This document shows, in pieces, positions 1 through 64,000 of a stretch of 64,000 nucleotides of DNA. The translations under genes were made by a program, and so were the position numbers. The notes under the pieces were generated by a model, which saw nothing but the letters and a program-made list of their open reading frames with translations, was not told where the DNA came from and searched no databases. The DNA comes from Gordonia sp. (in: high G+C Gram-positive bacteria) (GTDB taxonomy: Bacteria; Actinomycetota; Actinomycetes; Mycobacteriales; Mycobacteriaceae): assembly GCF_047600385.1 (NCBI RefSeq), contig NZ_JASGKZ010000002.1, positions 84,217 to 148,216 of the forward strand, in the 5' to 3' direction. Numbering within the stretch: position 1 is the first letter of the stretch; every line of letters begins with the position of its first letter.

Positions 1-1
1 C

Positions 2-1219
2 CACGCCCGCCAGCGTCGCGACGCCCACCCCGAGGGCACGCTCGTCGACGTCGAAGTTCGGCTGGTGCAGATCGCACTGCGGTCCGACGCCGGACCACAC
101 GCCCAGGCGCGCCATCGCCCCCGGCACGTGCTGCAGATACCAGGCGAAGTCCTCGCCGCCGGCCGACTGCGGGGTGTCCACCTCGGCGTCCGGTCCCATC
201 GCCACCACCGCGCGGCGCAGCAGGCCGACGGCCTCGTCGTCGTTCACCACCGGCGGCACGCCGCGGACGTAGGTGAGGTCGTAGCTGACGCCGAGCGGCG
301 CCAGGAGCTCCCCGACGATGCTGCGGACCAGCGGTTCGAGCTCGTCCCAGACCTCGTGTGAGCCGGTGCGGACGGTGCCGCGCATGCGGCCCTCCTGCGG
401 GATCGCGTTCGGGGCGTCGCCGGAGTGCACCGCGCCCCAGCTCATCACCGTGCCCGAGCGCGGGTCCACGCGGCGCGCGAGGATGCCCGGCAGGCCGGTG
501 ATCAGGGTGCCCATCGCGTAGACCAGGTCGGCGGTGAGGTGCGGACGCGAGGTGTGCCCGCCCGGACCGTGCAGGTGGACCTCGATCCGGTCGGCGGCCG
601 AGGTGAGCGGGCCCGAACGGAGGCCGACGGTCCCGGCCTGCAGGTGCGGCTCGCAGTGCAGCGCGAAGATCCGCGACAGCCCGTCGGTGACTCCGGCGTC
701 GATCGCGTCGAGCGCGCCGCCGGGCATCACCTCCTCGGCGGCCTGGAAGATCAGCCGGGCGCTGAACGGCAGTCCCGCACCGGGCGTCTGGGCGGCGCCC
801 GGTTCGTCGGAGCCGACCCCGGCGAGCAGGCAGCCGACGCCCATCAGGATCGCCGAGTGCGCGTCGTGCCCGCAGGAGTGCGAGACGCCGTCGACCCGCG
901 AGGTGAACGGCAGCCCCGTCTGCTCGGGGACCGGCAACGCATCCAGGTCGGCGCGCAGGCCGATGCGCGGACGGTCGGCCGGCCCGATGTCGCAGACCAC
1001 GCCGGTGCCCTGCGGCAGGACCACCGGGCTCAGCCCCGCCCCGGTCAGCACGTCGACCACCTTGGCGGTGGTGGCGAACTCCCCGCGGGAGAGCTCCGGC
1101 GCGGCGTGGATCTCCCGACGCCAGGTGATCACCTGGTCCAGGTTCGCCTCGAGCCACGACGTGATCGCCGGGTGGACGTGCGCGGTCGACATCACCGCGG
1201 GGACGGGACCGTCGTGCAT
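2..1219 (-). CDS. M20 family amidohydrolase/peptidase (runs off window start)
   Basis: Manual translation from ATG at 1219 (TGATG overlap with upstream gene): ...ITWRREIHAAPELSRGEFATT...; near the window edge ...DLHQPNFDVDERALGV..., typical M20 motifs. Absent from the ORF track because its stop lies outside the window. Confidence 0.85.
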   Translation of the reverse strand, partial: MHDGPVPAVMSTAHVHPAITSWLEANLDQVITWRREIHAAPELSRGEFATTAKVVDVLTGAGLSPVVLPQGTGVVCDIGPADRPRIGLRADLDALPVPEQTGLPFTSRVDGVSHSCGHDAHSAILMGVGCLLAGVGSDEPGAAQTPGAGLPFSARLIFQAAEEVMPGGALDAIDAGVTDGLSRIFALHCEPHLQAGTVGLRSGPLTSAADRIEVHLHGPGGHTSRPHLTADLVYAMGTLITGLPGILARRVDPRSGTVMSWGAVHSGDAPNAIPQEGRMRGTVRTGSHEVWDELEPLVRSIVGELLAPLGVSYDLTYVRGVPPVVNDDEAVGLLRRAVVAMGPDAEVDTPQSAGGEDFAWYLQHVPGAMARLGVWSGVGPQCDLHQPNFDVDERALGVGVATLAGV

Positions 1220-1914
1220 CAGAGCAGGGTGGCCGGGGTCGGCACGTCCAGTGCTTCCAGGAGCGGGAACCGCAGGCCGCGCTTGATGACGGCCTGGTTC
1301 GCGTTCACCAGGCCCGCGCGCTCGCGGGCCACCTCGGCGGCCCGGTCGAGCAGCGCCTCGGCGTCGACGGCCTCGTCGACGATCCCGGCGGCGACGGCGT
1401 CGTCGGCGCCGTAGCGGCGGCTGGTGAGCATCGCCTCGGTGGCGGTCGCGTCGGGGACGCGGGTGCGCACCAGAGCGGCCATGCCGCGGGTGAACGGCAT
1501 CGAGAGCGCGGCCTCGGGCAGCGACCAGTAGCCGCGGCCGGTGCGCATGATCCGGTGGTCCGCGCAGAGGGCGAGCATGGCGCCCGCACCGAAGGCGTGG
1601 CCGTTGACCGCCGCGATGACCGGCGCCGGAACCGTCAGCACCTTGGTGTAGAGCGCGTGGACCTTGTCCAGGTAGGCGGGCAGCTCGCTGAAGTTCGCCG
1701 CGACGTAGTCGGTGTCCAGACCGTTGGTGAAGAACTTGCCGGTGGCGGTCAGCACGACCGGCTTGTTCGCGGCGACGGCCTCGTCGAGGGCTGCGACGGC
1801 CTCGTCGATCCACTGCAGGCCGAACCGATTCTCCGGATTGTTCTCGTCCAGCTCCACGCCGGGCGAGCCCAGGAAAACGACGGCGGCATCCTCGGTGAGG
1901 TTCAGATATGGCAT
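1219..1914 (-). CDS. Enoyl-CoA hydratase/isomerase family protein
   Basis: FFTNGLD and [21 protein letters not shown] crotonase motifs. Confidence 0.85.
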
Positions 1915-1967
1915 GGCACAGACTCTATCGCTGCCGGGTGTCGTACCCGGCGTTTAGGGTTGGCGGC

Positions 1968-2780
1968 ATGGACCCCACCCATGAACCGGACGCCGCCGCC
2001 TTCGCCGCCGCGGCCACCATCGCCACCGAAACCGATTGCCGCAGGCATGATGTCGCGATCGTGCTGGGGTCCGGGTGGGCGCCGGCCGCCGACGCCTTCG
2101 GGCCGCCGATCGCCACGCTCCCGATGACGTCGATCCCCGGTTTCAGCTCACCGTCGGCGCGCGGCCACGGCGGCCGGGTGCTCTCGGTGCGGGTCGGCAC
2201 GTCGCGGGTGCTGGTGATGCTCGGCCGCGTGCACGCGTACGAGGGGCATGCGCTCGCCCGCGTGGTGCATCCGGTCCGCACCGCGGCCGCGGCGGGGGTG
2301 CACACCGTGGTCCTGACCAACGCCGCGGGCGGCATCCGCGACGACCTCACGGTGGGCCGGCCGGTGCTCATCAGCGATCAACTCAATCTGACCGGGCGCT
2401 CACCGCTGGCCGGGGCGCACTTCGTGAACATGGTCGACGCGTATTCGCCGCGGCTGCGGGAGATCGCGCGCGAGGTGGACCCGACCCTCGCCGAGGGCGT
2501 GTACGCCGGGCTGCCGGGCCCGCAGTACGAGACCCCCGCGGAGATCCGCATGCTCGCGACGATGGGGGCCGATCTGGTCGGGATGTCCACGGTGCACGAG
2601 ACCATCGCGGCCCGGGCCGCCGGGATCGACGTCCTCGGGCTCTCCCTGGTCACCAATGCGGCGGCGGGGATCACCGGTGAGGCGCTCGATCATCAGGAGG
2701 TCCTCGCCGTGGGCCGGGAGTCGGCGACCCGGATGGGTGCGCTGCTGGTCGAGACGGTCGCGGCGCTGGGCGACCGGTGA
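1968..2780 (+). CDS. punA: Purine nucleoside phosphorylase
   Basis: [39 protein letters not shown] motifs; start chosen at ATG 1968. Confidence 0.92.
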
Positions 2781-4405
2781 CGCTGCGTTTCGGCACCGCG
2801 GGCCTGCGCGGCCCGGTCCGCGAGGGGCCGGACGGGATGAACGTCGAGACCGTCACGCGTGCCACCGCGGGACTGGCCGCGTGGCTCCGCGCGCGCGGGG
2901 AGGCCGGCGGGACCGTGGTGGTCGGGCGCGATGCGCGCCACGGTTCGGAGGCCTTCTTCGCCGCGACCACCGAGGTGCTGGCGGCGGCGGGGTTCGACGT
3001 GGTCGCGCTGCCCGAACCGGGTCCGACGCCGCTGGTCGCGTTCGCGACGCGTCGGCTGGGCGCGGTGGCCGGGGTGATGATCACCGCGTCGCACAATCCC
3101 CCGGAGGACAACGGCTACAAGGTGTATCTCGGCGCCGGGAGCGAAGCGAGCGGGCTCGGGGTCGCCGGGGCACAGCTGATCGAACCGGCCGATCGCGAGA
3201 TCGAGGCCTGCATCGACGCCGCGCCACCGGCGCGGGCGGTCGCGCGACGGCCGGTGACCCCCAATGCGCGGGCGCGGCGGGTGCGGGCGCAGTACCTCGA
3301 TCGCCTCGACGAGCGGTTCGGGCCCGCGGTGGCCGGGACCGTCCGGATCGCGCTCACGCCGATGCACGGGGTGGGCGGCGCGCTGGCCTGCGATGCGCTC
3401 GTGCGGGCCGGATTCGACCGCCTCCACGTGGTGGACGAGCAGTTCGCGCCCGATCCCGATTTCCCCACCGTCGCCTTCCCGAACCCGGAGGAGCCCGGTG
3501 CCACCGATGCGTTGTTGGAGCTGGCGGCGGACCGGAACGCGGATCTGGCGATCGCGCTGGACCCGGATGCCGACCGGTGTGCGGTCGGCATCCGGGAGTC
3601 CGACGGCCGCTGGCGGATGCTCACCGGCGACGAGACCGGTGCGCTCCTGGGTGCTCGGATCCTCGACGATCTGGGGCTCGACGACCCCGGCGAGCCCGAC
3701 GGCAGCGTTCCCGAGGAGGCCGGTGAACGCGGGGACGGAGGTCGTCGGGACCGGGCCGCCCGACCGGTGATCGCGTCGTCGATCGTCTCCGGGACCCTGC
3801 TGCACCGCATGGCGACCGCACGGGGCGCCGATGCCCGCCGCACGCCGACCGGTTTCAAGTGGCTGGTCCGGGCCGGGGAGCCGCTGGTGTTCGCCTACGA
3901 GGAGGCGCTCGGTCACTGCGTGGACCCGGAGGCCGTCCGGGACAAGGACGGGATCAGCGCCGCCGTGGCCCTGGCCCGGATCGCGCAGGGGCGCGCCGAC
4001 CGCGGGAGCTCCCTCGCCGAGGCCCTCGCCGAGTTGCGGACCGGCTACGGCACGCACGTCACCGCGCAGCGCAGTCTGCGCATGGGCGATCCGGCCGACA
4101 TCGCCGCACTGATGGCCGACTTCCGGACCGCGCCGCCGACCGCACCGGGCGGCTTCGGCGTCGTCGTCCGTGATCTGCTGTCGGCGGAGCCGTCGATCGA
4201 TGCCGTCGAGTTGACCGGAACCGATCCGTCGGGGTCTCGGCTGCGTATCGTGGTGCGGCCCAGCGGCACCGAACCCAAACTCAAGTACTACGGGGAACTG
4301 GCGACCGCACCCGGTGCACCTGGGACGGCGGCGACCCTGACCGCGCAGCTGACCGGGATACTGGAAGAATTGCCGGACCGGCCCCGGAGGAGGAACACGC
4401 CATGA
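2777..4405 (+). CDS. pmmB: Phospho-sugar mutase (phosphomannomutase/phosphopentomutase family)
   Basis: [31 protein letters not shown] motifs. Confidence 0.9.
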
Positions 4406-5010
4406 GTTACGGCTATCAACACGGATACCCGATGGCACCGCCTCCACCTCCGCCGAATCGGACACCGCAGATCCTGGCGGGTGTCGCGGTCGCGGTCGCG
4501 CTGATCGCCGCCGTCGTCGTCGCGTTCCTGTTCCTCGGCAAGAACGAGAACGACGACCGGGCCGTGGCCGACACGCCCACGGTGGTGACCGTGACCGAGT
4601 CGACGGCGGGGCAACCGGCCCCGGGCACCGTCACCACGGTGGTGCCGCACACCGTGACCACCACGCCGCCCGACACCGGCACCGGCGCGGTGAGCGTGTC
4701 GGGAGCCGATCAGCGCGGGTTCTTCTCCGGACCGCGCTGCAACGCCGCCGACGACCCGGCGATGTTCATCGGTCAGACCGGACGCTCGCGCGTGGTGATC
4801 TGCCAGGTGGGCGCCCAGACCGGGCGGTACTACTACCTGGGACACGCGAACGGGAACACCATCGAGATCGGTTATCCGACGCGCTCGGGTTCCACGTTCA
4901 CCGCGGTCAACGGCGGCACCAGCTATGTCGTGTCGCCGTCGGCGCTGGTCATCACCCAGGGCGGCCGGACGCTCTCGAACGAGCCGATGGTGCAGTCCTG
5001 GGTGCGGTAG
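4402..5010 (+). CDS. Membrane-anchored hypothetical protein (Pro-rich N-terminus, TM helix, Thr-rich linker, Cys-containing C-terminal domain)
   Basis: ATGA overlap with pmmB stop; hydrophobic segment ILAGVAVAVALIAAVVVAFLFL. Confidence 0.7.
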   Translation: MSYGYQHGYPMAPPPPPPNRTPQILAGVAVAVALIAAVVVAFLFLGKNENDDRAVADTPTVVTVTESTAGQPAPGTVTTVVPHTVTTTPPDTGTGAVSVSGADQRGFFSGPRCNAADDPAMFIGQTGRSRVVICQVGAQTGRYYYLGHANGNTIEIGYPTRSGSTFTAVNGGTSYVVSPSALVITQGGRTLSNEPMVQSWVR

Positions 5011-5035
5011 ACCCGATCCGGGCGGGTCGGCGCGG

Positions 5036-5695
5036 TCAGATGTTGCGCGGACCGAACTGCCGGTCTCCGGCGTCGCCGAGTCCCGGCACGATGTAGGAGT
5101 CCTCGTTCAGCCCGGCGTCCACCGCACCGATCACCAGGCGGAGGGTGCGGCCGGGACCGGCGTGTCCCGAGTCCCGGAGCGCGGCGACGCCCTCGGGCGC
5201 GCCGACGACGCAGACCGCGGTCACGTCGGTGGCACCGCGGCGGGCCAGGATCTCCAGCGTGTAGATCAGTGAACCGCCGGTGGCCAGCATCGGGTCGAGC
5301 ACGTACACGTGCCGTCCGGCGAGGTCTTCCGGCAGCGAGGCCAGGTACTCGTGCGGGAGCGCGGTCTCCTCGTCGCGCGCGACGCCCACGAAACCGACCT
5401 GCGCATCCGGGACCAGGGAGAGCGCGGCGTCGAGCATGCCGAGTCCGGCGCGCAGCACCGGGACGAAGAGCGGCTGTCCCGCCAACTCCACCCCGTCGGC
5501 CGGGCCGACCGGCGTCCGCACCCGTATCGGTGCGGTGGGCTCGCCGGCGAGCGCCTCGTAGATCAGCAGCTGACTGATCTTGGTGAGATGCGTGCGGAAC
5601 TCTCCGTTCGGGGTGCTTTCGTCGCGCAGCACCGCCATCCGGGACTGCACCACCGGGTGCATCACGACCTGCAGATCCAGCGAAGCGTCATCCAT
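5036..5695 (-). CDS. upp: Uracil phosphoribosyltransferase
   Basis: VPVLRAGLGM, LDPMLATGGS, YIVPGLGDAGDRQFG. Confidence 0.95.
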   Translation of the reverse strand: MDDASLDLQVVMHPVVQSRMAVLRDESTPNGEFRTHLTKISQLLIYEALAGEPTAPIRVRTPVGPADGVELAGQPLFVPVLRAGLGMLDAALSLVPDAQVGFVGVARDEETALPHEYLASLPEDLAGRHVYVLDPMLATGGSLIYTLEILARRGATDVTAVCVVGAPEGVAALRDSGHAGPGRTLRLVIGAVDAGLNEDSYIVPGLGDAGDRQFGPRNI

Positions 5696-5775
5696 GCCGA
5701 GAAAGACTACGGGCCGGGCGGCGATTCGTTCGGCGCGTCGTGGAACCGAACTCGCCTCCGCTGCGTCTAAACACC

Positions 5776-6075
5776 ATGAAGCCACTCATCGTCACCGAAC
5801 CGACCCTCACCACCATCGCCGGCCGCCAGACCGCGGCCGCCGGACTCGTCGCCGAACGGGCCGCCGCCGAGCGGTTCGACGCCGCCGTGTTCGCCCCCGC
5901 CTTCGGGCTCATCGGAGCCCCGTTCCTGTCCGCGCTCGCCTCGACCATGAGCACGCGGGCCGCCCGCCTCGATGCGCTCGCCGCCGCACACGCGGGCCAG
6001 GCCGCCGGCACCACGACGGCCGCCGCCCTCTACCGCGGCACCGACGCCGCCGGAGCGACGGAGATGACGGCATGA
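5776..6075 (+). CDS. Small Ala-rich type VII secretion target / EspC-like protein
   Basis: About 99 aa, FAPAFGLIGAPF motif, ends with YRGTD (YxxxD/E T7SS signal), coupled to the NlpC/P60 gene. Confidence 0.65.
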   Translation: MKPLIVTEPTLTTIAGRQTAAAGLVAERAAAERFDAAVFAPAFGLIGAPFLSALASTMSTRAARLDALAAAHAGQAAGTTTAAALYRGTDAAGATEMTA

Positions 6076-7079
6076 GCTTCGAGTTCCTCATCGCGCCCCT
6101 GCGGATGCTCATCTCCGCGCTCGGCACCGGCGAACTGCCGGCCGGTGGCCCGGTCAGCACGTTGGCCGCGTCCCGGTCGGCCCTCGATCAGGCTGCCGGA
6201 CTCGCCCGCGGCGTCGCGGCCGAGGCCTCGGCGGGCTGGCAGGGCCGGGGCGGACTCGCCGCCGGAGCCCGGGCGACCACGTCGGCCGCCGACGCCTCGA
6301 CCACCGGGTCCGACGGCGCCGACATCGCCGCGCTGGTCCAGAGCGCGGCCGCCCGCGTGAAGCAGGCCAACACCGAGCTCAACGCCCTCGCCGACGGGTT
6401 CGTGGCCGCAGCGAACACCGCCGCCCCCACCATGACCCCGGCCGCGCTGCTCGCGTTGGTGCCGATCGCGGCCGAGCACGTCGGACGCGGTCTCGGTGTC
6501 GTGAACCGGACGCAGTCCGAGTTGGCCGCCGACGCGGAGGGGCTGACCCGATATCAGGCCCCCGCCGAGGTCGCGGCCGTCGGCACCGCCGGTGCGGGCC
6601 CTGACTCCGGAGCATCGGCCGTTCCCGCTTCCGACCCCGCGACTTCCGACCCCGCGGCCTCTGACCCCGCGGCCTCCGCCGCTCCCGGCCGGGTACCGAT
6701 CACCCTGCCCGACGGATCGGTCTCGTACGCACCGAACGAGCGCGCGGCCAAGGCCGTCCAGGCCGCGCTGAGTCAACGCGGAGTGCCCTACGTCTGGGGC
6801 GGCACCACGCCTTCCGGGTTCGACTGCAGCGGCCTCACCCAGTGGTCCTACCGGCAGGCCGGCCTGGAGATCCCGCGGCTCGCCCAGGAACAGGACACCG
6901 CCGGTTTCGCGGTCACCCAGTCGCAGTTGCAGCCGGGTGATCTGGCGGTCTGGAGCGGCCACGTCGCGATGTACGTGGGAAACGGTCAGATGGTGGAAGC
7001 AGGCGATCCAGTGCAGGTGGGTCCGGTCCGGACCACCAACCTGGACCAGACCTTCGAGGGCTTCTACCGGCCACGGTAG
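6072..7079 (+). CDS. NlpC/P60 (C40) peptidoglycan endopeptidase with helical N-terminal domain
   Basis: C-terminal GVPYVWGGTTPSGFDCSGLTQWSY...QPGDL...GHVAMY; ATGA overlap at 6072. Confidence 0.88.
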   Translation: MSFEFLIAPLRMLISALGTGELPAGGPVSTLAASRSALDQAAGLARGVAAEASAGWQGRGGLAAGARATTSAADASTTGSDGADIAALVQSAAARVKQANTELNALADGFVAAANTAAPTMTPAALLALVPIAAEHVGRGLGVVNRTQSELAADAEGLTRYQAPAEVAAVGTAGAGPDSGASAVPASDPATSDPAASDPAASAAPGRVPITLPDGSVSYAPNERAAKAVQAALSQRGVPYVWGGTTPSGFDCSGLTQWSYRQAGLEIPRLAQEQDTAGFAVTQSQLQPGDLAVWSGHVAMYVGNGQMVEAGDPVQVGPVRTTNLDQTFEGFYRPR

Positions 7080-7089
7080 TCTCTTGCGC

Positions 7090-8382
7090 ATGGCCGGAGA
7101 CATCGTCCCCATTGAACTCGGACTGACCGACGGAAATCTGTTCACCCTGTGGGCTCCTCGCTGGCGCGAGGGCGAGGACGAGTGGGAGGCGTTCCTCGGT
7201 CTCGACGAGGACCTCTACGGCTTCGACTCGGTCGCCGCGCTCGCCGCGTTCGTCCGGACCGACGACGAGAACGACCTCGCCGATCACCCGCAGTGGGAGA
7301 CCGTCAAGAAGCTGCAGGCCGAGGAGCTGATCCCGGACGGCAAGCACAGCTACGACCTGATCGGGGTCCCCGAGCTGGCCGCCGAGGATCCGCGCGGCGA
7401 GGTGATCGCCGAGCTCGAGAACGCGCTGGAGATCACCCGGATCATCGGTGAGGTCTGCGATCTGGCACCGATCAACAAGTTCTTCACGGCCAATCAGATC
7501 CTCTCGGCGGTCACCATCGGCACCGAGAACTTCCGGGGCCGCGAGGGCGTGGACCTGTGGGTGCGCATCGGCCGACTGATCGCCAAGCACTGGGACGACG
7601 TGATCGATGCGCTCGACGACGTCGTGAGCACCCCGGAGGTCGACGCCGACGCGCTGACCGTCGCCGAGGACGAGCTCGACGCCGCGGCCTCCGCCGAGGA
7701 CGAGGACGAGCCGGAGTTCGATCCGGTGGATCCGCTCCACGCCGACGACTCCGACGATCAGGACGAGGACGAGTCCGACGACGAGGATGCGGAAGACGAC
7801 GCCGAGGACGAGGAGGACGAGGATCTGGGTTTCTGGGGCGAGGTCGGTATCGACCCGATCCGGGTCTACACCGACGAGGGCGAGTTCCTGACCCTGCGCT
7901 GCTACATCGGCGAGGACTACAAGCCGCTGTTCCTGGGCAGCAAGGGCACCGTCTACGGCTTCACGTCGGAGCGCTCGCTCACCCGTTTCCTCGCCGAGAA
8001 CAACAGCCATTCGCTGGCCAAGCTCTCGACCTTCGATCAGGTCCGGTCCCTGGCGAACGGCGGCGAGCTGACGTACGACGTGCTCGAGGAGAACGTGTAC
8101 GCGTTGCCCGGCCTCGACGAGGACCTGCTGGCCGGTCCCCGTGCGGTGGACGGCCGTCAGCTCGACCTCGCCGTCGAACTGCTCAGCGATGCCGCCGAGT
8201 ACGCCGGTGTCGACACCGTCGACGAGGCGCTGGGCAAGACCACTCCCCTCGGTTGGCTGGTCGACTACGCGATCAACCCGGATCCGGACCGGCTGGCGCC
8301 GTCCGGCCCGTACGACAACGAGTCCGAGGCCTGGCGCGCCCTGGTCAACGACTTCGAGGAGCGCTTCGTCCGACGCGGCTGA
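7090..8382 (+). CDS. Conserved actinobacterial hypothetical protein (Rv3311-like) with Asp/Glu-rich tract
   Basis: MAGDIVPIELGLTDGNLFTLWAPRWRE start; syntenic position between upp and add. Confidence 0.75.
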   Translation: MAGDIVPIELGLTDGNLFTLWAPRWREGEDEWEAFLGLDEDLYGFDSVAALAAFVRTDDENDLADHPQWETVKKLQAEELIPDGKHSYDLIGVPELAAEDPRGEVIAELENALEITRIIGEVCDLAPINKFFTANQILSAVTIGTENFRGREGVDLWVRIGRLIAKHWDDVIDALDDVVSTPEVDADALTVAEDELDAAASAEDEDEPEFDPVDPLHADDSDDQDEDESDDEDAEDDAEDEEDEDLGFWGEVGIDPIRVYTDEGEFLTLRCYIGEDYKPLFLGSKGTVYGFTSERSLTRFLAENNSHSLAKLSTFDQVRSLANGGELTYDVLEENVYALPGLDEDLLAGPRAVDGRQLDLAVELLSDAAEYAGVDTVDEALGKTTPLGWLVDYAINPDPDRLAPSGPYDNESEAWRALVNDFEERFVRRG

Positions 8383-8403
8383 CCGGGGCGCGTGCGGCGA
8401 CGC

Positions 8404-9552
8404 TCAGCCGATGAGGACCGCGTACCCGGGTTTGATCACCTCGTCGATCAGTGCGAGTCGCCGGTCGAACGGCAGGAACGCCGACTTCATCGCGTTCACG
8501 GTGAACCGCTCGAAATCGGCCCACCCGTAGCCGAAGGCGTCGTGGAGCACCATGAACTCGTTGCTCATCGTCGTATCGCTCATCAACCGGTTGTCGGTGT
8601 TCACGGTGACCCGGAACCGCAGCTGCGCGAGCACGTTGAACGGGTGCTGGTCGATCGAGGCCACCGCCCCGGTCTGCACGTTGCTGCTCGGGCACAGTTC
8701 GAGCGGGATCCGCTTGTCCCGCACGTAACTCGCGACCGGCCCCAGCACCGCGCCGGGATATCCGCGCTGGTCCGGCGTCGAACCGGAGGGCAGCGTGATG
8801 TCGTCGATCACCCGGACGCCGTGCCCCAGCCGGTCGGCCCCGCAGAACGAGAGCGCCTCGCGGATCGACGGCAGCCCGAACGCCTCCCCGGCGTGGATGG
8901 TGAAGTGCGAGCACTGCGACCGCATGTAGTCGAACGCCGCCTGGTGCCGGGTGGGCGGGTTGCCCGCCTCGGCGCCGGCGATGTCGAACCCGACCACTCC
9001 CCGGCCCTCGAACCGGACGGCGAGTTCGGCGATCTCCATCGACCGCGCCGCATGGCGCATGGCGGTCAGCAGACAACGGACGACGATGGGCCGCCCCGCC
9101 GCCCGGGCCAGCTCTTCGCCCTCGGCGAACCCCTCCAGCACGGCCTCGACCACCGCGTCCAGCGACAGCCCCCGCTCGGTGTGCAGCTCGGGCGCGAAAC
9201 GGACCTCCGCGTAGACCACGCCGTCGTCCGCCAGGTCTTCGGCGCACTCCCGGGCCACCCGGGTCAACGCCGACGCGGTCTGCATCACGCCGACGGTGTG
9301 CGCGAACGTCTCCAGGTAGGTCTCCAGCGATCCCGAGTTCGCCGCCGTCGCGAACCAGGCGCCGAGTGCGGCCGCCTCGTCCGCGGCTCCCCCGGGTCCG
9401 CTCGATCCGCCGACCGGCAGTCTGTCGTAGCCCGTCTCACGAGCCAGTTCGAGCACCGTGGCGGGCCGCAACCCGCCGTCGAGGTGGTCGTGCAGGAGCA
9501 CCTTCGGGGCCAGCCTGCACCGTTCCGGAGTGAGCGATTCATGAGTACCCAT
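8404..9552 (-). CDS. add: Adenosine deaminase
   Basis: [35 protein letters not shown]. Confidence 0.93.
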
Positions 9553-9647
9553 GCCCCCACGGTAGGCCCCGCACCCGACTCCGGCTCGTCGAGCGGAGAG
9601 GGCGCTCCTCCGGCGAGGAGAAAACGGACGAAAGGCATGATGGTCGT

Positions 9648-10667
9648 ATGAGTGGACCCGACGAACCGCGCCCCGCACCGGACGACGACGCCCCGCCGGA
9701 GACGACGCTGCCGGGCACCCCCTACGACCAGAATCCGTCCGGCGGTCTCCCCGGCACCCCGTACAGCGCCGATCCCTACGACCGGAACCGGTACGACGCC
9801 GACTCGTACGGTCCGGGCCGGTACAGCGCAGATCAGTACGGTGCAGATCAGTACGGTTCGGGCCCCTATGGCGCGGACCCGTTCGGCCATCAGTTCGGCG
9901 CCGATCCGTTCGGGGTGTTCCCGCCGGCCGCACCGCTGCACCTGGCGCCTCGGCAACCCGAGCTCGGCACCGCCTTCCGCTGGGCGTGGACCAGGTTCAA
10001 AGCCGACGCCGGGGTGCTGGTCGGCGCCGCCGCGCTCTGGGCCGCGATCGTTCTCGGCGTGATCCTGGTGGTCTCGGTGATCGTCGGCGCGGTCGTCGTT
10101 GCCCTCGTCGGCGCCGACCTCGATCCCACCGACACCGACCTCGCCCTGCCCTTCGCCGGGATCGTCGCCACCACGATCGTCATGATCGTCGTGATGTCCG
10201 TGCTCATGGGCACCGCGGTCTCGTGCTGGATGGGCGGGATCCTGGCGATCGCCGACGGCGAGCAGGTCGACCTGGGTCACTTCTTCCGGCCGATCGCTTT
10301 CGGGCCGATCATGGCCGTCACGGTGATCGTCACGGTCTCCTCCGGCGCGTCCGACCTGTTCTTCAGCGAGTTCCTCGGCCTGCCCTGGATCTCCACCGCG
10401 GTCTCCCTGGTGATCAGCTTCTTCACCGTGTGGATGGTGTACTTCGCCGCCGATGTGCGCGCTCCGGTCGGCGACTCCCTGACCCACGGCATGAACCTCT
10501 CGACCGGCAACGCCGGCCCGACCATCGTGGTGCTTCTGATCTCCTCGCTGATCGTCCTCGCCGGGATGCTCGCCCTCCTCGTCGGCCTGCTCGTGGCGCT
10601 CCCGGTCTCCGGCCTGCTGATGGTGTACTACTTCCGCGCGCTGACCCGGCGTCCGCTCGCCCGATAG
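9648..10667 (+). CDS. Integral membrane protein with Pro/Tyr/Gly-rich repetitive N-terminus
   Basis: N-terminal YGADQ-like repeats, then several TM segments; high-GC3 codon pattern. Confidence 0.7.
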
Positions 10668-10751
10668 CCGACCCCGTCGTCGTGGTTCTTGCCGCCCACC
10701 GACAAGAACCACGGCGCCCGGCGCACCGACCGACGGGAACCGCGACGTCGT

Positions 10752-12062
10752 TCAGCCGATCCGGCCGAGCACCCGATCGACCGGCGGCGACACCCGCGCC
10801 GACGGCTCGGCGGTCACCTCGCAGGCGTCCGCCAGTCTGGCCAGTGCCGCGGCGAACCGTTCCGGGTCGTCCGCGTGCAGGGTCAGCAGCGGCGCCCCCG
10901 CCGCCACCGGGTCGCCCACCGACGCGTGCCAGGTGACCCCGGCCCCGGCCGAGACCGACGCCCCCGGCGTCGACCGTCCGGCTCCGAGCTCCCACGCCGC
11001 CAGGCCGACCGCCAGCGCGTCGAGCCGCACCAGGCGCCCCGAACTCGCGGCCGTCACCGTGTGCCGGTGCGGCGCCGCGGGCAGCGGCGCGGCCGGATCG
11101 CCGCCCTGTGCCGCGATCATCGCGCGCCAGGTGTCCATCGCCCGGCCGTTCGCCAGGTGTTCGGCGGGGTCGACGTCGCCGCGCCCCGCGACGTCGAGCA
11201 TCTCCCGGGCCAGGGCCAGCGTCAGCTCCACCACGTCGCGCGGTCCGCCGCCGGAGAGCACCTCGATCGCCTCGGCCACCTCCAGGGCGTTGCCCGCCGA
11301 ACGGCCGAGCGGCGACGACATGTCGGTCAGCAGCGCGCGCGTGCGCACCCCGGCGTCGGTCCCGAGTTCCACCATGGTGCGGGCGAGGTCCGCGGCGTCG
11401 TCGTACGTCGTCATGAACGCCCCCGACCCGACCTTCACGTCGAGGACCAGCGCCCCGGTCCCCTCGGCGATCTTCTTGCTCATGATCGACGCCGCGATCA
11501 GCGGGATCGAGGCGACCGTCCCGGTGACGTCGCGCAGCGCGTAGAGCCTGCGGTCGGCCGGCGCCAGCTCGTCCGACGCCGCGCAGATCACCGCGCCCAC
11601 CTCCTCCAGCTGTGTGCGCAGTCGGGTCGGCGACACCCGCGGCGACCAACCGGGGATCGCCTCCAGCTTGTCCAGCGTCCCGCCGGTGTGCCCCAGCCCC
11701 CGGCCGGACAGCTGCGGCACGGCGAGCCCGTACGACGCGATCAGCGGCGTCAGCGGCAGCGTGATCTTGTCGCCGACACCGCCCGTGGAGTGTTTGTCGA
11801 CGGTGGTCAGCGGCGCGCCGTCGCGCTGCAGTCCCGCCAGGTCCAGGGTGATCCCGGAGGCGATCATGGCCGCGGTCCAGTCGGCGATCTCCCGGCGGCT
11901 CATCCCCCGCCAGACGATCGCCATCGCCAACGACGCCATCTGTTCGGGCGCCACCGTCCCGGCGGTGAACCCGTGCACCACGGCGTCGATCTGCGCGGTG
12001 GAGAGCTCTCCGCCGTCGCGCTTGACGCCGATCACGCTGACCGGGTCGGTCGCGGCGCTCAT
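10752..12062 (-). CDS. deoA: Thymidine phosphorylase
   Basis: DKHSTGGVGDK, SGRGLGHTGGTLDKLE, SIMSKKIAEG. Confidence 0.95.
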   Translation of the reverse strand: MSAATDPVSVIGVKRDGGELSTAQIDAVVHGFTAGTVAPEQMASLAMAIVWRGMSRREIADWTAAMIASGITLDLAGLQRDGAPLTTVDKHSTGGVGDKITLPLTPLIASYGLAVPQLSGRGLGHTGGTLDKLEAIPGWSPRVSPTRLRTQLEEVGAVICAASDELAPADRRLYALRDVTGTVASIPLIAASIMSKKIAEGTGALVLDVKVGSGAFMTTYDDAADLARTMVELGTDAGVRTRALLTDMSSPLGRSAGNALEVAEAIEVLSGGGPRDVVELTLALAREMLDVAGRGDVDPAEHLANGRAMDTWRAMIAAQGGDPAAPLPAAPHRHTVTAASSGRLVRLDALAVGLAAWELGAGRSTPGASVSAGAGVTWHASVGDPVAAGAPLLTLHADDPERFAAALARLADACEVTAEPSARVSPPVDRVLGRIG

Positions 12063-12469
12063 CTGTCGCCTCGCCCGCGGGCCAGGTCTTCGGGACCGAA
12101 GGCCGCCGGCAACAGTTCGCCGAGCGGCCGGGGGCCGTCGGCGGAGTCGACGAGAAGTCCCGGACCCCCGAATTCCAGGAGGACCTGCCGGCATTGGCCG
12201 CACGGCGTCAGGATCGCGCCTCGGGCATCGCACACGGACACCGCACTCAGATGCCGGACACCCGCCGAAACGGCTCCCGCGACCATCGAGACTTCGGCGC
12301 AGACACCCAGACCGTATGAGACATTCTCCACATTGCCTCCGACCACGATGTGGCCCTGTTCACCTACTCCCGCAGCACCGACGGGAAAGCCCGAGTACGG
12401 CGCGTACGCCCTGGTCATCACCTCTTTCGCCGCCTCTCGGAGGGCATCGAAGTCGATTTGAGCAGTCAT
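12059..12469 (-). CDS. cdd: Cytidine deaminase
   Basis: YAPYSGFPVGAA, NVEN, CAE, PCGQCRQ zinc motifs. Confidence 0.95.
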   Translation of the reverse strand: MTAQIDFDALREAAKEVMTRAYAPYSGFPVGAAGVGEQGHIVVGGNVENVSYGLGVCAEVSMVAGAVSAGVRHLSAVSVCDARGAILTPCGQCRQVLLEFGGPGLLVDSADGPRPLGELLPAAFGPEDLARGRGDR

Positions 12470-12664
12470 CGGATCTCCTTTATCACGAAAAACTAAAAGG
12501 TAAGGCATACCTAATATCCAGACGGGTGGTAGGTCACATTGTTCCGGAGATTTATGACAACCCTCAGCATGGGTTTAAAGTCAGGTGACATCGGGCCCGG
12601 AGCGCTGCGCTGCGCGCTGTTCGAGTCCCGGGCAACAGTCGAGACACTGGAGGCGTACAACGCG

Positions 12665-13072
12665 ATGAGCACCCCCACTGAGGTCGCACCGGATCCGGTG
12701 CGCAAACGCTCCCTCTACCGCGGAGATCCCGGCATGTGGGCCTGGGTGCTTCAACGCATCACGGGCGTCACCGTCTTCTTCTTCCTCTTCGTCCACGTGC
12801 TCGACACCGCGGTGATCCGCATCAACGCGAACACCTACACGGAGATCATCGACACCTACAAGACTCCGCTGATCGGCCTCATGGAGATCGGCCTGGTCTT
12901 CTGCGTGCTGTTCCACGCGATCAACGGCATCCGCGTGATCCTGATCGACTTCTGGGGCAAGGGCCCGAAGTACCAGCGGCAGATGCTCTGGGTCGTCGGA
13001 GGCGTGTTCGCACTGCTGTTCACCGCCGCGACCGCCCGTCTGCTGCAGATCCTCATCAGCCACGCCCTGTAG
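12665..13072 (+). CDS. sdhC: Succinate dehydrogenase cytochrome b556 subunit
   Basis: LYRGDPGMWAWVLQRITG, FHAINGIRVIL; first gene of the sdh operon. Confidence 0.92.
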   Translation: MSTPTEVAPDPVRKRSLYRGDPGMWAWVLQRITGVTVFFFLFVHVLDTAVIRINANTYTEIIDTYKTPLIGLMEIGLVFCVLFHAINGIRVILIDFWGKGPKYQRQMLWVVGGVFALLFTAATARLLQILISHAL

Positions 13073-13085
13073 GAGTCTGAGAAAA

Positions 13086-13514
13086 ATGACCTTGGAAGCA
13101 AAGACCTTTCAGACGGACTACGACCGTCCGGCGAGCCTCGACGCCCCCCGCGCACCGCGCACCGGCAGCCGCTCCAACTTCGAGAAGTGGGCATGGCTGT
13201 TCATGCGCTTCTCCGGCATGCTGCTGGTGATCCTGGCCCTCGGCCACATGTTCATCATGCTGGCGTGGGACGACGGCGTGCACCGCATCGACGCCTCGTT
13301 CGTGGCCGCCCGCTGGCGCGAGCCGTTCTGGCAGGTCTGGGACCTGACCATGCTGTGGCTCGCCGAACTGCACGGCGCCAACGGCCTGCGCACGGTGATC
13401 TCCGATTACTCGCGCAACGACCGCACGCGCTTCTGGCTCAACGCTCTTCTGCTCATCTCGGTAGTGGTGGTGCTCCTGCTCGGCACCTACGCGCTCCTCA
13501 CCTTCGGCTCTTAA
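13086..13514 (+). CDS. sdhD: Succinate dehydrogenase hydrophobic anchor subunit
   Basis: WLFMRFSG, LHGANGLRTVISDY. Confidence 0.92.
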   Translation: MTLEAKTFQTDYDRPASLDAPRAPRTGSRSNFEKWAWLFMRFSGMLLVILALGHMFIMLAWDDGVHRIDASFVAARWREPFWQVWDLTMLWLAELHGANGLRTVISDYSRNDRTRFWLNALLLISVVVVLLLGTYALLTFGS

Positions 13515-13529
13515 GGAGATTCGACCCTC

Positions 13530-15284
13530 ATGCAGGAACACCGCTATGACGTGGTCATCGTGGGCGCCGGCGGCGCCGGGATGCGCGCGGCCATCGAGGC
13601 TGCACCCCGCGCCCGCACCGCCGTCCTGACCAAGGTCTACCCGACCCGCAGCCACACCGGCGCGGCCCAGGGCGGCATGTGCGCCGCCCTGGCGAACGTC
13701 GAGGAGGACAACTGGGAGTGGCACACCTTCGACACCGTCAAGGGTGGCGACTACATCGTCGACCAGGATGCCGCCGAGCTGATGGCCAAGGAGGCCATCG
13801 ACGCCGTGCTCGACCTGGAGAAGATGGGTCTGCCGTTCAACCGCACCCCGGAAGGCCGCATCGACCAGCGCCGTTTCGGCGGTCACACCCGTGACCACGG
13901 CAAGGCTCCGGTCCGCCGCGCCTGCTACGCCGCCGACCGCACCGGCCACATGATTCTGCAGACGCTGTACCAGAACTGCGTCAAGCACAACGTCCAGTTC
14001 TTCAACGAGTTCTACGCGCTCGACCTCAACCTGACCGAGGACGAGAACGGCGAGCCCGTCGCCAGCGGCGTCGTCGCCTACGAACTGGCCACCGGCGAGA
14101 TCCACGTCTTCCACGCGAAGTCGATCGTGTTCGCCACCGGCGGCTCCGGCCGCATGTACAAGGTGACCTCCAACGCCCACACCCTCACCGGTGACGGCAT
14201 GGGCATCATCTTCCGCAAGGGCCTGCCGCTGGAGGACATGGAGTTCCACCAGTTCCATCCGACGGGCCTGGCCGGCCTGGGCATCCTCATCACCGAGGGC
14301 GTCCGCGGCGAGGGCGGCATCCTGCGCAACGCCGACGGCGAGCGTTTCATGGAGCGCTACGCCCCCACCATCAAGGACCTCGCGCCGCGCGACATCGTCG
14401 CCCGCTCGATGGTGCTGGAGGTGCTCGAAGGTCGCGGCGCCGGCCCGAACAAGGACTACGTGCTCCTGGACGTCACGCACATCCCGGAAGAGACCCTGAT
14501 GGCCAAGCTGCCGGACATCATGGAGTTCTCGCGCACCTACCTCGGCGTGGACCCGGTGACCGAGCTGGTGCCGGTGTACCCGACCTGTCACTACGTGATG
14601 GGCGGCATCCCGACCACCATCACCGGCCAGGTGCTCGCCGACAACGAGCAGGTGGTCCACGGTCTGTACGCCGCGGGCGAGTGCGCCTGCGTGTCGGTGC
14701 ACGGCGCCAACCGCCTGGGCACCAACTCGCTGCTCGACATCAACGTCTTCGGCCGCCGGGCCGGGATCTCCGCCGCCGAGTACGCCAACTCGCACGACTT
14801 CGCTCCGCTGCCGGAGAACCCCTCGGCCATGGTCGAGGAGTGGATCGCCGCCATGCTCAGCGATCACGGCAACGAGCGCGTCGCCGACATCCGGACCGAG
14901 CTGCAGCAGTCGATGAACGACAACGCCGCCGTGTTCCGCACCGAGGAGACCCTCTCCCAGGCGCTGGTCGACGTCCGCGCGCTCAAGGCCCGCTACGACC
15001 ACGTCACCGTCACCGACAAGGGCAAACGCTTCAACAGCGACCTGCTCGAGGCCATCGAGCTCGGCTTCCTGCTGGAGCTGGCCGAGGTGACCGTGGTCGG
15101 CGCACTGAATCGCAAGGAGTCGCGCGGCGGCCACGCCCGCGAGGACTACCCCAAGCGCGACGACGCGAACTTCATGGTGCACACCATGGCGTACAAGAAG
15201 GGCGACGGGCTGCTCGCCGAGATCGAACTCGGCACCAAGCCCGTGGTCCAGACCCGTTACGAGCCGATGGAGCGGAAGTACTGA
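13530..15284 (+). CDS. sdhA: Succinate dehydrogenase flavoprotein subunit
   Basis: GAGGAG, RSHTGAAQGG, QFHPT, HGANRLG. Confidence 0.97.
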   Translation: MQEHRYDVVIVGAGGAGMRAAIEAAPRARTAVLTKVYPTRSHTGAAQGGMCAALANVEEDNWEWHTFDTVKGGDYIVDQDAAELMAKEAIDAVLDLEKMGLPFNRTPEGRIDQRRFGGHTRDHGKAPVRRACYAADRTGHMILQTLYQNCVKHNVQFFNEFYALDLNLTEDENGEPVASGVVAYELATGEIHVFHAKSIVFATGGSGRMYKVTSNAHTLTGDGMGIIFRKGLPLEDMEFHQFHPTGLAGLGILITEGVRGEGGILRNADGERFMERYAPTIKDLAPRDIVARSMVLEVLEGRGAGPNKDYVLLDVTHIPEETLMAKLPDIMEFSRTYLGVDPVTELVPVYPTCHYVMGGIPTTITGQVLADNEQVVHGLYAAGECACVSVHGANRLGTNSLLDINVFGRRAGISAAEYANSHDFAPLPENPSAMVEEWIAAMLSDHGNERVADIRTELQQSMNDNAAVFRTEETLSQALVDVRALKARYDHVTVTDKGKRFNSDLLEAIELGFLLELAEVTVVGALNRKESRGGHAREDYPKRDDANFMVHTMAYKKGDGLLAEIELGTKPVVQTRYEPMERKY

Positions 15285-16066
15285 TGACTGCCACCCTCGA
15301 AAACACGGTCGCGAACCAGCCGCCGCTGCCCCCGGTGCCGGATGAAGCGATCATGGTCACGCTCAAGATCTACCGCTTCAACCCGGAGAACCCGGACGCG
15401 CAGGGCTTCGAGAGCTTCCGCGTCCCGGCCCTGCCGGCCGACCGTCTGCTGAACCTGCTGCTGTACGTGAAGGGCTACCTGGACGGCACGCTGACCTTCC
15501 GGCGCAGCTGCGCGCACGGCGTGTGCGGCAGCGACGCGATGCGGATCAACGGCGTCAACCGGCTGGCCTGCAAGCTCCTGATGAAGGACCTGCTGCCCAA
15601 GGACACGTCCAAGGAGATCACCATCACCATCGAGCCCATCAAGGGCCTGCCGGTGGAGAAGGATCTGGTCGTGGACATGGAGCCGTTCTTCGACGCGTAC
15701 CGCGCGATCAAGCCGTTCCTCATCACCGACGGCAACGAGCCGACGCGCGAGTACATCCAGTCGCAGACCGACCGCGCCCGGTTCGACGACACCACCAAGT
15801 GCATCCTGTGTGCGTGCTGCACCACCAGCTGCCCGGTGTTCTGGACCGAGGGCTCGTACTACGGTCCGGCCGCGATCGTGAACGCGCACCGCTTCATCTT
15901 CGACAGCCGCGACACCGGCACCGTCGAGCGCCTGGACATCCTGAACGACTCCGACGGCGTGTGGCGCTGCCGCACCACCTTCAACTGCACCGACGCATGC
16001 CCCCGCGGCATCCAGGTGACGCAGGCCATCCAGGAGGTCAAGCGCGCACTGATGTTCTCGCGCTGA
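15284..16066 (+). CDS. sdhB: Succinate dehydrogenase iron-sulfur subunit
   Basis: SCAHGVCGSD, CILCACCTTSCP, CRTTFNCTDACP; TGATG overlap. Confidence 0.97.
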   Translation: MTATLENTVANQPPLPPVPDEAIMVTLKIYRFNPENPDAQGFESFRVPALPADRLLNLLLYVKGYLDGTLTFRRSCAHGVCGSDAMRINGVNRLACKLLMKDLLPKDTSKEITITIEPIKGLPVEKDLVVDMEPFFDAYRAIKPFLITDGNEPTREYIQSQTDRARFDDTTKCILCACCTTSCPVFWTEGSYYGPAAIVNAHRFIFDSRDTGTVERLDILNDSDGVWRCRTTFNCTDACPRGIQVTQAIQEVKRALMFSR

Positions 16067-16171
16067 CGCCGGGAACGCAGTGAGCGGGTCGCAGGCCCGC
16101 TGACGCCGGGAACGCAGTGAGCGGGTCGCAGGCCCGCTGACGCCGGGAACGAAGTGAGCGGGTCACAGACC
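16061..16171. repeat. 37-bp tandem repeat, 3 copies (third diverged)
   Basis: CGCTGACGCCGGGAACGCAGTGAGCGGGTCGCAGGCC at 16061 and 16098; variant at 16135. Confidence 0.9.
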
Positions 16172-16201
16172 CCGCATGACGCAGTCTTTCTCTGCAGCCC
16201 A

Positions 16202-16242
16202 GAAGAGCGCCCCGCCGGTTGATCCCGGTCGGGGCGCTCTTC
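16202..16242. terminator. Intrinsic terminator hairpin after the sdh operon
   Basis: GAAGAGCGCCCCG ... CGGGGCGCTCTTC inverted repeat. Confidence 0.8.
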
Positions 16243-16272
16243 GTCTTCTCCGCCGGTAGACTGACAGCCCTG

Positions 16273-17610
16273 ATGCGTTCTTCCACTGTCGTCCGGTCCC
16301 TGCTCGTCGCGGCCTCCACCGCTCTCGTCGTGGCTGCGGCCCCTCCCGTCTCGGCCGGCGCCGACCCGTCGTCGACGTCGACGTCGACGACGCACGGCAC
16401 CGTCGTCCCCACCGGTTCGCCCACCGCCACGACCGTCGACGGCCCCTGCCCGCACCGGGTGAACACGCCGCCGGCGATCGACGACTCCGAGGTGGTGGCC
16501 CCCGGCAAGACCGCGCCCGCTCCCCTGCCGGTGCCGTCCCCCGCGATCGGCGGGGAACGGCTCGGCGGGTGCGGGGTCGTCGCCGATCCGGCGGCCGGGC
16601 CCGTTCCGCGGAAGCTCACGTCCAAGGGGTGGCTGATCGCCGACCTCGACACCGGCACCGTGATCGCGGCGCAGGATCCGCACGGCCGGTACCGCCCGGC
16701 GTCGACCATCAAGATCCTGCTCGCGCTGGTGGCCCTGGACGAGCTCGATCTGAAGGACCGGGTCGTCGCGACCGTCGACGACTGGTCGATGGAGGGCGAT
16801 GCGTGCGGCCTCGGCCCCGGCGGCAGGTACACCGTGGACGACATGATCACGGGCCTGCTCGTCGTCTCCGGCAACGACTGCGCCAACGCGCTGTCCCGGG
16901 AGCTGGGCGGCTATCAGCAGACGCTGGACAAGATGAACGCCAAGGCGAAGGAGCTGGGGGCGCTGGACACCCGGGCCGCGACGCCGTCGGGTCTGGACTC
17001 GGCGGGCATGTCGACGTCGCCCTACGATCTCGCGGTGCTCTTCCGGGCCGGGATGCAGAACGACGATTTCCGCCGGATGACCGGCCTGGCGACCTACAAG
17101 TTCCCCGGCTATCCGCCCCGTAAGGACGTCCCCGGCGACACCGCCCATCCCGGGTACATGATGGCGACGTCGAACACGCTGCTGCGGGACGGGGTGCCCG
17201 GCATGACGATCCTGGGCGGCAAGACCGGTTTCACCGACGATGCGAAGAAGACCTTCGTCGGGGCGGCGGAGAAGGACGGCCGCCAGGTGCTGATCGTGCA
17301 GATGTTCGGTTTGAACGAGCAGGACAACAGCTACCACCAGCAGGCGGTCCGGATGTTCAAGTACGGGTTCGCGGCACCGGCGTCGGTCGAGGTGGGCACG
17401 TTGAACGCCGAGGCGGAGGAGACGACGACGGCGGCTCCGGCGGAGGAGGAGGATCGTTCGGCCGATCCCCGGGCCGCCGACACCGGGAGCGACTCGCTCG
17501 CCCTCGGCGCGCTGCCGCTGACCCTGATCGTCGTGGCCGCTCTCGCGGTGGCCGCGACGGTGTTGTTCCGGGTGCGGCGGCGGCGTCGTTCCGCCGAGGA
17601 CGACGAGTAG
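16273..17610 (+). CDS. dacB: D-alanyl-D-alanine carboxypeptidase (S11)
   Basis: SxxK (ASTIK), SGN and KTG motifs; signal peptide and C-terminal TM anchor. Confidence 0.9.
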   Translation: MRSSTVVRSLLVAASTALVVAAAPPVSAGADPSSTSTSTTHGTVVPTGSPTATTVDGPCPHRVNTPPAIDDSEVVAPGKTAPAPLPVPSPAIGGERLGGCGVVADPAAGPVPRKLTSKGWLIADLDTGTVIAAQDPHGRYRPASTIKILLALVALDELDLKDRVVATVDDWSMEGDACGLGPGGRYTVDDMITGLLVVSGNDCANALSRELGGYQQTLDKMNAKAKELGALDTRAATPSGLDSAGMSTSPYDLAVLFRAGMQNDDFRRMTGLATYKFPGYPPRKDVPGDTAHPGYMMATSNTLLRDGVPGMTILGGKTGFTDDAKKTFVGAAEKDGRQVLIVQMFGLNEQDNSYHQQAVRMFKYGFAAPASVEVGTLNAEAEETTTAAPAEEEDRSADPRAADTGSDSLALGALPLTLIVVAALAVAATVLFRVRRRRRSAEDDE

Positions 17611-17633
17611 CCGGGCTCACGACGACGCGGCGC

Positions 17634-18701
17634 TCACCCGCCCCGGCGCACCCACCCGTACACGGCGGCGGCCGCCGCGCCGACGCCCGCCGCGGTGAGC
17701 AGCGCCCGGGCCCGGGGGGCCTCGGAGGTCTCGTAGACCGGCGCCAGCACCACCTTGTCGGGTTCCTCGGTGACGCCGTCGAGCTCGTCGACGGTGAGGT
17801 ACTGCCGGTTCTTCGGCGACGACGCGGTCCAGGCCGACGCGTAGAGGACGATCCGGCACGCCAGGTACAGGAACACCATGACGCCCAGGATCGGACCGAA
17901 GGCGGCACCGGCCGGGCTGGTGAGCACCGATTTCAGGTACAGGCCGCCGACCTCCTGCAGCAGGTTGAAGATCACCGCGGTGACCAGCGCGGGCCAGCGC
18001 ACGGCCCGTAACGGCAGCTGCTGCAGCGGGAGTCGCGCGAGGACCACCGAGAACAGCCACCACGAGCCGGCCAGGGAGATCAGGGTCGACGCCCAGCGCA
18101 CCACGCTGCCCCGGCCGATGAGCCAGTCCAGGGCGAGCCAGTCGGTCAGCACGGTGATCACCGGCCCCGAGGCCAGCGCGGTGAAGGCGAAGGTGAGGAC
18201 GAACATCAGCCCCAGGCCCACGAACGTGACCAGGTCGAAGGCCTTGGACACCACCGCGCTCCGCTTGATGCGGCCGCCCCACATCTCGCTGAGCGCCGTC
18301 CGCACCAGCGACATCCAGGTGATCCCGGTGTACGCGGCGCTGAGCAGACCCACCACACCGACCGTGGCACGCGAGGCGATGGCCGATTCGATGATCCCGG
18401 AGACCGTCTTGCCGAGCTGGCCCGGCATGGCCGAGACCACGGCGTCGATCATCTGCTCGACCAGTTCGGGGCGGCTCGCCAGCACGAAACCGGCGGCGGC
18501 GAACGTCACCATCAGCATCGGGACCAGCGAGAGGATGAGGGTGAACGAGATCGCCGCGGCGTACGCGTTGCCGCGCCGCTGCTCGTAGCGCTCCACCGTG
18601 TCCAGGATGTGCGCCAGCCACGGCCAGCGGGCACGTTTGTCCTCGTACCACGCGGTGATCACCGCGACCAGCTGCTTGACCTTGCTCACCTGTGCACCCA
18701 T
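17634..18701 (-). CDS. YihY/YhjD/BrkB family inner-membrane protein
   Basis: GNAYAAAISFTLILSLVP, FGPILGVMVFLY; syntenic with trpS. Confidence 0.85.
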   Translation of the reverse strand: MGAQVSKVKQLVAVITAWYEDKRARWPWLAHILDTVERYEQRRGNAYAAAISFTLILSLVPMLMVTFAAAGFVLASRPELVEQMIDAVVSAMPGQLGKTVSGIIESAIASRATVGVVGLLSAAYTGITWMSLVRTALSEMWGGRIKRSAVVSKAFDLVTFVGLGLMFVLTFAFTALASGPVITVLTDWLALDWLIGRGSVVRWASTLISLAGSWWLFSVVLARLPLQQLPLRAVRWPALVTAVIFNLLQEVGGLYLKSVLTSPAGAAFGPILGVMVFLYLACRIVLYASAWTASSPKNRQYLTVDELDGVTEEPDKVVLAPVYETSEAPRARALLTAAGVGAAAAAVYGWVRRGG

Positions 18702-18821
18702 CAGGGTCCTCAGGCTACCGCCTCACCGCGCGGCATGTGCCGCCGGTCACCGAGGCCGTCGTACAGCCGATGCTCAGCGGATGTTCAGTGAGCGCTCAGC
18801 GGTCGCTCACCGGCGGCGGGC

Positions 18822-20702
<1,881 letters not shown>

Positions 20703-20710
<8 letters not shown>

Positions 20711-22070
20711 GGGTATCCACCGTAGCGGGCACCGGCTCGATCAGGTCGACGGGCCGTTCCCGAGGCCGGTCCGCCGAGCCGTCGCCGCTGCGCCGGGCCC
20801 GGGCGACGGCCGCGACCGCCACCGCGACCCCGCCGAACGCCAGCGCGGCACCGACCAGCGACGGCGCGCGGTAGCCCAGCCCCGCGGCGATCACCACGCC
20901 GCCGAGCCACGCGCCGAGGGCGTTGGCGATGTTGAGCGCCGAATGGTTCATGGCCGCGGCCACGGTCTGCCCGTCCTCGGCGACGTCCATCAGCCGGGTC
21001 TGCAGCGCCGGGATGGCCATGCTGCCGGTGCCGCCGACGACGAAGGCGAAGGGCACCGCCAGCCACCCGTTGCCGAGCAGCAGCGCGAACACCGCGAGCG
21101 CGACGCCGACGGCGAGCAGACCCGCGATCACTCCCAGATCGACGTTCCGGTCGGCGAGCCTGCCGCCGACGACGTTGCCGGCCACCATGCCCAGACCGAA
21201 CAGCATCAGGGCCACCGGGACGATGCCCTCCGGCACTCCTCCGACCGAGGTGAGGGCGGTGTTGAGGTAGCTGTAGAAGGCGAACATCCCACCGAAACCG
21301 ATCATCCCGACCGCCAGGGTCAGCAGGACCTGGGTGTTGCGCAGCGCGCCGAGTTCGGCGCGCATGTCGCTGGTCGCCATGTCGTCGAGCCCGGGCAGCA
21401 CGCGGATCAGCGCCGCCACGGTCGCCGCCCCGATCAGCACCACCAGGGCCAGCGCGGGACGCCAACCGAGCGCCTGCCCGATCCAGGTGGCCGCCGGGAC
21501 GCCGAGGACGTTCGCCACCGAGAGGCCGAGCATCACCTGGCCGACCGCTCGGGCGCGACGGCCCGGGGCCGCGACGTGTGCGGCGACCAGGGCCGCGACG
21601 CCGAAGTAGGCGCCGTGCGGCAGGCCCGCGACGAACCGGGCGGCGAGCAGGGTCGGGTAGTCCGGCGCCACGACGCTCAACCCGTTGCCCGCGGTGAACG
21701 CGATCATCAGCCAGATCAGGAGCCGCCGCCGCGGGACCCGCGCGGCGAACGCGGTGATCAGCGGAGCGCCGACGACGACGCCGAGCGCATACGCGGCGAT
21801 CAGGTTTCCCGCGGTCGGTTCGCTCACGGTGAGCGACGAGGCGATGTTCGGCAGCAGGCCCATCGCCACGAACTCGGTGGTGCCGATGCCGAAACCGCCC
21901 AGCGCCAGGGTCGGGATCACCCAGCCGGTGCGCACCGGCGGTCGACGACCGGTGCCGGTACCGGTGGACGCGCTCCCGGTGTCCGGGGTGCGGGCGGGCG
22001 ACGGAGAAGGCTGCTGTGAATGACGCACTCCGACCTCAACACACCGTCCCGGACCGACGATTCCCGCCAC
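20703..22070 (-). CDS. MFS transporter (AraJ/DHA1-like); true start probably near 22028 or later
   Basis: GFGIGTTEFVAMGLLP, ARFVAGLPHGAYFG, multiple TM segments. Confidence 0.88.
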
Positions 22071-22105
22071 GGGACATGACTCCTGTCACAGCCCGCCGAC
22101 CTCGG

Positions 22106-23945
22106 TCACTTCGAGCCGTAGGTCGCCGACCCGGTGGTCGACGACCGGCCCTTCCCCGGCGCCGTGACCGCGGGACCGGCGGTCCCCGAGATCGACGGCA
22201 GGTTCGGCAGACTCGGGACGTCCGGCACGGTCGACGGCAGGTTCGGCACCGGTACGGGCAGGATCTCCTGGATCGGTTCCGGGATCGGCGGAATCGGGAT
22301 GGTCGGGACCGGCAGCGCAGGCGCCTGCTGGATCGGGGCGGGTGGGATCGGCTGCTGAATCGGCTCCTGCTGGATCGGGGCGGGCTGGATCGCGGGGGCC
22401 TGCGGAACCGGCTGCGGCGACACGGGCTGGACCGGAACGGGCGGAATCGGCACAGGAAGGGCAGGCACAGGAAGGGCAGGCACAGGCAGAACCGGAGCCG
22501 ACTGCGGCTGAGCGGGCTGCGGCTGAGCGGGCTGGGGCTCGACCGGCGGAGCCGGCTGGGGCACGACCGGCTGGGGCCGAGTCGGCGGGACCTGCGCGGG
22601 CGGAACCGGGAGTTCGGGTGCCGGGCGATCGAGCGTCGGGAGTTCGGGTGTCGGGAGTTCGGGTGTCGGGAGTTCGGGCGCCCCGGCCGGGGCCTGACTG
22701 CGGGCGGCCTCCAGTGCGGTCACCACCTCGACCAGCCGGTCCCGGATCTGCTTCGCCACCGCCACGTCCACCGTGACGTCGACGGTCACCGCCGAGGGCT
22801 CCGTCTTCCCCTCGGGCGGCACCGGGTCGAACAGCCGGATCGACGGCGTCACGGTGACCGAGGGCAGCCCCGGTTCGGGGAGCAACGACAGACCGGGGGT
22901 CACGATCGACGGCAGGGCGGCGCCCGAGACACCGAGATCCAGCGACCCCGCCAGTCCGGGCCCGAGCGGCGGGCGTTCGGCGCCGGGGTTCTCACCCGGC
23001 ACCTCCAGTCCGGGTTCCTCGGGGGTGCTCAGTCCCGGCGAGCCCGGGAACAGCGGCCCGGTGATCAGCCGGGGCAGTGCGGGCAGCCCGGCGGAGATCA
23101 GCACCGGATCCACCGCGTCGTGCAGCACCTGCACCAGGGCGGGCGGCGACTCGACCAGGCAGTCGGACGTGGACCCGTCCACCGCGGTGTCGCACGCCCA
23201 GGGCATCGTCGTGCACCGAGGCGTTCATGCGCGCCGGATAGTAGCCGTGCTTGGTGAAGTAGCCGACCAGGCCGTCGATCGCGCTCAGCGGACGGCGGAC
23301 CGGCGAGGTCAGATCGCAGATCGGGTCGCCCTGCAGGCAGTACTGGGTCACCGGGACCGAACCGAAGGCGCCCTCGCGCGGACCGGACATGGTCAGACCG
23401 GGAATCAGCCCGACCAGCACGTTCTCGATGCCGCGGCCGTCGCTGCCACCGGCGCGTCGCGGATCGGAGTACAACTCGCCGGACAGTCCCTGCGCGGAGA
23501 CCCCGTTCTCGCCCCGGCCGTTGCCCGCCTCGGACAGGACGTCACCGGCGATACGCGCGCCCTGCGAGTAACCGGCGATCACCACGGGACGTCCCGGGCA
23601 GCGTCGCTGGTATCCGGCGACCGCCCGCTCGGTGGCGGCCTTGCCGATGGCCACGTCCTCGTCGTACGGGGTGGGGCCGAGCGGCCAGAGATCTGTCGGA
23701 TAGTCGACGTAGGTCACCTGGTAGCCCTGGGCGCGGTAACGCTGAGCCACCCCGGTGACTCCACCCGTGGGCAGTCCCTCCGTATTCCGCGGCGCGTTGG
23801 TCCCCGCGACGACCACCGCCGCACCCTGGCCGCAACCGACGGGCGCCGCCGCCACCGCCGACATCGTCGTTCCCGCGACGACGGCCGCCGCCACACCGGC
23901 GGCCATGACACCGATCCCCGTCCCCACGCTGAATCTCTTCGACAT
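22106..23945 (-). CDS. Secreted PE-PPE/cutinase-like alpha/beta hydrolase with long Pro/Gln-rich tail; +1 frameshift at about 23202
   Basis: Signal peptide, GYSQG nucleophile, GDPICD. Removing one G of GGG 23201-23203 joins ...HDDA to WACDTAVDG... of ORF 22106..23206. Confidence 0.75.
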
Positions 23946-24556
23946 GACAACGAAGAAATCGTGAGATCGGTGGCACGGCAACCCGGCGACACCGCATCCG
24001 GCGATCGTTCAAGAGACTGTCACGCAGGAGAGTCTCACGAGACCTTAAATGTCATCCGCGTGTAAACAGGACCTCACAGAACGGCCCACCGTATGACGCC
24101 CGTCTCACACGGGTTCACCGGACCGAAACACGCAGGTCGGAAGCCGCCTGCCGAGAACGCCGGGCCGATCGCCGAAGCCTCCGAGCGGCCCCTCCGCAGC
24201 GGCCGTCCACCTCTCCCCGTCGGCACGGTCTTCGGTCTCGACGCCGCGTCGTTCCAACCACCGGGTCACGCTCACGACGATTCGATCCCGCCCGCAGCGT
24301 CGTTCATCTCATCGCCTCGTCGATAGGGACTCCTTCGCTTCCGGTGGATCCGGACGTCGCCGACCGCACACGCGCCCCGCGAGCACCCACCCCTCCACCA
24401 TATGACTTGAATCACATCGACGGTAGTCCTCGGAGTGAGATCACGACACCGATCGAATCGGGGCGATACCACGGCTGAACAGGTGCGACCGGGGTTTTAC
24501 TCACGACGGCATGAGTGTTTCCGGGGCCGGACCGGGGTGCTATATCCTCAATGACA

Positions 24557-24670
24557 GGTCATGAGCATCAGCGCCAAGCCCCGGCTCGCTGATCGGCAAC
24601 CCTCCACCGCGGTGGGGTGCTCCGGGTGATGACCTGGTCTTTACCCGAAAAGTATCGACAAGCGCGGGTC
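24557..24670 (+). ncRNA. SAM-IV riboswitch
   Basis: GGTCATGAG...AAGCCCCGGC...GGCAACCCTCC-ACCGCGGTGGGGTGC.CCGGGTGATGACC...CAAGCGCGGGTC closely follows the SAM-IV pattern as I recall it, directly upstream of methionine biosynthesis genes. Confidence 0.92.
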
Positions 24671-24731
24671 CGATGGTCGGACCCTCCCCGGGCGACGGCG
24701 CCCGGCCGACCGAGAGAAAGAGCTGACGTCC

Positions 24732-26033
24732 ATGTCTGACGCCAACGAGTGGAGTTTCGAGACCCTTCAGGTCCATGCCGGCCAGGTGGTCGGCGACACC
24801 AAGGCTCGAGCCCTGCCGATCTACCAGACCACGTCGTACGTCTTCGACGACACCGACCACGCCGCGAACCTGTTCGCGCTGGCCGAACCGGGCAACATCT
24901 ACACCCGGATCATGAATCCGACGCAGGACACCGTCGAGAACCGTCTCGCGGCCCTCGGCGGCGGCGTCGCCGCGCTGCTCGTGTCGTCCGGCCAGGCCGC
25001 GACGACCTACGCGATCCAGAACATCGTCGAGGCCGGCGGCCACGTCGTCTCGAGCCCGCGCATCTACGGCGGCACCTACAACCTCTTCCACTACACCCTG
25101 CCGAAGTTCGGCATCGAGGTGTCGTTCGTGGAGGACCCCGACGACCTCGAGTCGTGGAAGGCCGCCGTCAAGCCGAACACCCGCGCGCTCTTCGGCGAGA
25201 CCATCTCCAATCCGCACAACCAGATCCTCGACGTCGAGGGGGTGGCCGGGGTCGCGCACGACGCCGGGCTGCCGCTGATCGTCGACAACACCGTCGCCAC
25301 CCCGTACCTGTTCAACCCGATCGCCCACGGCGCCGACATCGTCGTGCATTCGGCCACCAAGTACATCGGCGGCCACGGCACCGCGATCGGCGGCGTCATC
25401 ATCGACGGAGGCAACTTCGACTGGCGCGTCCAGCGCGACGGCGAGGACCTGTTCCCCGGCTTCACCCGGCCCGACCACAGCTACGGCGGCGTCGTGATCG
25501 CCGACCTCGGCGCCCCCGCCTACGCGCTCAAGGCCCGCATCCAGCTGCTCCGCGACACCGGTTCGGCGATCTCGCCGTTCAACGCCTTCCTGCTGGCTCA
25601 GGGCATCGAGACCCTGAGCCTGCGCGTGGAGCGCCACGTCGCGAACGCGCAGAAGGTCGCCGAGTTCCTCGAGGCGCATCCGCAGGTCGCCTCCGTCTCG
25701 TACGCCGGTTTGAAGTCGTCTCCGTACTACGAGATCGGCCAGCGTCTCCTGCCCAAGGGCCAGGGTGCGGTGCTCGGTTTCGAGATCGACGGCGGCGTCG
25801 AGGCCGGCAAGAGCTTCGTCAACGCGCTGGAGCTGCACAGCCACGTCGCCAACATCGGCGACGTCCGCTCGCTGGTGATCCACCCGGCGTCGACCACCCA
25901 CAGCCAGCTGTCCCCGGAGGAGCAGCTCGCGGCCGGCGTCACGCCGGGTCTGGTGCGTCTGGCCGTCGGCATCGAGAACATCGACGACATCCTGGCCGAC
26001 CTGGCCAAGGGTTTCGCGGCGGCGAAGGCCTGA
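24732..26033 (+). CDS. metY: O-acetylhomoserine aminocarboxypropyltransferase/cysteine synthase
   Basis: PIYQTTSY, YTRIMNPT, HSATKYIGGHG, NIGDVRSLVIHP. Confidence 0.95.
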   Translation: MSDANEWSFETLQVHAGQVVGDTKARALPIYQTTSYVFDDTDHAANLFALAEPGNIYTRIMNPTQDTVENRLAALGGGVAALLVSSGQAATTYAIQNIVEAGGHVVSSPRIYGGTYNLFHYTLPKFGIEVSFVEDPDDLESWKAAVKPNTRALFGETISNPHNQILDVEGVAGVAHDAGLPLIVDNTVATPYLFNPIAHGADIVVHSATKYIGGHGTAIGGVIIDGGNFDWRVQRDGEDLFPGFTRPDHSYGGVVIADLGAPAYALKARIQLLRDTGSAISPFNAFLLAQGIETLSLRVERHVANAQKVAEFLEAHPQVASVSYAGLKSSPYYEIGQRLLPKGQGAVLGFEIDGGVEAGKSFVNALELHSHVANIGDVRSLVIHPASTTHSQLSPEEQLAAGVTPGLVRLAVGIENIDDILADLAKGFAAAKA

Positions 26034-26071
26034 GGACGCATGATGGATCGTCGTTCGGACGGAGGCGAACC

Positions 26072-27237
26072 GTGTCGTTGAGTTGTGACGCGACCGCCAC
26101 GATCAGCGGCGCCGACTGGACCTCGGGTCCGGACGGCGTCTCGATCGCCGTGCCGATCGGCGATCTGGCTCTCGAAGTCGGGGCGGCGGCTCGAGGACGT
26201 GACGGTCGACTTCCAGCGATGGGGCACCCCCGACGCCGACCGGAGCAACATCGTCCTCGCGCTGCACGCCCTGACCGGGAACTCCCACGTCACCGGCCCG
26301 CCGCAGGGCCGGTTCACGATGGCCGGCTGGTGGGACGGCCTGATCGGCCCCGGCTGCGCCGTCGACACCGACGAGTGGTGCGTCGTGGCGCCGAACGCCG
26401 TCGGGGGCTGCTACGGCTCCACCGGACCGGGTTCCACCGCGCCCGACGGACGGCCGTGGGGCGGCCGGTTCCCCCGACTCACCGTGCGCGACCTCGTCGA
26501 GGCCGAGCGCCGTGCCTTCGAGGCCATCGGTGTGACCCGCTTCGCCGCGGTCGCCGGCGGATCGATGGGCGGTGCACGGGCCCTGGAATGGCTCGTCTCG
26601 CATCCCGACCGGCATCGGTGCGGGACTGGTCCTGGCGGTGGGCGCCCGCGCCTCCGCCGACCAGATCGGCATCCAGTCGACGCAGATCGCGGCCATCACC
26701 GCCGACCCCGACTGGCAGGACGGCGACTACTACGGCACCGATCGCGCACCGATGACCGGCATGGGCATCGCCCGCCGGATCGCTCACCTGAGTTACCGCT
26801 ACGACCGGGAACTGGACGAACGGTTCGAGAACTCCCCGCAGGGCGAGGAGAACCCGTTGGTCGACGGCCGCTACTCGGTGCAGAGCTACCTGGACCACCA
26901 GGCCAAGAAGCTCAGCACCCGCTTCGACCCGGGCAGCTACGTCGCGCTGACGCACGTCCTCAACAGTCACGACGTCGGGCGCGGGCGCGGCGGCGTCACC
27001 GCCGCACTGGGCTCCTGCCGGGTTCCGACCGTCGTCGGCGGCATCGACTCGGACCGGCTGTACCCGCTGTATCAGCAGGACGAGATCGCCACCGGTCTCG
27101 GCGACTGCGTCGGCGGCCTGCAGGTGGTGCACTCCGGCGCCGGCCACGACGGCTTCCTCACCGAGACCGAACCGATCGCCGACCTGCTCGCCACGACGAT
27201 GGACCTGGCCCGCGCGGCGCGCGCAGCGCACTCGTAG
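26072..27237 (+). CDS. metX: Homoserine O-acetyltransferase, with two +1 frameshifts (about 26176 and 26613)
   Basis: [27 protein letters not shown] spread over three reading frames. Confidence 0.88.
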
Positions 27238-27264
27238 GACCGCCGCTCTCCCACCGCGCCCTGA

Positions 27265-27305
27265 GCCGCACGCGAGCGCAGCGAGTCTGCGTGTCGAAGG
27301 GCCGA
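27265..27305. repeat. REP-like intergenic element between convergent genes
   Basis: GCGAGCGCAGCGAG...GTGTCGAAGGGCC resembles short actinobacterial REP-type motifs (from memory, unverified). Confidence 0.4.
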
Positions 27306-27345
27306 CGCGGTGTCGACGTCGACGGAGCCGCGCGCGGCGTGCCGT

Positions 27346-27684
27346 CTACAGCTGGTCGCCGGTCCCCAGCGAGTCGATCGAGATCGCCAACCAGATCACC
27401 AGCGCACCCGTCGACGCCATCCAGGCGATGTCGAAGGGTTTGCTCCGCACCTGAAGCAGGCCGGCGCCGTCGTTCGACAGCATCGCGCGGATGATCGCGC
27501 CGATCACGAACGCACCCCCGAAGATGACGCCGCCGCGACGCCAACGGTCCACGAGGACGAAGACCGCCGCGACCGCGACGATGACGAGCACCACGAGGAA
27601 CGGGAGCTGCCGCACCAGGCGATACTGCATCGCGCGTTGCCGCAGCCGAGCCCGTCGAGTCGTCTCGACCTCGAAGACCGTCAC
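27346..27684 (-). CDS. DUF3017 family membrane protein
   Basis: [22 protein letters not shown]; immediately downstream of folD as in mycobacteria. Confidence 0.85.
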
Positions 27685-28549
27685 TTACGCGCCTGCCGCC
27701 GCCAGTTGGCGCTCGGCCCGTTCCACCACGTTGACCAGCAGGAAGGCGCGGGTCAGCGGGCCGACGCCGCCGGGGTTCGGCGACACCGCGCCGGCCACCT
27801 CCCACACGTCCGGGTGCACGTCGCCGGTCAGACCCGCCTCGGTGCGGCTGACGCCGACGTCGATCACGGCGGCGCCGGGCTTCACCATGTCGGCGGTGAT
27901 CGAGATGCGGCACGCCCGCGGCGCCCACGACGATGTCGGCGCGTCGCACCTCGGCGGCCAGATCGCGGGTGCCGGTGTGGCACAGCGTCACGGTGCTGTT
28001 CTCGCTGCGACGGGTCAGCAGGAGTCCGATGGGGCGGCCGATGGTGACACCGCGGCCGACCACCGTCACGTGCGCGCCGTCGAGCGGGACGTCGTACCGG
28101 CGCAGCAGATGGATCACGCCGCGCGGCGTGCACGGCAGCGTCGACTCCTCACCGAGCACCAGCCGGCCGAGGTTGATCGGGTGGAGACCGTCGGCGTCCT
28201 TCTCCGGCGCGATCCGCTCCAGTGCGGCGTTCTCGTCGAGGTGCTTCGGGAGCGGGAGCTGCACGATGTAGCCGGTGCACGCCGGATCGTCGTTGAGCTC
28301 GTCGATCGCCGCGTTCAACTCGTCCTGTGTGATGTCGGCGGGCAGGTCCTTGCGGATCGAGGTGACGCCGATCTTGGCGCAGTCGTTGTGCTTGCCCTTG
28401 ACGTACGAGTGCGATCCGGGGTCGTCGCCCACCAGGATCGTTCCGAGGCCGGGCTCGATGCCCGCCGCGCGCAGTCGGTCGACGCGGACCTTCAGGTCGT
28501 CGAAGATCTCGTCGCGAGTGGTAATACCGTCAAGTCGAATCGCCGTCAC
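27685..28549 (-). CDS. folD: Bifunctional methylenetetrahydrofolate dehydrogenase/cyclohydrolase, +1 frameshift at 27902
   Basis: [34 protein letters not shown] split across two frames. Confidence 0.92.
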
Positions 28550-28598
28550 GGTTCCCCATTCTTCCACTTCCGGAGTGCGATCCCCATCCGGGATGCGT

Positions 28599-29069
28599 TC
28601 AGCCGTTCGGGCACTGATTCGGTTCGCCGTACTTGACCACCGACAGGACCGCATCACCCTCGCCGATCCGGGTGCCCGCCGCCGGTCGCTGCCCCACCAC
28701 GATCCAGTTGCGGTCCCACACCTGCTGTCGCGCCTTGCCGGTGGCGTCCTCGCTGCGGGAGAAGAAGACGCCGCTCTCCTGGACCTTGTTCTGCGCGGCC
28801 TGGAGGTTCATGCACAGCACGTCGGGCATGACGGCCTTCTTCGACGAGCCCTGGCCTGCGGCGTCGTCGCTCGGTGTCGCGGCGGACTCCGGCGGCGCAC
28901 TCGGGTTCTCGACGGTCTCCTGCGAAGGCATCCGCGTCACGGTGCTCGGCGCCGCGGTCACGGTGACCGTCGAGACGGCGTCGTTCGACGACGAGCCGCA
29001 CCCGGACGCGGCCAGCACCGCGACCGCGACGACGACCGGCCCGACCCGGCGCGAGGACCTCGAGGACAT
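28599..29069 (-). CDS. Lipoprotein with C-terminal PASTA-like domain
   Basis: Lipobox LAASGC; [13 protein letters not shown]...[11 protein letters not shown]. Confidence 0.75.
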
Positions 29070-29179
29070 GCCGACGTTTCTACCAGGCGGGTCCGACGGT
29101 CCCGTCCCGGCTTCCGCGTCCCGCGCCGCCGCCCGCATCCGCCGACGTCCGCCTCGCGCACCGGTGCGAGAATGGGCGC

Positions 29180-29665
29180 GTGTCCGACGCCGCGCCCTTC
29201 TCCTGCCGAATCGTCTACTACCAGCCCTGCATCCCGCCCAACACCGGGAACGCGATCCGGATCGCGGCCAACACCGGCGCGCAACTGCATCTGATCGAGC
29301 CGCTCGGTTTCACGATGACCGACCAGCAGGTACGACGCGCGGGCCTGGACTATCACGAGATGGCGCACGTGACCGTGCACCCGGACCTCGACACCGCGTG
29401 GGAGGTGCTGCGCCCCGAGCGGGTGTTCGCCTTCACCGCGCACGCGACCACGTTCCACACCGAGGTGGAGTACCGTCCCGGCGACGTCCTCCTGTTCGGC
29501 CCCGAACCCACCGGCCTGCCCGACGAGGTGCTGAACGATCCGCACGTCACCGCGCAGTTGCGTATCCCGATGCTCCCCGACCGTCGATCGATGAATCTGG
29601 CCAACGCCACCAGCGTCGCGCTCTACGAGGCGTGGCGCCAGCAGGGTTTCACCGGCGCCGTCTGA
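29180..29665 (+). CDS. trmL: tRNA (cytidine(34)-2'-O)-methyltransferase (SPOUT)
   Basis: PPNTGN, RRAGLDYH, LLFGPEPTGL, RSMNLAN. Confidence 0.92.
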   Translation: MSDAAPFSCRIVYYQPCIPPNTGNAIRIAANTGAQLHLIEPLGFTMTDQQVRRAGLDYHEMAHVTVHPDLDTAWEVLRPERVFAFTAHATTFHTEVEYRPGDVLLFGPEPTGLPDEVLNDPHVTAQLRIPMLPDRRSMNLANATSVALYEAWRQQGFTGAV

Positions 29666-29707
29666 CGCCGCCCAGTACCGTCGGCCGTGGTGAAAGGAGA
29701 TCTGGAC

Positions 29708-30142
29708 ATGGGGCTGTTCCGCAGGAGGCGTGCGACGACCGGGACCGATGAACTCGCCGACGAGATGACCGCCGTCGCGATGCGTTTCGCCGCCGCCTAC
29801 GACGGCGACGGCCTGGACTTCGGTCGGGAGTCGCTGGTCCGGCTCGACGAGATCCTCGACGGGGTCCACCGTTCCGGCGCGCAGTCCGCCGACGACGTGG
29901 CCATGGGGGCCGCCTGTTACGTCTTCGAGGTCGCGCGGCGGGAGTTCGGCGGCCGGTTCCTCGCGTTCGACGAGCAGAATCCGGTCGTGCTCGTCGTCGG
30001 CGAACCGGAGTTCCGGGTCGGACTGTGCGCCATCGGCAAGACCCGCGGCCGGATCACCCTCGGGGCGGAGGACCACATCCCCTTCTTCTACGAGGGCTTC
30101 GTCCAGGCCGTCGCCGCGCGACGAGACGCCACCATCGTCTGA
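29708..30142 (+). CDS. Hypothetical protein
   Basis: AGGAG SD upstream of ATG 29708; globular-looking sequence with no recognised motif. Confidence 0.6.
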   Translation: MGLFRRRRATTGTDELADEMTAVAMRFAAAYDGDGLDFGRESLVRLDEILDGVHRSGAQSADDVAMGAACYVFEVARREFGGRFLAFDEQNPVVLVVGEPEFRVGLCAIGKTRGRITLGAEDHIPFFYEGFVQAVAARRDATIV

Positions 30143-30147
30143 GTCCG

Positions 30148-30381
30148 CTATCCGATCGTGAAGCGCTTCAGCCGCGACGTGGCCCCGCCGACCAGCACCA
30201 CCGACGACTTGGGCACACCGAAATGCCTGGCCAGCAGCAGCGCGACCGCCTTGTTGGCCTTGCCCTCGGTGGCCGGCTCACGCACGTAGACGGTCATGGC
30301 GCCGTCGTCAGCGGTCTCGATCAGCGGCCCCTTCTTGCTGTTGGGCTTCACCTGCACGGCGACCCGGTCGGGAACCTCCAT
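30148..30381 (-). CDS. DUF167/YggU family protein
   Basis: VQVKPNSKK, VREPATEGKAN, GATSRLK. Confidence 0.88.
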   Translation of the reverse strand: MEVPDRVAVQVKPNSKKGPLIETADDGAMTVYVREPATEGKANKAVALLLARHFGVPKSSVVLVGGATSRLKRFTIG

Positions 30382-30416
30382 GTCGTCGAGTATCTCAGGC
30401 CCGGCGGAACCGCCGC

Positions 30417-31679
30417 GTGACCGGACCGGAGTTCCTCGACCCGGTCGGGGTCGTCGAGGACCGCCCGGGTCCGCGACAGCTCGCCCGCGCATCCGCGCTG
30501 TGCGATTCTGGTCGGGTGCAGCGAGACGACACCCCTTACCTGCTGGTCGACGACGACCGGCTGCGCCGCAACATCGAACGGCTCGCCGAGTGGGCCGCCG
30601 ACCACGGCCTGCGGGTGCGCCCGCACGCGAAGACGCACAAGTGCGCACAGGTGGCCGCGCGGCAGCTCGATGCGGGCGCGACCGGTCTGACCGTCGCGAC
30701 GATCGGTGAGGCGGAGGCCTTCGCCGACGCCGGGTTCACCGATCTGTTCATCGCCTATCCGCTGTGGCCGTCCGAGTCCAAGGCCACCCGGTTGCGCGCC
30801 CTGGCCGACCGCGCCGCGCTCCGTGTCGGCATCGACTCCGTCGCGGGCGCGCGGCAGCTGGCCGCCAGGCTCCGCGGGGCACCCGTCGACGTCGTGGTGG
30901 AGGTCGATTCGGGGATGCGCCGCACCGGCGTCGTCCCGGAGGAGGCCGGTGCGGTCGCCGCCGCGGCTCGCGATGCCGGGCTCTCGGTGATCGGCGTGTT
31001 CACCTTCCCCGGCCACGGATACGGCCCCGGATCGGCCCGCGTCGACGCCGCCCGCCAAGAGCTGCAGGCCCTCGCCGCGGCCGCGGAATCACTGCGCCGA
31101 GCCGGGATCGAACCGCGGGTGGTCAGCGGAGGTTCGACGCCGACGGTGGCCTTCGCCGACGGCGGTGTGCTCACCGAGGTCCGGCCCGGCGTGTACCCGT
31201 TCAACGACGCCCAGCAGCTCGAACTCGGCTCGTGCGACGCCGACCGGATCGCGCTGGTCGCGATGGCCACCGTCGTCAGCGTCGAACGCCCGCCCACCGA
31301 CCCCGATTCGCCGATCACCGAGCCCGGTTCACCGCTCCCCGACCCGAGTTCGCCGACACCTGAACCCGGTTCGCCGATCCCTGAGCCCCGTCGAAGGGTC
31401 GTCCTCGACGCCGGCAGCAAGATCCTGGGCGCCGACCGCCCGGGGTGGGCCTCCGGTTTCGGCAGGCTCCTGGACCATCCGGAGGCGCGGATCGTCTCGC
31501 TGTCCGAGCACCACGCCGTGGTCGAGTTCCCCGGCTCGGGGATCCCCGAACTCGGTGCGCTGGTGCGCGTGGTCCCGAACCACGTCTGCACCGCGGTGAA
31601 CCTGGCCGACGAGCTGATCGCGGAGACCGCGCACGGCCTCGAGCGCTGGCCGGTCATCGCCCGCGGCGCCAACCGCTGA
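30417..31679 (+). CDS. DSD1/D-threonine aldolase family PLP enzyme (alanine racemase fold)
   Basis: TPYLLVD, RPHAKTHK, GGSTPT, EVRPGVY, LSEHH, PNHVC. Confidence 0.88.
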   Translation: MTGPEFLDPVGVVEDRPGPRQLARASALCDSGRVQRDDTPYLLVDDDRLRRNIERLAEWAADHGLRVRPHAKTHKCAQVAARQLDAGATGLTVATIGEAEAFADAGFTDLFIAYPLWPSESKATRLRALADRAALRVGIDSVAGARQLAARLRGAPVDVVVEVDSGMRRTGVVPEEAGAVAAAARDAGLSVIGVFTFPGHGYGPGSARVDAARQELQALAAAAESLRRAGIEPRVVSGGSTPTVAFADGGVLTEVRPGVYPFNDAQQLELGSCDADRIALVAMATVVSVERPPTDPDSPITEPGSPLPDPSSPTPEPGSPIPEPRRRVVLDAGSKILGADRPGWASGFGRLLDHPEARIVSLSEHHAVVEFPGSGIPELGALVRVVPNHVCTAVNLADELIAETAHGLERWPVIARGANR

Positions 31680-31712
31680 GCCGCACTCTCTCGACCCGGA
31701 TCGCCTCGCCTC

Positions 31713-32618
31713 TCATTCGGCGAGCGTGATCCCGCACAGCGGCGTCCGGAGATCGGCGATGACCCGGGTCCGTCCCGGCCGACCGGACTCCGGCAACGCC
31801 ACCTCCACGATCGTGCCGCCGAGGTCGGAGACGTACACGACTCCGGCGTCCTCGTCGACGGCCAGCCCGATGGCCTCGGTGAATCCGCCCGCCAGGATCT
31901 CCGGTTCCTCACCCCTCTGCCCGACGGCGGGGATCCGCGCCCGGTTCAACGTGTTGCCGCCGGATTCGGCGGCGCCGCGGTCGGTCCAGTAGAGCGTGCC
32001 GCCGACGAGTTCCAGATCGATCGGTTCGGGCAGCCCGTCCCACAGCGTCTCGACGTCGGACCGGTTCTCCGGCCGCTCGCCCGCGGGCACATCGATTCCG
32101 GCGCGGAAGATACGACCGCGACCGCCGTCCGACGGCCCCTTCTGCGTCCAGTACAGGTGTCCGCGTTCCCGATCCACGGCGACGCCGACACAGGAGTCCG
32201 ACACCGGATCGGTGCCCGGATTCACGATCAGATCCTCCTGCCCGCTCCCGTCCAACCGGACCCTGGAGACCCGGTACCCCTCGCGATCACCCCAGTACAG
32301 GGTGTCCTCTCCGTCGAAGACGAGCTGCTTGCCCGTGGTCACCGTGCCGGGCGGAACGAGAGCACGGCGGCCGGAACCGTCCCGGCGCGCGGTGTGCACA
32401 CCGCCGTTCTTCGCGCTGTAATCGTCGCCGCGTCGTCCGGGACGAGCCGGATCCGGGGACGGCTCCCCCATCGTCGTCCAGTACAGGCGATCGCCGTGTA
32501 CGACGATGCCGTCCGGCGCCGGGCCGGTGTCGTCGAGCACCGTGTCGACCGCTCCGTCGGCGAGATCGACCGCGTGGACCCGGTCCTTGAACAGCGCGAG
32601 CGCATACAGCTTGGTCAC
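31713..32618 (-). CDS. YWTD/LDL-receptor class B-like beta-propeller protein
   Basis: Repeated LYWT/LYWGDRE/LYWTQ/LYWTD motifs with PDGI/EPIDL spacers. Confidence 0.75.
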   Translation of the reverse strand: MTKLYALALFKDRVHAVDLADGAVDTVLDDTGPAPDGIVVHGDRLYWTTMGEPSPDPARPGRRGDDYSAKNGGVHTARRDGSGRRALVPPGTVTTGKQLVFDGEDTLYWGDREGYRVSRVRLDGSGQEDLIVNPGTDPVSDSCVGVAVDRERGHLYWTQKGPSDGGRGRIFRAGIDVPAGERPENRSDVETLWDGLPEPIDLELVGGTLYWTDRGAAESGGNTLNRARIPAVGQRGEEPEILAGGFTEAIGLAVDEDAGVVYVSDLGGTIVEVALPESGRPGRTRVIADLRTPLCGITLAE

Positions 32619-32622
32619 CCGC

Positions 32623-33159
32623 TCATTCGTACACTCCTTCCACGCGCCAACCCGCACCCCGGTGACACAGCAGCAGTGCCCGCCGCTCCCCGGATCCGGG
32701 CGGCGGATCGAGCAGCACCTGAGCCCGGGCCGACACCGACACCGGGCGCGGAGACGCGACACCCGCCCCGGTGCCGCCGGTACCGTGCACCCCGACACCG
32801 GACCTCCCCGCACCGGGTCTGCCAGAACCGACCCCGCCCGCACCCGGACACCCCGCATTCGGACGCCCCGCACTCGGACACCCCGAGCCCGGCCGCCCGG
32901 AACCCGCATGGACACCGCCGGACCGAGCGGGCGCGTCGTCCGGACCGAACGGCCAGGGGCCGGCCCACCAGCTGATCGAGTACACGATGCCGTCGAGCCG
33001 GATCTCGACCGGTTCCGCGCTGAACGCTCCGCGCGGAGTCACCGAGACGCTCTCCCCGTCGGCGGCGAAGAGTTCGGCGACACCGCCTGAGGGCGATGCG
33101 GGCGACGGTCGGACCGGCGTCTCCGTGGTGCCGACGTCCTTCTCGTCCTGATCTGACAT
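32623..33159 (-). pseudogene. imuB: ImuB C-terminal-domain-only ORF (remnant of Y-family mutasome subunit) with a Gly-rich insertion
   Basis: VSVTPRGAFSAEP...WWAGPWP...ARAQVLL...ALLLCHRGAGWRVEGVYE resembles the actinobacterial ImuB C-terminus; polymerase-like domain absent; GAGGGG SD. Confidence 0.7.
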
Positions 33160-33231
33160 GCGCTTCCCCTCGCTGACGGCTCGTCGTATCGGTCGGATCG
33201 ACTCGTTCGGCGGTGCAGAAGACACCGTCGT

Positions 33232-33247
33232 TCGAATCTCTGTTCGA
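33232..33247. promoter_or_regulatory. LexA (SOS) box
   Basis: TCGAATCTCTGTTCGA, one mismatch to the actinobacterial consensus TCGAAC-N4-GTTCGA, about 75 bp upstream of the imuB remnant. Confidence 0.75.
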
Positions 33248-33308
33248 GAGGGTAGTCGTGCCCTCCGACAACCTCCGCCGACGACGACTCAGTAGTAGAT
33301 TTCAGCGG

Positions 33309-33866
33309 GTGAAGCAACGGATCTTCGCCGCGGCGATCGCGGCCCTGTCGATCATCGCCATCGCGCTCACCTCGATGGCCTGGGCCGGCACCGGCAGTCT
33401 CGGCCCCGACGCCGTCACCACCTGGAACGGCCTCGGCATGCGCAGCGGAAACGCCACCCTCGACGGATTCGCCGACTCCACGGACACGAACTCCGTTGCG
33501 CCTCTGGGGATCTGGGTAGTGGTGGCCTGCGTCGTCGCCCTGCTGGCCGCCGGTGCCATGGCGACACGGATGCTGAGCGGTGTCGCCCTGACTCTGCGCT
33601 GGGTCGCCGGGGTGTTCGCCCTGGTGGCCGCGGTGGTGCCGATCATCGTCCTGATCCGCCCGATCACCTATCTGACCATGTTCGACTACCTGTCCGACGA
33701 CGATGCCGCACGGTACAGCGACCTGCTGCGCGAACACGTCCTGCAGAAGCCGACCCTGATCGCGCTCACCGCGGTGCTCGTGCTGGCGTCCGGAGCCTGC
33801 TTCGCCGCCGCGCTCACCGCACCGCGACGCGCCTCGACGTATCCGCCCGAACCGGTCACCACGTAA
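33309..33866 (+). CDS. Membrane protein (WNGLG motif)
   Basis: Four hydrophobic segments; paralogous to the next gene. Confidence 0.65.
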   Translation: MKQRIFAAAIAALSIIAIALTSMAWAGTGSLGPDAVTTWNGLGMRSGNATLDGFADSTDTNSVAPLGIWVVVACVVALLAAGAMATRMLSGVALTLRWVAGVFALVAAVVPIIVLIRPITYLTMFDYLSDDDAARYSDLLREHVLQKPTLIALTAVLVLASGACFAAALTAPRRASTYPPEPVTT

Positions 33867-33876
33867 GTTCGAGCGC

Positions 33877-34659
33877 ATGCAGCAGCGCCGCCTCTACTTC
33901 TCCGCGATCACGCTCGTCGCGGTCTTCGGCTTCGCCACCGTCGCGGTGCTGCCCTGGCTGCAGCTCCCGGGCCTCGGACTGAGCTGGAACGGTCTCGGTC
34001 GCACGTCCGACGAGTCGCTGGCCGCCACCGGGATCACTCCGGAACCGCGCGGCTGGCTCGTGCTCACGGCCTGCCTCGCGGTGCTCCTCGCCGCACTGCC
34101 CCTGCTGCGTTCGACGACCCGCGGCACCGCACCGGCGCTCTGGCTGGCCGCCCTCTGCGCCGCCGCGGGCAGCGCCGTCCCGCTGACCGTGCTGATCGAC
34201 CCCGACTGGTTCCTGGGCGGTTTCCTGAGTGAGATCGGCGCAGTCGAATTCCTCGGCCGCGGCCGGGAGCTGCTCAACGTCCCGGTCCTGGGGTTCTGCG
34301 CGGGTGCGATGATCCTGCTGACGCTCCTGTGCGCGGCGACGGCGCTCACCGTCGCCCCGCTCCGCTGGCGGATCAGCATCACCCGCACCGACGCCTCGAA
34401 GAAGGACGCCGACCGTCCCGAGCCCTCCCCTCGATCGACCGAGACTTCCTCCCGATCGACCGAGTCCTCCCCTCCCGAAACCGAGTCCTCCCCTCGATCG
34501 ACCGAGCCGTCCTCTCCCGAGACTGAGCCTTCTCCTCGATGGTCGAGCGAAGTCGAGACCACCCCCGAACCCGAATCCGACACCGACGAGACCCCGGAGT
34601 CGGCACCCGGAGAATCGGAACCCGAAGCCGACCGGGCCGCTACCCGATCTGCCGATTGA
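33877..34659 (+). CDS. Membrane protein (WNGLG motif) with repetitive Ser/Pro/Glu tail
   Basis: PWL...SWNGLG, TM segments, (S)PRSTE repeats. Confidence 0.65.
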   Translation: MQQRRLYFSAITLVAVFGFATVAVLPWLQLPGLGLSWNGLGRTSDESLAATGITPEPRGWLVLTACLAVLLAALPLLRSTTRGTAPALWLAALCAAAGSAVPLTVLIDPDWFLGGFLSEIGAVEFLGRGRELLNVPVLGFCAGAMILLTLLCAATALTVAPLRWRISITRTDASKKDADRPEPSPRSTETSSRSTESSPPETESSPRSTEPSSPETEPSPRWSSEVETTPEPESDTDETPESAPGESEPEADRAATRSAD

Positions 34660-35296
34660 CCGCCCAGCGCGTGAGAGCGTTCCGGTTCGACTGCTGGGTC
34701 TTGCGCAGCACGTTCGACGCGTGCGTCTCGACGGTCTTGACCGAGATGAACAGCTCCTCGGCGATCTCCCGGTAGGTGTACCCGCGGGCGAGCAGCCGCA
34801 GCACCTCCATCTCGCGTTTGGTCAGCGAGTCCAGTTCGGGATCCAACGCGGGCTCGGGCACCGGCGAGCGCCCGGTGAACGAGTCGAGCACGAACCCGGC
34901 CAGTCGCGGACTGAACACGGCGTCGCCCTCGGCGACCCGTCGTACCGCGTCGGCCAGGTCACCCCCGCTGATGGTCTTGGTGACGTATCCGCGCGCCCCG
35001 GCGCGGATGGTCGCGATCACGTCGTTCGCCGCGTCCGACACCGACAGCGCGAGGAACACCGGCGCGTCGGAACCGAGCGCATCGGTCACCCCACGCAGCA
35101 CGGCCACGCCGCCGCCACCGGGCATGTGCACGTCGAGCAGCACCACGTCGGGCCGCTGCCCGACGATCCCGGCGATCGCCTCCGGCACCGTGCCCGCGTC
35201 GCCGACCACCTCCATCCGGTCCTCCGACGCCAGTTCGGCGCGGACGCCGGACCGGAACACCGCGTGGTCGTCGACCAGGTACACCCGATAGGTCAT
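34640..35296 (-). CDS. NarL/LuxR family response regulator
   Basis: LVDDH, LLDVHMP, GYVTK, LTKREMEVL...ISVKTVETH. Confidence 0.92.
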   Translation of the reverse strand: MTYRVYLVDDHAVFRSGVRAELASEDRMEVVGDAGTVPEAIAGIVGQRPDVVLLDVHMPGGGGVAVLRGVTDALGSDAPVFLALSVSDAANDVIATIRAGARGYVTKTISGGDLADAVRRVAEGDAVFSPRLAGFVLDSFTGRSPVPEPALDPELDSLTKREMEVLRLLARGYTYREIAEELFISVKTVETHASNVLRKTQQSNRNALTRWAVNRQIG

Positions 35297-36600
35297 GAAG
35301 CCTCCTCGTGCTGTTCGTATCGTGCTCGGTCGCCCGGATCCCGCTCCTCGGCGGAGTCCCCTCCGCCGACCGGGTCCGGACCGCCGACGGAGTGCGTCGA
35401 GGCCCTCGGCAGCGTCAACGTCACATTGGTGCCGCGCCCCGGCGACGAACGCAGTTCGACGGTCCCGCCCGCCCGGTCCATCCGGGCGCGGATGGACCGG
35501 GCGATCCCCTGACGGTCGTCGTCGACCAGGTCCGGGTCGAAACCCCGGCCCCGGTCGCGGACGAAGACCTCCACCCGGTCGTCGAGCACCTCGGCGTACA
35601 CGTCCACCTTCTGCGCGCCGGAGTGCTTGGCCGCGTTGACCAGGGCTTCCCGGGTGGCGGCGACCAGTGCGGCGGCCGACCGCGCCCAGGCCGCATCGCG
35701 CAGCTCCTCCCGGGTGGTGTCGCCGACGGTCACCGCCTCGATCTCCGTCCCGTAGCTCTCCTCGACCTCCGCGGCGAGCGCGGTGATCGCGGCGGCGAAC
35801 GACTCCCGGTGCTGCGCCGGATCGCCGAAGAGCCACGTCCGCAGCTCGCGTTCCTGGCGGCGGGCCAGTCGGGCGACGGTCTCCGGATCACCGGACCGTT
35901 TCTGGATCAACGCGAGGGTCTGGAGCACCGAGTCGTGCAGATGCGACGCGATCTCCTCCCGCTCGGCGTTCCGGATCCGTTCGGCGCGCTCGGCGTCGAG
36001 CGCCTGGAGCAGCCGCATCCACAGGGGCACGGTCAGCAGGATGACGCCGGCCAACGTCGCCAACACCGCGAGCATCGTCGAGTTGATGCCGGCCAGTCCC
36101 GCGCCCCGGGCCGCCACCAGCACGACCAGTCCGCCGATCACCAGGAGCGCACCGGCCACCAGCCGCAGCCAGGTGACCCAGGATCGTCGTGCATCCTCCA
36201 GTCCGGTGACGTCCACCTCGCGCCAGACCAGCGCCGCGCCGCAGAGCACGAAGATCGCCGCCACCAGCTGCTGCGCCGGCGCGTTGGCGGCCAGGGCCCC
36301 GCTGATGATCAGGGCGACGACACCCAGCGTCGCCAACCCGTACGCCTGGCGGCGTTCCCGCGGAGCCGGACTCGCCGTGTCGTCGCCGACCGGGCAGAGG
36401 AACCACAGCGCCGCATACGCGAAGGCTCCGGCACCGGCGAGCGCGGTCAGCACGACGAAGATCACGCGCACCCGGAAGACGTCGACGTCGAGGTGGTCGG
36501 CGAGGCCGCCGGCGACCCCGGCGATCACCTTGCCGCCGTTGCGCCGGACCAGTCTCGGCGTCGTCTCCTGCGCTCGTCCGCGCGTGGTCTCGGTTCTCAT
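35293..36600 (-). CDS. PspC-domain sensor histidine kinase
   Basis: IAGVAGGLADHL (PspC), HLHDSVLQTL, NAAKHS, DRGRGF, G..G..SI boxes. Confidence 0.9.
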   Translation of the reverse strand: MRTETTRGRAQETTPRLVRRNGGKVIAGVAGGLADHLDVDVFRVRVIFVVLTALAGAGAFAYAALWFLCPVGDDTASPAPRERRQAYGLATLGVVALIISGALAANAPAQQLVAAIFVLCGAALVWREVDVTGLEDARRSWVTWLRLVAGALLVIGGLVVLVAARGAGLAGINSTMLAVLATLAGVILLTVPLWMRLLQALDAERAERIRNAEREEIASHLHDSVLQTLALIQKRSGDPETVARLARRQERELRTWLFGDPAQHRESFAAAITALAAEVEESYGTEIEAVTVGDTTREELRDAAWARSAAALVAATREALVNAAKHSGAQKVDVYAEVLDDRVEVFVRDRGRGFDPDLVDDDRQGIARSIRARMDRAGGTVELRSSPGRGTNVTLTLPRASTHSVGGPDPVGGGDSAEERDPGDRARYEQHEEAS

Positions 36601-36716
36601 CACTGTCGATACTGGCACGCCCCGAACCCGATCCGCCTCTCCCGAGACAGAGTTCAGGGACCTTCTCAGGGTTCTTCCCGATACCTGCCGGTCGCCGCCG
36701 GGACCAGGATTGAGTC

Positions 36717-37997
36717 ATGAACACCGAGACCCTCTCAGACCTCTGGGCCACCCGGCCTGTCCGGCGCCGCGACGGCCACAAGGTCGCCGGCGTCTGCTCC
36801 GGGTTCGGCGCACGCTACGACGTCGATCCGACGCTGATCCGCGTCGCCTTCGTCGTGGCGACGTTCTTCGGCGGCAGCGGAGTGCTTCTGTACATCGCCG
36901 CCGTGATCGCTCTGCCCTACGAACACGGCGACGGCGATCCGCTGCAGTACCGGCGCCGTTCCGGCCGTCCCCGCCGACCGTGGGGGATCTCCCCGGTGGT
37001 CCTGTGGATCCTGGCTGCGGTCGTGTTCGTCTCGACGGTGAGCAGCGGCTCGCTGTGGAGTTCCGGCAGTCTGGCGGGTCTGGTCCTGATGGCGCTCGGC
37101 TGGTGGCTGCTCTACCAGCGCACCCCTGTCGCACCGGCCGGAACCGGTGCCGACGAGTTCGGCCGGGAGCACTCCGTTCCGGCCGCGGGCTCGCCGGGGC
37201 AGGCCGCGCCCGTCGTCGTACCCGGTGGTGCGGCCGAGACCGCCGCGCCCGCCCCCGGTTCCTCCACCGCCGAGACGACGCCCGCCCCCGCGCCGACCGC
37301 ACCGCACGACGACCCCGTGCCCCCGGCCTGGGATCCGCTCGGTGTGGCACCGTTCGCGTGGGATCTTCCCGAGCCGACTCCGGCCCCGAAGCCGCCCGCC
37401 CCGAAGGTCCCGGCGTCGCCGGTCACCCCGATCACGCTGGGTGTCGCCGTGCTGGTCGCCGTCGCCGGAGCCGCGGCGCATCTCGCGGGAGCCGAATGGT
37501 TCACCGTCGGCCGGATCGCGTCACTCGCCCTCGCCGTGATCGGTGTCGGCCTGTTGATCGGCGCCCTCCAGCGGCGCCCGGAGGGAGGACATGCGACCGG
37601 CCTGATCACCCTGGCCTTCGTCGTGGCGGGCATCGTCGTCGCCTCGACCCTCACGCAGGGGTCCGACTGGTCGACCGCCAAGGGCGGCATCGGTGAACGG
37701 AGGTATCACGTGACCGAGCAGTCGCAGCTCCGGGAACGGTACGACCTCACCGTCGGCAACACCGTGCTCGACCTGCGCGACCTCGACGAGATCGATCGGG
37801 ACACGACGGTCACCCTGAACCAGAACGTCGGCGAGATCAAGGTGCAGCTGCCGCCGGACGTCCGGGTCCGCACCGAATGCGACACGACGATCGGCGACTA
37901 CGTCTGCCCGGAGGGTGTGGTCGGCGGCCCGAAGGACGGCCCGATCCTGACCATCGACGCCCGCATGGGTGTCGGACACGTGGAGATGAAGCGATGA
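36717..37997 (+). CDS. PspC-domain membrane protein
   Basis: VAGVCSGFGARYDVDPTLIRVAF; divergent from the kinase. Confidence 0.85.
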   Translation: MNTETLSDLWATRPVRRRDGHKVAGVCSGFGARYDVDPTLIRVAFVVATFFGGSGVLLYIAAVIALPYEHGDGDPLQYRRRSGRPRRPWGISPVVLWILAAVVFVSTVSSGSLWSSGSLAGLVLMALGWWLLYQRTPVAPAGTGADEFGREHSVPAAGSPGQAAPVVVPGGAAETAAPAPGSSTAETTPAPAPTAPHDDPVPPAWDPLGVAPFAWDLPEPTPAPKPPAPKVPASPVTPITLGVAVLVAVAGAAAHLAGAEWFTVGRIASLALAVIGVGLLIGALQRRPEGGHATGLITLAFVVAGIVVASTLTQGSDWSTAKGGIGERRYHVTEQSQLRERYDLTVGNTVLDLRDLDEIDRDTTVTLNQNVGEIKVQLPPDVRVRTECDTTIGDYVCPEGVVGGPKDGPILTIDARMGVGHVEMKR

Positions 37998-38203
37998 GCG
38001 AGAACACCGAGAACCTGCCCGAACCGCGTCGCGCACCGCTGCTGGCGGTGTTCGGGGTCCTGGCACTGGCCGTGGCCGGCTGGGGTCTGTCCGGCGGACC
38101 GGACATCCCCGACCTACGACTGCTGCCGTGGCTCCTGATCGGTGTCGGCACCGTTGCCGGAATCGTGCTGATCGCGAGTGGATTCCGGCGCTCGGGGAAC
38201 TGA
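37994..38203 (+). CDS. Small membrane protein
   Basis: ATGA overlap; two hydrophobic helices, 69 aa. Confidence 0.7.
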   Translation: MSENTENLPEPRRAPLLAVFGVLALAVAGWGLSGGPDIPDLRLLPWLLIGVGTVAGIVLIASGFRRSGN

Positions 38204-38210
38204 CACGTGT

Positions 38211-38293
38211 ACGGCCGACCGATTCTCCCTGCGGTCGGCCGTGACGAAATACGAGGCCACGAGGGCATATAGCCCTCGTGGCCTCGTATTTCG
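38211..38293. terminator. Two adjacent hairpins (11-bp and 22-bp perfect stems) between convergent genes
   Basis: ACGGCCGACCG/CGGTCGGCCGT; CGAAATACGAGGCCACGAGGGC-ATATA-GCCCTCGTGGCCTCGTATTTCG. Confidence 0.8.
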
Positions 38294-38341
38294 CAGTCAC
38301 CGACACAGCGGGCCGACGACCACGGTGCGGTCAGCGACCGC

Positions 38342-39929
38342 TCACTCCCATTCGATGGTCCCCGGCGGCTTGCTGGTCACGTCCAGCACCACGCGGTTCA
38401 CGTCGGGCACCTCGTTGGTGATCCGGGTGGAGATGATCTCCAGCACCTCGTAGGGCACGCGGGTCCAGTCGGCGGTCATCGCGTCCTCGGACGAGACGGG
38501 GCGCAGCACGATCGGATGACCGTAGGTGCGGCCGTCGCCCTGAACGCCGACGCTGCGGACGTCGGCGAGCAGCACCACCGGGCACTGCCAGATCTGGCCG
38601 TCCAGGCCGGCGGCGGTGAGTTCCTCGCGGGCGATCAGGTCGGCCTTGCGCAGCAGTTCCAGGCGGTCCTTGGTCACCTCGCCGACGATGCGGATCGCCA
38701 GGCCCGGGCCGGGGAACGGCTGCCGGTTGACGATCTCCTCGGGCAGGCCGAGTTCGCGGCCGACGGCGCGGACCTCGTCCTTGAACAGCAGGCGCAGCGG
38801 CTCGACGAGTTTGAACTCCAGGTCTTCGGGCAGACCGCCGACGTTGTGGTGGCTCTTGATGTTCGCGGTGCCCGATCCCCCGCCGGACTCGACGACGTCC
38901 GGGTAGAGGGTGCCCTGCACCAGGAAGTCGACCTTCTTGCCGTCGGCGGCCTGGTCGCCGAGGACCTCGGAGACGGCGCCCTCGAACGAGCGGATGAACT
39001 CGCGGCCGATGATCTTGCGCTTGGTCTCCGGGTCGGACTGCCCGACCAGATGTCCGAGGAAGATGTCCTCGGCGTCGACGGTCACCAGGCGTGCCCCGGT
39101 GGCGGCGACGAAGTCGGTCTGCACCTGCTCACGCTCCCCCGCGCGAAGCAGGCCGTGGTCGACGAAGACGCAGGTCAGGCGATCGCCGATGGCGCGCTGC
39201 ACCAGCGCGGCGGCGACGGCGGAGTCCACGCCGCCGGACAGTCCGCAGATGGCCAGGCCATCGTCGCCCACCTGGGCCTTGACGTCGGCGATCAACGATT
39301 CGGCGATGTTCGCGGCGGTCCACGTGGGCGTCAGCCCGGCCACCTCGTACAGGAAGCGGGTCAGCACCTCCTGGCCGTGCGGGGTGTGCAGCACCTCCGG
39401 GTGGTACTGGACGCCGGCCATCTTGCGTTCGACGCACTCGAACGCGGCGACCGGGGCGCCCGGCGTCGACGCGGTCACGGTGAAGCCCTCCGGCGCCACC
39501 TGCACGGCGTCGTTGTGGCTCATCCACACCGGTTGCGTCTGGCTGAGACCGTGGTGCAGGACGCCGCCGTCGCCGTCGATCTCCATCATGGTGCGGCCGA
39601 ACTCGCGGCCGCCGGTGTTGGCGACGGTGCCGCCCAGGGCGTCGGTCATCTTCTGGAAGCCGTAGCGAGATGCCGAAGACCGGGATGCCCTGCTCGAAGA
39701 GCTGCGGGTCGATGGTCGGGGCGCCGTCGGCGTACACCGACGACGGTCCGCCGGACAGCACGATGGCCGCCGGATCCTTGGCGAGGTACTCCTCCAGGGG
39801 CGCGTCGTGCGCGATCACCTCGGAGTAGATGCGCGCCTCCCGGACCCGTCGCGCGATGAGCTGCGCGTACTGGGCACCGAAGTCGACGACGAGGACTGGT
39901 CGCGGGTGGTCAGCCGAGGTTTCCGTCAC
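38342..39929 (-). CDS. guaA: GMP synthase (glutamine-hydrolysing), +1 frameshift at 39667
   Basis: VDFGAQY, SGGPSSV, [GICYG restored], [29 protein letters not shown]. Confidence 0.93.
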
Positions 39930-40068
39930 GGGGGACAGTCTATCGGCAGGTTCCGTCGGCACTATTCCGGACTCGCCGTCGATCGACGGTCCTTCGGCGC
40001 GGAGAATATCGGCGACCAGAGACTCCTCCCCGATCACAGCACCCTCGCAACCCACATCACCGCACCAT

Positions 40069-40446
40069 TCACAGGAGTTCCACGTGGCAACGTGTCCCCG
40101 GAGCCCGAGCGAGGCGGGCATCGACCGTCAACAGCGATTCGACATCGAGCGCTTCGGCGAGCGCCACATAGGCCGCGTCGTATGCAGACAAGTTGTGCCG
40201 GAGTTCCCAGACACGCGGCCGAAGCCAGTCCATGGGGTACCGACTGATGTCCATGCCCAAGAAGCCGATCATCGCATCGTTCGCCTGCGCCGACGTCAAC
40301 TGCTGCCGACGCTCCAATGTTCGCAGAGCACTGATCACCTCACAGTCGATCAGGTGGGGCGCCGCCAGCGGAGCTTCCCCCAGCGACTCCGGAGCGAGAC
40401 CTCCCACCAGAAGTTGCACGATCGCACCGGCGTCAATGACCTTCAC
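40069..40446 (-). CDS. vapC: VapC PIN-domain toxin
   Basis: [22 protein letters not shown] acidic tetrad; GTGA overlap with the antitoxin. Confidence 0.9.
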
Positions 40447-40685
40447 TCTCGCCTGTCCGCCTGTAGCGCCGACAAGATGGTCTCGGAATCGAGGGCGGCG
40501 CCCACCGCAACCTGGGTCGCCCGCACCACTTCCGCGTTGCGTCTGACTGATTCCGAGCGCCCGGCGAGCGCTGCGAGTTCCCTTCGCAAAAACTCCGAGA
40601 GAGACAGACCTCGCGCTTGCGCAGCACGCGACAGCGCCTCGTGCGTGGCATCCGGCAGCCCTCGGACCTGAACAACCCTGCTCAT
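40443..40685 (-). CDS. vapB: VapB/FitA-like ribbon-helix-helix antitoxin
   Basis: VQVRGLPDATHEAL...GLSLSEFLRREL, upstream of vapC. Confidence 0.85.
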   Translation of the reverse strand: MSRVVQVRGLPDATHEALSRAAQARGLSLSEFLRRELAALAGRSESVRRNAEVVRATQVAVGAALDSETILSALQADRRE

Positions 40686-40775
40686 ACCTGGACACTACCG
40701 ACCCTGCATGCACAATGCACCCACTTCCGACTTGAACATGCCATTAAGATCAGAACTTGCGCCCCACACGATCAC

Positions 40776-40853
40776 GGGCGCAATCCCCAACCAGGGATGA
40801 TCCGTAGTTTCTTGTGATCGGACACCTGCTCCCCGCCACGGCGGGGGTCGCGG
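40776..40853 (+). ncRNA. CRISPR-derived mini-array / crRNA-like RNA (degenerate repeat, 21-nt spacer, degenerate repeat)
   Basis: psiR1 40776-40803 ends GGGATGATCC (9/10 to the repeat 3' end); spacer TAGTTTCTTGTGATCGGACAC 40805-40825; psiR2 TGCTCCCCGC-CACG-GCGGGG keeps the full 6-bp hairpin. Confidence 0.75.
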
Positions 40854-40889
40854 CCGGGTCACACATCAGGGCCCGGCCGCAACCTTTTC
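40850..40889 (+). terminator. Terminator after the mini-array
   Basis: GCGGCCGGGTC/GGCCCGGCCGC stem followed by AACCTTTT. Confidence 0.75.
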
Positions 40890-41028
40890 ACCATTAAATC
40901 ATATAAATCTCAAACTAGTTACTAGTTATTGGAAGGATCCTTTCCGACCCTGATGTTGGCACCAAATCGCCTCCCACAAAGTCATCCAGAACTCGGTTCG
41001 TATCCGGTATTGTTCGTGGTCAGCAAGT
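40890..41028 (+). promoter_or_regulatory. AT-rich promoter/leader of CRISPR array 1
   Basis: ATTAAATCATATAAATCTCAAACTAGTT in a high-GC background; ends GGTCAGCAAGT before the first repeat. Confidence 0.7.
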
Positions 41029-42449
41029 GTGCTCCCCGCGCGAGCGGGGATGTTCCGAGCTGGCCGAACGCGCCGATTTGCTGTCCCCGGTGCTCCCCGC
41101 GCGAGCGGGGATGTTCCGAGGTCCTGGTCGTTGGGGGTCGGGCCGATCGCGTGCTCCCCGCGCGAGCGGGGATGTTCCCTCGGCCTCGAGGCCCCCCGCG
41201 AATGGCCCAAAGTGCTCCCCGCGCGAGCGGGGATGTTCCCGTCGACCCGGTGCGCCCCCCGATCGAAGAGAGGTGCTCCCCGCGCGAGCGGGGATGTTCC
41301 CCGCAGGACCGGGTAAGAAGCCTGGTTTCCGCGGTGCTCCCCGCGCGAGCGGGGATGTTCCCACCCCGTCCTCTTGCTCGTCCTGGCCGCTACTGTGCTC
41401 CCCGCGCGAGCGGGGATGTTCCCATCGTCGCGTTCCCGGGCGGGGACGTCGACGAGTGTTCCCCGCGCGAGCGGGGATGTTCCCATCTTCCGCAGCCGGG
41501 AGATCACCTCGTCCATGTGCTCCCCGCGCGAGCGGGGATGTTCCCGGCTGCGTGCGGGTGCAGTTGTCGCAATGCAGGTGCTCCCCGCGCGAGCGGGGAT
41601 GTTCCCCTGGCAGGAAATGACGGGGCGATGTGGCACGTGTGCTCCCCGCGCGAGCGGGGATGTTCCCAATACCCTTGTGGGTTGGGAGTGCGGATTAAGG
41701 TGCTCCCCGCGCGAGCGGGGATGTTCCCGCATACGGCAGACCGGCGCGGTCACGGCAGAAGTGCTCCCCGCGCGAGCGGGGATGTTCCCCAGGCCGGCTG
41801 ATCGTTGATCCCGAAGATCCCGTGCTCCCCGCGCGAGCGGGGATGTTCCGGCGGGGCGCGCGCTCTCGGCGAAGAACGAGGCGTGCTCCCCGCGCGAGCG
41901 GGGATGTTCCCAGTCCGCCGGTGGTGGACTGGAAGCAGGGCATGTGCTCCCCGCGCGAGCGGGGATGTTCCCAGGCCGCCCTGGCCGGCGCCTGGTTGAC
42001 GTGCGTGCTCCCCGCGCGAGCGGGGATGTTCCTCTGGCCTGACGGCATCCACTACAAGACCGATGCGTGCTCCCCGCGCGAGCGGGGATGTTCCCGAACT
42101 TCGCATGCGACCGCGTCGTACGAATGTGTGCTCCCCGCGCGAGCGGGGATTTTCCATCCTTGTTGTCCATCAGCCACGCCTTTATGGCGGGCTCCCCGCG
42201 CGAGCGGGGATGTTCCCGCGAGGCTCACTGGAGCGGCCCGTCGATCGGCGTGCTCCCCGCGCAAGCGGGGATGTTCCCGATTTGCCGCTCGGTTTCCGCA
42301 TGGGCTACGCGTGCTCCCCGCGCGAGCGGGGATGTTCCCTTCGGCAAGCCCGGATCGACCGCGCCGCCCAGGTGCTCCCCGCGCGAGCGGGGATGTTCCG
42401 TATTCTCTTGCGATCGGACACTTGCTCCCCGCCACAGCAGGGAGCGCGG
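41029..42449 (+). CRISPR. Type I-E CRISPR array 1: 23 repeats GTGCTCCCCGCGCGAGCGGGGATGTTCC, 22 spacers of 33-34 nt, plus a short terminal spacer and a degenerate repeat
   Basis: Repeats at 61-bp period from 41029 to 42372; degenerate TTGCTCCCCGCCACAGCAGGGAG at 42422. Confidence 0.98.
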
Positions 42450-42480
42450 TCGGACCACGACTCGGGGCCGACCGCAACCT
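42446..42480 (+). terminator. Terminator after array 1
   Basis: GCGGTCGG/CCGACCGC stem followed by AACCT. Confidence 0.65.
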
Positions 42481-42484
42481 CCCA

Positions 42485-42554
42485 GTCATCCATTCATACT
42501 AATATTTAACTAGTTGCTTGTAATTGATGGATACTCACCCATACCATTTCGAGT
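42485..42554 (+). promoter_or_regulatory. cas operon promoter region, containing AAC-TAGTTGCTTGT target site
   Basis: AT-rich; candidate -10 TAATAT at 42500-42505; site 42508-42526 matches the mini-array spacer. Confidence 0.7.
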
Positions 42555-45353
42555 ATGACCCCGATTACACATCCGCCCTACGACAACCCGACCCTCATCG
42601 CCGAGTTGTCTGCCGCGGCGCGTGTACTGTGGGCCAAGTCTGACTACCTCGAGGGCATCGACTGGCTGCCCCTTTACCAGCACATCGCCGACTCCGCCGC
42701 GGTCGCGGGCACACTCTGGGACGAGTTCCTCCCGTCCGCGACCCAGCGCGTCGTCGCGGACGCGTTCGACGGCGATCACGCCCTCGCTCGGAAGATCGCG
42801 GTGTGGCTCGCTGCCAGTCACGACCTCGGGAAGGCGACACCGGCCTTCACCCAGCAGGTCGATCGACTCCGCGAAGAGGTGGAGCAGACCGGGCTCCCCA
42901 TCCGCGCCAACGCCCTCGGGCGCAACAGGGACCTCCCCCACTCCGCGGCGGGATTCCAGATCCTGAAACGCTGGCTGAAGCAGGAGCACGGGTTCAAACC
43001 CAGATTCGCCGCGATGTACGCGTGCATCCCCCTCGGCCATCACGGCTCGTTCCACGCCCCCGCACCCGAGCACGACAGTCTCGACTCCCCACTCCTCGGC
43101 GATTGCGCACAGTGGCATGAGGTGCAGCACGAACTCACCCGATTCGCCGCCGCGACCGCCGGAATGACCGACGCCGATTTCGCGCTGATCGCCGGTCGTC
43201 CGCTGCCGCAGCCCGCCGCCATCATCCTGACCGCGCTGACGATCCAGTCCGACTGGATCGCCTCCAACACGGGCTTCTTCCCGTTGCGCAGCACCCCGCG
43301 CGAGCCCGATGCCGCGGCCGAGGCGATGGCCGCGCTACGACTGCCACCACCGTGGAAGGCCGCTGTACCAGACGATGCCCGACTCTTCTCCGATCATCTC
43401 GGGCTCGCCGATCCAAGGCCGCTCCAGACCGGCCTCGTCGACCTCGCCCGGACGCTCCCCCGTCCCGAACTCATGATTCTCGAGGCGCCGACCGGGGAAG
43501 GAAAGACCAAGGCCGCCCTCGGCGCGAGCGAGGTGCTGGCTACGAGATTCGACCTGGGCGGAGTGCTGTTCGCACTGCCGACGCAAGCGACCTCGGACGG
43601 CATCTTCAGCACCGTCCACGAGTGGCTGCGGACGGCGGGCGGATCGACCGACGTCTCGCTGGCCCTGGCACACGGTAAAGCACAGTTCAACGCCGAGTAC
43701 ACGGCGATCAAGGATCTCCGGCTGTCACCGATCGACGATCCCGACGGCCACGGCGGCATCGTCGCCCACTGGTTCCTCACCGGACGCGGCAAGCTCGCGA
43801 CGACGTCCGACTTCGTCGTCGGCACCATCGACCAGCTCCTCCTCGGTGCTCTCCGCGCCAAGCACGTCGTCCTCCGGCACCTCGGCGTCGCGGGCAAGGT
43901 CGTGGTCATCGACGAGGTCCATGCCGCCGATGCGTTCATGCGCCGATACCTGTGCCGCATGCTCACCTGGCTGGCCGTGTACGACGTTCCGGTGATCGCG
44001 ATGTCGGCCACGCTGACTCCGTCGATCCGGAACGAGCTGATCGGCGCGTACAACGAGGGCCGCGGGCGGCCGGCGCCACGACCTGAGGACGATGAGGCGA
44101 TCGTCTACCCGCGGATCACCTGGTCCACCGACGACGGAGCCGCCGTGGTGGCCCTGCCCGCGTCGTCGCGCACCTCGACGCTCACGGTCTCCGAACTCTC
44201 CGGGTCGACCGAGGACATCAGCGCCGCGGCACTTGCCGCGGCCCGCGATGGAGGTAACGTCGCGGTCGTCTGCAACACCGTGCGCCGAGCTCAGGACGTC
44301 TACCGTTTCCTGAACACCGAGGCCGCTCAGGACATGGACACGATGCTCCTCCACTCGCGGTTCCTCACTCCGGATCGCATGGACAAGGAGCAGGACCTTC
44401 GACGCAGACTCGGTCCCGACTCCACGCACGACGATGCGGCCCGCCCGCTGATCGTCGTGGCGACGCAGGTCATCGAGCAGTCGTTGGACATCGATTTCGA
44501 TGTCATGTTCAGCGACATCGCACCCGTCGACCTGCTCATTCAGCGTGCGGGACGTCTGCATCGTCACTCGTGGAAAGACGAACGACGTCCCCGTGAACAC
44601 CGCACCGCACAGCTGACCCTCACCGGTTTCACCCGGAACGCCGACGGTCCGCCGACCCTGGATCGAGGTTGCCGGGCCGTCTACGGCGCATCCGCGCTCC
44701 TGCGCGCGATCGCCACGCTCGACGAGCATCTCCGCGACCACGAGGTGCTGACCAGTCCCGGAGACGTCGCACCTCTCGTGACCCGGGCCTACGAGACGAT
44801 CACACCGCCGGCCGGATGGGAGGAAACGTGGCGGAACGCCGACGAGAAGGCTCGGAAGTCGAGCGCCGATCAGAAGCAACGCGCCGACACCTTCCGGATA
44901 CCTCCGCCCGGGACGAAGTCCCTGGTCGAATGGGATTCCCAGTCAGTCGGGGATCCGAGCGGCGAGCGGGGCGCAGCACAGGTCCGAGACGGCGAGGACT
45001 CCATCGAAGTGGTCGTCGTGCAGCGGATCAACGGCCGCCGGGTGATCCCGACCTGGGCACACGAGTACCCGGATGAATCGGTCGATCTCGCCACCGTCAC
45101 CGACGATCACTTCGCCCTGGCGGCATCGAAGAACACGCTCCGTCTTCCCGGGTTCCTCGGTTCGGACGGACTCGGCGATCAACTGATCGACGAGTTGGAA
45201 GACGACTGCATCGACACATGGCAGAACTCGCGCTGGCTTCGCGGCGCCCTGCCGCTCGTCCTCGACGAGAACGGGGATGCCACACACGCGGGATTCGATT
45301 TCCACTACGACACCGACCTCGGTCTCGTCGTCACCACCTCGGAGGAGAAATGA
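42555..45353 (+). CDS. cas3: CRISPR-associated helicase/endonuclease Cas3
   Basis: HDLGKA (HD), APTGEGKT, DEVH, MSAT, QRAGRLHRH. Confidence 0.97.
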   Translation: MTPITHPPYDNPTLIAELSAAARVLWAKSDYLEGIDWLPLYQHIADSAAVAGTLWDEFLPSATQRVVADAFDGDHALARKIAVWLAASHDLGKATPAFTQQVDRLREEVEQTGLPIRANALGRNRDLPHSAAGFQILKRWLKQEHGFKPRFAAMYACIPLGHHGSFHAPAPEHDSLDSPLLGDCAQWHEVQHELTRFAAATAGMTDADFALIAGRPLPQPAAIILTALTIQSDWIASNTGFFPLRSTPREPDAAAEAMAALRLPPPWKAAVPDDARLFSDHLGLADPRPLQTGLVDLARTLPRPELMILEAPTGEGKTKAALGASEVLATRFDLGGVLFALPTQATSDGIFSTVHEWLRTAGGSTDVSLALAHGKAQFNAEYTAIKDLRLSPIDDPDGHGGIVAHWFLTGRGKLATTSDFVVGTIDQLLLGALRAKHVVLRHLGVAGKVVVIDEVHAADAFMRRYLCRMLTWLAVYDVPVIAMSATLTPSIRNELIGAYNEGRGRPAPRPEDDEAIVYPRITWSTDDGAAVVALPASSRTSTLTVSELSGSTEDISAAALAAARDGGNVAVVCNTVRRAQDVYRFLNTEAAQDMDTMLLHSRFLTPDRMDKEQDLRRRLGPDSTHDDAARPLIVVATQVIEQSLDIDFDVMFSDIAPVDLLIQRAGRLHRHSWKDERRPREHRTAQLTLTGFTRNADGPPTLDRGCRAVYGASALLRAIATLDEHLRDHEVLTSPGDVAPLVTRAYETITPPAGWEETWRNADEKARKSSADQKQRADTFRIPPPGTKSLVEWDSQSVGDPSGERGAAQVRDGEDSIEVVVVQRINGRRVIPTWAHEYPDESVDLATVTDDHFALAASKNTLRLPGFLGSDGLGDQLIDELEDDCIDTWQNSRWLRGALPLVLDENGDATHAGFDFHYDTDLGLVVTTSEEK

Positions 45354-46945
45354 GCACACCGTCCTTCAACCTCGTCGACGAACCGTGGATCAGCGTGCGA
45401 TCGACCGATCGCCGATCCGCTCTCGTCTCACTGCGCGAACTCTTTCATCGCGCGCCCACGATCCGCCGCATCGCCGGTGAACTGCCGACCCAGGACTTCG
45501 CCGTTCTCCGCATCGCTCTGGCGGTGATGTACCGGGCGCTGGACACCGACGAGAACGTCGACGAGATCTGGGAGTCGGGAACCCTGCCGCTCGACGAGAT
45601 CGACGAGTACCTCGACCGATGGCACCACCGGTTCGACCTGTTCGACGGCGAGCACCCGTTCATGCAGGTCGCCGGACTCAAGAGCGTCTCGGGCGATACC
45701 AAGCCGCTCGGCATCCTCATGCCGGACTCCCCCGGTCCCGGGCATCTGTTCACCATGCGACACGACATCGAATCGGTGTCCTTCGCCGAAGCGGCCCGGT
45801 GGCTGGTGCACTGCCAGGCGTACGACTTCGACGGGATCAAGACCGGGGCGCTCGACGATCCTCGTACAAAAGGCGGCAAAGGTTATCCGGTCGGTATCGG
45901 CTGGGCGGGTTGGCTCGGCGGCCTCTATCTCGAAGGCCACGATCTACGCGAGACCCTGCTGCACAATTGGGTACCGTCCAGAGAGAGCGAGCAGCGTCGG
46001 GACGACCTCGCACTCTGGGAACTCGATCCACTCACCCCGGCTCCCCGCGACCTCGCGGAGATCGGGCCATTCGGGCCAGCGGGGCTGTTCACCTGGCCAA
46101 TCCGACACATCCGACTGATTCCCGGTGACGGCCGGGTAAACCGTGTACTGATCTGCATTGGCGATCCGGTCGCGAAAGCCGTCCAGATGCAGAACGAACC
46201 CATGACATCATGGCGGTACAGCGATCCACAGACGAAGAAAGAGAAGTCCTCGACTCCGCTGTACATGCCACGCAAACACGACCCGACATGGGCACTGTGG
46301 CGAGGACTCGCCTCGCTCCTCCCGACGACGGAACCACCGACGGATACCAAGGGCATCGTCTCGGCACACCCTTCGATGGTCGTCTCACGACTCGCCGAGC
46401 GCATCGCCGAAGACAAGCTCCCGAATCGGTTAGTCGCTCTGGTCTCAGTGGGCGTCGAGTACGGATCCCAGATGTCGACGTACTCCCAGATCTTTAGCGA
46501 CAACCTGGTAGTCCATCCCACCATCGCAAAGGCCGAAGGTGCAGCCCGAGCATGCGTCGTCGACGCTATCAAACGAACCTATGACGCGGTCTCTGCACTC
46601 TCTGGACTAGCCGGAGACCTTGCCGTCACCGACGGCGGCAAACGACCGGAAGCCGCGGAACGTGCCCGAGCCACCGCCTATGCCGCACTTGATCAGCACT
46701 TCCGTGCATGGGTTCAGTATGTCGGCGATCATCGAGACACCAGCGAATTGTCGAACGCCTGGTACGGCATGGCGACCGATGTGCTCTCCGCCCTCGCCGA
46801 TACTCTGCTCGATTCCGCATCGCCGCGGTCCCGGGCGGTCCGAATCGTCGACGGGCATCCGGTCTCGGCCGGCCAGGCGGCGAACTGGTTCCGCTACAAC
46901 CTCTCCAAACATCTTCCGGTCACGCGAAAGGACACAGCGATATGA
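45350..46945 (+). CDS. cse1: Type I-E Cse1/CasA (Cas8e)
   Basis: FNLVDEPWI, RFDLFD..HPFMQV, EPMTSWR; operon position. Confidence 0.93.
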   Translation: MSTPSFNLVDEPWISVRSTDRRSALVSLRELFHRAPTIRRIAGELPTQDFAVLRIALAVMYRALDTDENVDEIWESGTLPLDEIDEYLDRWHHRFDLFDGEHPFMQVAGLKSVSGDTKPLGILMPDSPGPGHLFTMRHDIESVSFAEAARWLVHCQAYDFDGIKTGALDDPRTKGGKGYPVGIGWAGWLGGLYLEGHDLRETLLHNWVPSRESEQRRDDLALWELDPLTPAPRDLAEIGPFGPAGLFTWPIRHIRLIPGDGRVNRVLICIGDPVAKAVQMQNEPMTSWRYSDPQTKKEKSSTPLYMPRKHDPTWALWRGLASLLPTTEPPTDTKGIVSAHPSMVVSRLAERIAEDKLPNRLVALVSVGVEYGSQMSTYSQIFSDNLVVHPTIAKAEGAARACVVDAIKRTYDAVSALSGLAGDLAVTDGGKRPEAAERARATAYAALDQHFRAWVQYVGDHRDTSELSNAWYGMATDVLSALADTLLDSASPRSRAVRIVDGHPVSAGQAANWFRYNLSKHLPVTRKDTAI

Positions 46946-47586
46946 CCGCCACCAGCGAGAACCCCACCAGGCAGGGGATCAATGCGCATGTGGACCGCAG
47001 GGCCCGCGAACTCTTCAAAGGGATGCGGGGAAACAACGGCGCGGCGATCGGCGCCCTCGCCAAGCTGCGGCGTGCCGCGACGTCGGACATCGGGGAGGAC
47101 CCCGCCGCCTGGCAGGTCGCGTTCCTCGGATTCGGTGATCGCACATCGGACGATCTTCCGTTCCCGACCGCACAGGAGACGGGCGTCTACCTGGCGCTCA
47201 CCACGTTCGCTCTCCATCAGCAGTCGAAGAACGAGTCCATGCACGTCGACGGACCGTCCCTCGGTACCGCGCTGAACCGGCTCGCACACGCCGGCGGAGG
47301 AGCCGACGGCCCGAGTGAACCGGTGATCCGCCGGTTCAACGCACTCGTCACTGCCGACTCGGACGAGGAGACGCGCTGGCATCTCCGCAGTCTGATCGGT
47401 CAGCTCCGCGCTCGCAGTATCGAGCTCGACTACGGCCGACTGGCCGACGACCTCGCCGCCCTCGCGGGCCGAACCCGGAAGGGCGAGAACGAAGGCGCGG
47501 CGCGGCGCCGGGTCCAGTTGCAGTGGTCCCGCGATTTCAGCAGAACCCCGAAGACCGCCGACCCGTCGGCGACCACGAACGACTGA
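46942..47586 (+). CDS. cse2: Type I-E Cse2/CasB (Cas11)
   Basis: LAKLRRA, LTTFALHQQS, RRFNAL, LDYGRLADDL. Confidence 0.93.
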   Translation: MTATSENPTRQGINAHVDRRARELFKGMRGNNGAAIGALAKLRRAATSDIGEDPAAWQVAFLGFGDRTSDDLPFPTAQETGVYLALTTFALHQQSKNESMHVDGPSLGTALNRLAHAGGGADGPSEPVIRRFNALVTADSDEETRWHLRSLIGQLRARSIELDYGRLADDLAALAGRTRKGENEGAARRRVQLQWSRDFSRTPKTADPSATTND

Positions 47587-47617
47587 CCTTTTCCACCTCG
47601 AACACCAGGAGTACCTC

Positions 47618-48730
47618 ATGTCCCTCTTCATCGACCTCCACGCCATTCAGTCCGTCCCGCCGTCGAACATCAACCGCGACGAGGACGGCAGCCCCAAGAG
47701 CACCACGTTCGGCGGCACCCGGCGTGCTCGCGTGTCGAGCCAGGCATGGAAACGGGCCATGCGCAACGACTTCGCCGATCACCTCGACGACTCCGAACTC
47801 GGTGTCCGGACGCTCCGTATGGTCGACCAGATCGCCGCGCGTATCACCACTCTCGATGCCGCGATCGACGGCGATGCCGCTCAGCAACGTGCCACCGAGG
47901 TGCTCACCGCGACCGGAATCAAGGTCGAGAAGGTGAAGCCGCGTAAGAACGACGAGAACCAGGACGAGTACTCGAAGACCGGCGCCCTGCTGTTCCTCAG
48001 CAACCCGCAGATCGACGCGCTCGCCGAGTTGGCGGTCACCACCGTCGGCAAGATCGACAGGAAGGCGGCGAAGGCCGTCCTGTCCAAGGGAAATTCGATC
48101 GATCTCGCCCTGTTCGGCCGGATGATCGCCGACGCGCCCGACCACAACGTCGACGCCGCGGCACAGGTGGCGCACGCGCTCGGCACACACGCCGTCGTAC
48201 CCGAGTTCGACTACTTCACCGCGGTCGACGACAAGCAGTCCGACGACAACGCCGGCGCCGGGATGATCGGGACCGTAGAATTCAACACCGCCACGCTTTA
48301 CCGTTACGCCACGGTGAACGTGTCCGTACTAGAAAAGAATCTCGGTGATCCCGAGGCCGTCGCACGCGGCGTCGAGGCGTTCGTCCGGGCGTTCATCACG
48401 TCGATGCCGACCGGCAAACGCAACACGTTCGCGAACAAGACCCTTCCGTCGTTCGTGCTCGTCACTGTACGCACGGACCAGCCGATCAACTTCGCCGGGG
48501 CGTTCGAGGAGGCCGTCGATCCGAAGCAGGGGCTGACCACCGTGTCGATCAAGGAACTGCTCGGTGAAGCGACCCGCACGTACACGGCGTTCGATGCCGC
48601 ACCGGCCGCGTCGTACGCGGTCACCTCCCGGGCCGTCGACGGCCTCGACGAAGTCGCCGCCACGCTGTCTCTCAGGGATCTGGTGACCACGCTCGGCGAC
48701 GAGACCCGCGCCCGGCTCGGGGCAAGCTGA
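47618..48730 (+). CDS. cas7e: Cas7e (CasC/Cse4)
   Basis: SNINRDEDGSPK, RVSSQAWKRA, DLALFGRMIAD, DYFTAVDD, GAGMIG. Confidence 0.96.
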   Translation: MSLFIDLHAIQSVPPSNINRDEDGSPKSTTFGGTRRARVSSQAWKRAMRNDFADHLDDSELGVRTLRMVDQIAARITTLDAAIDGDAAQQRATEVLTATGIKVEKVKPRKNDENQDEYSKTGALLFLSNPQIDALAELAVTTVGKIDRKAAKAVLSKGNSIDLALFGRMIADAPDHNVDAAAQVAHALGTHAVVPEFDYFTAVDDKQSDDNAGAGMIGTVEFNTATLYRYATVNVSVLEKNLGDPEAVARGVEAFVRAFITSMPTGKRNTFANKTLPSFVLVTVRTDQPINFAGAFEEAVDPKQGLTTVSIKELLGEATRTYTAFDAAPAASYAVTSRAVDGLDEVAATLSLRDLVTTLGDETRARLGAS

Positions 48731-49434
48731 TGACGACGCTCCTGCTGAATCTCGCGGCGCCGCAACAGGCGTGGGGGGATTCGAGCCGCTTCACCCAGCG
48801 CCAGACACGACCCGAACCCACCAAGAGCGGCATCGTGGGACTGCTCGCGGCCGCTCTGGGCCGTCGCCGCACCGATCCGATCGAGGACCTCGCCGGACTC
48901 ACCTTCGGAGTCCGGACGGACCAGGCGGGGACGCTGGAACGGGATTTTCAGACCGAGATCGACTGGCGGACCGGGAAATCGCGGGCACTGACACACCGCT
49001 ACTACCTCGCCGACGCCAAGTTCGTCGCCGCCGTCGGCGGCGACGAGGATCTGCTCCACGGCCTCGTCGAGGCACTGATCAATCCCACGTTCCCGCTGTT
49101 CCTCGGCCGGCGGGCCTTTCCTCCCGCGGGTCCTCTCCGCGGAACGCTCGTCGACGACGATGTGCCGTCTGCGCTGAAGAATGCTCCGTGGACTGCGAGC
49201 CCACGGCATCGTCGTGCCCAGGCCGGTCACGTGAGTCTGCCGATCGTCCGAGACGCCGGCCCTGAAGACGACCGGATCGCCGAGTCGATCCGAGATCATC
49301 CGGTCAGTTTCGATCCGGATGCCCGCCGATACGAATGGCGGGACGTGGTGCACGACATCGTGCGGATCGACAACCCCGATTCGCAATGTCCGGCGTCCCG
49401 GCCCGACTGGCTCGCCGCACTGGGAGGTAGCTGA
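48730..49434 (+). CDS. cas5e: Cas5e (CasD)
   Basis: LAAPQQAWG, PTKSGIVGLLAAALG, YLADA, FLGRR. Confidence 0.95.
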   Translation: MTTLLLNLAAPQQAWGDSSRFTQRQTRPEPTKSGIVGLLAAALGRRRTDPIEDLAGLTFGVRTDQAGTLERDFQTEIDWRTGKSRALTHRYYLADAKFVAAVGGDEDLLHGLVEALINPTFPLFLGRRAFPPAGPLRGTLVDDDVPSALKNAPWTASPRHRRAQAGHVSLPIVRDAGPEDDRIAESIRDHPVSFDPDARRYEWRDVVHDIVRIDNPDSQCPASRPDWLAALGGS

Positions 49435-50118
49435 ATGTACATGTCCAGAATCGCTCTGAATCGGCGACGGCGCGGGGCGATGAAGCTGCTCGGCAACCGT
49501 CACGCGATGCACGCCGCGGTCATGTCGGCGTTTCCTCCCGGAACGACGACGGAGAGCGCCGAAGGTCGCGTGCTGTGGAGAATCGACCGGCACGGCAGGG
49601 ATGACATCGAGCTCCTCGTCGTCAGTCCAGCGGAACCGTGTCTCGCACACATCAACGACCAGGCCGGCTGGTCGACCGGATCCGCCTGGGCGACCAGGGA
49701 CTACGACACTTTTCTCCAGTCGATCTCCGCGGGTCACGAGTACGTCTTCCGGCTCACCGCCAACCCGACGCACCGCGTGTCGATCCCCACCGACGACGGG
49801 GTGCGCAAGCGGATCGTCGGCCACGTGACCGACGGGCACCAGCGTCGCTGGTTCCTCGACCGTGCGGAGACGAACGGCTTCAGCGTCGTGGAGAGTTCGT
49901 CGAGTTCCGAGGACGAATCACGGTCGGAGCTGATCCTCACCGACCGTGACACAGCGGTGTTCAACCGTTCAGGTCGGCGGGTGACCCTGCAGACCGCGTC
50001 GTTCGAGGGCCGCCTGAACGTCGAAGACCCGGACCTTCTCCGCCACGCGTTGACCCACGGAATCGGACGTGCCAAAGGGTACGGCTGTGGTCTGCTGACA
50101 CTGCTGCCGGTGGACTGA
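49435..50118 (+). CDS. cas6e: Cas6e (CasE/Cse3)
   Basis: LWRID, FRLTANP, GIGRAKGYGCGLL. Confidence 0.95.
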   Translation: MYMSRIALNRRRRGAMKLLGNRHAMHAAVMSAFPPGTTTESAEGRVLWRIDRHGRDDIELLVVSPAEPCLAHINDQAGWSTGSAWATRDYDTFLQSISAGHEYVFRLTANPTHRVSIPTDDGVRKRIVGHVTDGHQRRWFLDRAETNGFSVVESSSSSEDESRSELILTDRDTAVFNRSGRRVTLQTASFEGRLNVEDPDLLRHALTHGIGRAKGYGCGLLTLLPVD

Positions 50119-51098
50119 TGGCCGAGATCCCCGGAGTCCGTCCGGCGCGTCCCAGCGAGCTGGTCCGTGTTCAAGACCGGCTCTCGTTCATCTACGTCGA
50201 GCGGGCGACGATCGGACGTGACGACAGCGCGATCACCGCCACCGACGACTCCGGTGTCATCCATATTCCAGCGGCCTCACTCGGAGCGCTTCTGCTCGGA
50301 CCGGGGACTCGTGTCACCCACCAGGCGATGTTGTTGATGGCGGACAGCGGTTCGACCGCGGTCTGGGTCGGCGAACGCGGTGTTCGGTATTACGCACACG
50401 GTCGGCCGCTCGGCCGCACATCCCGTCTGCTCGACGCACAGGCACGCGCGGTGTCGAACACCCGGGAACGCATCGCCGTCGCGCGCGCCATGTACGAGAT
50501 GCGGTTTCCGGGTGAAGACGTGTCCGAGTGCTCGATGCAGCAACTCCGAGGACGCGAGGGCGCACGCGTGCGCGGCCTCTATCGAACGCATTCGACCCGC
50601 ACCGGCGTCGAATGGAATCGGCGGGATTACGACCCGGCGGACTTCGCCGCCTCCGACATCATCAACCAGGCACTGTCCGCCGCACACACCTGTCTCTACG
50701 GTGTGGTCCATTCCGTCGTCGTCGCACTCGGATGCAGCCCCGGACTCGGTTTCGTCCACACCGGCCACGATCGATCGTTCGTGTACGACATCGCAGATCT
50801 CTATAAAGCCGAGATCACGATCCCCGTCGCCTTCGATGTCGCCGAGATGATGGCACGTGAGGAGATTCCCGACGACGACGTCGGCGGAATCACCCGCCGC
50901 GCGGTCCGGGATGCCGTGAAGTCCGGTGCGACCTTGACGCGCTGTGTTCGCGACATCCACCGCCTCCTTCTCCCCGAGGAGAAGGGCAGCGACACACAAG
51001 CGGACTACGCGGATGTGATCGAACTGTGGGATGACCGCCACGACAACGTCGTGGGTGGGACCAATTTCGCACCCGAAGACGAGGACCCGTCATGGTAG
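50118..51098 (+). CDS. cas1e: Type I-E Cas1
   Basis: LGPGTRVTH, QQLRGREGARV, GFVHTG, FVYDIADLYK. Confidence 0.96.
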   Translation: MAEIPGVRPARPSELVRVQDRLSFIYVERATIGRDDSAITATDDSGVIHIPAASLGALLLGPGTRVTHQAMLLMADSGSTAVWVGERGVRYYAHGRPLGRTSRLLDAQARAVSNTRERIAVARAMYEMRFPGEDVSECSMQQLRGREGARVRGLYRTHSTRTGVEWNRRDYDPADFAASDIINQALSAAHTCLYGVVHSVVVALGCSPGLGFVHTGHDRSFVYDIADLYKAEITIPVAFDVAEMMAREEIPDDDVGGITRRAVRDAVKSGATLTRCVRDIHRLLLPEEKGSDTQADYADVIELWDDRHDNVVGGTNFAPEDEDPSW

Positions 51099-51436
51099 TA
51101 GTCGTGCTCACGAGTTGTCCCGCGAAGCTTCGCGGACACCTGACCCGATGGCTGTTGGAGATCAGCGCCGGCGTGTATGTCGGCCATGTACCAGCACGTG
51201 TTCGCGACCTTCTCTGGATCCAGGTCGTCGAGTACGTGCAGGACGGCAAAGCGATCATGGTCCATACCGCCGCGGGCGAACAACGGCTGACGTTCCGCAC
51301 TCACCGACATGAGTGGGAGCCGGTGGACCTCGACGGCATCACCCTCATGCGGAGACCTACCGACAACGCGGTCACTCGTGGTCGGGTACGGAAAGGCTGG
51401 AGCACCGCGGCTCAGCGTCGCCGCCGTAGGTCATGA
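51092..51436 (+). CDS. cas2e: Type I-E Cas2
   Basis: LRGHLTRWLLEISAGVYVG, DLDGITL. Confidence 0.94.
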   Translation: MVVVVLTSCPAKLRGHLTRWLLEISAGVYVGHVPARVRDLLWIQVVEYVQDGKAIMVHTAAGEQRLTFRTHRHEWEPVDLDGITLMRRPTDNAVTRGRVRKGWSTAAQRRRRRS

Positions 51437-51535
51437 ACGACTCACGAACGTAGTTACGTGGTATCAAGGCAGGTACCACTCACAGAAGTCATTCTAATTT
51501 CATCTCATGTGAAGTATTCTTCCTGTTCAGGAAGA
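51437..51535 (+). promoter_or_regulatory. Leader of CRISPR array 2
   Basis: AT-rich 99 bp between the cas2 stop and the first repeat. Confidence 0.75.
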
Positions 51536-52955
51536 GTGTTCCCCGCGCGAGCGGGGATGTTCCCAAATCTGACAGTACACCGGTGTCGGTTTTTGCGTGT
51601 TCCCCGCGCGAGCGGGGATGTTCCCTACGCCGCCCTGTCCCGGTGGGCGCACCAACGGTGTTCCCCGCGCGAGCGGGGATGTTCCCGAAGCCGGCTACGC
51701 CCCGAATCCGCAGCTGCTGTGTTCCCCGCGCGAGCGGGGATGTTCCCCCCTCCGGGGAAGCTGGTTCTCGCAGCTTCCGTGTTCCCCGCGCGAGCGGGGA
51801 TGTTCCGGACGGGCGGCGAATCGTCTGCTGCCTGGAGGCGTGTTCCCCGCGCGAGCGGGGATGTTCCCACGAAGTCGCCCTGCGGAGTCTCCCGCTTCCG
51901 GTGTTCCCCGCGCGAGCGGGGATGTTCCGTAGCAGACGAGCATGGGTGCGGCACCGAGGTCGTGTTCCCCGCGCGAGCGGGGATGTTCCGTCGTCTATGG
52001 CCGTGTCGGGCTTTTCTTCTAGGTGTTCCCCGCGCGAGCGGGGATGTTCCGAACCGCACCATGATCGGCGGTGTCCTCGCTGTGTGTTCCCCGCGCGAGC
52101 GGGGATGTTCCCTCGCGGTTCACTTCCATCCCCGACAGCGTCCGGTGTTCCCCGCGCGAGCGGGGATGTTCCCGTCAGCACCACCCGATCCCCGTCGGCG
52201 GCGGTGTGTTCCCCGCGCGAGCGGGGATGTTCCCTTCACCGTCACCCTGCTCGTCCCGGGCGAACTGTGTTCCCCGCGCGAGCGGGGATGTTCCCGGATC
52301 GTCACCACCGGCGGCGGACGCAGCGCGGTGTTCCCCGCGCGAGCGGGGATGTTCCCAGGTTGGCGATCGGTCCGAGGATCGCGCCGAGGTGTTCCCCGCG
52401 CGAGCGGGGATGTTCCCCAGGTGGTTTTCGTCGCGATCAGCACGATGACGTGTTCCCCGCGCGAGCGGGGATGTTCCTGCCTCGCTCCCGGCGTCGCGGA
52501 GGCGGAGGCCGTGTTCCCCGCGCGAGCGGGGATGTTCCCAGGACGACCTCGAAGCCGTCGTAGATCGACACGTGTTCCCCGCGCGAGCGGGGATGTTCCC
52601 GCAGTACAGCTACGTCTTCCTCTGCGACGAGTGTGTTCCCCGCGCGAGCGGGGATGTTCCCCACGCCTGGTGGAACAGGCCACCGCCGGATGGGTGTTCC
52701 CCGCGCGAGCGGGGATGTTCCCCTGTCGGCGGGGACGATCACGATCGCTGAGACGTGTTCCCCGCGCGAGCGGGGATGTTCCCATCGTCGGCGCGCTGCG
52801 CTACTACGTCGGCCGGTGTTCCCCGCGCGAGCGGGGATGTTCCCATGGACACGGCGCTGGAGGTGCGAGCGCTGGAGTGTTCCCCGCGCAAGCGGGGATG
52901 TGTTGGCCGATCCAGGCGTGGCCGTGTGTGTTCCCCGCGCGAGCGGGGATGTTCC
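51536..52955 (+). CRISPR. Type I-E CRISPR array 2: 24 repeats GTGTTCCCCGCGCGAGCGGGGATGTTCC, 23 spacers
   Basis: 61-bp period from 51536; one 60-bp unit (51719) and one 51-bp unit (52877). Confidence 0.98.
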
Positions 52956-53034
52956 TGTTGGATCGCGGTGCGACACAAGCCGCCACTGCCACCGGGGATT
53001 TACTGTCGGCACCGGAAGCGGTGACCAGGTAAGA

Positions 53035-53073
53035 CCGGAGTTCGGCCTTCGCGCTATGAGGGCCGAACTCCGG
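53035..53073. terminator. Strong hairpin downstream of array 2
   Basis: CCGGAGTTCGGCCTTC-N7-GAGGGCCGAACTCCGG. Confidence 0.75.
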
Positions 53074-53112
53074 CACTGTCAGACTTACCCACCACTCACC
53101 AAGGAGAAATAG

Positions 53113-53265
53113 ATGAACAAGTCCACCGCGATCTCAGTCGGGGCGACCGTCAGCACTGCGGGCGTGCTCGCACTGGTCGGCGCTTCCTGGCCCGCCTGGA
53201 CGGCCTGGGGCGGAATCGTCGCCTACCAGGTCGTCACTCACCTGCGAGCCCGCCGCGCAGCATGA
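53113..53265 (+). CDS. 50-aa hydrophobic peptide (not in ORF track)
   Basis: AAGGAG SD; MNKSTAISVGATVSTAGVLALVGASWPAWTAWGGIVAYQVVTHLRARRAA*; ATGA coupling to the next gene. Confidence 0.7.
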   Translation: MNKSTAISVGATVSTAGVLALVGASWPAWTAWGGIVAYQVVTHLRARRAA

Positions 53266-53489
53266 CCAGCATCTACTTGTCTGCGGCAGAGGTCGCCGAG
53301 CGGATCGGAGTCGTCCGCTCGGCGATCTCGCGGTACAAGATGCCCGAGCCGGACGCGCTGATCGGACAGACGCGCGGCTGGTTGCCGGAGACCATCGACG
53401 AATGGAACGCGAACAGGCCCGGGCGCGGCGCGCGCACCGATCTTCGCGGCCCCATCGACACCATGCCCACCCGAAAGGAGAGATCATGA
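53262..53489 (+). CDS. Small HTH DNA-binding protein (AlpA/excisionase-like)
   Basis: YLSAAEVAERIGV...PEPDALIG..RGWLPETIDEWNANRPGRG. Confidence 0.8.
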   Translation: MTSIYLSAAEVAERIGVVRSAISRYKMPEPDALIGQTRGWLPETIDEWNANRPGRGARTDLRGPIDTMPTRKERS

Positions 53490-53603
53490 TCGTCGAAGTC
53501 ACCGAACGCCCGTTCCCCAGCGGTCCGCGCGGCGCGCTTCTGGTTCCTCCGGCACAGGACCGACGACGGCCGCCCCCACAGCGGTGGGCAGCAGTGTGTC
53601 CGC

Positions 53604-53691
53604 GGGCTCTCCACGCGAGCGGCGACGTTCCTGCGGGCTCCTGTCAGAGGTTCACCACCGGTGGCATGTTCCGCGCTCGCGGGGACGACCG
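53604..53691 (+). repeat. Relic CRISPR repeats (2 degenerate copies, 60-bp period)
   Basis: GGGCTCTCCACGCGAGCGGCGACGTTCC is 23/28 to the array-1 repeat; second copy at 53664 is 17/28 to the array-2 repeat. Confidence 0.6.
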
Positions 53692-53891
53692 ACTCACCTC
53701 GACTTCCTGATCCGGGGTCCGAGGCTTCCCCCGAGAAGACAAAGCCCGTCCACGCCGCTTCCACCGGAACGACCCCTCCCCGTGGATTGGACACACCGCG
53801 CGTCCCGACGGAAGAGTGAGGACCCGACGCGTACCCGCCCCCGGTCACGCGTCGTTCGTCTGTCCCCTCCCCCAGGAGCAATTCGATCCCC

Positions 53892-54782
53892 ATGCGAATC
53901 CGCACTCTCACCGTCGCGGTCGCCGTCACCGTCGGGCTGATCAGCGCGCCGTTGTCGGCCACGACCCCGACCGCCGACGCCGCACCGACGCAGAGGAACA
54001 CCCTCGCCCTCTTGGCCGGCCTGGACGTGAAGGGCCGTGCCCCGATGACCGGTTACTCGCGCGACCGGTTCGGGCACGGTTGGTCCGACGACGTCGACGT
54101 GCAGTTCGGCCACAACGGCTGCGACACCCGCAACGACATCCTCAAGCGCGACCTGTCCGGGGTGAAGTTCAAGCCGGGCACCCGCGACTGCGTCGTCGCC
54201 TCCGGCACGCTGAAGGATCCGTACACCGGTGCGACGATCCGGTTCACGCGCGGAAACAGCACGTCGACCGCGGTGCAGATCGATCACGTCGTCGCGCTGG
54301 CCGACGCCTGGCAGAAGGGCGCGCAGCGGCTCTCCCCGCAGCAGCGTCGTGCGCTCGCCAACGATCCGCGCAATCTGCTGGCCGTCGACGGTCCCACCAA
54401 CGGACGGAAGGGCGCAGGCGATGCCGCGACGTGGCTCCCGCCGCGCAAGGCCTACCGCTGCACGTACGTCGCCAAGCAGGTTCAGGTGAAGGCCGCGTAC
54501 CGCCTGTGGGTGACGCGGGCCGAACGCGATGCGATCAAGCGGACCCTGGAGGACTGCGGCGGCGGTCGACCGACCGAACGCGGCGACGGCGGGCAGGCGC
54601 AGCAGCGGAGTCCGCAGCGCGCCGTCCCGCAGCAGCGGCAGCAGCGCCCGCAGTCCGCCCCGCGAGCGACCTACCGGAACTGTTCGGAGGCGCGGGCGGC
54701 AGGTGCGGCTCCTCTCCGCCGCGGCCAGCCCGGCTACTCCTCCAGCCTGGACCGTGACGGCGACGGCGTCGCCTGCGAATAG
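53892..54782 (+). CDS. Secreted DUF1524/HNH-type nuclease with C-terminal Excalibur Ca-binding domain
   Basis: Signal peptide; CDTRNDIL, QIDHVV, NLLAVDG..N; YRNC...DRDGDGVACE. Confidence 0.88.
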   Translation: MRIRTLTVAVAVTVGLISAPLSATTPTADAAPTQRNTLALLAGLDVKGRAPMTGYSRDRFGHGWSDDVDVQFGHNGCDTRNDILKRDLSGVKFKPGTRDCVVASGTLKDPYTGATIRFTRGNSTSTAVQIDHVVALADAWQKGAQRLSPQQRRALANDPRNLLAVDGPTNGRKGAGDAATWLPPRKAYRCTYVAKQVQVKAAYRLWVTRAERDAIKRTLEDCGGGRPTERGDGGQAQQRSPQRAVPQQRQQRPQSAPRATYRNCSEARAAGAAPLRRGQPGYSSSLDRDGDGVACE

Positions 54783-54800
54783 CCCACGACAGCGCGGACA

Positions 54801-55481
54801 TCACGGCGGCGCGGACCGGAGGGTCCGCGCCGCCGACCGCTCCACCCCGTCGAGGATCACCTCGAGTTTCCGGGTCATCCACTCCAGCGGGTCCGCCCCG
54901 TACGCCTCGGCCATCGCCTCCCTGATCGCCCGGCGCTCGTCGTCGGTGGCCGCACGATCGGCCGGCTCCTCGACCCGATTCGGATACTCGCCTCCGTGCT
55001 CCCGCAGGTGTTCGCCGCCCGCATTCGGGTCCCGCGTGACCAGCTGTTCGACGTTGGCCCGACTGTCGGTGACCATGTCGAACACGATGTCGCAGGCCAG
55101 GATGGCGTCACCGGCGGTGAAGCCCTGCCGGATCAGCACCGCGCACAGATCGTCGATCAGCGGCATGGCGCCGAGCGGGATCACCCCGCGCGCCACCTCC
55201 GCGGCGGAGCCGGGGTGCGCCTCCCACAGCGTCCACATCGCCCGCGCGTAGCGGCGCATCACCGTCCGCCACGGACCTGCCGTCGACGGCCAGGGCGCCT
55301 GTTCCAGTACGTGGCTCAGCCCGATCCGGACGAGTTCGTCGCGATCGGCCGCATACCGGTACAGCGTGGTCTGTCCGACACCGAGCCGCTGCCGGACCGC
55401 TGCGACGGTCAGGTCGGCGAAACCGACGTCGAGCACGGCGTGCACGATGGCCTCGCGCGTCAGCACACGGGGCCGCCCCAT
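54801..55481 (-). CDS. TetR family transcriptional regulator
   Basis: GRPRVLTREAIV...LTVAAVRQRLGVGQTTLYRY. Confidence 0.88.
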   Translation of the reverse strand: MGRPRVLTREAIVHAVLDVGFADLTVAAVRQRLGVGQTTLYRYAADRDELVRIGLSHVLEQAPWPSTAGPWRTVMRRYARAMWTLWEAHPGSAAEVARGVIPLGAMPLIDDLCAVLIRQGFTAGDAILACDIVFDMVTDSRANVEQLVTRDPNAGGEHLREHGGEYPNRVEEPADRAATDDERRAIREAMAEAYGADPLEWMTRKLEVILDGVERSAARTLRSAPP

Positions 55482-55624
55482 CCGGGAACTCACGGCAGGC
55501 ATGCCTCTCGTCGAAGGATTCCGCGGACCGTCGTATCCGATCCCCCACCGAAACTACCGCACCCCGGCGAGTGTCGCGGACGTCACCCGCCACCCCTTCT
55601 CACCTGGCTGGACGCTTCTCACAC

Positions 55625-55650
55625 ACTTTCGGTAGCCTACTCCCGAAAGT
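55625..55650. promoter_or_regulatory. Palindrome, candidate operator between divergent tetR and the transporter operon
   Basis: ACTTTCGG-N10-CCGAAAGT. Confidence 0.5.
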
Positions 55651-55732
55651 AGGTGAGGACGCCCTCACCGAACATCCCCGCACCGACGCGACACCAGCAC
55701 CGGAACCGGTACGACGAAGAGAAGAGACGCGG

Positions 55733-56320
55733 ATGGACGAGAACAGCAGACTCGACGGCAAGGACCTGATCGACGTCGGCGTCTACACGGCGATCACCCT
55801 CGGCACGGTGTTCCTCCTCGGGCTCCTCAACGCGTTTCCGCCGCTGTACCCGGTGCTGTTCGTGCTGTGGCCGCTGGCCTGCGCGATCCCGATGATGCTC
55901 TACTACACCAAGATCACGAAGTTCGGCATGCTCACGATCTCCGGGGTGCTGATCGGCGCGTTCTTCTTCCTCATCGGCTACACCTGGGTGGCCCTGGTCA
56001 GCTACACGATCGCGGGTCTGGTCGCCGACGTCGTGCTCCGTCTCGGCGGGTACCGGCGTTTCGCCGCGCAAGCGCTCAGCTACGCGGTGTTCTGCCTCGG
56101 CCTGATCGGCGGACCCGCGCTGCTGTGGTTCGCGGGACCGTCGTACTGGGCGGGCATCGAGGAGTCGATGGGCGCCGACTACGCCGAGTCGCTGCGCGGC
56201 TTCATGCCTCCGTGGATGTTCTACGTCGCCCTGCCGTGCCTGTTCTTCTTCGGCCTCGCCGGCGCGTTCCTCGGTCGCCGCATGCTGCGCAAACACTTCG
56301 AACGGGCCGGCATCGCTTGA
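55733..56320 (+). CDS. MptD-family ECF transporter S component
   Basis: KDLIDVGVYTAI, KITKFGMLTI, HFERAG end. Confidence 0.82.
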   Translation: MDENSRLDGKDLIDVGVYTAITLGTVFLLGLLNAFPPLYPVLFVLWPLACAIPMMLYYTKITKFGMLTISGVLIGAFFFLIGYTWVALVSYTIAGLVADVVLRLGGYRRFAAQALSYAVFCLGLIGGPALLWFAGPSYWAGIEESMGADYAESLRGFMPPWMFYVALPCLFFFGLAGAFLGRRMLRKHFERAGIA

Positions 56321-57090
56321 GCCCCACCACGCCTCCCGTCCCGACGCCGCCCGTCCCGACACCGCCGCCCCCGGCCCGGCTTCCGGAACGACGCCGGACC
56401 GGACTCACCCTCGATCCGCGCACCACACTCCTGCTGATGGGCTTCGTCGCCGTCGCCGAACTGCTGCGCGGCTCCGACTGGTTCGTCGCCGCGGTGGCCG
56501 CGATCCCCGTCGTCCTGCTCGCCCAGAACCGGCAGCACCGACTCGCGCTCTGGTACCTGGTGCTGTTCACGCTCGCCGTGCTGGTCAAACGCCATCAGGC
56601 CGACCTCTCGATCCCGATGGCGCTGAACATGATCGCCGTCCTGCTCACCGGGTTCGTCCTGAAACTCGCGCCCGCCTTCGCGATGGCCGCCTACTTCCTC
56701 GCCACCACCACAGCCTCCGAATTCGTCGCCGCGCTGGGCCGGATCGGGGTGGGCCGCGCGATCACCGTCCCCATCTCGGTGATCTTCCGTCTCCTCCCCA
56801 CCATGCGCGAGGAGTTCGGTTCCATCGACGACGCCATGCGGATGCGCGGGATCGGGCTCGGCACCCGGAAGTTCTGGCGGAACCCGGCGGCACTCGTGGA
56901 GTACCGCTTCATCCCGCTCGTCATCTCGCTGGCCAAGATCGGGAACGAACTGTCGGCCGCGGCGCTCACCCGCGGCCTGGACCGGCCCGGCCCACACACG
57001 AGCATCGCCCGGATCGGGATCACGCCCGTCGACGTGATCGTCGTCGTCGCGGCCGCGACCCTGCTCACCACCACTTTTCTCCTGACCTGA
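56317..57090 (+). CDS. ECF transporter T component (CbiQ family)
   Basis: LDPRT, IFRLLPT, DAMRMRG, ALTRGL. Confidence 0.85.
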   Translation: MSPTTPPVPTPPVPTPPPPARLPERRRTGLTLDPRTTLLLMGFVAVAELLRGSDWFVAAVAAIPVVLLAQNRQHRLALWYLVLFTLAVLVKRHQADLSIPMALNMIAVLLTGFVLKLAPAFAMAAYFLATTTASEFVAALGRIGVGRAITVPISVIFRLLPTMREEFGSIDDAMRMRGIGLGTRKFWRNPAALVEYRFIPLVISLAKIGNELSAAALTRGLDRPGPHTSIARIGITPVDVIVVVAAATLLTTTFLLT

Positions 57091-57103
57091 ACGGAGCTCG
57101 GAG

Positions 57104-58557
<1,454 letters not shown>

Positions 58558-58561
<4 letters not shown>

Positions 58562-60345
58562 CGACGCCCCCGAACTCCACACCTCGGAACTCCACACCAC
58601 GGAACTCCATGTCCCAGAACTCCACACTCCGGATCGTCCGACCGGTCCTGGGCGGACTCGGTGCCGGAGTGGGTCTGCAGGTGATCGGCTCCCTGCTGTC
58701 GGCGCTGCCGTACCCGGCGCTCGCCGTGCTCGCCGAACGCCTGATCTCCGGTGACGGCGCGGTGACCGGACCGCTGATCGTCTTCCTCGCCGGTCTCGGC
58801 TGCAGTGTGCTCTTCGGCTCCCTCGCGATGACGGTGACCCACTTCGCCGACGTCCGACTCCAGGCCGGGCTCCGGCTGACGCTGGCCCGGAAACTGTCCC
58901 GACTCCCCCTCGGCTGGTTCGACGACCGCTCGTCCGGGCGGGTCCGCCAACTCGTCCAGAACGACGTCGACTCCCTCCACCAGCTGGTGGCGCACACCGT
59001 CGTCGAACTGGTCGCGGGAGTCCTGACGCCGCTGGTCGGCGTCGCGGTGTGCTTCGCCCTCGACTGGCGTCTGGGCCTGGTCGCCCTGCTGCCGACGATC
59101 CTCTACTTCCTGGCGTTCTCCCTGCTCGCCCGGAACGACAACGAAGAGGTGATGGACCGGATCCACGAGGGCCTGGCCGGGGTCTCCGACGCCATCGTCG
59201 AATACGTCGACGGTGTCGCGGTCCTGAAGATCTTCAGCCGCGCCGACCAGGAGATGCGCCGGTTCACCCGTCGTTCGGAACGGTTCCTCACCGAGTTCGA
59301 GGCCATGGTCGGACCGCAGATGCGTGCGCACTCGGTGGCGACCGTGTTCCTCTCCGCGGCCACCGCGGGCACCCTCGAAGCGGCCTTCGGCGTCTGGTTC
59401 GTGCACGCCGGCTGGTCGCAGCCCGCGGACCTGCTGGTGGTCACCGTGATCGCCATGCTGCTGCCGTCGACGATCCTCACCCTCGCCGTCGGAAACCAGT
59501 ACCGGACACAGGCCGCCGACGCCGCGGACCGGATCTGCGCGATCCTCGACGCGCCCGAACTGCCCGTGCCGGAGACACCCGTCGCTCCGCGCGACGCCTC
59601 GTTGCGACTGCGCGCGGTGACCTTCGGCTACGACCCCGCCGAGCCGGCCGTCCGCGACGTCACCGCGACCGTGCCCGCCGGGACCGTCACCGCGCTCGTC
59701 GGCCCGTCCGGATCGGGCAAGTCCACCCTCGCCGCGTTGATCGCCCGCTTCCGCGATCCGGGCGACGGCACCGTCACGATCGGCGGCGTCGACGTCCGCG
59801 ACATCGATCCCGACGTCCTGCGCACCACCGTCGGCACCGTGTTCCAGGATGCGCAGCTGCTGCACGCGTCCGTCGCCGACAACATCCGGCTCACCGCACC
59901 CGACGCCGACGACGCCCGGGTGGAGGCCGCCGCCCGCGCCGCCAACATCCACGACCGGATCACCGCGCTGCCCCGCGGCTACGCGTCGGTGATCGGCGAG
60001 GACGCCCGACTGTCCGGCGGCGAGGCGCAGCGCATCGGGATCGCTCGGGCCCTGCTCGCCGACACCCCGGTGCTGATCCTCGACGAGGCCACCTCCGCCA
60101 CCGACCCCGAGTCCGAGACCGCCGTCCAGGAGAGCCTCGACCGACTCACCGCGGGCCGCACCGTGGTCGTGATCGCGCACCGGCTCACCACCGTCGTCGA
60201 CGCCGACCAGATCCTGGTGCTCGACGCCGGGGCCGTCGTCGAACGCGGCACGCATCGGGAACTGCTGGAGACCGGCGGTCTCTACCGGCGGATGTGGGAC
60301 GACATGGAACACGAACCGACGAACGACGAGGAGGCCGTCCGATGA
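58558..60345 (+). CDS. ABC transporter permease + ATPase (IrtA/MptA-like)
   Basis: TM domain followed by GPSGSGKST, LSGGEAQR, LDEAT. Confidence 0.88.
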
Positions 60346-62078
60346 TCCGCGCACTGCTGGCCCTGTCCGCGGGCGCCGAGGCCCGGAGCCTGCGGCGCGT
60401 GGCGGTGCTGGCCGTCCTCGCCGGGATCACGCAGGGCATCGCGGTGCTGCTGATCGTCCCGGTGCTGACCGCCGTGTTCCGGCACGACCGACCCGGCGCG
60501 GTCCACGCCCTGATCGTGCTCGTCGCGGCGCTGCTGGTCCACGCCGGACTGATGGTCGCGGCCACCGGCGGCGGATTCGGCGCCTCGACAAGGGTGATCG
60601 CGGCCATGCACCGCGGCCTCGGGAGCCGTCTGCTGCAGTTGCCGCTGAGCTGGTTCGGTCCGGAGTCGCAGGGTCGGGCATCGCACATCGCGGTCCGCGG
60701 CACCCTCTTCGTCGCCACCGCGGCGATGGACGTCCTCGTCCCGGTGATCGTGAACGTGACCGCGCCGGCGACCATCGCCGTCGGCGCCTGCTTCCACGAC
60801 TGGCGGATCGGGTCGGCGCTCCTGGCGGCCGCACCCGTCGTGTACCTCTCGTCACGACTCGCGGCCCGCTGGGAGTCGGCCGGTGAGTCGCGGGTCCGCG
60901 AGGCTCGCGCCGAGACCGATGCGCGTCTGCTCGAATTCGCTCACAACCAGGAGGTCCTCCGCTCGGCGGGACTCGCGGGCGACTACCCGCCGCTGCGCGC
61001 GGCGGTGGACCGGCAGCGGCGGACGGCCGGGAAGGCGCTGTGGCTGTCGGTCGGCGGCATGGTGCTGCAGGGCTGGGTGATCTCGACGATCCTCGGTGCC
61101 GTCACCTCCCTCGCCGTCTGGACGGTGACCGGCGGCGGCGCCGACCCGGTCACCGCCGTCACCCTGATCGGGCTGGTCACGCTGGCGGCCGGGCCGCTGC
61201 GCGTGCTCTCGTCGATGCAGTCCGCGCTGAGTCAGTCCGCGGCCGAGATCGACGACGTCCGGGCCCTCCTCGAGACACCCGCACTCCCCGAGCCGGACGC
61301 GCCCCGGCCGTTCCCGCACACCGCCGAGGTGCGCTTCGATCATGTGGGTTTCGCCTACGACTCCGACGGACCCCGGGTGCTGACCGACGTCGACCTCACC
61401 CTCCCCGACCGCTCGTACACCGCGCTCGTCGGCCCGTCCGGCTCCGGCAAGACGACGATCGTCCGCCTGCTGGCGCGGCTGTGGGACGTCTCCTCCGGCA
61501 CGGTCCTGATCGGCGGCATCGACCTGCGCGAACTCGCCACGGCCGACCTCTACGCACACGTCTCGATGATCTTCCAGGACGTCTACCTGTTCGACGACAC
61601 CCTGTGGGCCAACATCGCCCTCGGCCGCGAGGACGCCACCGACGACGAGATCCGCGACGCCGCCCGCCGCGCCCGCGTCACCGAGATCGCCGAGCGTCTG
61701 CCGCAGGGCTGGGACACCCGTGTCGGCGAGGGCGGGCGGCTGCTCTCCGGCGGCGAACGTCAGCGCGTGTCGATCGCGCGGGCACTCCTGCGCCGCGCGC
61801 CGCTGGTCCTGTGCGACGAACCGTCGAGCGCCCTCGATGCGAGCACCCGGCGGGCCGTCACCGCGGCCCTGGCCGAACTCTCCCGGGAGGCGACGGTGGT
61901 CGTCGTCGCCCACCAGTTGGAGACCATCCGCGGTGCGGACCGGATCCTGCTGCTGGAGCACGGTCGTATCGCGGCGTCGGGGACCCACGAAGAACTGGCC
62001 GCGACCGACGACCGTTATCGCCGATTCTGGTCGCTCCGGGAGGAAGCCGGTCGATGGAACATCTCCGCCGACCGCTGA
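60342..62078 (+). CDS. ABC transporter permease + ATPase (IrtB/MptB-like)
   Basis: TM domain followed by GPSGSGKTT, LSGGERQR; ATGA overlap. Confidence 0.88.
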   Translation: MIRALLALSAGAEARSLRRVAVLAVLAGITQGIAVLLIVPVLTAVFRHDRPGAVHALIVLVAALLVHAGLMVAATGGGFGASTRVIAAMHRGLGSRLLQLPLSWFGPESQGRASHIAVRGTLFVATAAMDVLVPVIVNVTAPATIAVGACFHDWRIGSALLAAAPVVYLSSRLAARWESAGESRVREARAETDARLLEFAHNQEVLRSAGLAGDYPPLRAAVDRQRRTAGKALWLSVGGMVLQGWVISTILGAVTSLAVWTVTGGGADPVTAVTLIGLVTLAAGPLRVLSSMQSALSQSAAEIDDVRALLETPALPEPDAPRPFPHTAEVRFDHVGFAYDSDGPRVLTDVDLTLPDRSYTALVGPSGSGKTTIVRLLARLWDVSSGTVLIGGIDLRELATADLYAHVSMIFQDVYLFDDTLWANIALGREDATDDEIRDAARRARVTEIAERLPQGWDTRVGEGGRLLSGGERQRVSIARALLRRAPLVLCDEPSSALDASTRRAVTAALAELSREATVVVVAHQLETIRGADRILLLEHGRIAASGTHEELAATDDRYRRFWSLREEAGRWNISADR

Positions 62079-62193
62079 CCGGCACCGGACGCCCGCAGCA
62101 CGGACCGACCCTGTCCCAGGCATGTGCCATGATCATGCGACACTGCGGGAGACCGCGGTCACACAGATCTCATCGACCCCACAGGACGAAGTC

Positions 62194-62616
62194 ATGCGCA
62201 GCCGTTCCACGATCCGACGTCTCCTCACCTCAGCGACGATATTGGCCCTCCTGATCAGTGTGTTCGCAGGTCAATCGGCCCTTTCCTCCGGCGATGCCCA
62301 TGCCGAACCCGTCGGTCCGTCCGGCCGGATCAGCGACCGAAACAGCGACGTAGAGGTGGCGCAGGCGGCCTACCGAGACCAGACGATGCGCCGGATCGCT
62401 CACCAGCGAGCACAGTCGTACGCGCACGGTCGGATGACCGCGAAACAGGCCACTCGATCACTGAACCGGCACCTGGGCCGCTACTGCGCCTCGGCTCGCC
62501 TGATCGGCTTCGCCCTCTCCGACCAGCGTTACAACAGCGCCACCGTGCAGAACTTCTATCACCGAAGCGGATGCCCGAGGGCGCCGCGCGTCACGCATCA
62601 GACGCCACGGAGCTGA
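62194..62616 (+). CDS. Secreted hypothetical protein with two Cys
   Basis: Signal peptide ending AHA-EP; no recognised domain. Confidence 0.55.
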   Translation: MRSRSTIRRLLTSATILALLISVFAGQSALSSGDAHAEPVGPSGRISDRNSDVEVAQAAYRDQTMRRIAHQRAQSYAHGRMTAKQATRSLNRHLGRYCASARLIGFALSDQRYNSATVQNFYHRSGCPRAPRVTHQTPRS

Positions 62617-62688
62617 CGAACGCTCACCGGCGACTTCATACCCACCCCGGGGAGTCCCCTGCAGAACAGGGCACCCTAACCTGGTCCT

Positions 62689-63324
62689 GTGCCAGGCTTC
62701 CTCAAGTTCTCCGTCAGCGACATCACCCAGGCCGCGGTCTTCGCCGCACTGATCGTGGTGCTCGGCCTCCCCGGTGCGTTCAACCTCTCCAGCGGCGTGC
62801 CGATCACCCTCCAGTCCATGGGCGTCATGCTCGCCGGCGCCGTACTCGGGCCCCGCAAGGGCACCCTCGCGGTGGCGATCTTCATGGTGCTCGCGATCGC
62901 CGGCCTGCCGGTCCTCGCCGGCGGCCGCAGCGGTCTGGTCGCCCTGGGATCGCCGACGGCGGGCTACTTCGTCGGATACCTCCCCGGAGTCCTCGTGATC
63001 GGCCTGCTGACGGCGCTCATGATGCCGCGCTACAACCCGGGGCTCGGCATCGTGGCCAACCTGCTCGGCGGGGTGCTGGTGGTCTACGTCTTCGGCTCGA
63101 TCGGTCTGCTCTTCCGCACCGACATGTCGGTGCTCGCCACCGTCACCACCAACGGCCCGTTCGTGATCGGCGACGTCCTCAAGGCGGTCGTCGCCGCGCT
63201 CGTCGCGGTCGCCGTCCACCGCGGACGCCCCGGATTGATCCACCCGTTGCGGTTCCGCCCCCGAACCGCGGGATCCGGTTCCGGTGTCCGGCCGAGCCTA
63301 GACAAGGACCGACCCACGCCATGA
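62689..63324 (+). CDS. bioY: Biotin transporter S component BioY
   Basis: VPITLQSMGVMLAGAVLG, GLPVLAGG, PTAGYFVG, FVIGDVLK. Confidence 0.92.
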   Translation: MPGFLKFSVSDITQAAVFAALIVVLGLPGAFNLSSGVPITLQSMGVMLAGAVLGPRKGTLAVAIFMVLAIAGLPVLAGGRSGLVALGSPTAGYFVGYLPGVLVIGLLTALMMPRYNPGLGIVANLLGGVLVVYVFGSIGLLFRTDMSVLATVTTNGPFVIGDVLKAVVAALVAVAVHRGRPGLIHPLRFRPRTAGSGSGVRPSLDKDRPTP

Positions 63325-64000
63325 CCTCCATCGAGTTCGACGCCGTCGGCCACTCCTTCGGCGACCGCCCGGTCCTGAAAGACGTCACCCTCGAACTCAC
63401 CGAGCACCGGATCGGCATCGTCGGCGCCAACGGCAGCGGCAAGTCGACGCTGGCCCGGATGATGAACGGCCTGGTCCTCCCGGATTCGGGCACCGTCACC
63501 GTCAACGGCCTGAACGTCGCCGAGAACAAACGGAAGGTGCGTCGGCAGGTCGGCTTCATCTTCTCCGACCCGGACCGGCAGATCATCATGCCGACAGTCG
63601 TCGAGGACATCGAGCTGTCGTTGACCCGCGCGGTCTCGGACAAGCGGGAACGACGACGCCGAGCCCTCGCCACGCTCGCCGACTTCGGTCTCACCGCGCA
63701 GGCCGACCAGCCCGCGCACACCCTGTCCGGCGGCCAGAAGCAGCTCCTCGCGCTGGCGTCGATCATGGTGCTCGGTCCGTCGATCCTGGTCGCCGACGAA
63801 CCCACCACGATGCTCGACCTGCGGAACGCGACCATGCTGCGCGACGTCCTCGCCGGTCTCGACGAGCAGGTCGTCGTCCTGACCCACGACCTCGACATGC
63901 TCACCGACTACGACCGCGTCCTGGTCCTCGACGACGGCGAGGTGGTCGCCGACGACGCACCCGCGCCGGCGATCGCCTTCTACCGCGCCCGGATGTCGTA
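63321..64000 (+). CDS. bioM: ECF ATPase (BioM-like), ends at or just past the window edge
   Basis: GANGSGKST, LSGGQKQ, ADEPTTMLD; ATGA overlap with bioY. Confidence 0.88.
   Translation, partial: MTSIEFDAVGHSFGDRPVLKDVTLELTEHRIGIVGANGSGKSTLARMMNGLVLPDSGTVTVNGLNVAENKRKVRRQVGFIFSDPDRQIIMPTVVEDIELSLTRAVSDKRERRRRALATLADFGLTAQADQPAHTLSGGQKQLLALASIMVLGPSILVADEPTTMLDLRNATMLRDVLAGLDEQVVVLTHDLDMLTDYDRVLVLDDGEVVADDAPAPAIAFYRARMS

Follow-up and report, generated by a model that had tools for sequence, protein, structure and literature searches.

A candidate CreR-type regulatory mini-CRISPR with a short, duplicated guide at the type I-E cas operon of a Gordonia sp.

Among the described systems closest to the element presented here is CreR of Salmonella enterica, the subject of a study by Liu et al. 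that reportedly appeared in Cell Host Microbe in 2023. Repression by a type I-E CreR was demonstrated experimentally for this Salmonella RNA, and its relief by crRNAs and anti-CRISPRs was shown in E. coli (Liu et al., 10.1101/2023.03.10.532045). In 'Widespread CRISPR repeat-like RNA regulatory elements', Shmakov et al. (10.1101/2023.03.03.530964) report that about 19% of the I-E loci of bacteria contain mini-arrays. Related principles operate in CreTA, found in the Haloarcula hispanica I-B system, and in the CRISPR-repressed toxin of the Citrobacter rodentium I-E system (PMC12055562). Guides of reduced size are known from crRNA-like RNAs, including the viral Cracr RNAs, where an I-E example has a psiS of 24 nt and the median guide of I-F Cracr RNAs is 19 nt (versus 25 nt in their bacterial CreA/CreR counterparts), and guide size in I-F matters for anti-CRISPR resistance (10.1101/2024.10.29.618823).

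The window, by which we mean the whole 64,000-nt stretch of Gordonia sp. DNA that was analysed (contig NZ_JASGKZ010000002.1, positions 84,217 to 148,216), carries a complete type I-E CRISPR-Cas locus on its + strand, Cas6e included. A first-pass annotation had proposed that a hidden mini-array upstream of array 1 encodes an RNA directing Cascade to the cas3 promoter, adding that the concept itself was known, which is correct, CreR being published and widespread in I-E loci. The parts of the locus that bear on this proposal are the following.

40776..40804, + strand: psiR1 of copy 1, GGGCGCAATCCCCAACCAGGGATGATCC+G, degenerate repeat whose stem AUCCC-caacca-GGGAU (40783-40798) is weak
40797-40804, + strand: 5' handle of psiR1 copy 1, ATGATCCG, 8 nt
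40805..40825, + strand: psiS1, the guide, TAGTTTCTTGTGATCGGACAC, 21 nt
40826..40853, + strand: psiR2 of copy 1, CTGCTCCCCGCCACGGCGGGGGTCGCGG, with hairpin CCCCGC-cacg-GCGGGG intact and 3' tail degenerate
40850..40880, + strand: terminator-like hairpin after copy 1, 31 nt, strong and G+C-rich, without a U tract
40913..40933, + strand: second AAC-flanked site, TAGTTACTAGTTATTGGA, in the upstream part of the array-1 leader
41029..42400, + strand: array 1, 23 repeats (GTGCTCCCCGCGCGAGCGGGGATGTTCC followed by C or G) and 22 spacers; the last repeat (42372-42400) is the psiR1 of copy 2
42401..42421, + strand: psiS2, TATTCTCTTGCGATCGGACAC, 18/21 identical to psiS1
42422..42475, + strand: psiR2', its hairpin with one internal mismatch, and a second terminator-like hairpin (42446-42475)
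42500..42527, + strand: putative cas3 promoter region, with candidate -10 TAATAT (42500-42505), PAM AAC (42508-42510) and target TAGTTGCTTGTAATTG (42511-42526)
42555..51436, + strand: operon of cas3, cse1/cas8e, cse2/cas11, cas7, cas5, cas6e, cas1 and cas2, the genes abutting or overlapping
42555-45353, + strand: cas3
51451..51465, + strand: weak third copy of the box, TAGTTACGTGGTATC, 11/15, in the array-2 leader, preceded by ACG and without a PAM
51536-52956, + strand: array 2

The mini-array (40776-40853) has the degenerate form of two repeats and one spacer and shares its strand with the two arrays and the cas operon, with 176 nt between the end of psiR2 and the first repeat of array 1 at 41029. 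PsiR1, the 21-nt guide, the psiR2 hairpin and the hairpin that follows are all present as first described. The claim that psiR1 keeps both its handle and its stem holds for the handle, which agrees with the canonical ATGTTCCC/G at 6/8 positions, but less well for the stem, which is weak (see below). A hairpin of other sequence stands in relatives at the place equivalent to 40850-40880, and a search of Rfam with 40500-42700 gave no relevant match. Array 2 ends irregularly (52860-52956), with a repeat cut short after GGGGATGTG, a 22-nt spacer and a final full repeat ending in T.

Compared with the described systems, the element displays each of the features by which the CreR or regulatory mini-array family is recognised in sequence, namely a handle in psiR1, a hairpin in psiR2, a seed-intact and PAM-flanked match to an inferred cas promoter, and conservation with co-variation in relatives. 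Like Salmonella CreR, it is a degenerate psiR1-psiS-psiR2 unit within a I-E locus that has kept the 5' handle of psiR1 and the hairpin of psiR2, its match to a cas promoter is partial, with the seed intact and a PAM beside it, and no toxin gene is coupled to it. Salmonella CreR is located between cas3 and casA, represses PcasA and has 15 consecutive matching bases behind an AAG PAM. In Gordonia, by contrast, the element precedes cas3 and would repress everything from cas3 to cas2; it uses an AAC PAM, has a match interrupted at positions 6, 12 and 15 and a 21-nt guide, and belongs to a cassette duplicated around an array. With the class 1 mini-arrays of Shmakov et al. it shares PAM-flanked partial targets in the promoters of effector genes and the mismatch at every sixth position, but the I-E targets of that survey lie in the cas8 promoter (10.1101/2023.03.03.530964), and the Gordonia locus further differs from those mini-arrays in combining a standalone cassette with an array-terminal paralogue. 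Gordonia is not named in the main text of either Liu et al. or Shmakov et al. CreTA and the C. rodentium system resemble the element in that a crRNA-like RNA guides repression by Cascade through partial pairing; CreTA, however, represses a toxin that makes the cas genes addictive (PMC12055562), and no toxin gene was found directly behind either targeted promoter in the Gordonia window, where the targets precede cas3 and the array-1 leader. The viral Cracr RNAs are alike in having guides below the canonical spacer length, but those with the shortest guides are anti-CRISPR elements borne by phages and plasmids, whereas the Gordonia element is chromosomal and sits at its host's own cas locus. What sets this locus apart is a target before cas3 that would bring the entire operon under control, a guide of the short class and a cassette that brackets an array.

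Guide TAGTTTCTTGTGATCGGACAC and target TAGTTGCTTGTAATTG are identical at positions 1-5, 7-11, 13, 14 and 16, and the AAC flank and the TAATAT hexamer reported with this match were both confirmed. The pattern TAGTT.CTTGT occurs exactly twice in the 4.28-Mb genome (both strands), once in the guide and once at the cas3 site. When up to one mismatch is allowed, the window contains three matches to the seed pattern against 0.18 expected, a number reached in 0 of 100 shuffles; the third of these (40916) is the AAC-flanked paralogue of the cas3 promoter site found in the array-1 leader. The guide match at the cas3 site is far beyond chance. The target (42511-42526) lies 44 nt before the cas3 ATG and 2 nt after the -10-like TAATAT, and it is from this position and this TANNNT-like hexamer only that we infer a promoter at 42500-42527, a consensus scan having found no sigma-70-type promoter at the cas3 target site. 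The guide reads in the sense of the cas3 mRNA and can therefore pair only with template-strand DNA, and control of cas3 mRNA by an antisense RNA was ruled out on the same ground. We know of no machine other than Cascade that reads a site made of a PAM and an intact seed.

The identity of the PAM can be approached through the spacers of the window, several of which match Gordonia and Rhodococcus phages. AAC flanks the protospacers in Gordonia phage Clawz (tape-measure gene) and Rhodococcus phage ReT1v-1 (portal gene), and AAG the one in Gordonia phage Reyja; a fourth protospacer match is more diverged than these three and uninformative. The terminal base of an I-E repeat originates from the PAM, and base 29 of the repeat is C in 34/47 and G in 9/47 repeats of the window, in agreement with the protospacer flank in 3/3 informative cases. 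Phage protospacer flanks and repeat base 29 therefore show AAC to be the preferred PAM of the window's I-E system.

Evidence that the match has been maintained comes from the genus. In 92 Gordonia species genomes (the window's own included), a related cas3 was present in 12, and ten relatives with I-E loci, from named Gordonia species and found with a Cas3 alignment query, were examined. In 9 of these 10 congeneric loci, a psiR1-guide-psiR2 cassette followed by a hairpin is located directly upstream of cas3, and the best non-self match of its guide within the locus (9-19 kb, both strands) falls 97-139 nt downstream on the same strand. The targets of these nine are flanked by AAC (n=5), AAT (n=2), AAA (n=1) or TAC (n=1). 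Seeds vary by species (TAGTT, TAGGT, TGGAT, TAGGC, TGGGT, GTTGT, GCAG, AGTGA) and the targets follow them: the mean guide-promoter score is 12.6/15 for cognate and 8.5/15 for non-cognate pairs, and the observed sum is reached in 0/100,000 permutations, a test in which the related genomes are not independent, though the seeds themselves have diverged. The co-variation of spacer and promoter across related I-E loci, which the first-pass annotation had listed as a check on its reading, is thus present. The repeats also carry compensatory changes, in the stems of psiR1 beside the conserved handle (CCCCT/AGGGG, CCCT/AGGG, CCCG/CGGG, CCCAGC/GCTGGG) and likewise in those of psiR2 (e.g. CCCTAC/GTGGGG, CCCCT/AGGGG).

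Guide positions 6 and 12 are flipped out by Cascade, and this leaves a trace in the alignments. Across 10 Gordonia loci, paired positions are identical in 129/150 cases and the flipped positions 6 and 12 in 0/20. By position, matches occur in 9-10 of the loci at 1-5, 7-8 and 10-11, in 7 at position 9, and in 4-9 at positions 13-17, while positions 18-21 match at chance level. A 5+1 periodicity of this kind marks a guide that is carried on the Cas7 backbone of a type I Cascade. Together, the conserved architecture, the co-variation, the mismatches at 6 and 12 and the phage-derived PAM argue strongly for the CreR-type Cascade autorepressor first proposed. On a separate note, the count of identities at positions 6 and 12 (0/20 with about 5 expected; 2/32 when six further pairs are included; in each case against ~25% if neutral and with kinship ignored) is drawn from the guide-target pairs of the window (40805/42511) and of loci L036-L045, and the zero identity could reflect selection rather than neutrality.

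The one exception among the congeners is G. defluvii (L039), in which the psiR2 hairpin and the PAM-flanked target are both gone; a handle (ATCTTCCG), the cas operon and a 20-repeat array remain. This is a natural loss of the circuit, leaving a decayed mini-array, and since both hairpin and target were lost the circuit is dispensable. Apart from G034 and G. effusa, none of the relatives' loci gave a second guide match of at least 12/15. In G. effusa, a second, weaker AAC-flanked match lies 25 nt upstream of the main site. G034 (L042) offers another case of a duplicated cassette: on the reverse strand, at ~1150-2240 of the reversed locus, there is a second CreR-like cassette 1665 nt upstream of the cas3-proximal one, with an AAC-flanked target (GTTGTCCTTTTTATATAG) ~20 nt before an ORF of 170 aa. 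This ORF has no Pfam or NCBIfam match, and beyond it are a convergent HTH_3 (XRE-like) ORF and an IS256-family transposase fragment. The 170-aa ORF is a candidate for a Cascade-repressed cargo gene in a CreTA-like layout.

The design extends beyond Gordonia. When the regions before 75 cas3 genes were scanned with a strict filter, it was recovered in Corynebacterium amycolatum, Pseudoclavibacter caeni, a Propionibacteriaceae MAG and an Actinomycetales MAG; on the forward strand the filter left 10 loci with matches, all with a proper handle, and on the reverse strand, used as a control, 5 loci, none with a handle. A loose automatic CreR scan of 75-80 actinobacterial cas3 loci returned mostly array repeats. 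Pattern scans of metagenomes for closer relatives of the cassette gave either nothing or chance matches and one ordinary array, and no match to the cas3 region was found in a plasmid collection.

In the Gordonia sp. studied here the cassette occurs twice. The stretch 40794-40933 is paralogous to 42390-42527 (80% identity across the first 80 nt), and both copies carry the end of a repeat, a 21-nt guide, psiR2 and a hairpin, followed by an AT-rich stretch, AAC and the TAGTT box. Copy 2 forms the terminal unit of array 1 and occupies the position of the relatives' single cassette. The coexistence of standalone and array-terminal copies fits the origin of mini-arrays from the terminal unit of an array, as proposed by Shmakov et al. 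(10.1101/2023.03.03.530964). PsiS2 differs from psiS1 at positions 3, 5 and 11, and its seed fits neither box; no other exact site for its seed pattern was found in the genome, where relaxed matches number 7 against about 10 expected (a base-composition estimate) and are without PAM. Copy 2 has lost its seed match and is probably decaying, and copy 1, which keeps both a typical degenerate psiR1 and a matching seed, is likely to be the active copy. The idea that the psiS2 substitutions are concentrated in the seed was dropped, since the fall of 3/3 on pairing positions has a probability of ~0.24 and is not significant.

The guide also has a site, the paralogue of that before cas3, in the leader of array 1. 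Against TAGTTACTAGTTATTGGA it is identical at positions 1-5, 7, 8, 10, 11, 13, 14 and 16-18, with the PAM kept. This box, which follows copy 1, stands upstream of a leader core (AAGTCAT...GTATT.TTC.TG.TCAG.AAG) that is conserved between arrays and between species. The site may tie array 1 to the same feedback loop, but control of array 1 by the guide, though possible, is uncertain because the conserved leader core may carry the array's own promoter. The third box, in the array-2 leader, lacks a PAM and is probably not bound, and the TAGTT box is absent from the array leaders inspected in a relative.

The 21-nt guide sets both copies of this genome apart from the congeners, eight of which have guides of 32 nt and one of about 34 nt. 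The 11 nt that are missing fall beyond the pairing region. Short guides with intact seeds and targets are also found in C. amycolatum (20 nt), the Propionibacteriaceae MAG (about 22 nt) and P. caeni (22 nt), so that, counting the window, there are four independent lineages with guides ~10-12 nt below the canonical 32 nt. The mini-arrays in question lie at 2250-2400 in C. amycolatum DSM 6922 (L084), 2300-2420 in the Propionibacteriaceae MAG (L085) and 2230-2370 in P. caeni (L110), and the promoter targets of their guides are flanked by AAT or AAC. In E. coli, crRNAs with shortened spacers form Cascade with fewer Cas7 subunits, and spacers of >20 nt still support interference (PMC5159557). By this analogy the short guide is plausible and probably functional, and it is not new in kind; all the same, an 11-nt deletion from a guide conserved at 32 nt could equally be a mark of decay.

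The stem of psiR1 in copy 1 is among the weakest of the set, with 3 contiguous G-C pairs (null fraction 0.19) that become 5 pairs when the handle's first two bases are included, and a competing hairpin (GGG-cgcaat-CCC) is possible. Since the stem is weak, cleavage by Cas6e at psiR1 is less certain than was first implied. There is in addition an inverted repeat at 40770-40819, GATCACGGG at 40770 and CUUGUGAUC within the guide, by which the 5' flank of the primary transcript is predicted to pair with guide positions 7-15; such pairing could mask the guide before processing.

The first-pass annotation had also seen something out of the ordinary in the combination of a truncated guide, a duplicated cassette and a neighbouring vapBC. 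The truncation to 21 nt and the duplication both stand, but the short guide is not unique and we regard the vapBC neighbour as incidental. On the minus strand at 40069-40685, divergent from the mini-array, are genes for a FitA-like RHH (VapB-like) antitoxin of 80 aa and for a 125-aa protein whose PIN match is below threshold. No guide match was found at this vapBC-like pair, and the upstream genes beside the cassette differ in relatives, where the pair is not conserved; on these two grounds a functional link between the pair and the cassette was rejected.

Taken as a whole, we consider it probable (roughly 0.76) that the element is a CreR-type regulatory mini-CRISPR of the Gordonia I-E system, whose guide RNA would place Cascade on the cas3 promoter and so lower expression of the operon. 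The region 40776-40880 would be transcribed from a promoter of its own, stopping at the hairpin at 40850-40880, and Cas6e would cleave the hairpins of psiR1 and psiR2, each at its base, to leave an RNA of ~50 nt in which the 21-nt guide stands between the 8-nt handle AUGAUCCG and a 3' handle formed by a 21-nt hairpin. This RNA would be loaded into a Cascade that, by analogy with the short-spacer complexes of E. coli, probably has fewer Cas7 subunits, and the complex would act as a roadblock on the cas3 promoter or the early transcribed region. The R-loop, being short and interrupted, would not license Cas3, and transcription of the operon from cas3 to cas2 would be lowered as a whole. Ordinary crRNAs would compete for the Cas proteins, and repression would accordingly ease when crRNAs are abundant or when anti-CRISPRs inhibit Cascade. 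The production of the RNA, its processing and the repression are steps that we infer from sequence.

Several other explanations of the same observations need to be considered. The circuit might be real in the genus and the copy in this genome a decaying relic, giving little or no functional guide RNA, with a match that is inherited and not maintained. The guide of 21 nt where eight congeners have 32, the three contiguous pairs of the psiR1 stem, the mismatches of copy 2 at seed positions 3 and 5 and the loss of the circuit in G. defluvii would all be in keeping with this, yet copy 1 retains a perfect seed (1-5, 7-11), the AAC PAM, the psiR2 hairpin and the terminator hairpin, and the 20-22-nt guides with intact seeds and targets in three other actinobacterial lineages argue that the short form works. 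In E. coli, moreover, a spacer that barely exceeds 20 nt does not prevent a crRNA from entering Cascade and acting (PMC5159557). We regard a relic as unlikely.

A role for copy 2 seems much less likely again, whether as the source of the effective RNA (alone or together with copy 1), as a mainly non-targeting competitor or decoy for Cas proteins, or as a guide to some other target. Its canonical repeat upstream and near-intact hairpin downstream would favour good processing, the upstream repeat being perfect, and it sits immediately before the cas3 promoter, the ancestral place, where the relatives have their cassette. Seed mismatches, however, abolish binding in I-E systems, and those at positions 3 and 5 should do so at both boxes; nor does the genome offer psiS2 another exact seed site, the relaxed matches being at chance level and PAM-less. 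The least likely explanation, to which we give hardly any weight, is that a protein regulator common to the CRISPR-related promoters uses the TAGTT box as its operator or promoter element, the copy in the mini-array being incidental. The box does occur in three places that resemble promoters, one before cas3 and one in the leader of each array. Against this, the upstream copy begins in every case exactly after the 8-nt handle of a repeat and, for most relatives, stops 32 nt short of the repeat hairpin, only the downstream copy has a PAM, the identity between copies shows the 5+1 periodicity of Cascade, and the array leaders inspected in a relative are without the box.

Starting from the CreR-type reading, a more speculative extension can be put forward, which we think improbable as a whole. 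Actinobacterial I-E CreR guides may form two length classes (32 nt and 20-22 nt), the short class giving a dedicated Cascade that lacks two Cas7 subunits, binds and never licenses Cas3; in the Gordonia sp. studied here, the duplication may in addition have put the transcription of array 1 under the same guide, with the supply of crRNAs and of Cas proteins sharing one loop.

A mini-array acting in the manner proposed would extend RNA-guided Cas autorepression to Gordonia and related Actinobacteria, in a form that covers cas3 and the adaptation genes and not the Cascade genes alone. The ten congeneric loci would constitute a natural mutational series for the pairing rules of I-E Cascade in vivo, displaying a seed at positions 1-5 and 7-11 with pairing that extends to roughly position 17 and leaves 6 and 12 free. 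Anyone working on Gordonia phages, or wishing to employ the native I-E system in gene silencing or editing, would have to reckon with such a loop.

Follow-up and report, generated by a model that had tools for sequence, protein, structure and literature searches.

[quoted passage not shown] Copy A (40776-40880) stands alone and is predicted to be a working repressor, its spacer being a functional guide to the cas3 promoter. Copy B (spacer, psiR2 hairpin and terminator-like hairpin at 42401-42475) is fused to the end of a CRISPR array and is probably a disarmed relic, a “dud” last crRNA. The CreR kind of regulator is already known; what appears new here is a Gordonia member of it with an unusual array-fused paralog that is probably inactive.

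Type I-E locus and its two arrays

The window, meaning the whole 64,000-nt stretch of DNA that was analysed, is part of a 373-kb contig, the smaller of the two in an assembly of 4.28 Mb that is 99.9% complete. NCBIfam matches place a complete type I-E CRISPR-Cas system at 40.7-53.0 kb, with the cas genes bracketed by two arrays that are both on the plus strand. Neither a second CRISPR locus nor a third copy of the cassette was found in the genome, and Rfam gave no match across 40500-42700. All Cas3 loci related to the Cas3 of the window belong to Gordonia.

40069..40685, minus strand: vapBC-like toxin-antitoxin pair (Pfam), the conserved left neighbour of the CreR unit
40069-40446, minus strand: PIN toxin (Pfam)
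40443-40685, minus strand: FitA-like RHH antitoxin (Pfam)
40933..41029, plus strand: leader of array 1, between a promoter copy and the first repeat
41030..42400, plus strand: CRISPR array 1, 23 type I-E repeats (GTGCTCCCCGCGCGAGCGGGGATGTTCCC) and 22 full-length spacers
42555..51436, plus strand: cas3-cse1-cse2-cas7-cas5-cas6e-cas1-cas2, type I-E (NCBIfam matches, ORF coordinates)
42555-45353, plus strand: cas3, with its ATG at 42555
51535-52954, plus strand: CRISPR array 2

The reading frames from cas3 to cas2 abut or overlap, which is consistent with a single operon. Repeats of array 1 are in an orientation that we take to be that of the E. coli I-E repeat, and since an AT-rich leader lies upstream and mutated repeats are found at 42.1-42.3 kb, array 1 is read from left to right and ends at copy B. 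The proximal ~65 nt of its leader are homologous to the leader of array 2 and to that of a relative (G027), including a AAAGTCAT motif, and on this homology they are a genuine CRISPR leader. At its 3' end, array 2 has decayed repeats and no mini-array cassette.

Copy A and its match in the cas3 promoter

Copy A occupies the interval between the vapBC-like pair and the leader of array 1, and its guide has a counterpart in the promoter of cas3.

40776..40804, plus strand: psiR1 of copy A, a degenerate repeat in which the 5'-handle ATGATCCG is kept
40805..40825, plus strand: spacer A (psiS), 21 nt, TAGTTTCTTGTGATCGGACAC, with a seed match to the cas3 promoter
40826..40849, plus strand: psiR2 of copy A, 3'-handle hairpin CCCCGC-CACG-GCGGGG, folding at -14.0 kcal/mol
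40850..40880, plus strand: terminator-like hairpin of copy A, stem GCGGCCGGG/CCCGGCCGC, followed by AACCUUUU
40913..40932, plus strand: operator-like site, AAC + TAGTTACTAGTTATTGG, in the promoter copy 5' of the array 1 leader
42508..42531, plus strand: cas3-promoter operator, AAC PAM at 42508-42510 and then the protospacer-like site TAGTTGCTTGTAATTG

The operator begins 45 nt upstream of the cas3 ATG. Seed positions 1-5 and 7-11 of spacer A match 42511-42521 exactly, further pairing occurs at positions 13, 14 and 16, and none is found beyond. In the 4.28-Mb genome this is the sole 10/10 gapped-seed match of spacer A, itself aside. The cas3-promoter copy upstream of array 1 holds the operator-like site at 40913..40932, which agrees with the seed of spacer A at nine of ten positions (mismatch at position 9); as a consequence of the origin proposed below, this promoter copy with its operator-like site would drive array 1. 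Beyond the cas3 and array 1 promoters, there were no seed matches to spacer A or spacer B.

Among the features that mark a CreR, repeat-like sequences surround a spacer-like sequence at the cas locus in both copies, and both have an 8-nt 5'-handle (ATGATCCG in A, ATGTTCCG in B) together with a 3'-handle hairpin. Copy A has PAM-flanked seed complementarity in a cas promoter (10/10, AAC), and the complementarity is partial, as the sequence of a guide that binds without cutting should be. For copy B, no PAM-flanked seed site was found in a cas promoter.

Stand-alone units in Gordonia relatives

The regions upstream of cas3 were compared across 11 Gordonia species genomes with a related Cas3 and two closer Logan contigs (L216 and L218), which are the closest relatives, with Cas3 73% and 71% identical. 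A stand-alone unit composed of psiR1, a 32-nt spacer, psiR2 and a GC hairpin lies 5' of cas3 in nine of the 11 genomes and in both contigs, and the GGGATGATCC(G/A) end of the copy A psiR1 is also found in the stand-alone units of six relatives. In every unit-bearing locus, 9-10 of the 10 seed positions of the spacer match a site that lies 45-113 nt upstream of cas3 (nine genomes scored by script; the two Logan contigs, 9/10 each, read by eye). As PAM flank, seven loci have AAC, two have AAT, one has AAA and one has TAC.

The seeds themselves vary by species (TAGGT, TAGGC, TGGAT, TGGGT, GTTGT, GCAGC, AGTGA, TAGTT), and the promoter site has followed the guide seed from one Gordonia species to the next. 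Positions 13-17 often pair as well, with pairing ending near 17, whereas almost all combinations of guide and site have mismatches at 6 and 12. Because Cascade flips out every sixth base, these near-constant mismatches are a Cascade signature; unpaired sixth positions have also been described for mini-arrays (PMC10120712). Since the split from the lineage of G101, whose spacer is the closest among the relatives, spacer A and the operator have changed jointly at positions 9 and 11, which marks the pair formed by spacer A and its operator as the one under selection.

In L216 and L218, vapBC (PIN plus FitA-like RHH), CreR and cas3 lie within 200-520 bp and are free of any array. In two other genomes (G027 and G033) an array is found upstream of a separate CreR, and array and CreR are thus often neighbours. 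A scan upstream of cas3 in 44 loci that are more distant found no array-fused CreR; in one inspected locus (L040) the array ends 150 nt upstream of cas3 with no fused CreR. Among the loci examined, the fused state was seen in the source genome only. Searches of genomes, metagenomes and protein databases gave no strain nearer than 73% Cas3 identity.

Copy B is a paralog of copy A

The preliminary description had proposed that array 1 ends in a paralog of the mini-array cassette, that the regulatory cassette was duplicated and that the array took the place of psiR1. All three points hold. Block 42390-42526 aligns with 40794-40932 at 103 of 139 positions without large gaps, the alignment supports duplication over spacer, hairpin, terminator and promoter, and copy B has a true array repeat where copy A and all relatives have psiR1.

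42372..42400, plus strand: last true repeat of array 1, in the place of psiR1 for copy B, 5'-handle ATGTTCCG
42401..42421, plus strand: spacer B, 21 nt, TATTCTCTTGCGATCGGACAC, paralog of spacer A
42422..42445, plus strand: psiR2 of copy B, a hairpin with an internal C.A mismatch and an extended base
42446..42475, plus strand: terminator-like hairpin of copy B, stem GCGGTCGG/CCGACCGC, without a U-tract

Identity between the copies is 10/11 in the 5' handle, 18/21 in the spacer, 20/25 in psiR2 and 16/20 in PAM plus operator. As had been described, the two spacers differ solely at positions 3, 5 and 11 and are identical from 12 to 21; across the 24 nt formed by spacer positions 12-21 and the start of psiR2 there is one difference between A and B. 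The conserved 24-mer occurs just twice in the genome, and a metagenome scan for it gave no match. Both copies have a 21-nt spacer where all relatives have 32 nt, which makes A and B recent paralogs. With TAG at positions 1-3 in spacer A and seven relatives, and TAGTT in G101 as in spacer A, the derived bases at positions 3 and 5 are those of spacer B. The three bases private to spacer B (3, 5 and 11) are also precisely the ones that mismatch the cas3 operator, and two of them fall within seed positions 1-5.

The structural elements of copy B have been maintained. Its psiR2 hairpin folds at -12.8 to -14.3 kcal/mol (-14.0 in copy A); two of its changes lengthen or strengthen the base of the stem, and total stability is unchanged relative to copy A. 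The stems of stand-alone psiR2 elements are all uninterrupted, with six or seven pairs in twelve of them and five in L100, and among the 13 hairpins examined the internal C.A mismatch is found in copy B only. In the terminator stems, the compensatory change reported earlier is seen as one double pair-preserving substitution (C-G to U-A), with the hairpin maintained and the loops unlike at ~5/12 positions. A terminator consensus scan called neither hairpin, A nor B; both fold and both are strong. Tail-less terminators are common in actinobacteria. The terminator-like hairpin of copy B is followed by AACCUCCC. Downstream of the hairpin come AACC and an AT-rich stretch with AAC-TAGTTGCTTGTAATTG.

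This alignment also bears on whether the end of array 1 is an ordinary one, a truncated old spacer with a degenerate last repeat that resembles the mini-array by coincidence. Degenerate terminal repeats are usual, and array 2 likewise ends in decayed repeats. An ordinary terminal unit would hold a full-length foreign spacer, and in copy B the homology to copy A runs another 100 nt past a 21-nt spacer. As the 139-nt homology spans spacer, hairpin, terminator and promoter, with the conserved 24-mer present just twice in the genome and the end of array 2 free of the cassette, a coincidental likeness is ruled out by the alignment and we give it next to no probability.

One part of the earlier account did not survive, namely that substitutions are concentrated in the seed. 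All three spacer changes fall within positions 1-11 with P = 0.12, and within the ten pairing seed positions with P = 0.09; across classes of positions the clustering gives P = 0.09-0.22 and is not significant, so that it is no more than chance would give. The spacers are in fact 86% identical compared with 74% for the whole block, so that they are slightly better conserved, and the single difference in 24 nt is not what pure decay would predict.

Searches for a target of spacer B

The genome was scanned on both strands, both exactly and with seed weighting, the seed being positions 1-5 and 7-11. Besides spacer B itself, there was no 10/10 seed match to spacer B in the 4.28 Mb, in promoters or elsewhere. 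At 9/10 there were 21 matches, compared with a background of 22 for spacer A once its own two operator-like sites are excluded; the few that were inspected lie in coding or low-GC island sequence, and one is AAG-flanked, which is about the chance expectation. The earlier remark that the window has no TATTC-N-CTTGC site is upheld and can be extended to the whole genome.

It had also been suggested that copy B works at the array end as a regulatory guide to some new target, for example a toxin promoter, and the genomic scan gives this no support. In a wider form of the idea, copy B would guide to a target outside the assembly or by non-canonical pairing, at a toxin promoter (CreTA-like addiction), on a mobile element, or at the cas promoter of a related CRISPR-Cas system entering the cell. 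Phage multi-spacer regulatory arrays do aim at varied cas promoters (bioRxiv 10.1101/2024.10.29.618823), toxin-antitoxin genes are enriched beside mini-arrays (PMC10120712), and vapBC adjoins copy A. However, the vapBC promoter has no seed match to spacer A or B, so that neither guide has a target in the adjacent toxin promoter, and none of the operators of 11 relatives resembles the TATTC-N-CTTGC seed. In a genus search over 92 Gordonia genomes including the source genome, the 91 others gave three matches to spacer B, all within a conserved polymerase gene and with a CTG flank. IMG/VR, phage and plasmid collections yielded no credible target, the matches there being at chance level and in unrelated, low-GC or foreign hosts. 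We regard a target of this kind as highly improbable. Of the two outcomes that the preliminary description left side by side, new target or decay, decay is the better supported, as the bases private to B break its operator pairing, and the new target is not.

Origin of the array-fused copy

Copy A keeps the vapBC flank and a psiR1 of the family type, copy B keeps the cas3 flank, and the switch from array-type to CreR-type sequence falls within a common ...TCCG. As L216 and L218 have no intervening array, array 1 and the second copy of the unit represent a lineage-specific insertion. The proposed series of events would start with an 11-nt deletion in the guide (32 to 21 nt). A block of leader plus array 1 would then have entered between CreR and the cas3 promoter, accompanied by a duplication of ~140-150 bp comprising guide, hairpin, terminator and promoter. 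The insertion was probably mediated by recombination through repeat-like sequence.

A tandem duplication that included the leader was also considered and rejected: leader 1 is unlike the sequence 5' of the copy A psiR1 and unlike the 5' end of cas3, and it resembles leader 2.

Proposed roles of the two copies

For both copies, processing, Cascade loading, repression and termination are predicted from the elements described above. The RNA of copy A would consist of the 8-nt handle, the 21-nt guide and the hairpin, and it is presumably loaded into Cascade. The complex would then bind the AAC-flanked operator (42508-42526) within the cas3 promoter, and with pairing ending at about position 16, transcription of the cas3-cas2 operon would be blocked and Cas3 would not be recruited for cutting.

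Copy B, on the reading that it is a relic, would form the final unit of the array 1 transcript, preceded by a true repeat, and may receive Cas6e processing on its 5' side like any crRNA. The substitutions at positions 3, 5 and 11 would have removed its pairing with the operator, and it has no other genomic seed match. Its psiR2 hairpin would close the last array unit, and its GC hairpin would stop array transcripts from running into the cas3 promoter, thereby insulating the CreR-controlled promoter. The retained stability of the copy B hairpin could mean that selection continues to maintain the RNA as a substrate of Cascade.

Loss of pairing in copy B may have been selected instead of neutral, with the hairpins kept, since a repressor borne on an array would invert CreR logic: normally more crRNA displaces CreR and de-represses cas, whereas a repressor guide made from the array would rise with the crRNA supply. 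All three changes are at operator-pairing positions, hairpin stability and terminator are kept, array 1 sits behind a cas3-promoter copy with an operator-like site, and in type I-E crRNA and CreR are known to compete for Cas proteins (bioRxiv 10.1101/2023.03.10.532045). The lack of significant clustering in the seed argues against selection, as does the number of changes, since three per 21 nt is what the surrounding 74% identity would lead one to expect. We therefore consider selected disarming rather unlikely.

The residual pairing of spacer B with the operator allows a further role. At positions 1, 2, 4, 7-10, 13, 14 and 16 it could still pair (10/15 within 1-17) next to an AAC PAM, so that copy B might weakly repress transcription from the cas3 promoter, from that of array 1 or from both, in a low-affinity feedback that reports array 1 transcription. 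Copy B would equal every other array 1 crRNA in amount, and its hairpin is retained. Two of its mismatches, however, are within seed positions 1-5, and in E. coli type I-E single seed mismatches already strongly lower Cascade binding. The relatives, moreover, keep their seeds at 9-10/10. Weak repression by copy B is quite improbable on this evidence.

It is likewise unlikely that copy B forms part of a rewired circuit in which spacer A governs the supply of both crRNA and Cas proteins, with B disarmed by selection or retuned to low affinity. Array 1 would here lie behind a CreR-controlled copy of the cas3 promoter, and its transcription would then proceed without extra repression through copy B.

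Implications

Autorepression of cas genes by crRNA-like RNAs is a recent discovery, and the Gordonia family offers a clean comparative proof of principle: in the nine species genomes and the two Logan contigs that have the unit, eleven loci in all, the guides vary and the promoter sites follow. In copy B, a guide appears to have been duplicated and fused to a real array, after which the operator match was lost while the psiR2 hairpin and the terminator-like hairpin persisted. Short “spacers” at the ends of arrays may accordingly be regulator fossils and should not be taken for immune memory. The arrangement suggests that mini-arrays and array ends exchange, as Shmakov et al. proposed (PMC10120712). 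Were the rewired circuit true, the locus would be a natural example of interconversion between mini-array and array end, with divergence of operator and guide after duplication. If copy B were active it would, to our knowledge, be the first regulatory guide in a canonical type I-E array, but the evidence points the opposite way.

Comparison with known systems

CreR mini-arrays are known from types I-E, I-B and V-A, and for I-E experiments have established that such an RNA represses a cas promoter through Cascade (Liu et al., bioRxiv 10.1101/2023.03.10.532045). The Gordonia cassette shares with them a spacer-like sequence enclosed by two degenerate repeats beside cas genes, the 5'-handle kept in psiR1 and a hairpin in psiR2, as well as the partial, seed-centred and PAM-flanked complementarity to a cas promoter, and copy A and the Gordonia relatives agree with CreR in all of these sequence features. 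The differences lie in placement and detail. The unit in Gordonia is 5' of cas3 and targets the promoter of the cas3-to-cas2 operon, whereas that of Salmonella and E. coli acts on P_casA from a place between cas3 and casA; the PAM is AAC or AAT compared with AAG; the spacer in the source genome is cut to 21 nt; and copy B is the last unit of a 23-repeat array, with a true repeat for psiR1 and without the target that a CreR has.

The mini-arrays directed at cas promoters in the survey of Shmakov et al. (PMC10120712) are similar in that their repeat-like sequences are enriched beside cas3 in I-E loci, with every sixth position unpaired and the target downstream of the mini-array. Direct homology between the terminal unit of an array and a mini-array, as found here, sets the Gordonia locus apart from these. 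Synteny with the relatives makes the mini-array ancestral and the array-terminal copy derived, which is the reverse of the direction proposed in that survey (PMC10120712).

In CreTA (Li et al. 2021, as cited in bioRxiv 10.1101/2023.03.10.532045), the CreA RNA represses a small toxin gene. The likeness consists of a crRNA-like RNA with partial complementarity that brings Cascade to a promoter for repression, with a toxin-antitoxin pair (vapBC here) adjacent. The Gordonia locus departs from CreTA in that no toxin promoter has a seed match to A or B, and vapBC is a protein toxin-antitoxin pair with its own antitoxin.

Array 1 resembles an ordinary array in closing with a degenerate last repeat (psiR2 of B). 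It is unlike one in that the last “spacer” is 21 nt long instead of 32, is homologous to a CreR guide and is not foreign-derived, and in that a conserved terminator-like hairpin and a promoter copy follow this “spacer”. The phage Cracr arrays (bioRxiv 10.1101/2024.10.29.618823), finally, also hold several regulatory guides per array and, in I-E, a short psiS (24 nt). Mobile elements encode them, and their matches are to cas or creT promoters of the host, whereas copy B is chromosomal or replicon-borne, lies beside its own cas genes and matches nothing.

Conservation of the CreR unit in Gordonia

Of the 11 Gordonia genomes with this Cas3, nine keep a stand-alone CreR unit, the Cas-regulating RNA mini-array, upstream of cas3, as do two Logan contigs, L216 and L218, the closest relatives of the present locus. 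The features of this region are as follows.

40069-40685, minus strand: vapBC pair (PIN and FitA-like RHH proteins); L216 2160-2540, L218 177-877
40689-40716, plus strand: sigma-70-like consensus match, TGGACA-16-CACAAT
40776-40880: copy A, the stand-alone CreR unit, compared with relatives L095-L106, L216 and L218
42508-42526: operator in the cas3 promoter, compared with the same relatives

Across the 11 Gordonia CreR loci compared, the promoter operator and the guide seed (positions 1-5 and 7-11) covary, and guide positions 6 and 12 are mismatched with the operator in nearly all Gordonia CreR loci. These loci form a comparative data set on type I-E autorepression that is ready to use. In Gordonia defluvii (L036, L099 and L107), the unit is decayed about 200 nt upstream of cas3; the remnant keeps a repeat-like end, GCAGGGATCTTCCG, together with TAGGTGTGCGG, and the second hairpin repeat is absent from the unit before cas3. 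A promoter site matching the G. defluvii guide was not found, the top seed score being 7/10.

Flanking genes, arrays and replicon

To the left of the CreR unit, vapBC is kept in this genome and in L216 and L218, and its promoter is matched by neither guide (spacer A or spacer B, the latter from the paralog ending array 1). The sigma-70-like match, the sole one in 40600-42700, is a candidate promoter for the CreR RNA. It lies about 60 nt upstream of the copy A psiR1 and overlaps the region where the divergent vapB begins.

The array 1 promoter copy contains AAC-TAGTTACTAGT (40913-40932), which agrees with spacer A at 9 of 10 seed positions, and the array 2 leader contains TAGTTACGTGG behind ACG (51451-51465), which agrees at 8 of 10. 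These sites before the arrays suggest that CreR may act on array 1 transcription too. At the array 2 terminus (52875-52990), where a CreR-like cassette is absent, the penultimate repeat is truncated, GTGTTCCCCGCGCAAGCGGGGATGT, and a 51-nt period is followed by one further repeat and a decayed trace, CACCGGGGATTTAC.

The sole CRISPR-Cas locus of this genome is on the smaller of its two contigs (373,081 bp), possibly a megaplasmid or second replicon, with GC content similar to that of the main contig (0.693 vs 0.698).

A possibly similar arrangement in a distant I-E clade

Lactobacillus delbrueckii-type I-E loci were also observed (L045, L046, L120, L122, L124, L126, L134 and L168). In these, GAGGATACTGTG comes after a repeat-like end, GGGGGTGACCCT, and two sites, GAAT/GAAC-GAGGA(A/T)ACTGTA, lie farther downstream, still upstream of cas3.

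About -515, -367 and -273 relative to cas3: repeat-like unit and two sites

With its two operator-like sites, this arrangement resembles a CreR unit, in this case from a distant clade of I-E systems.
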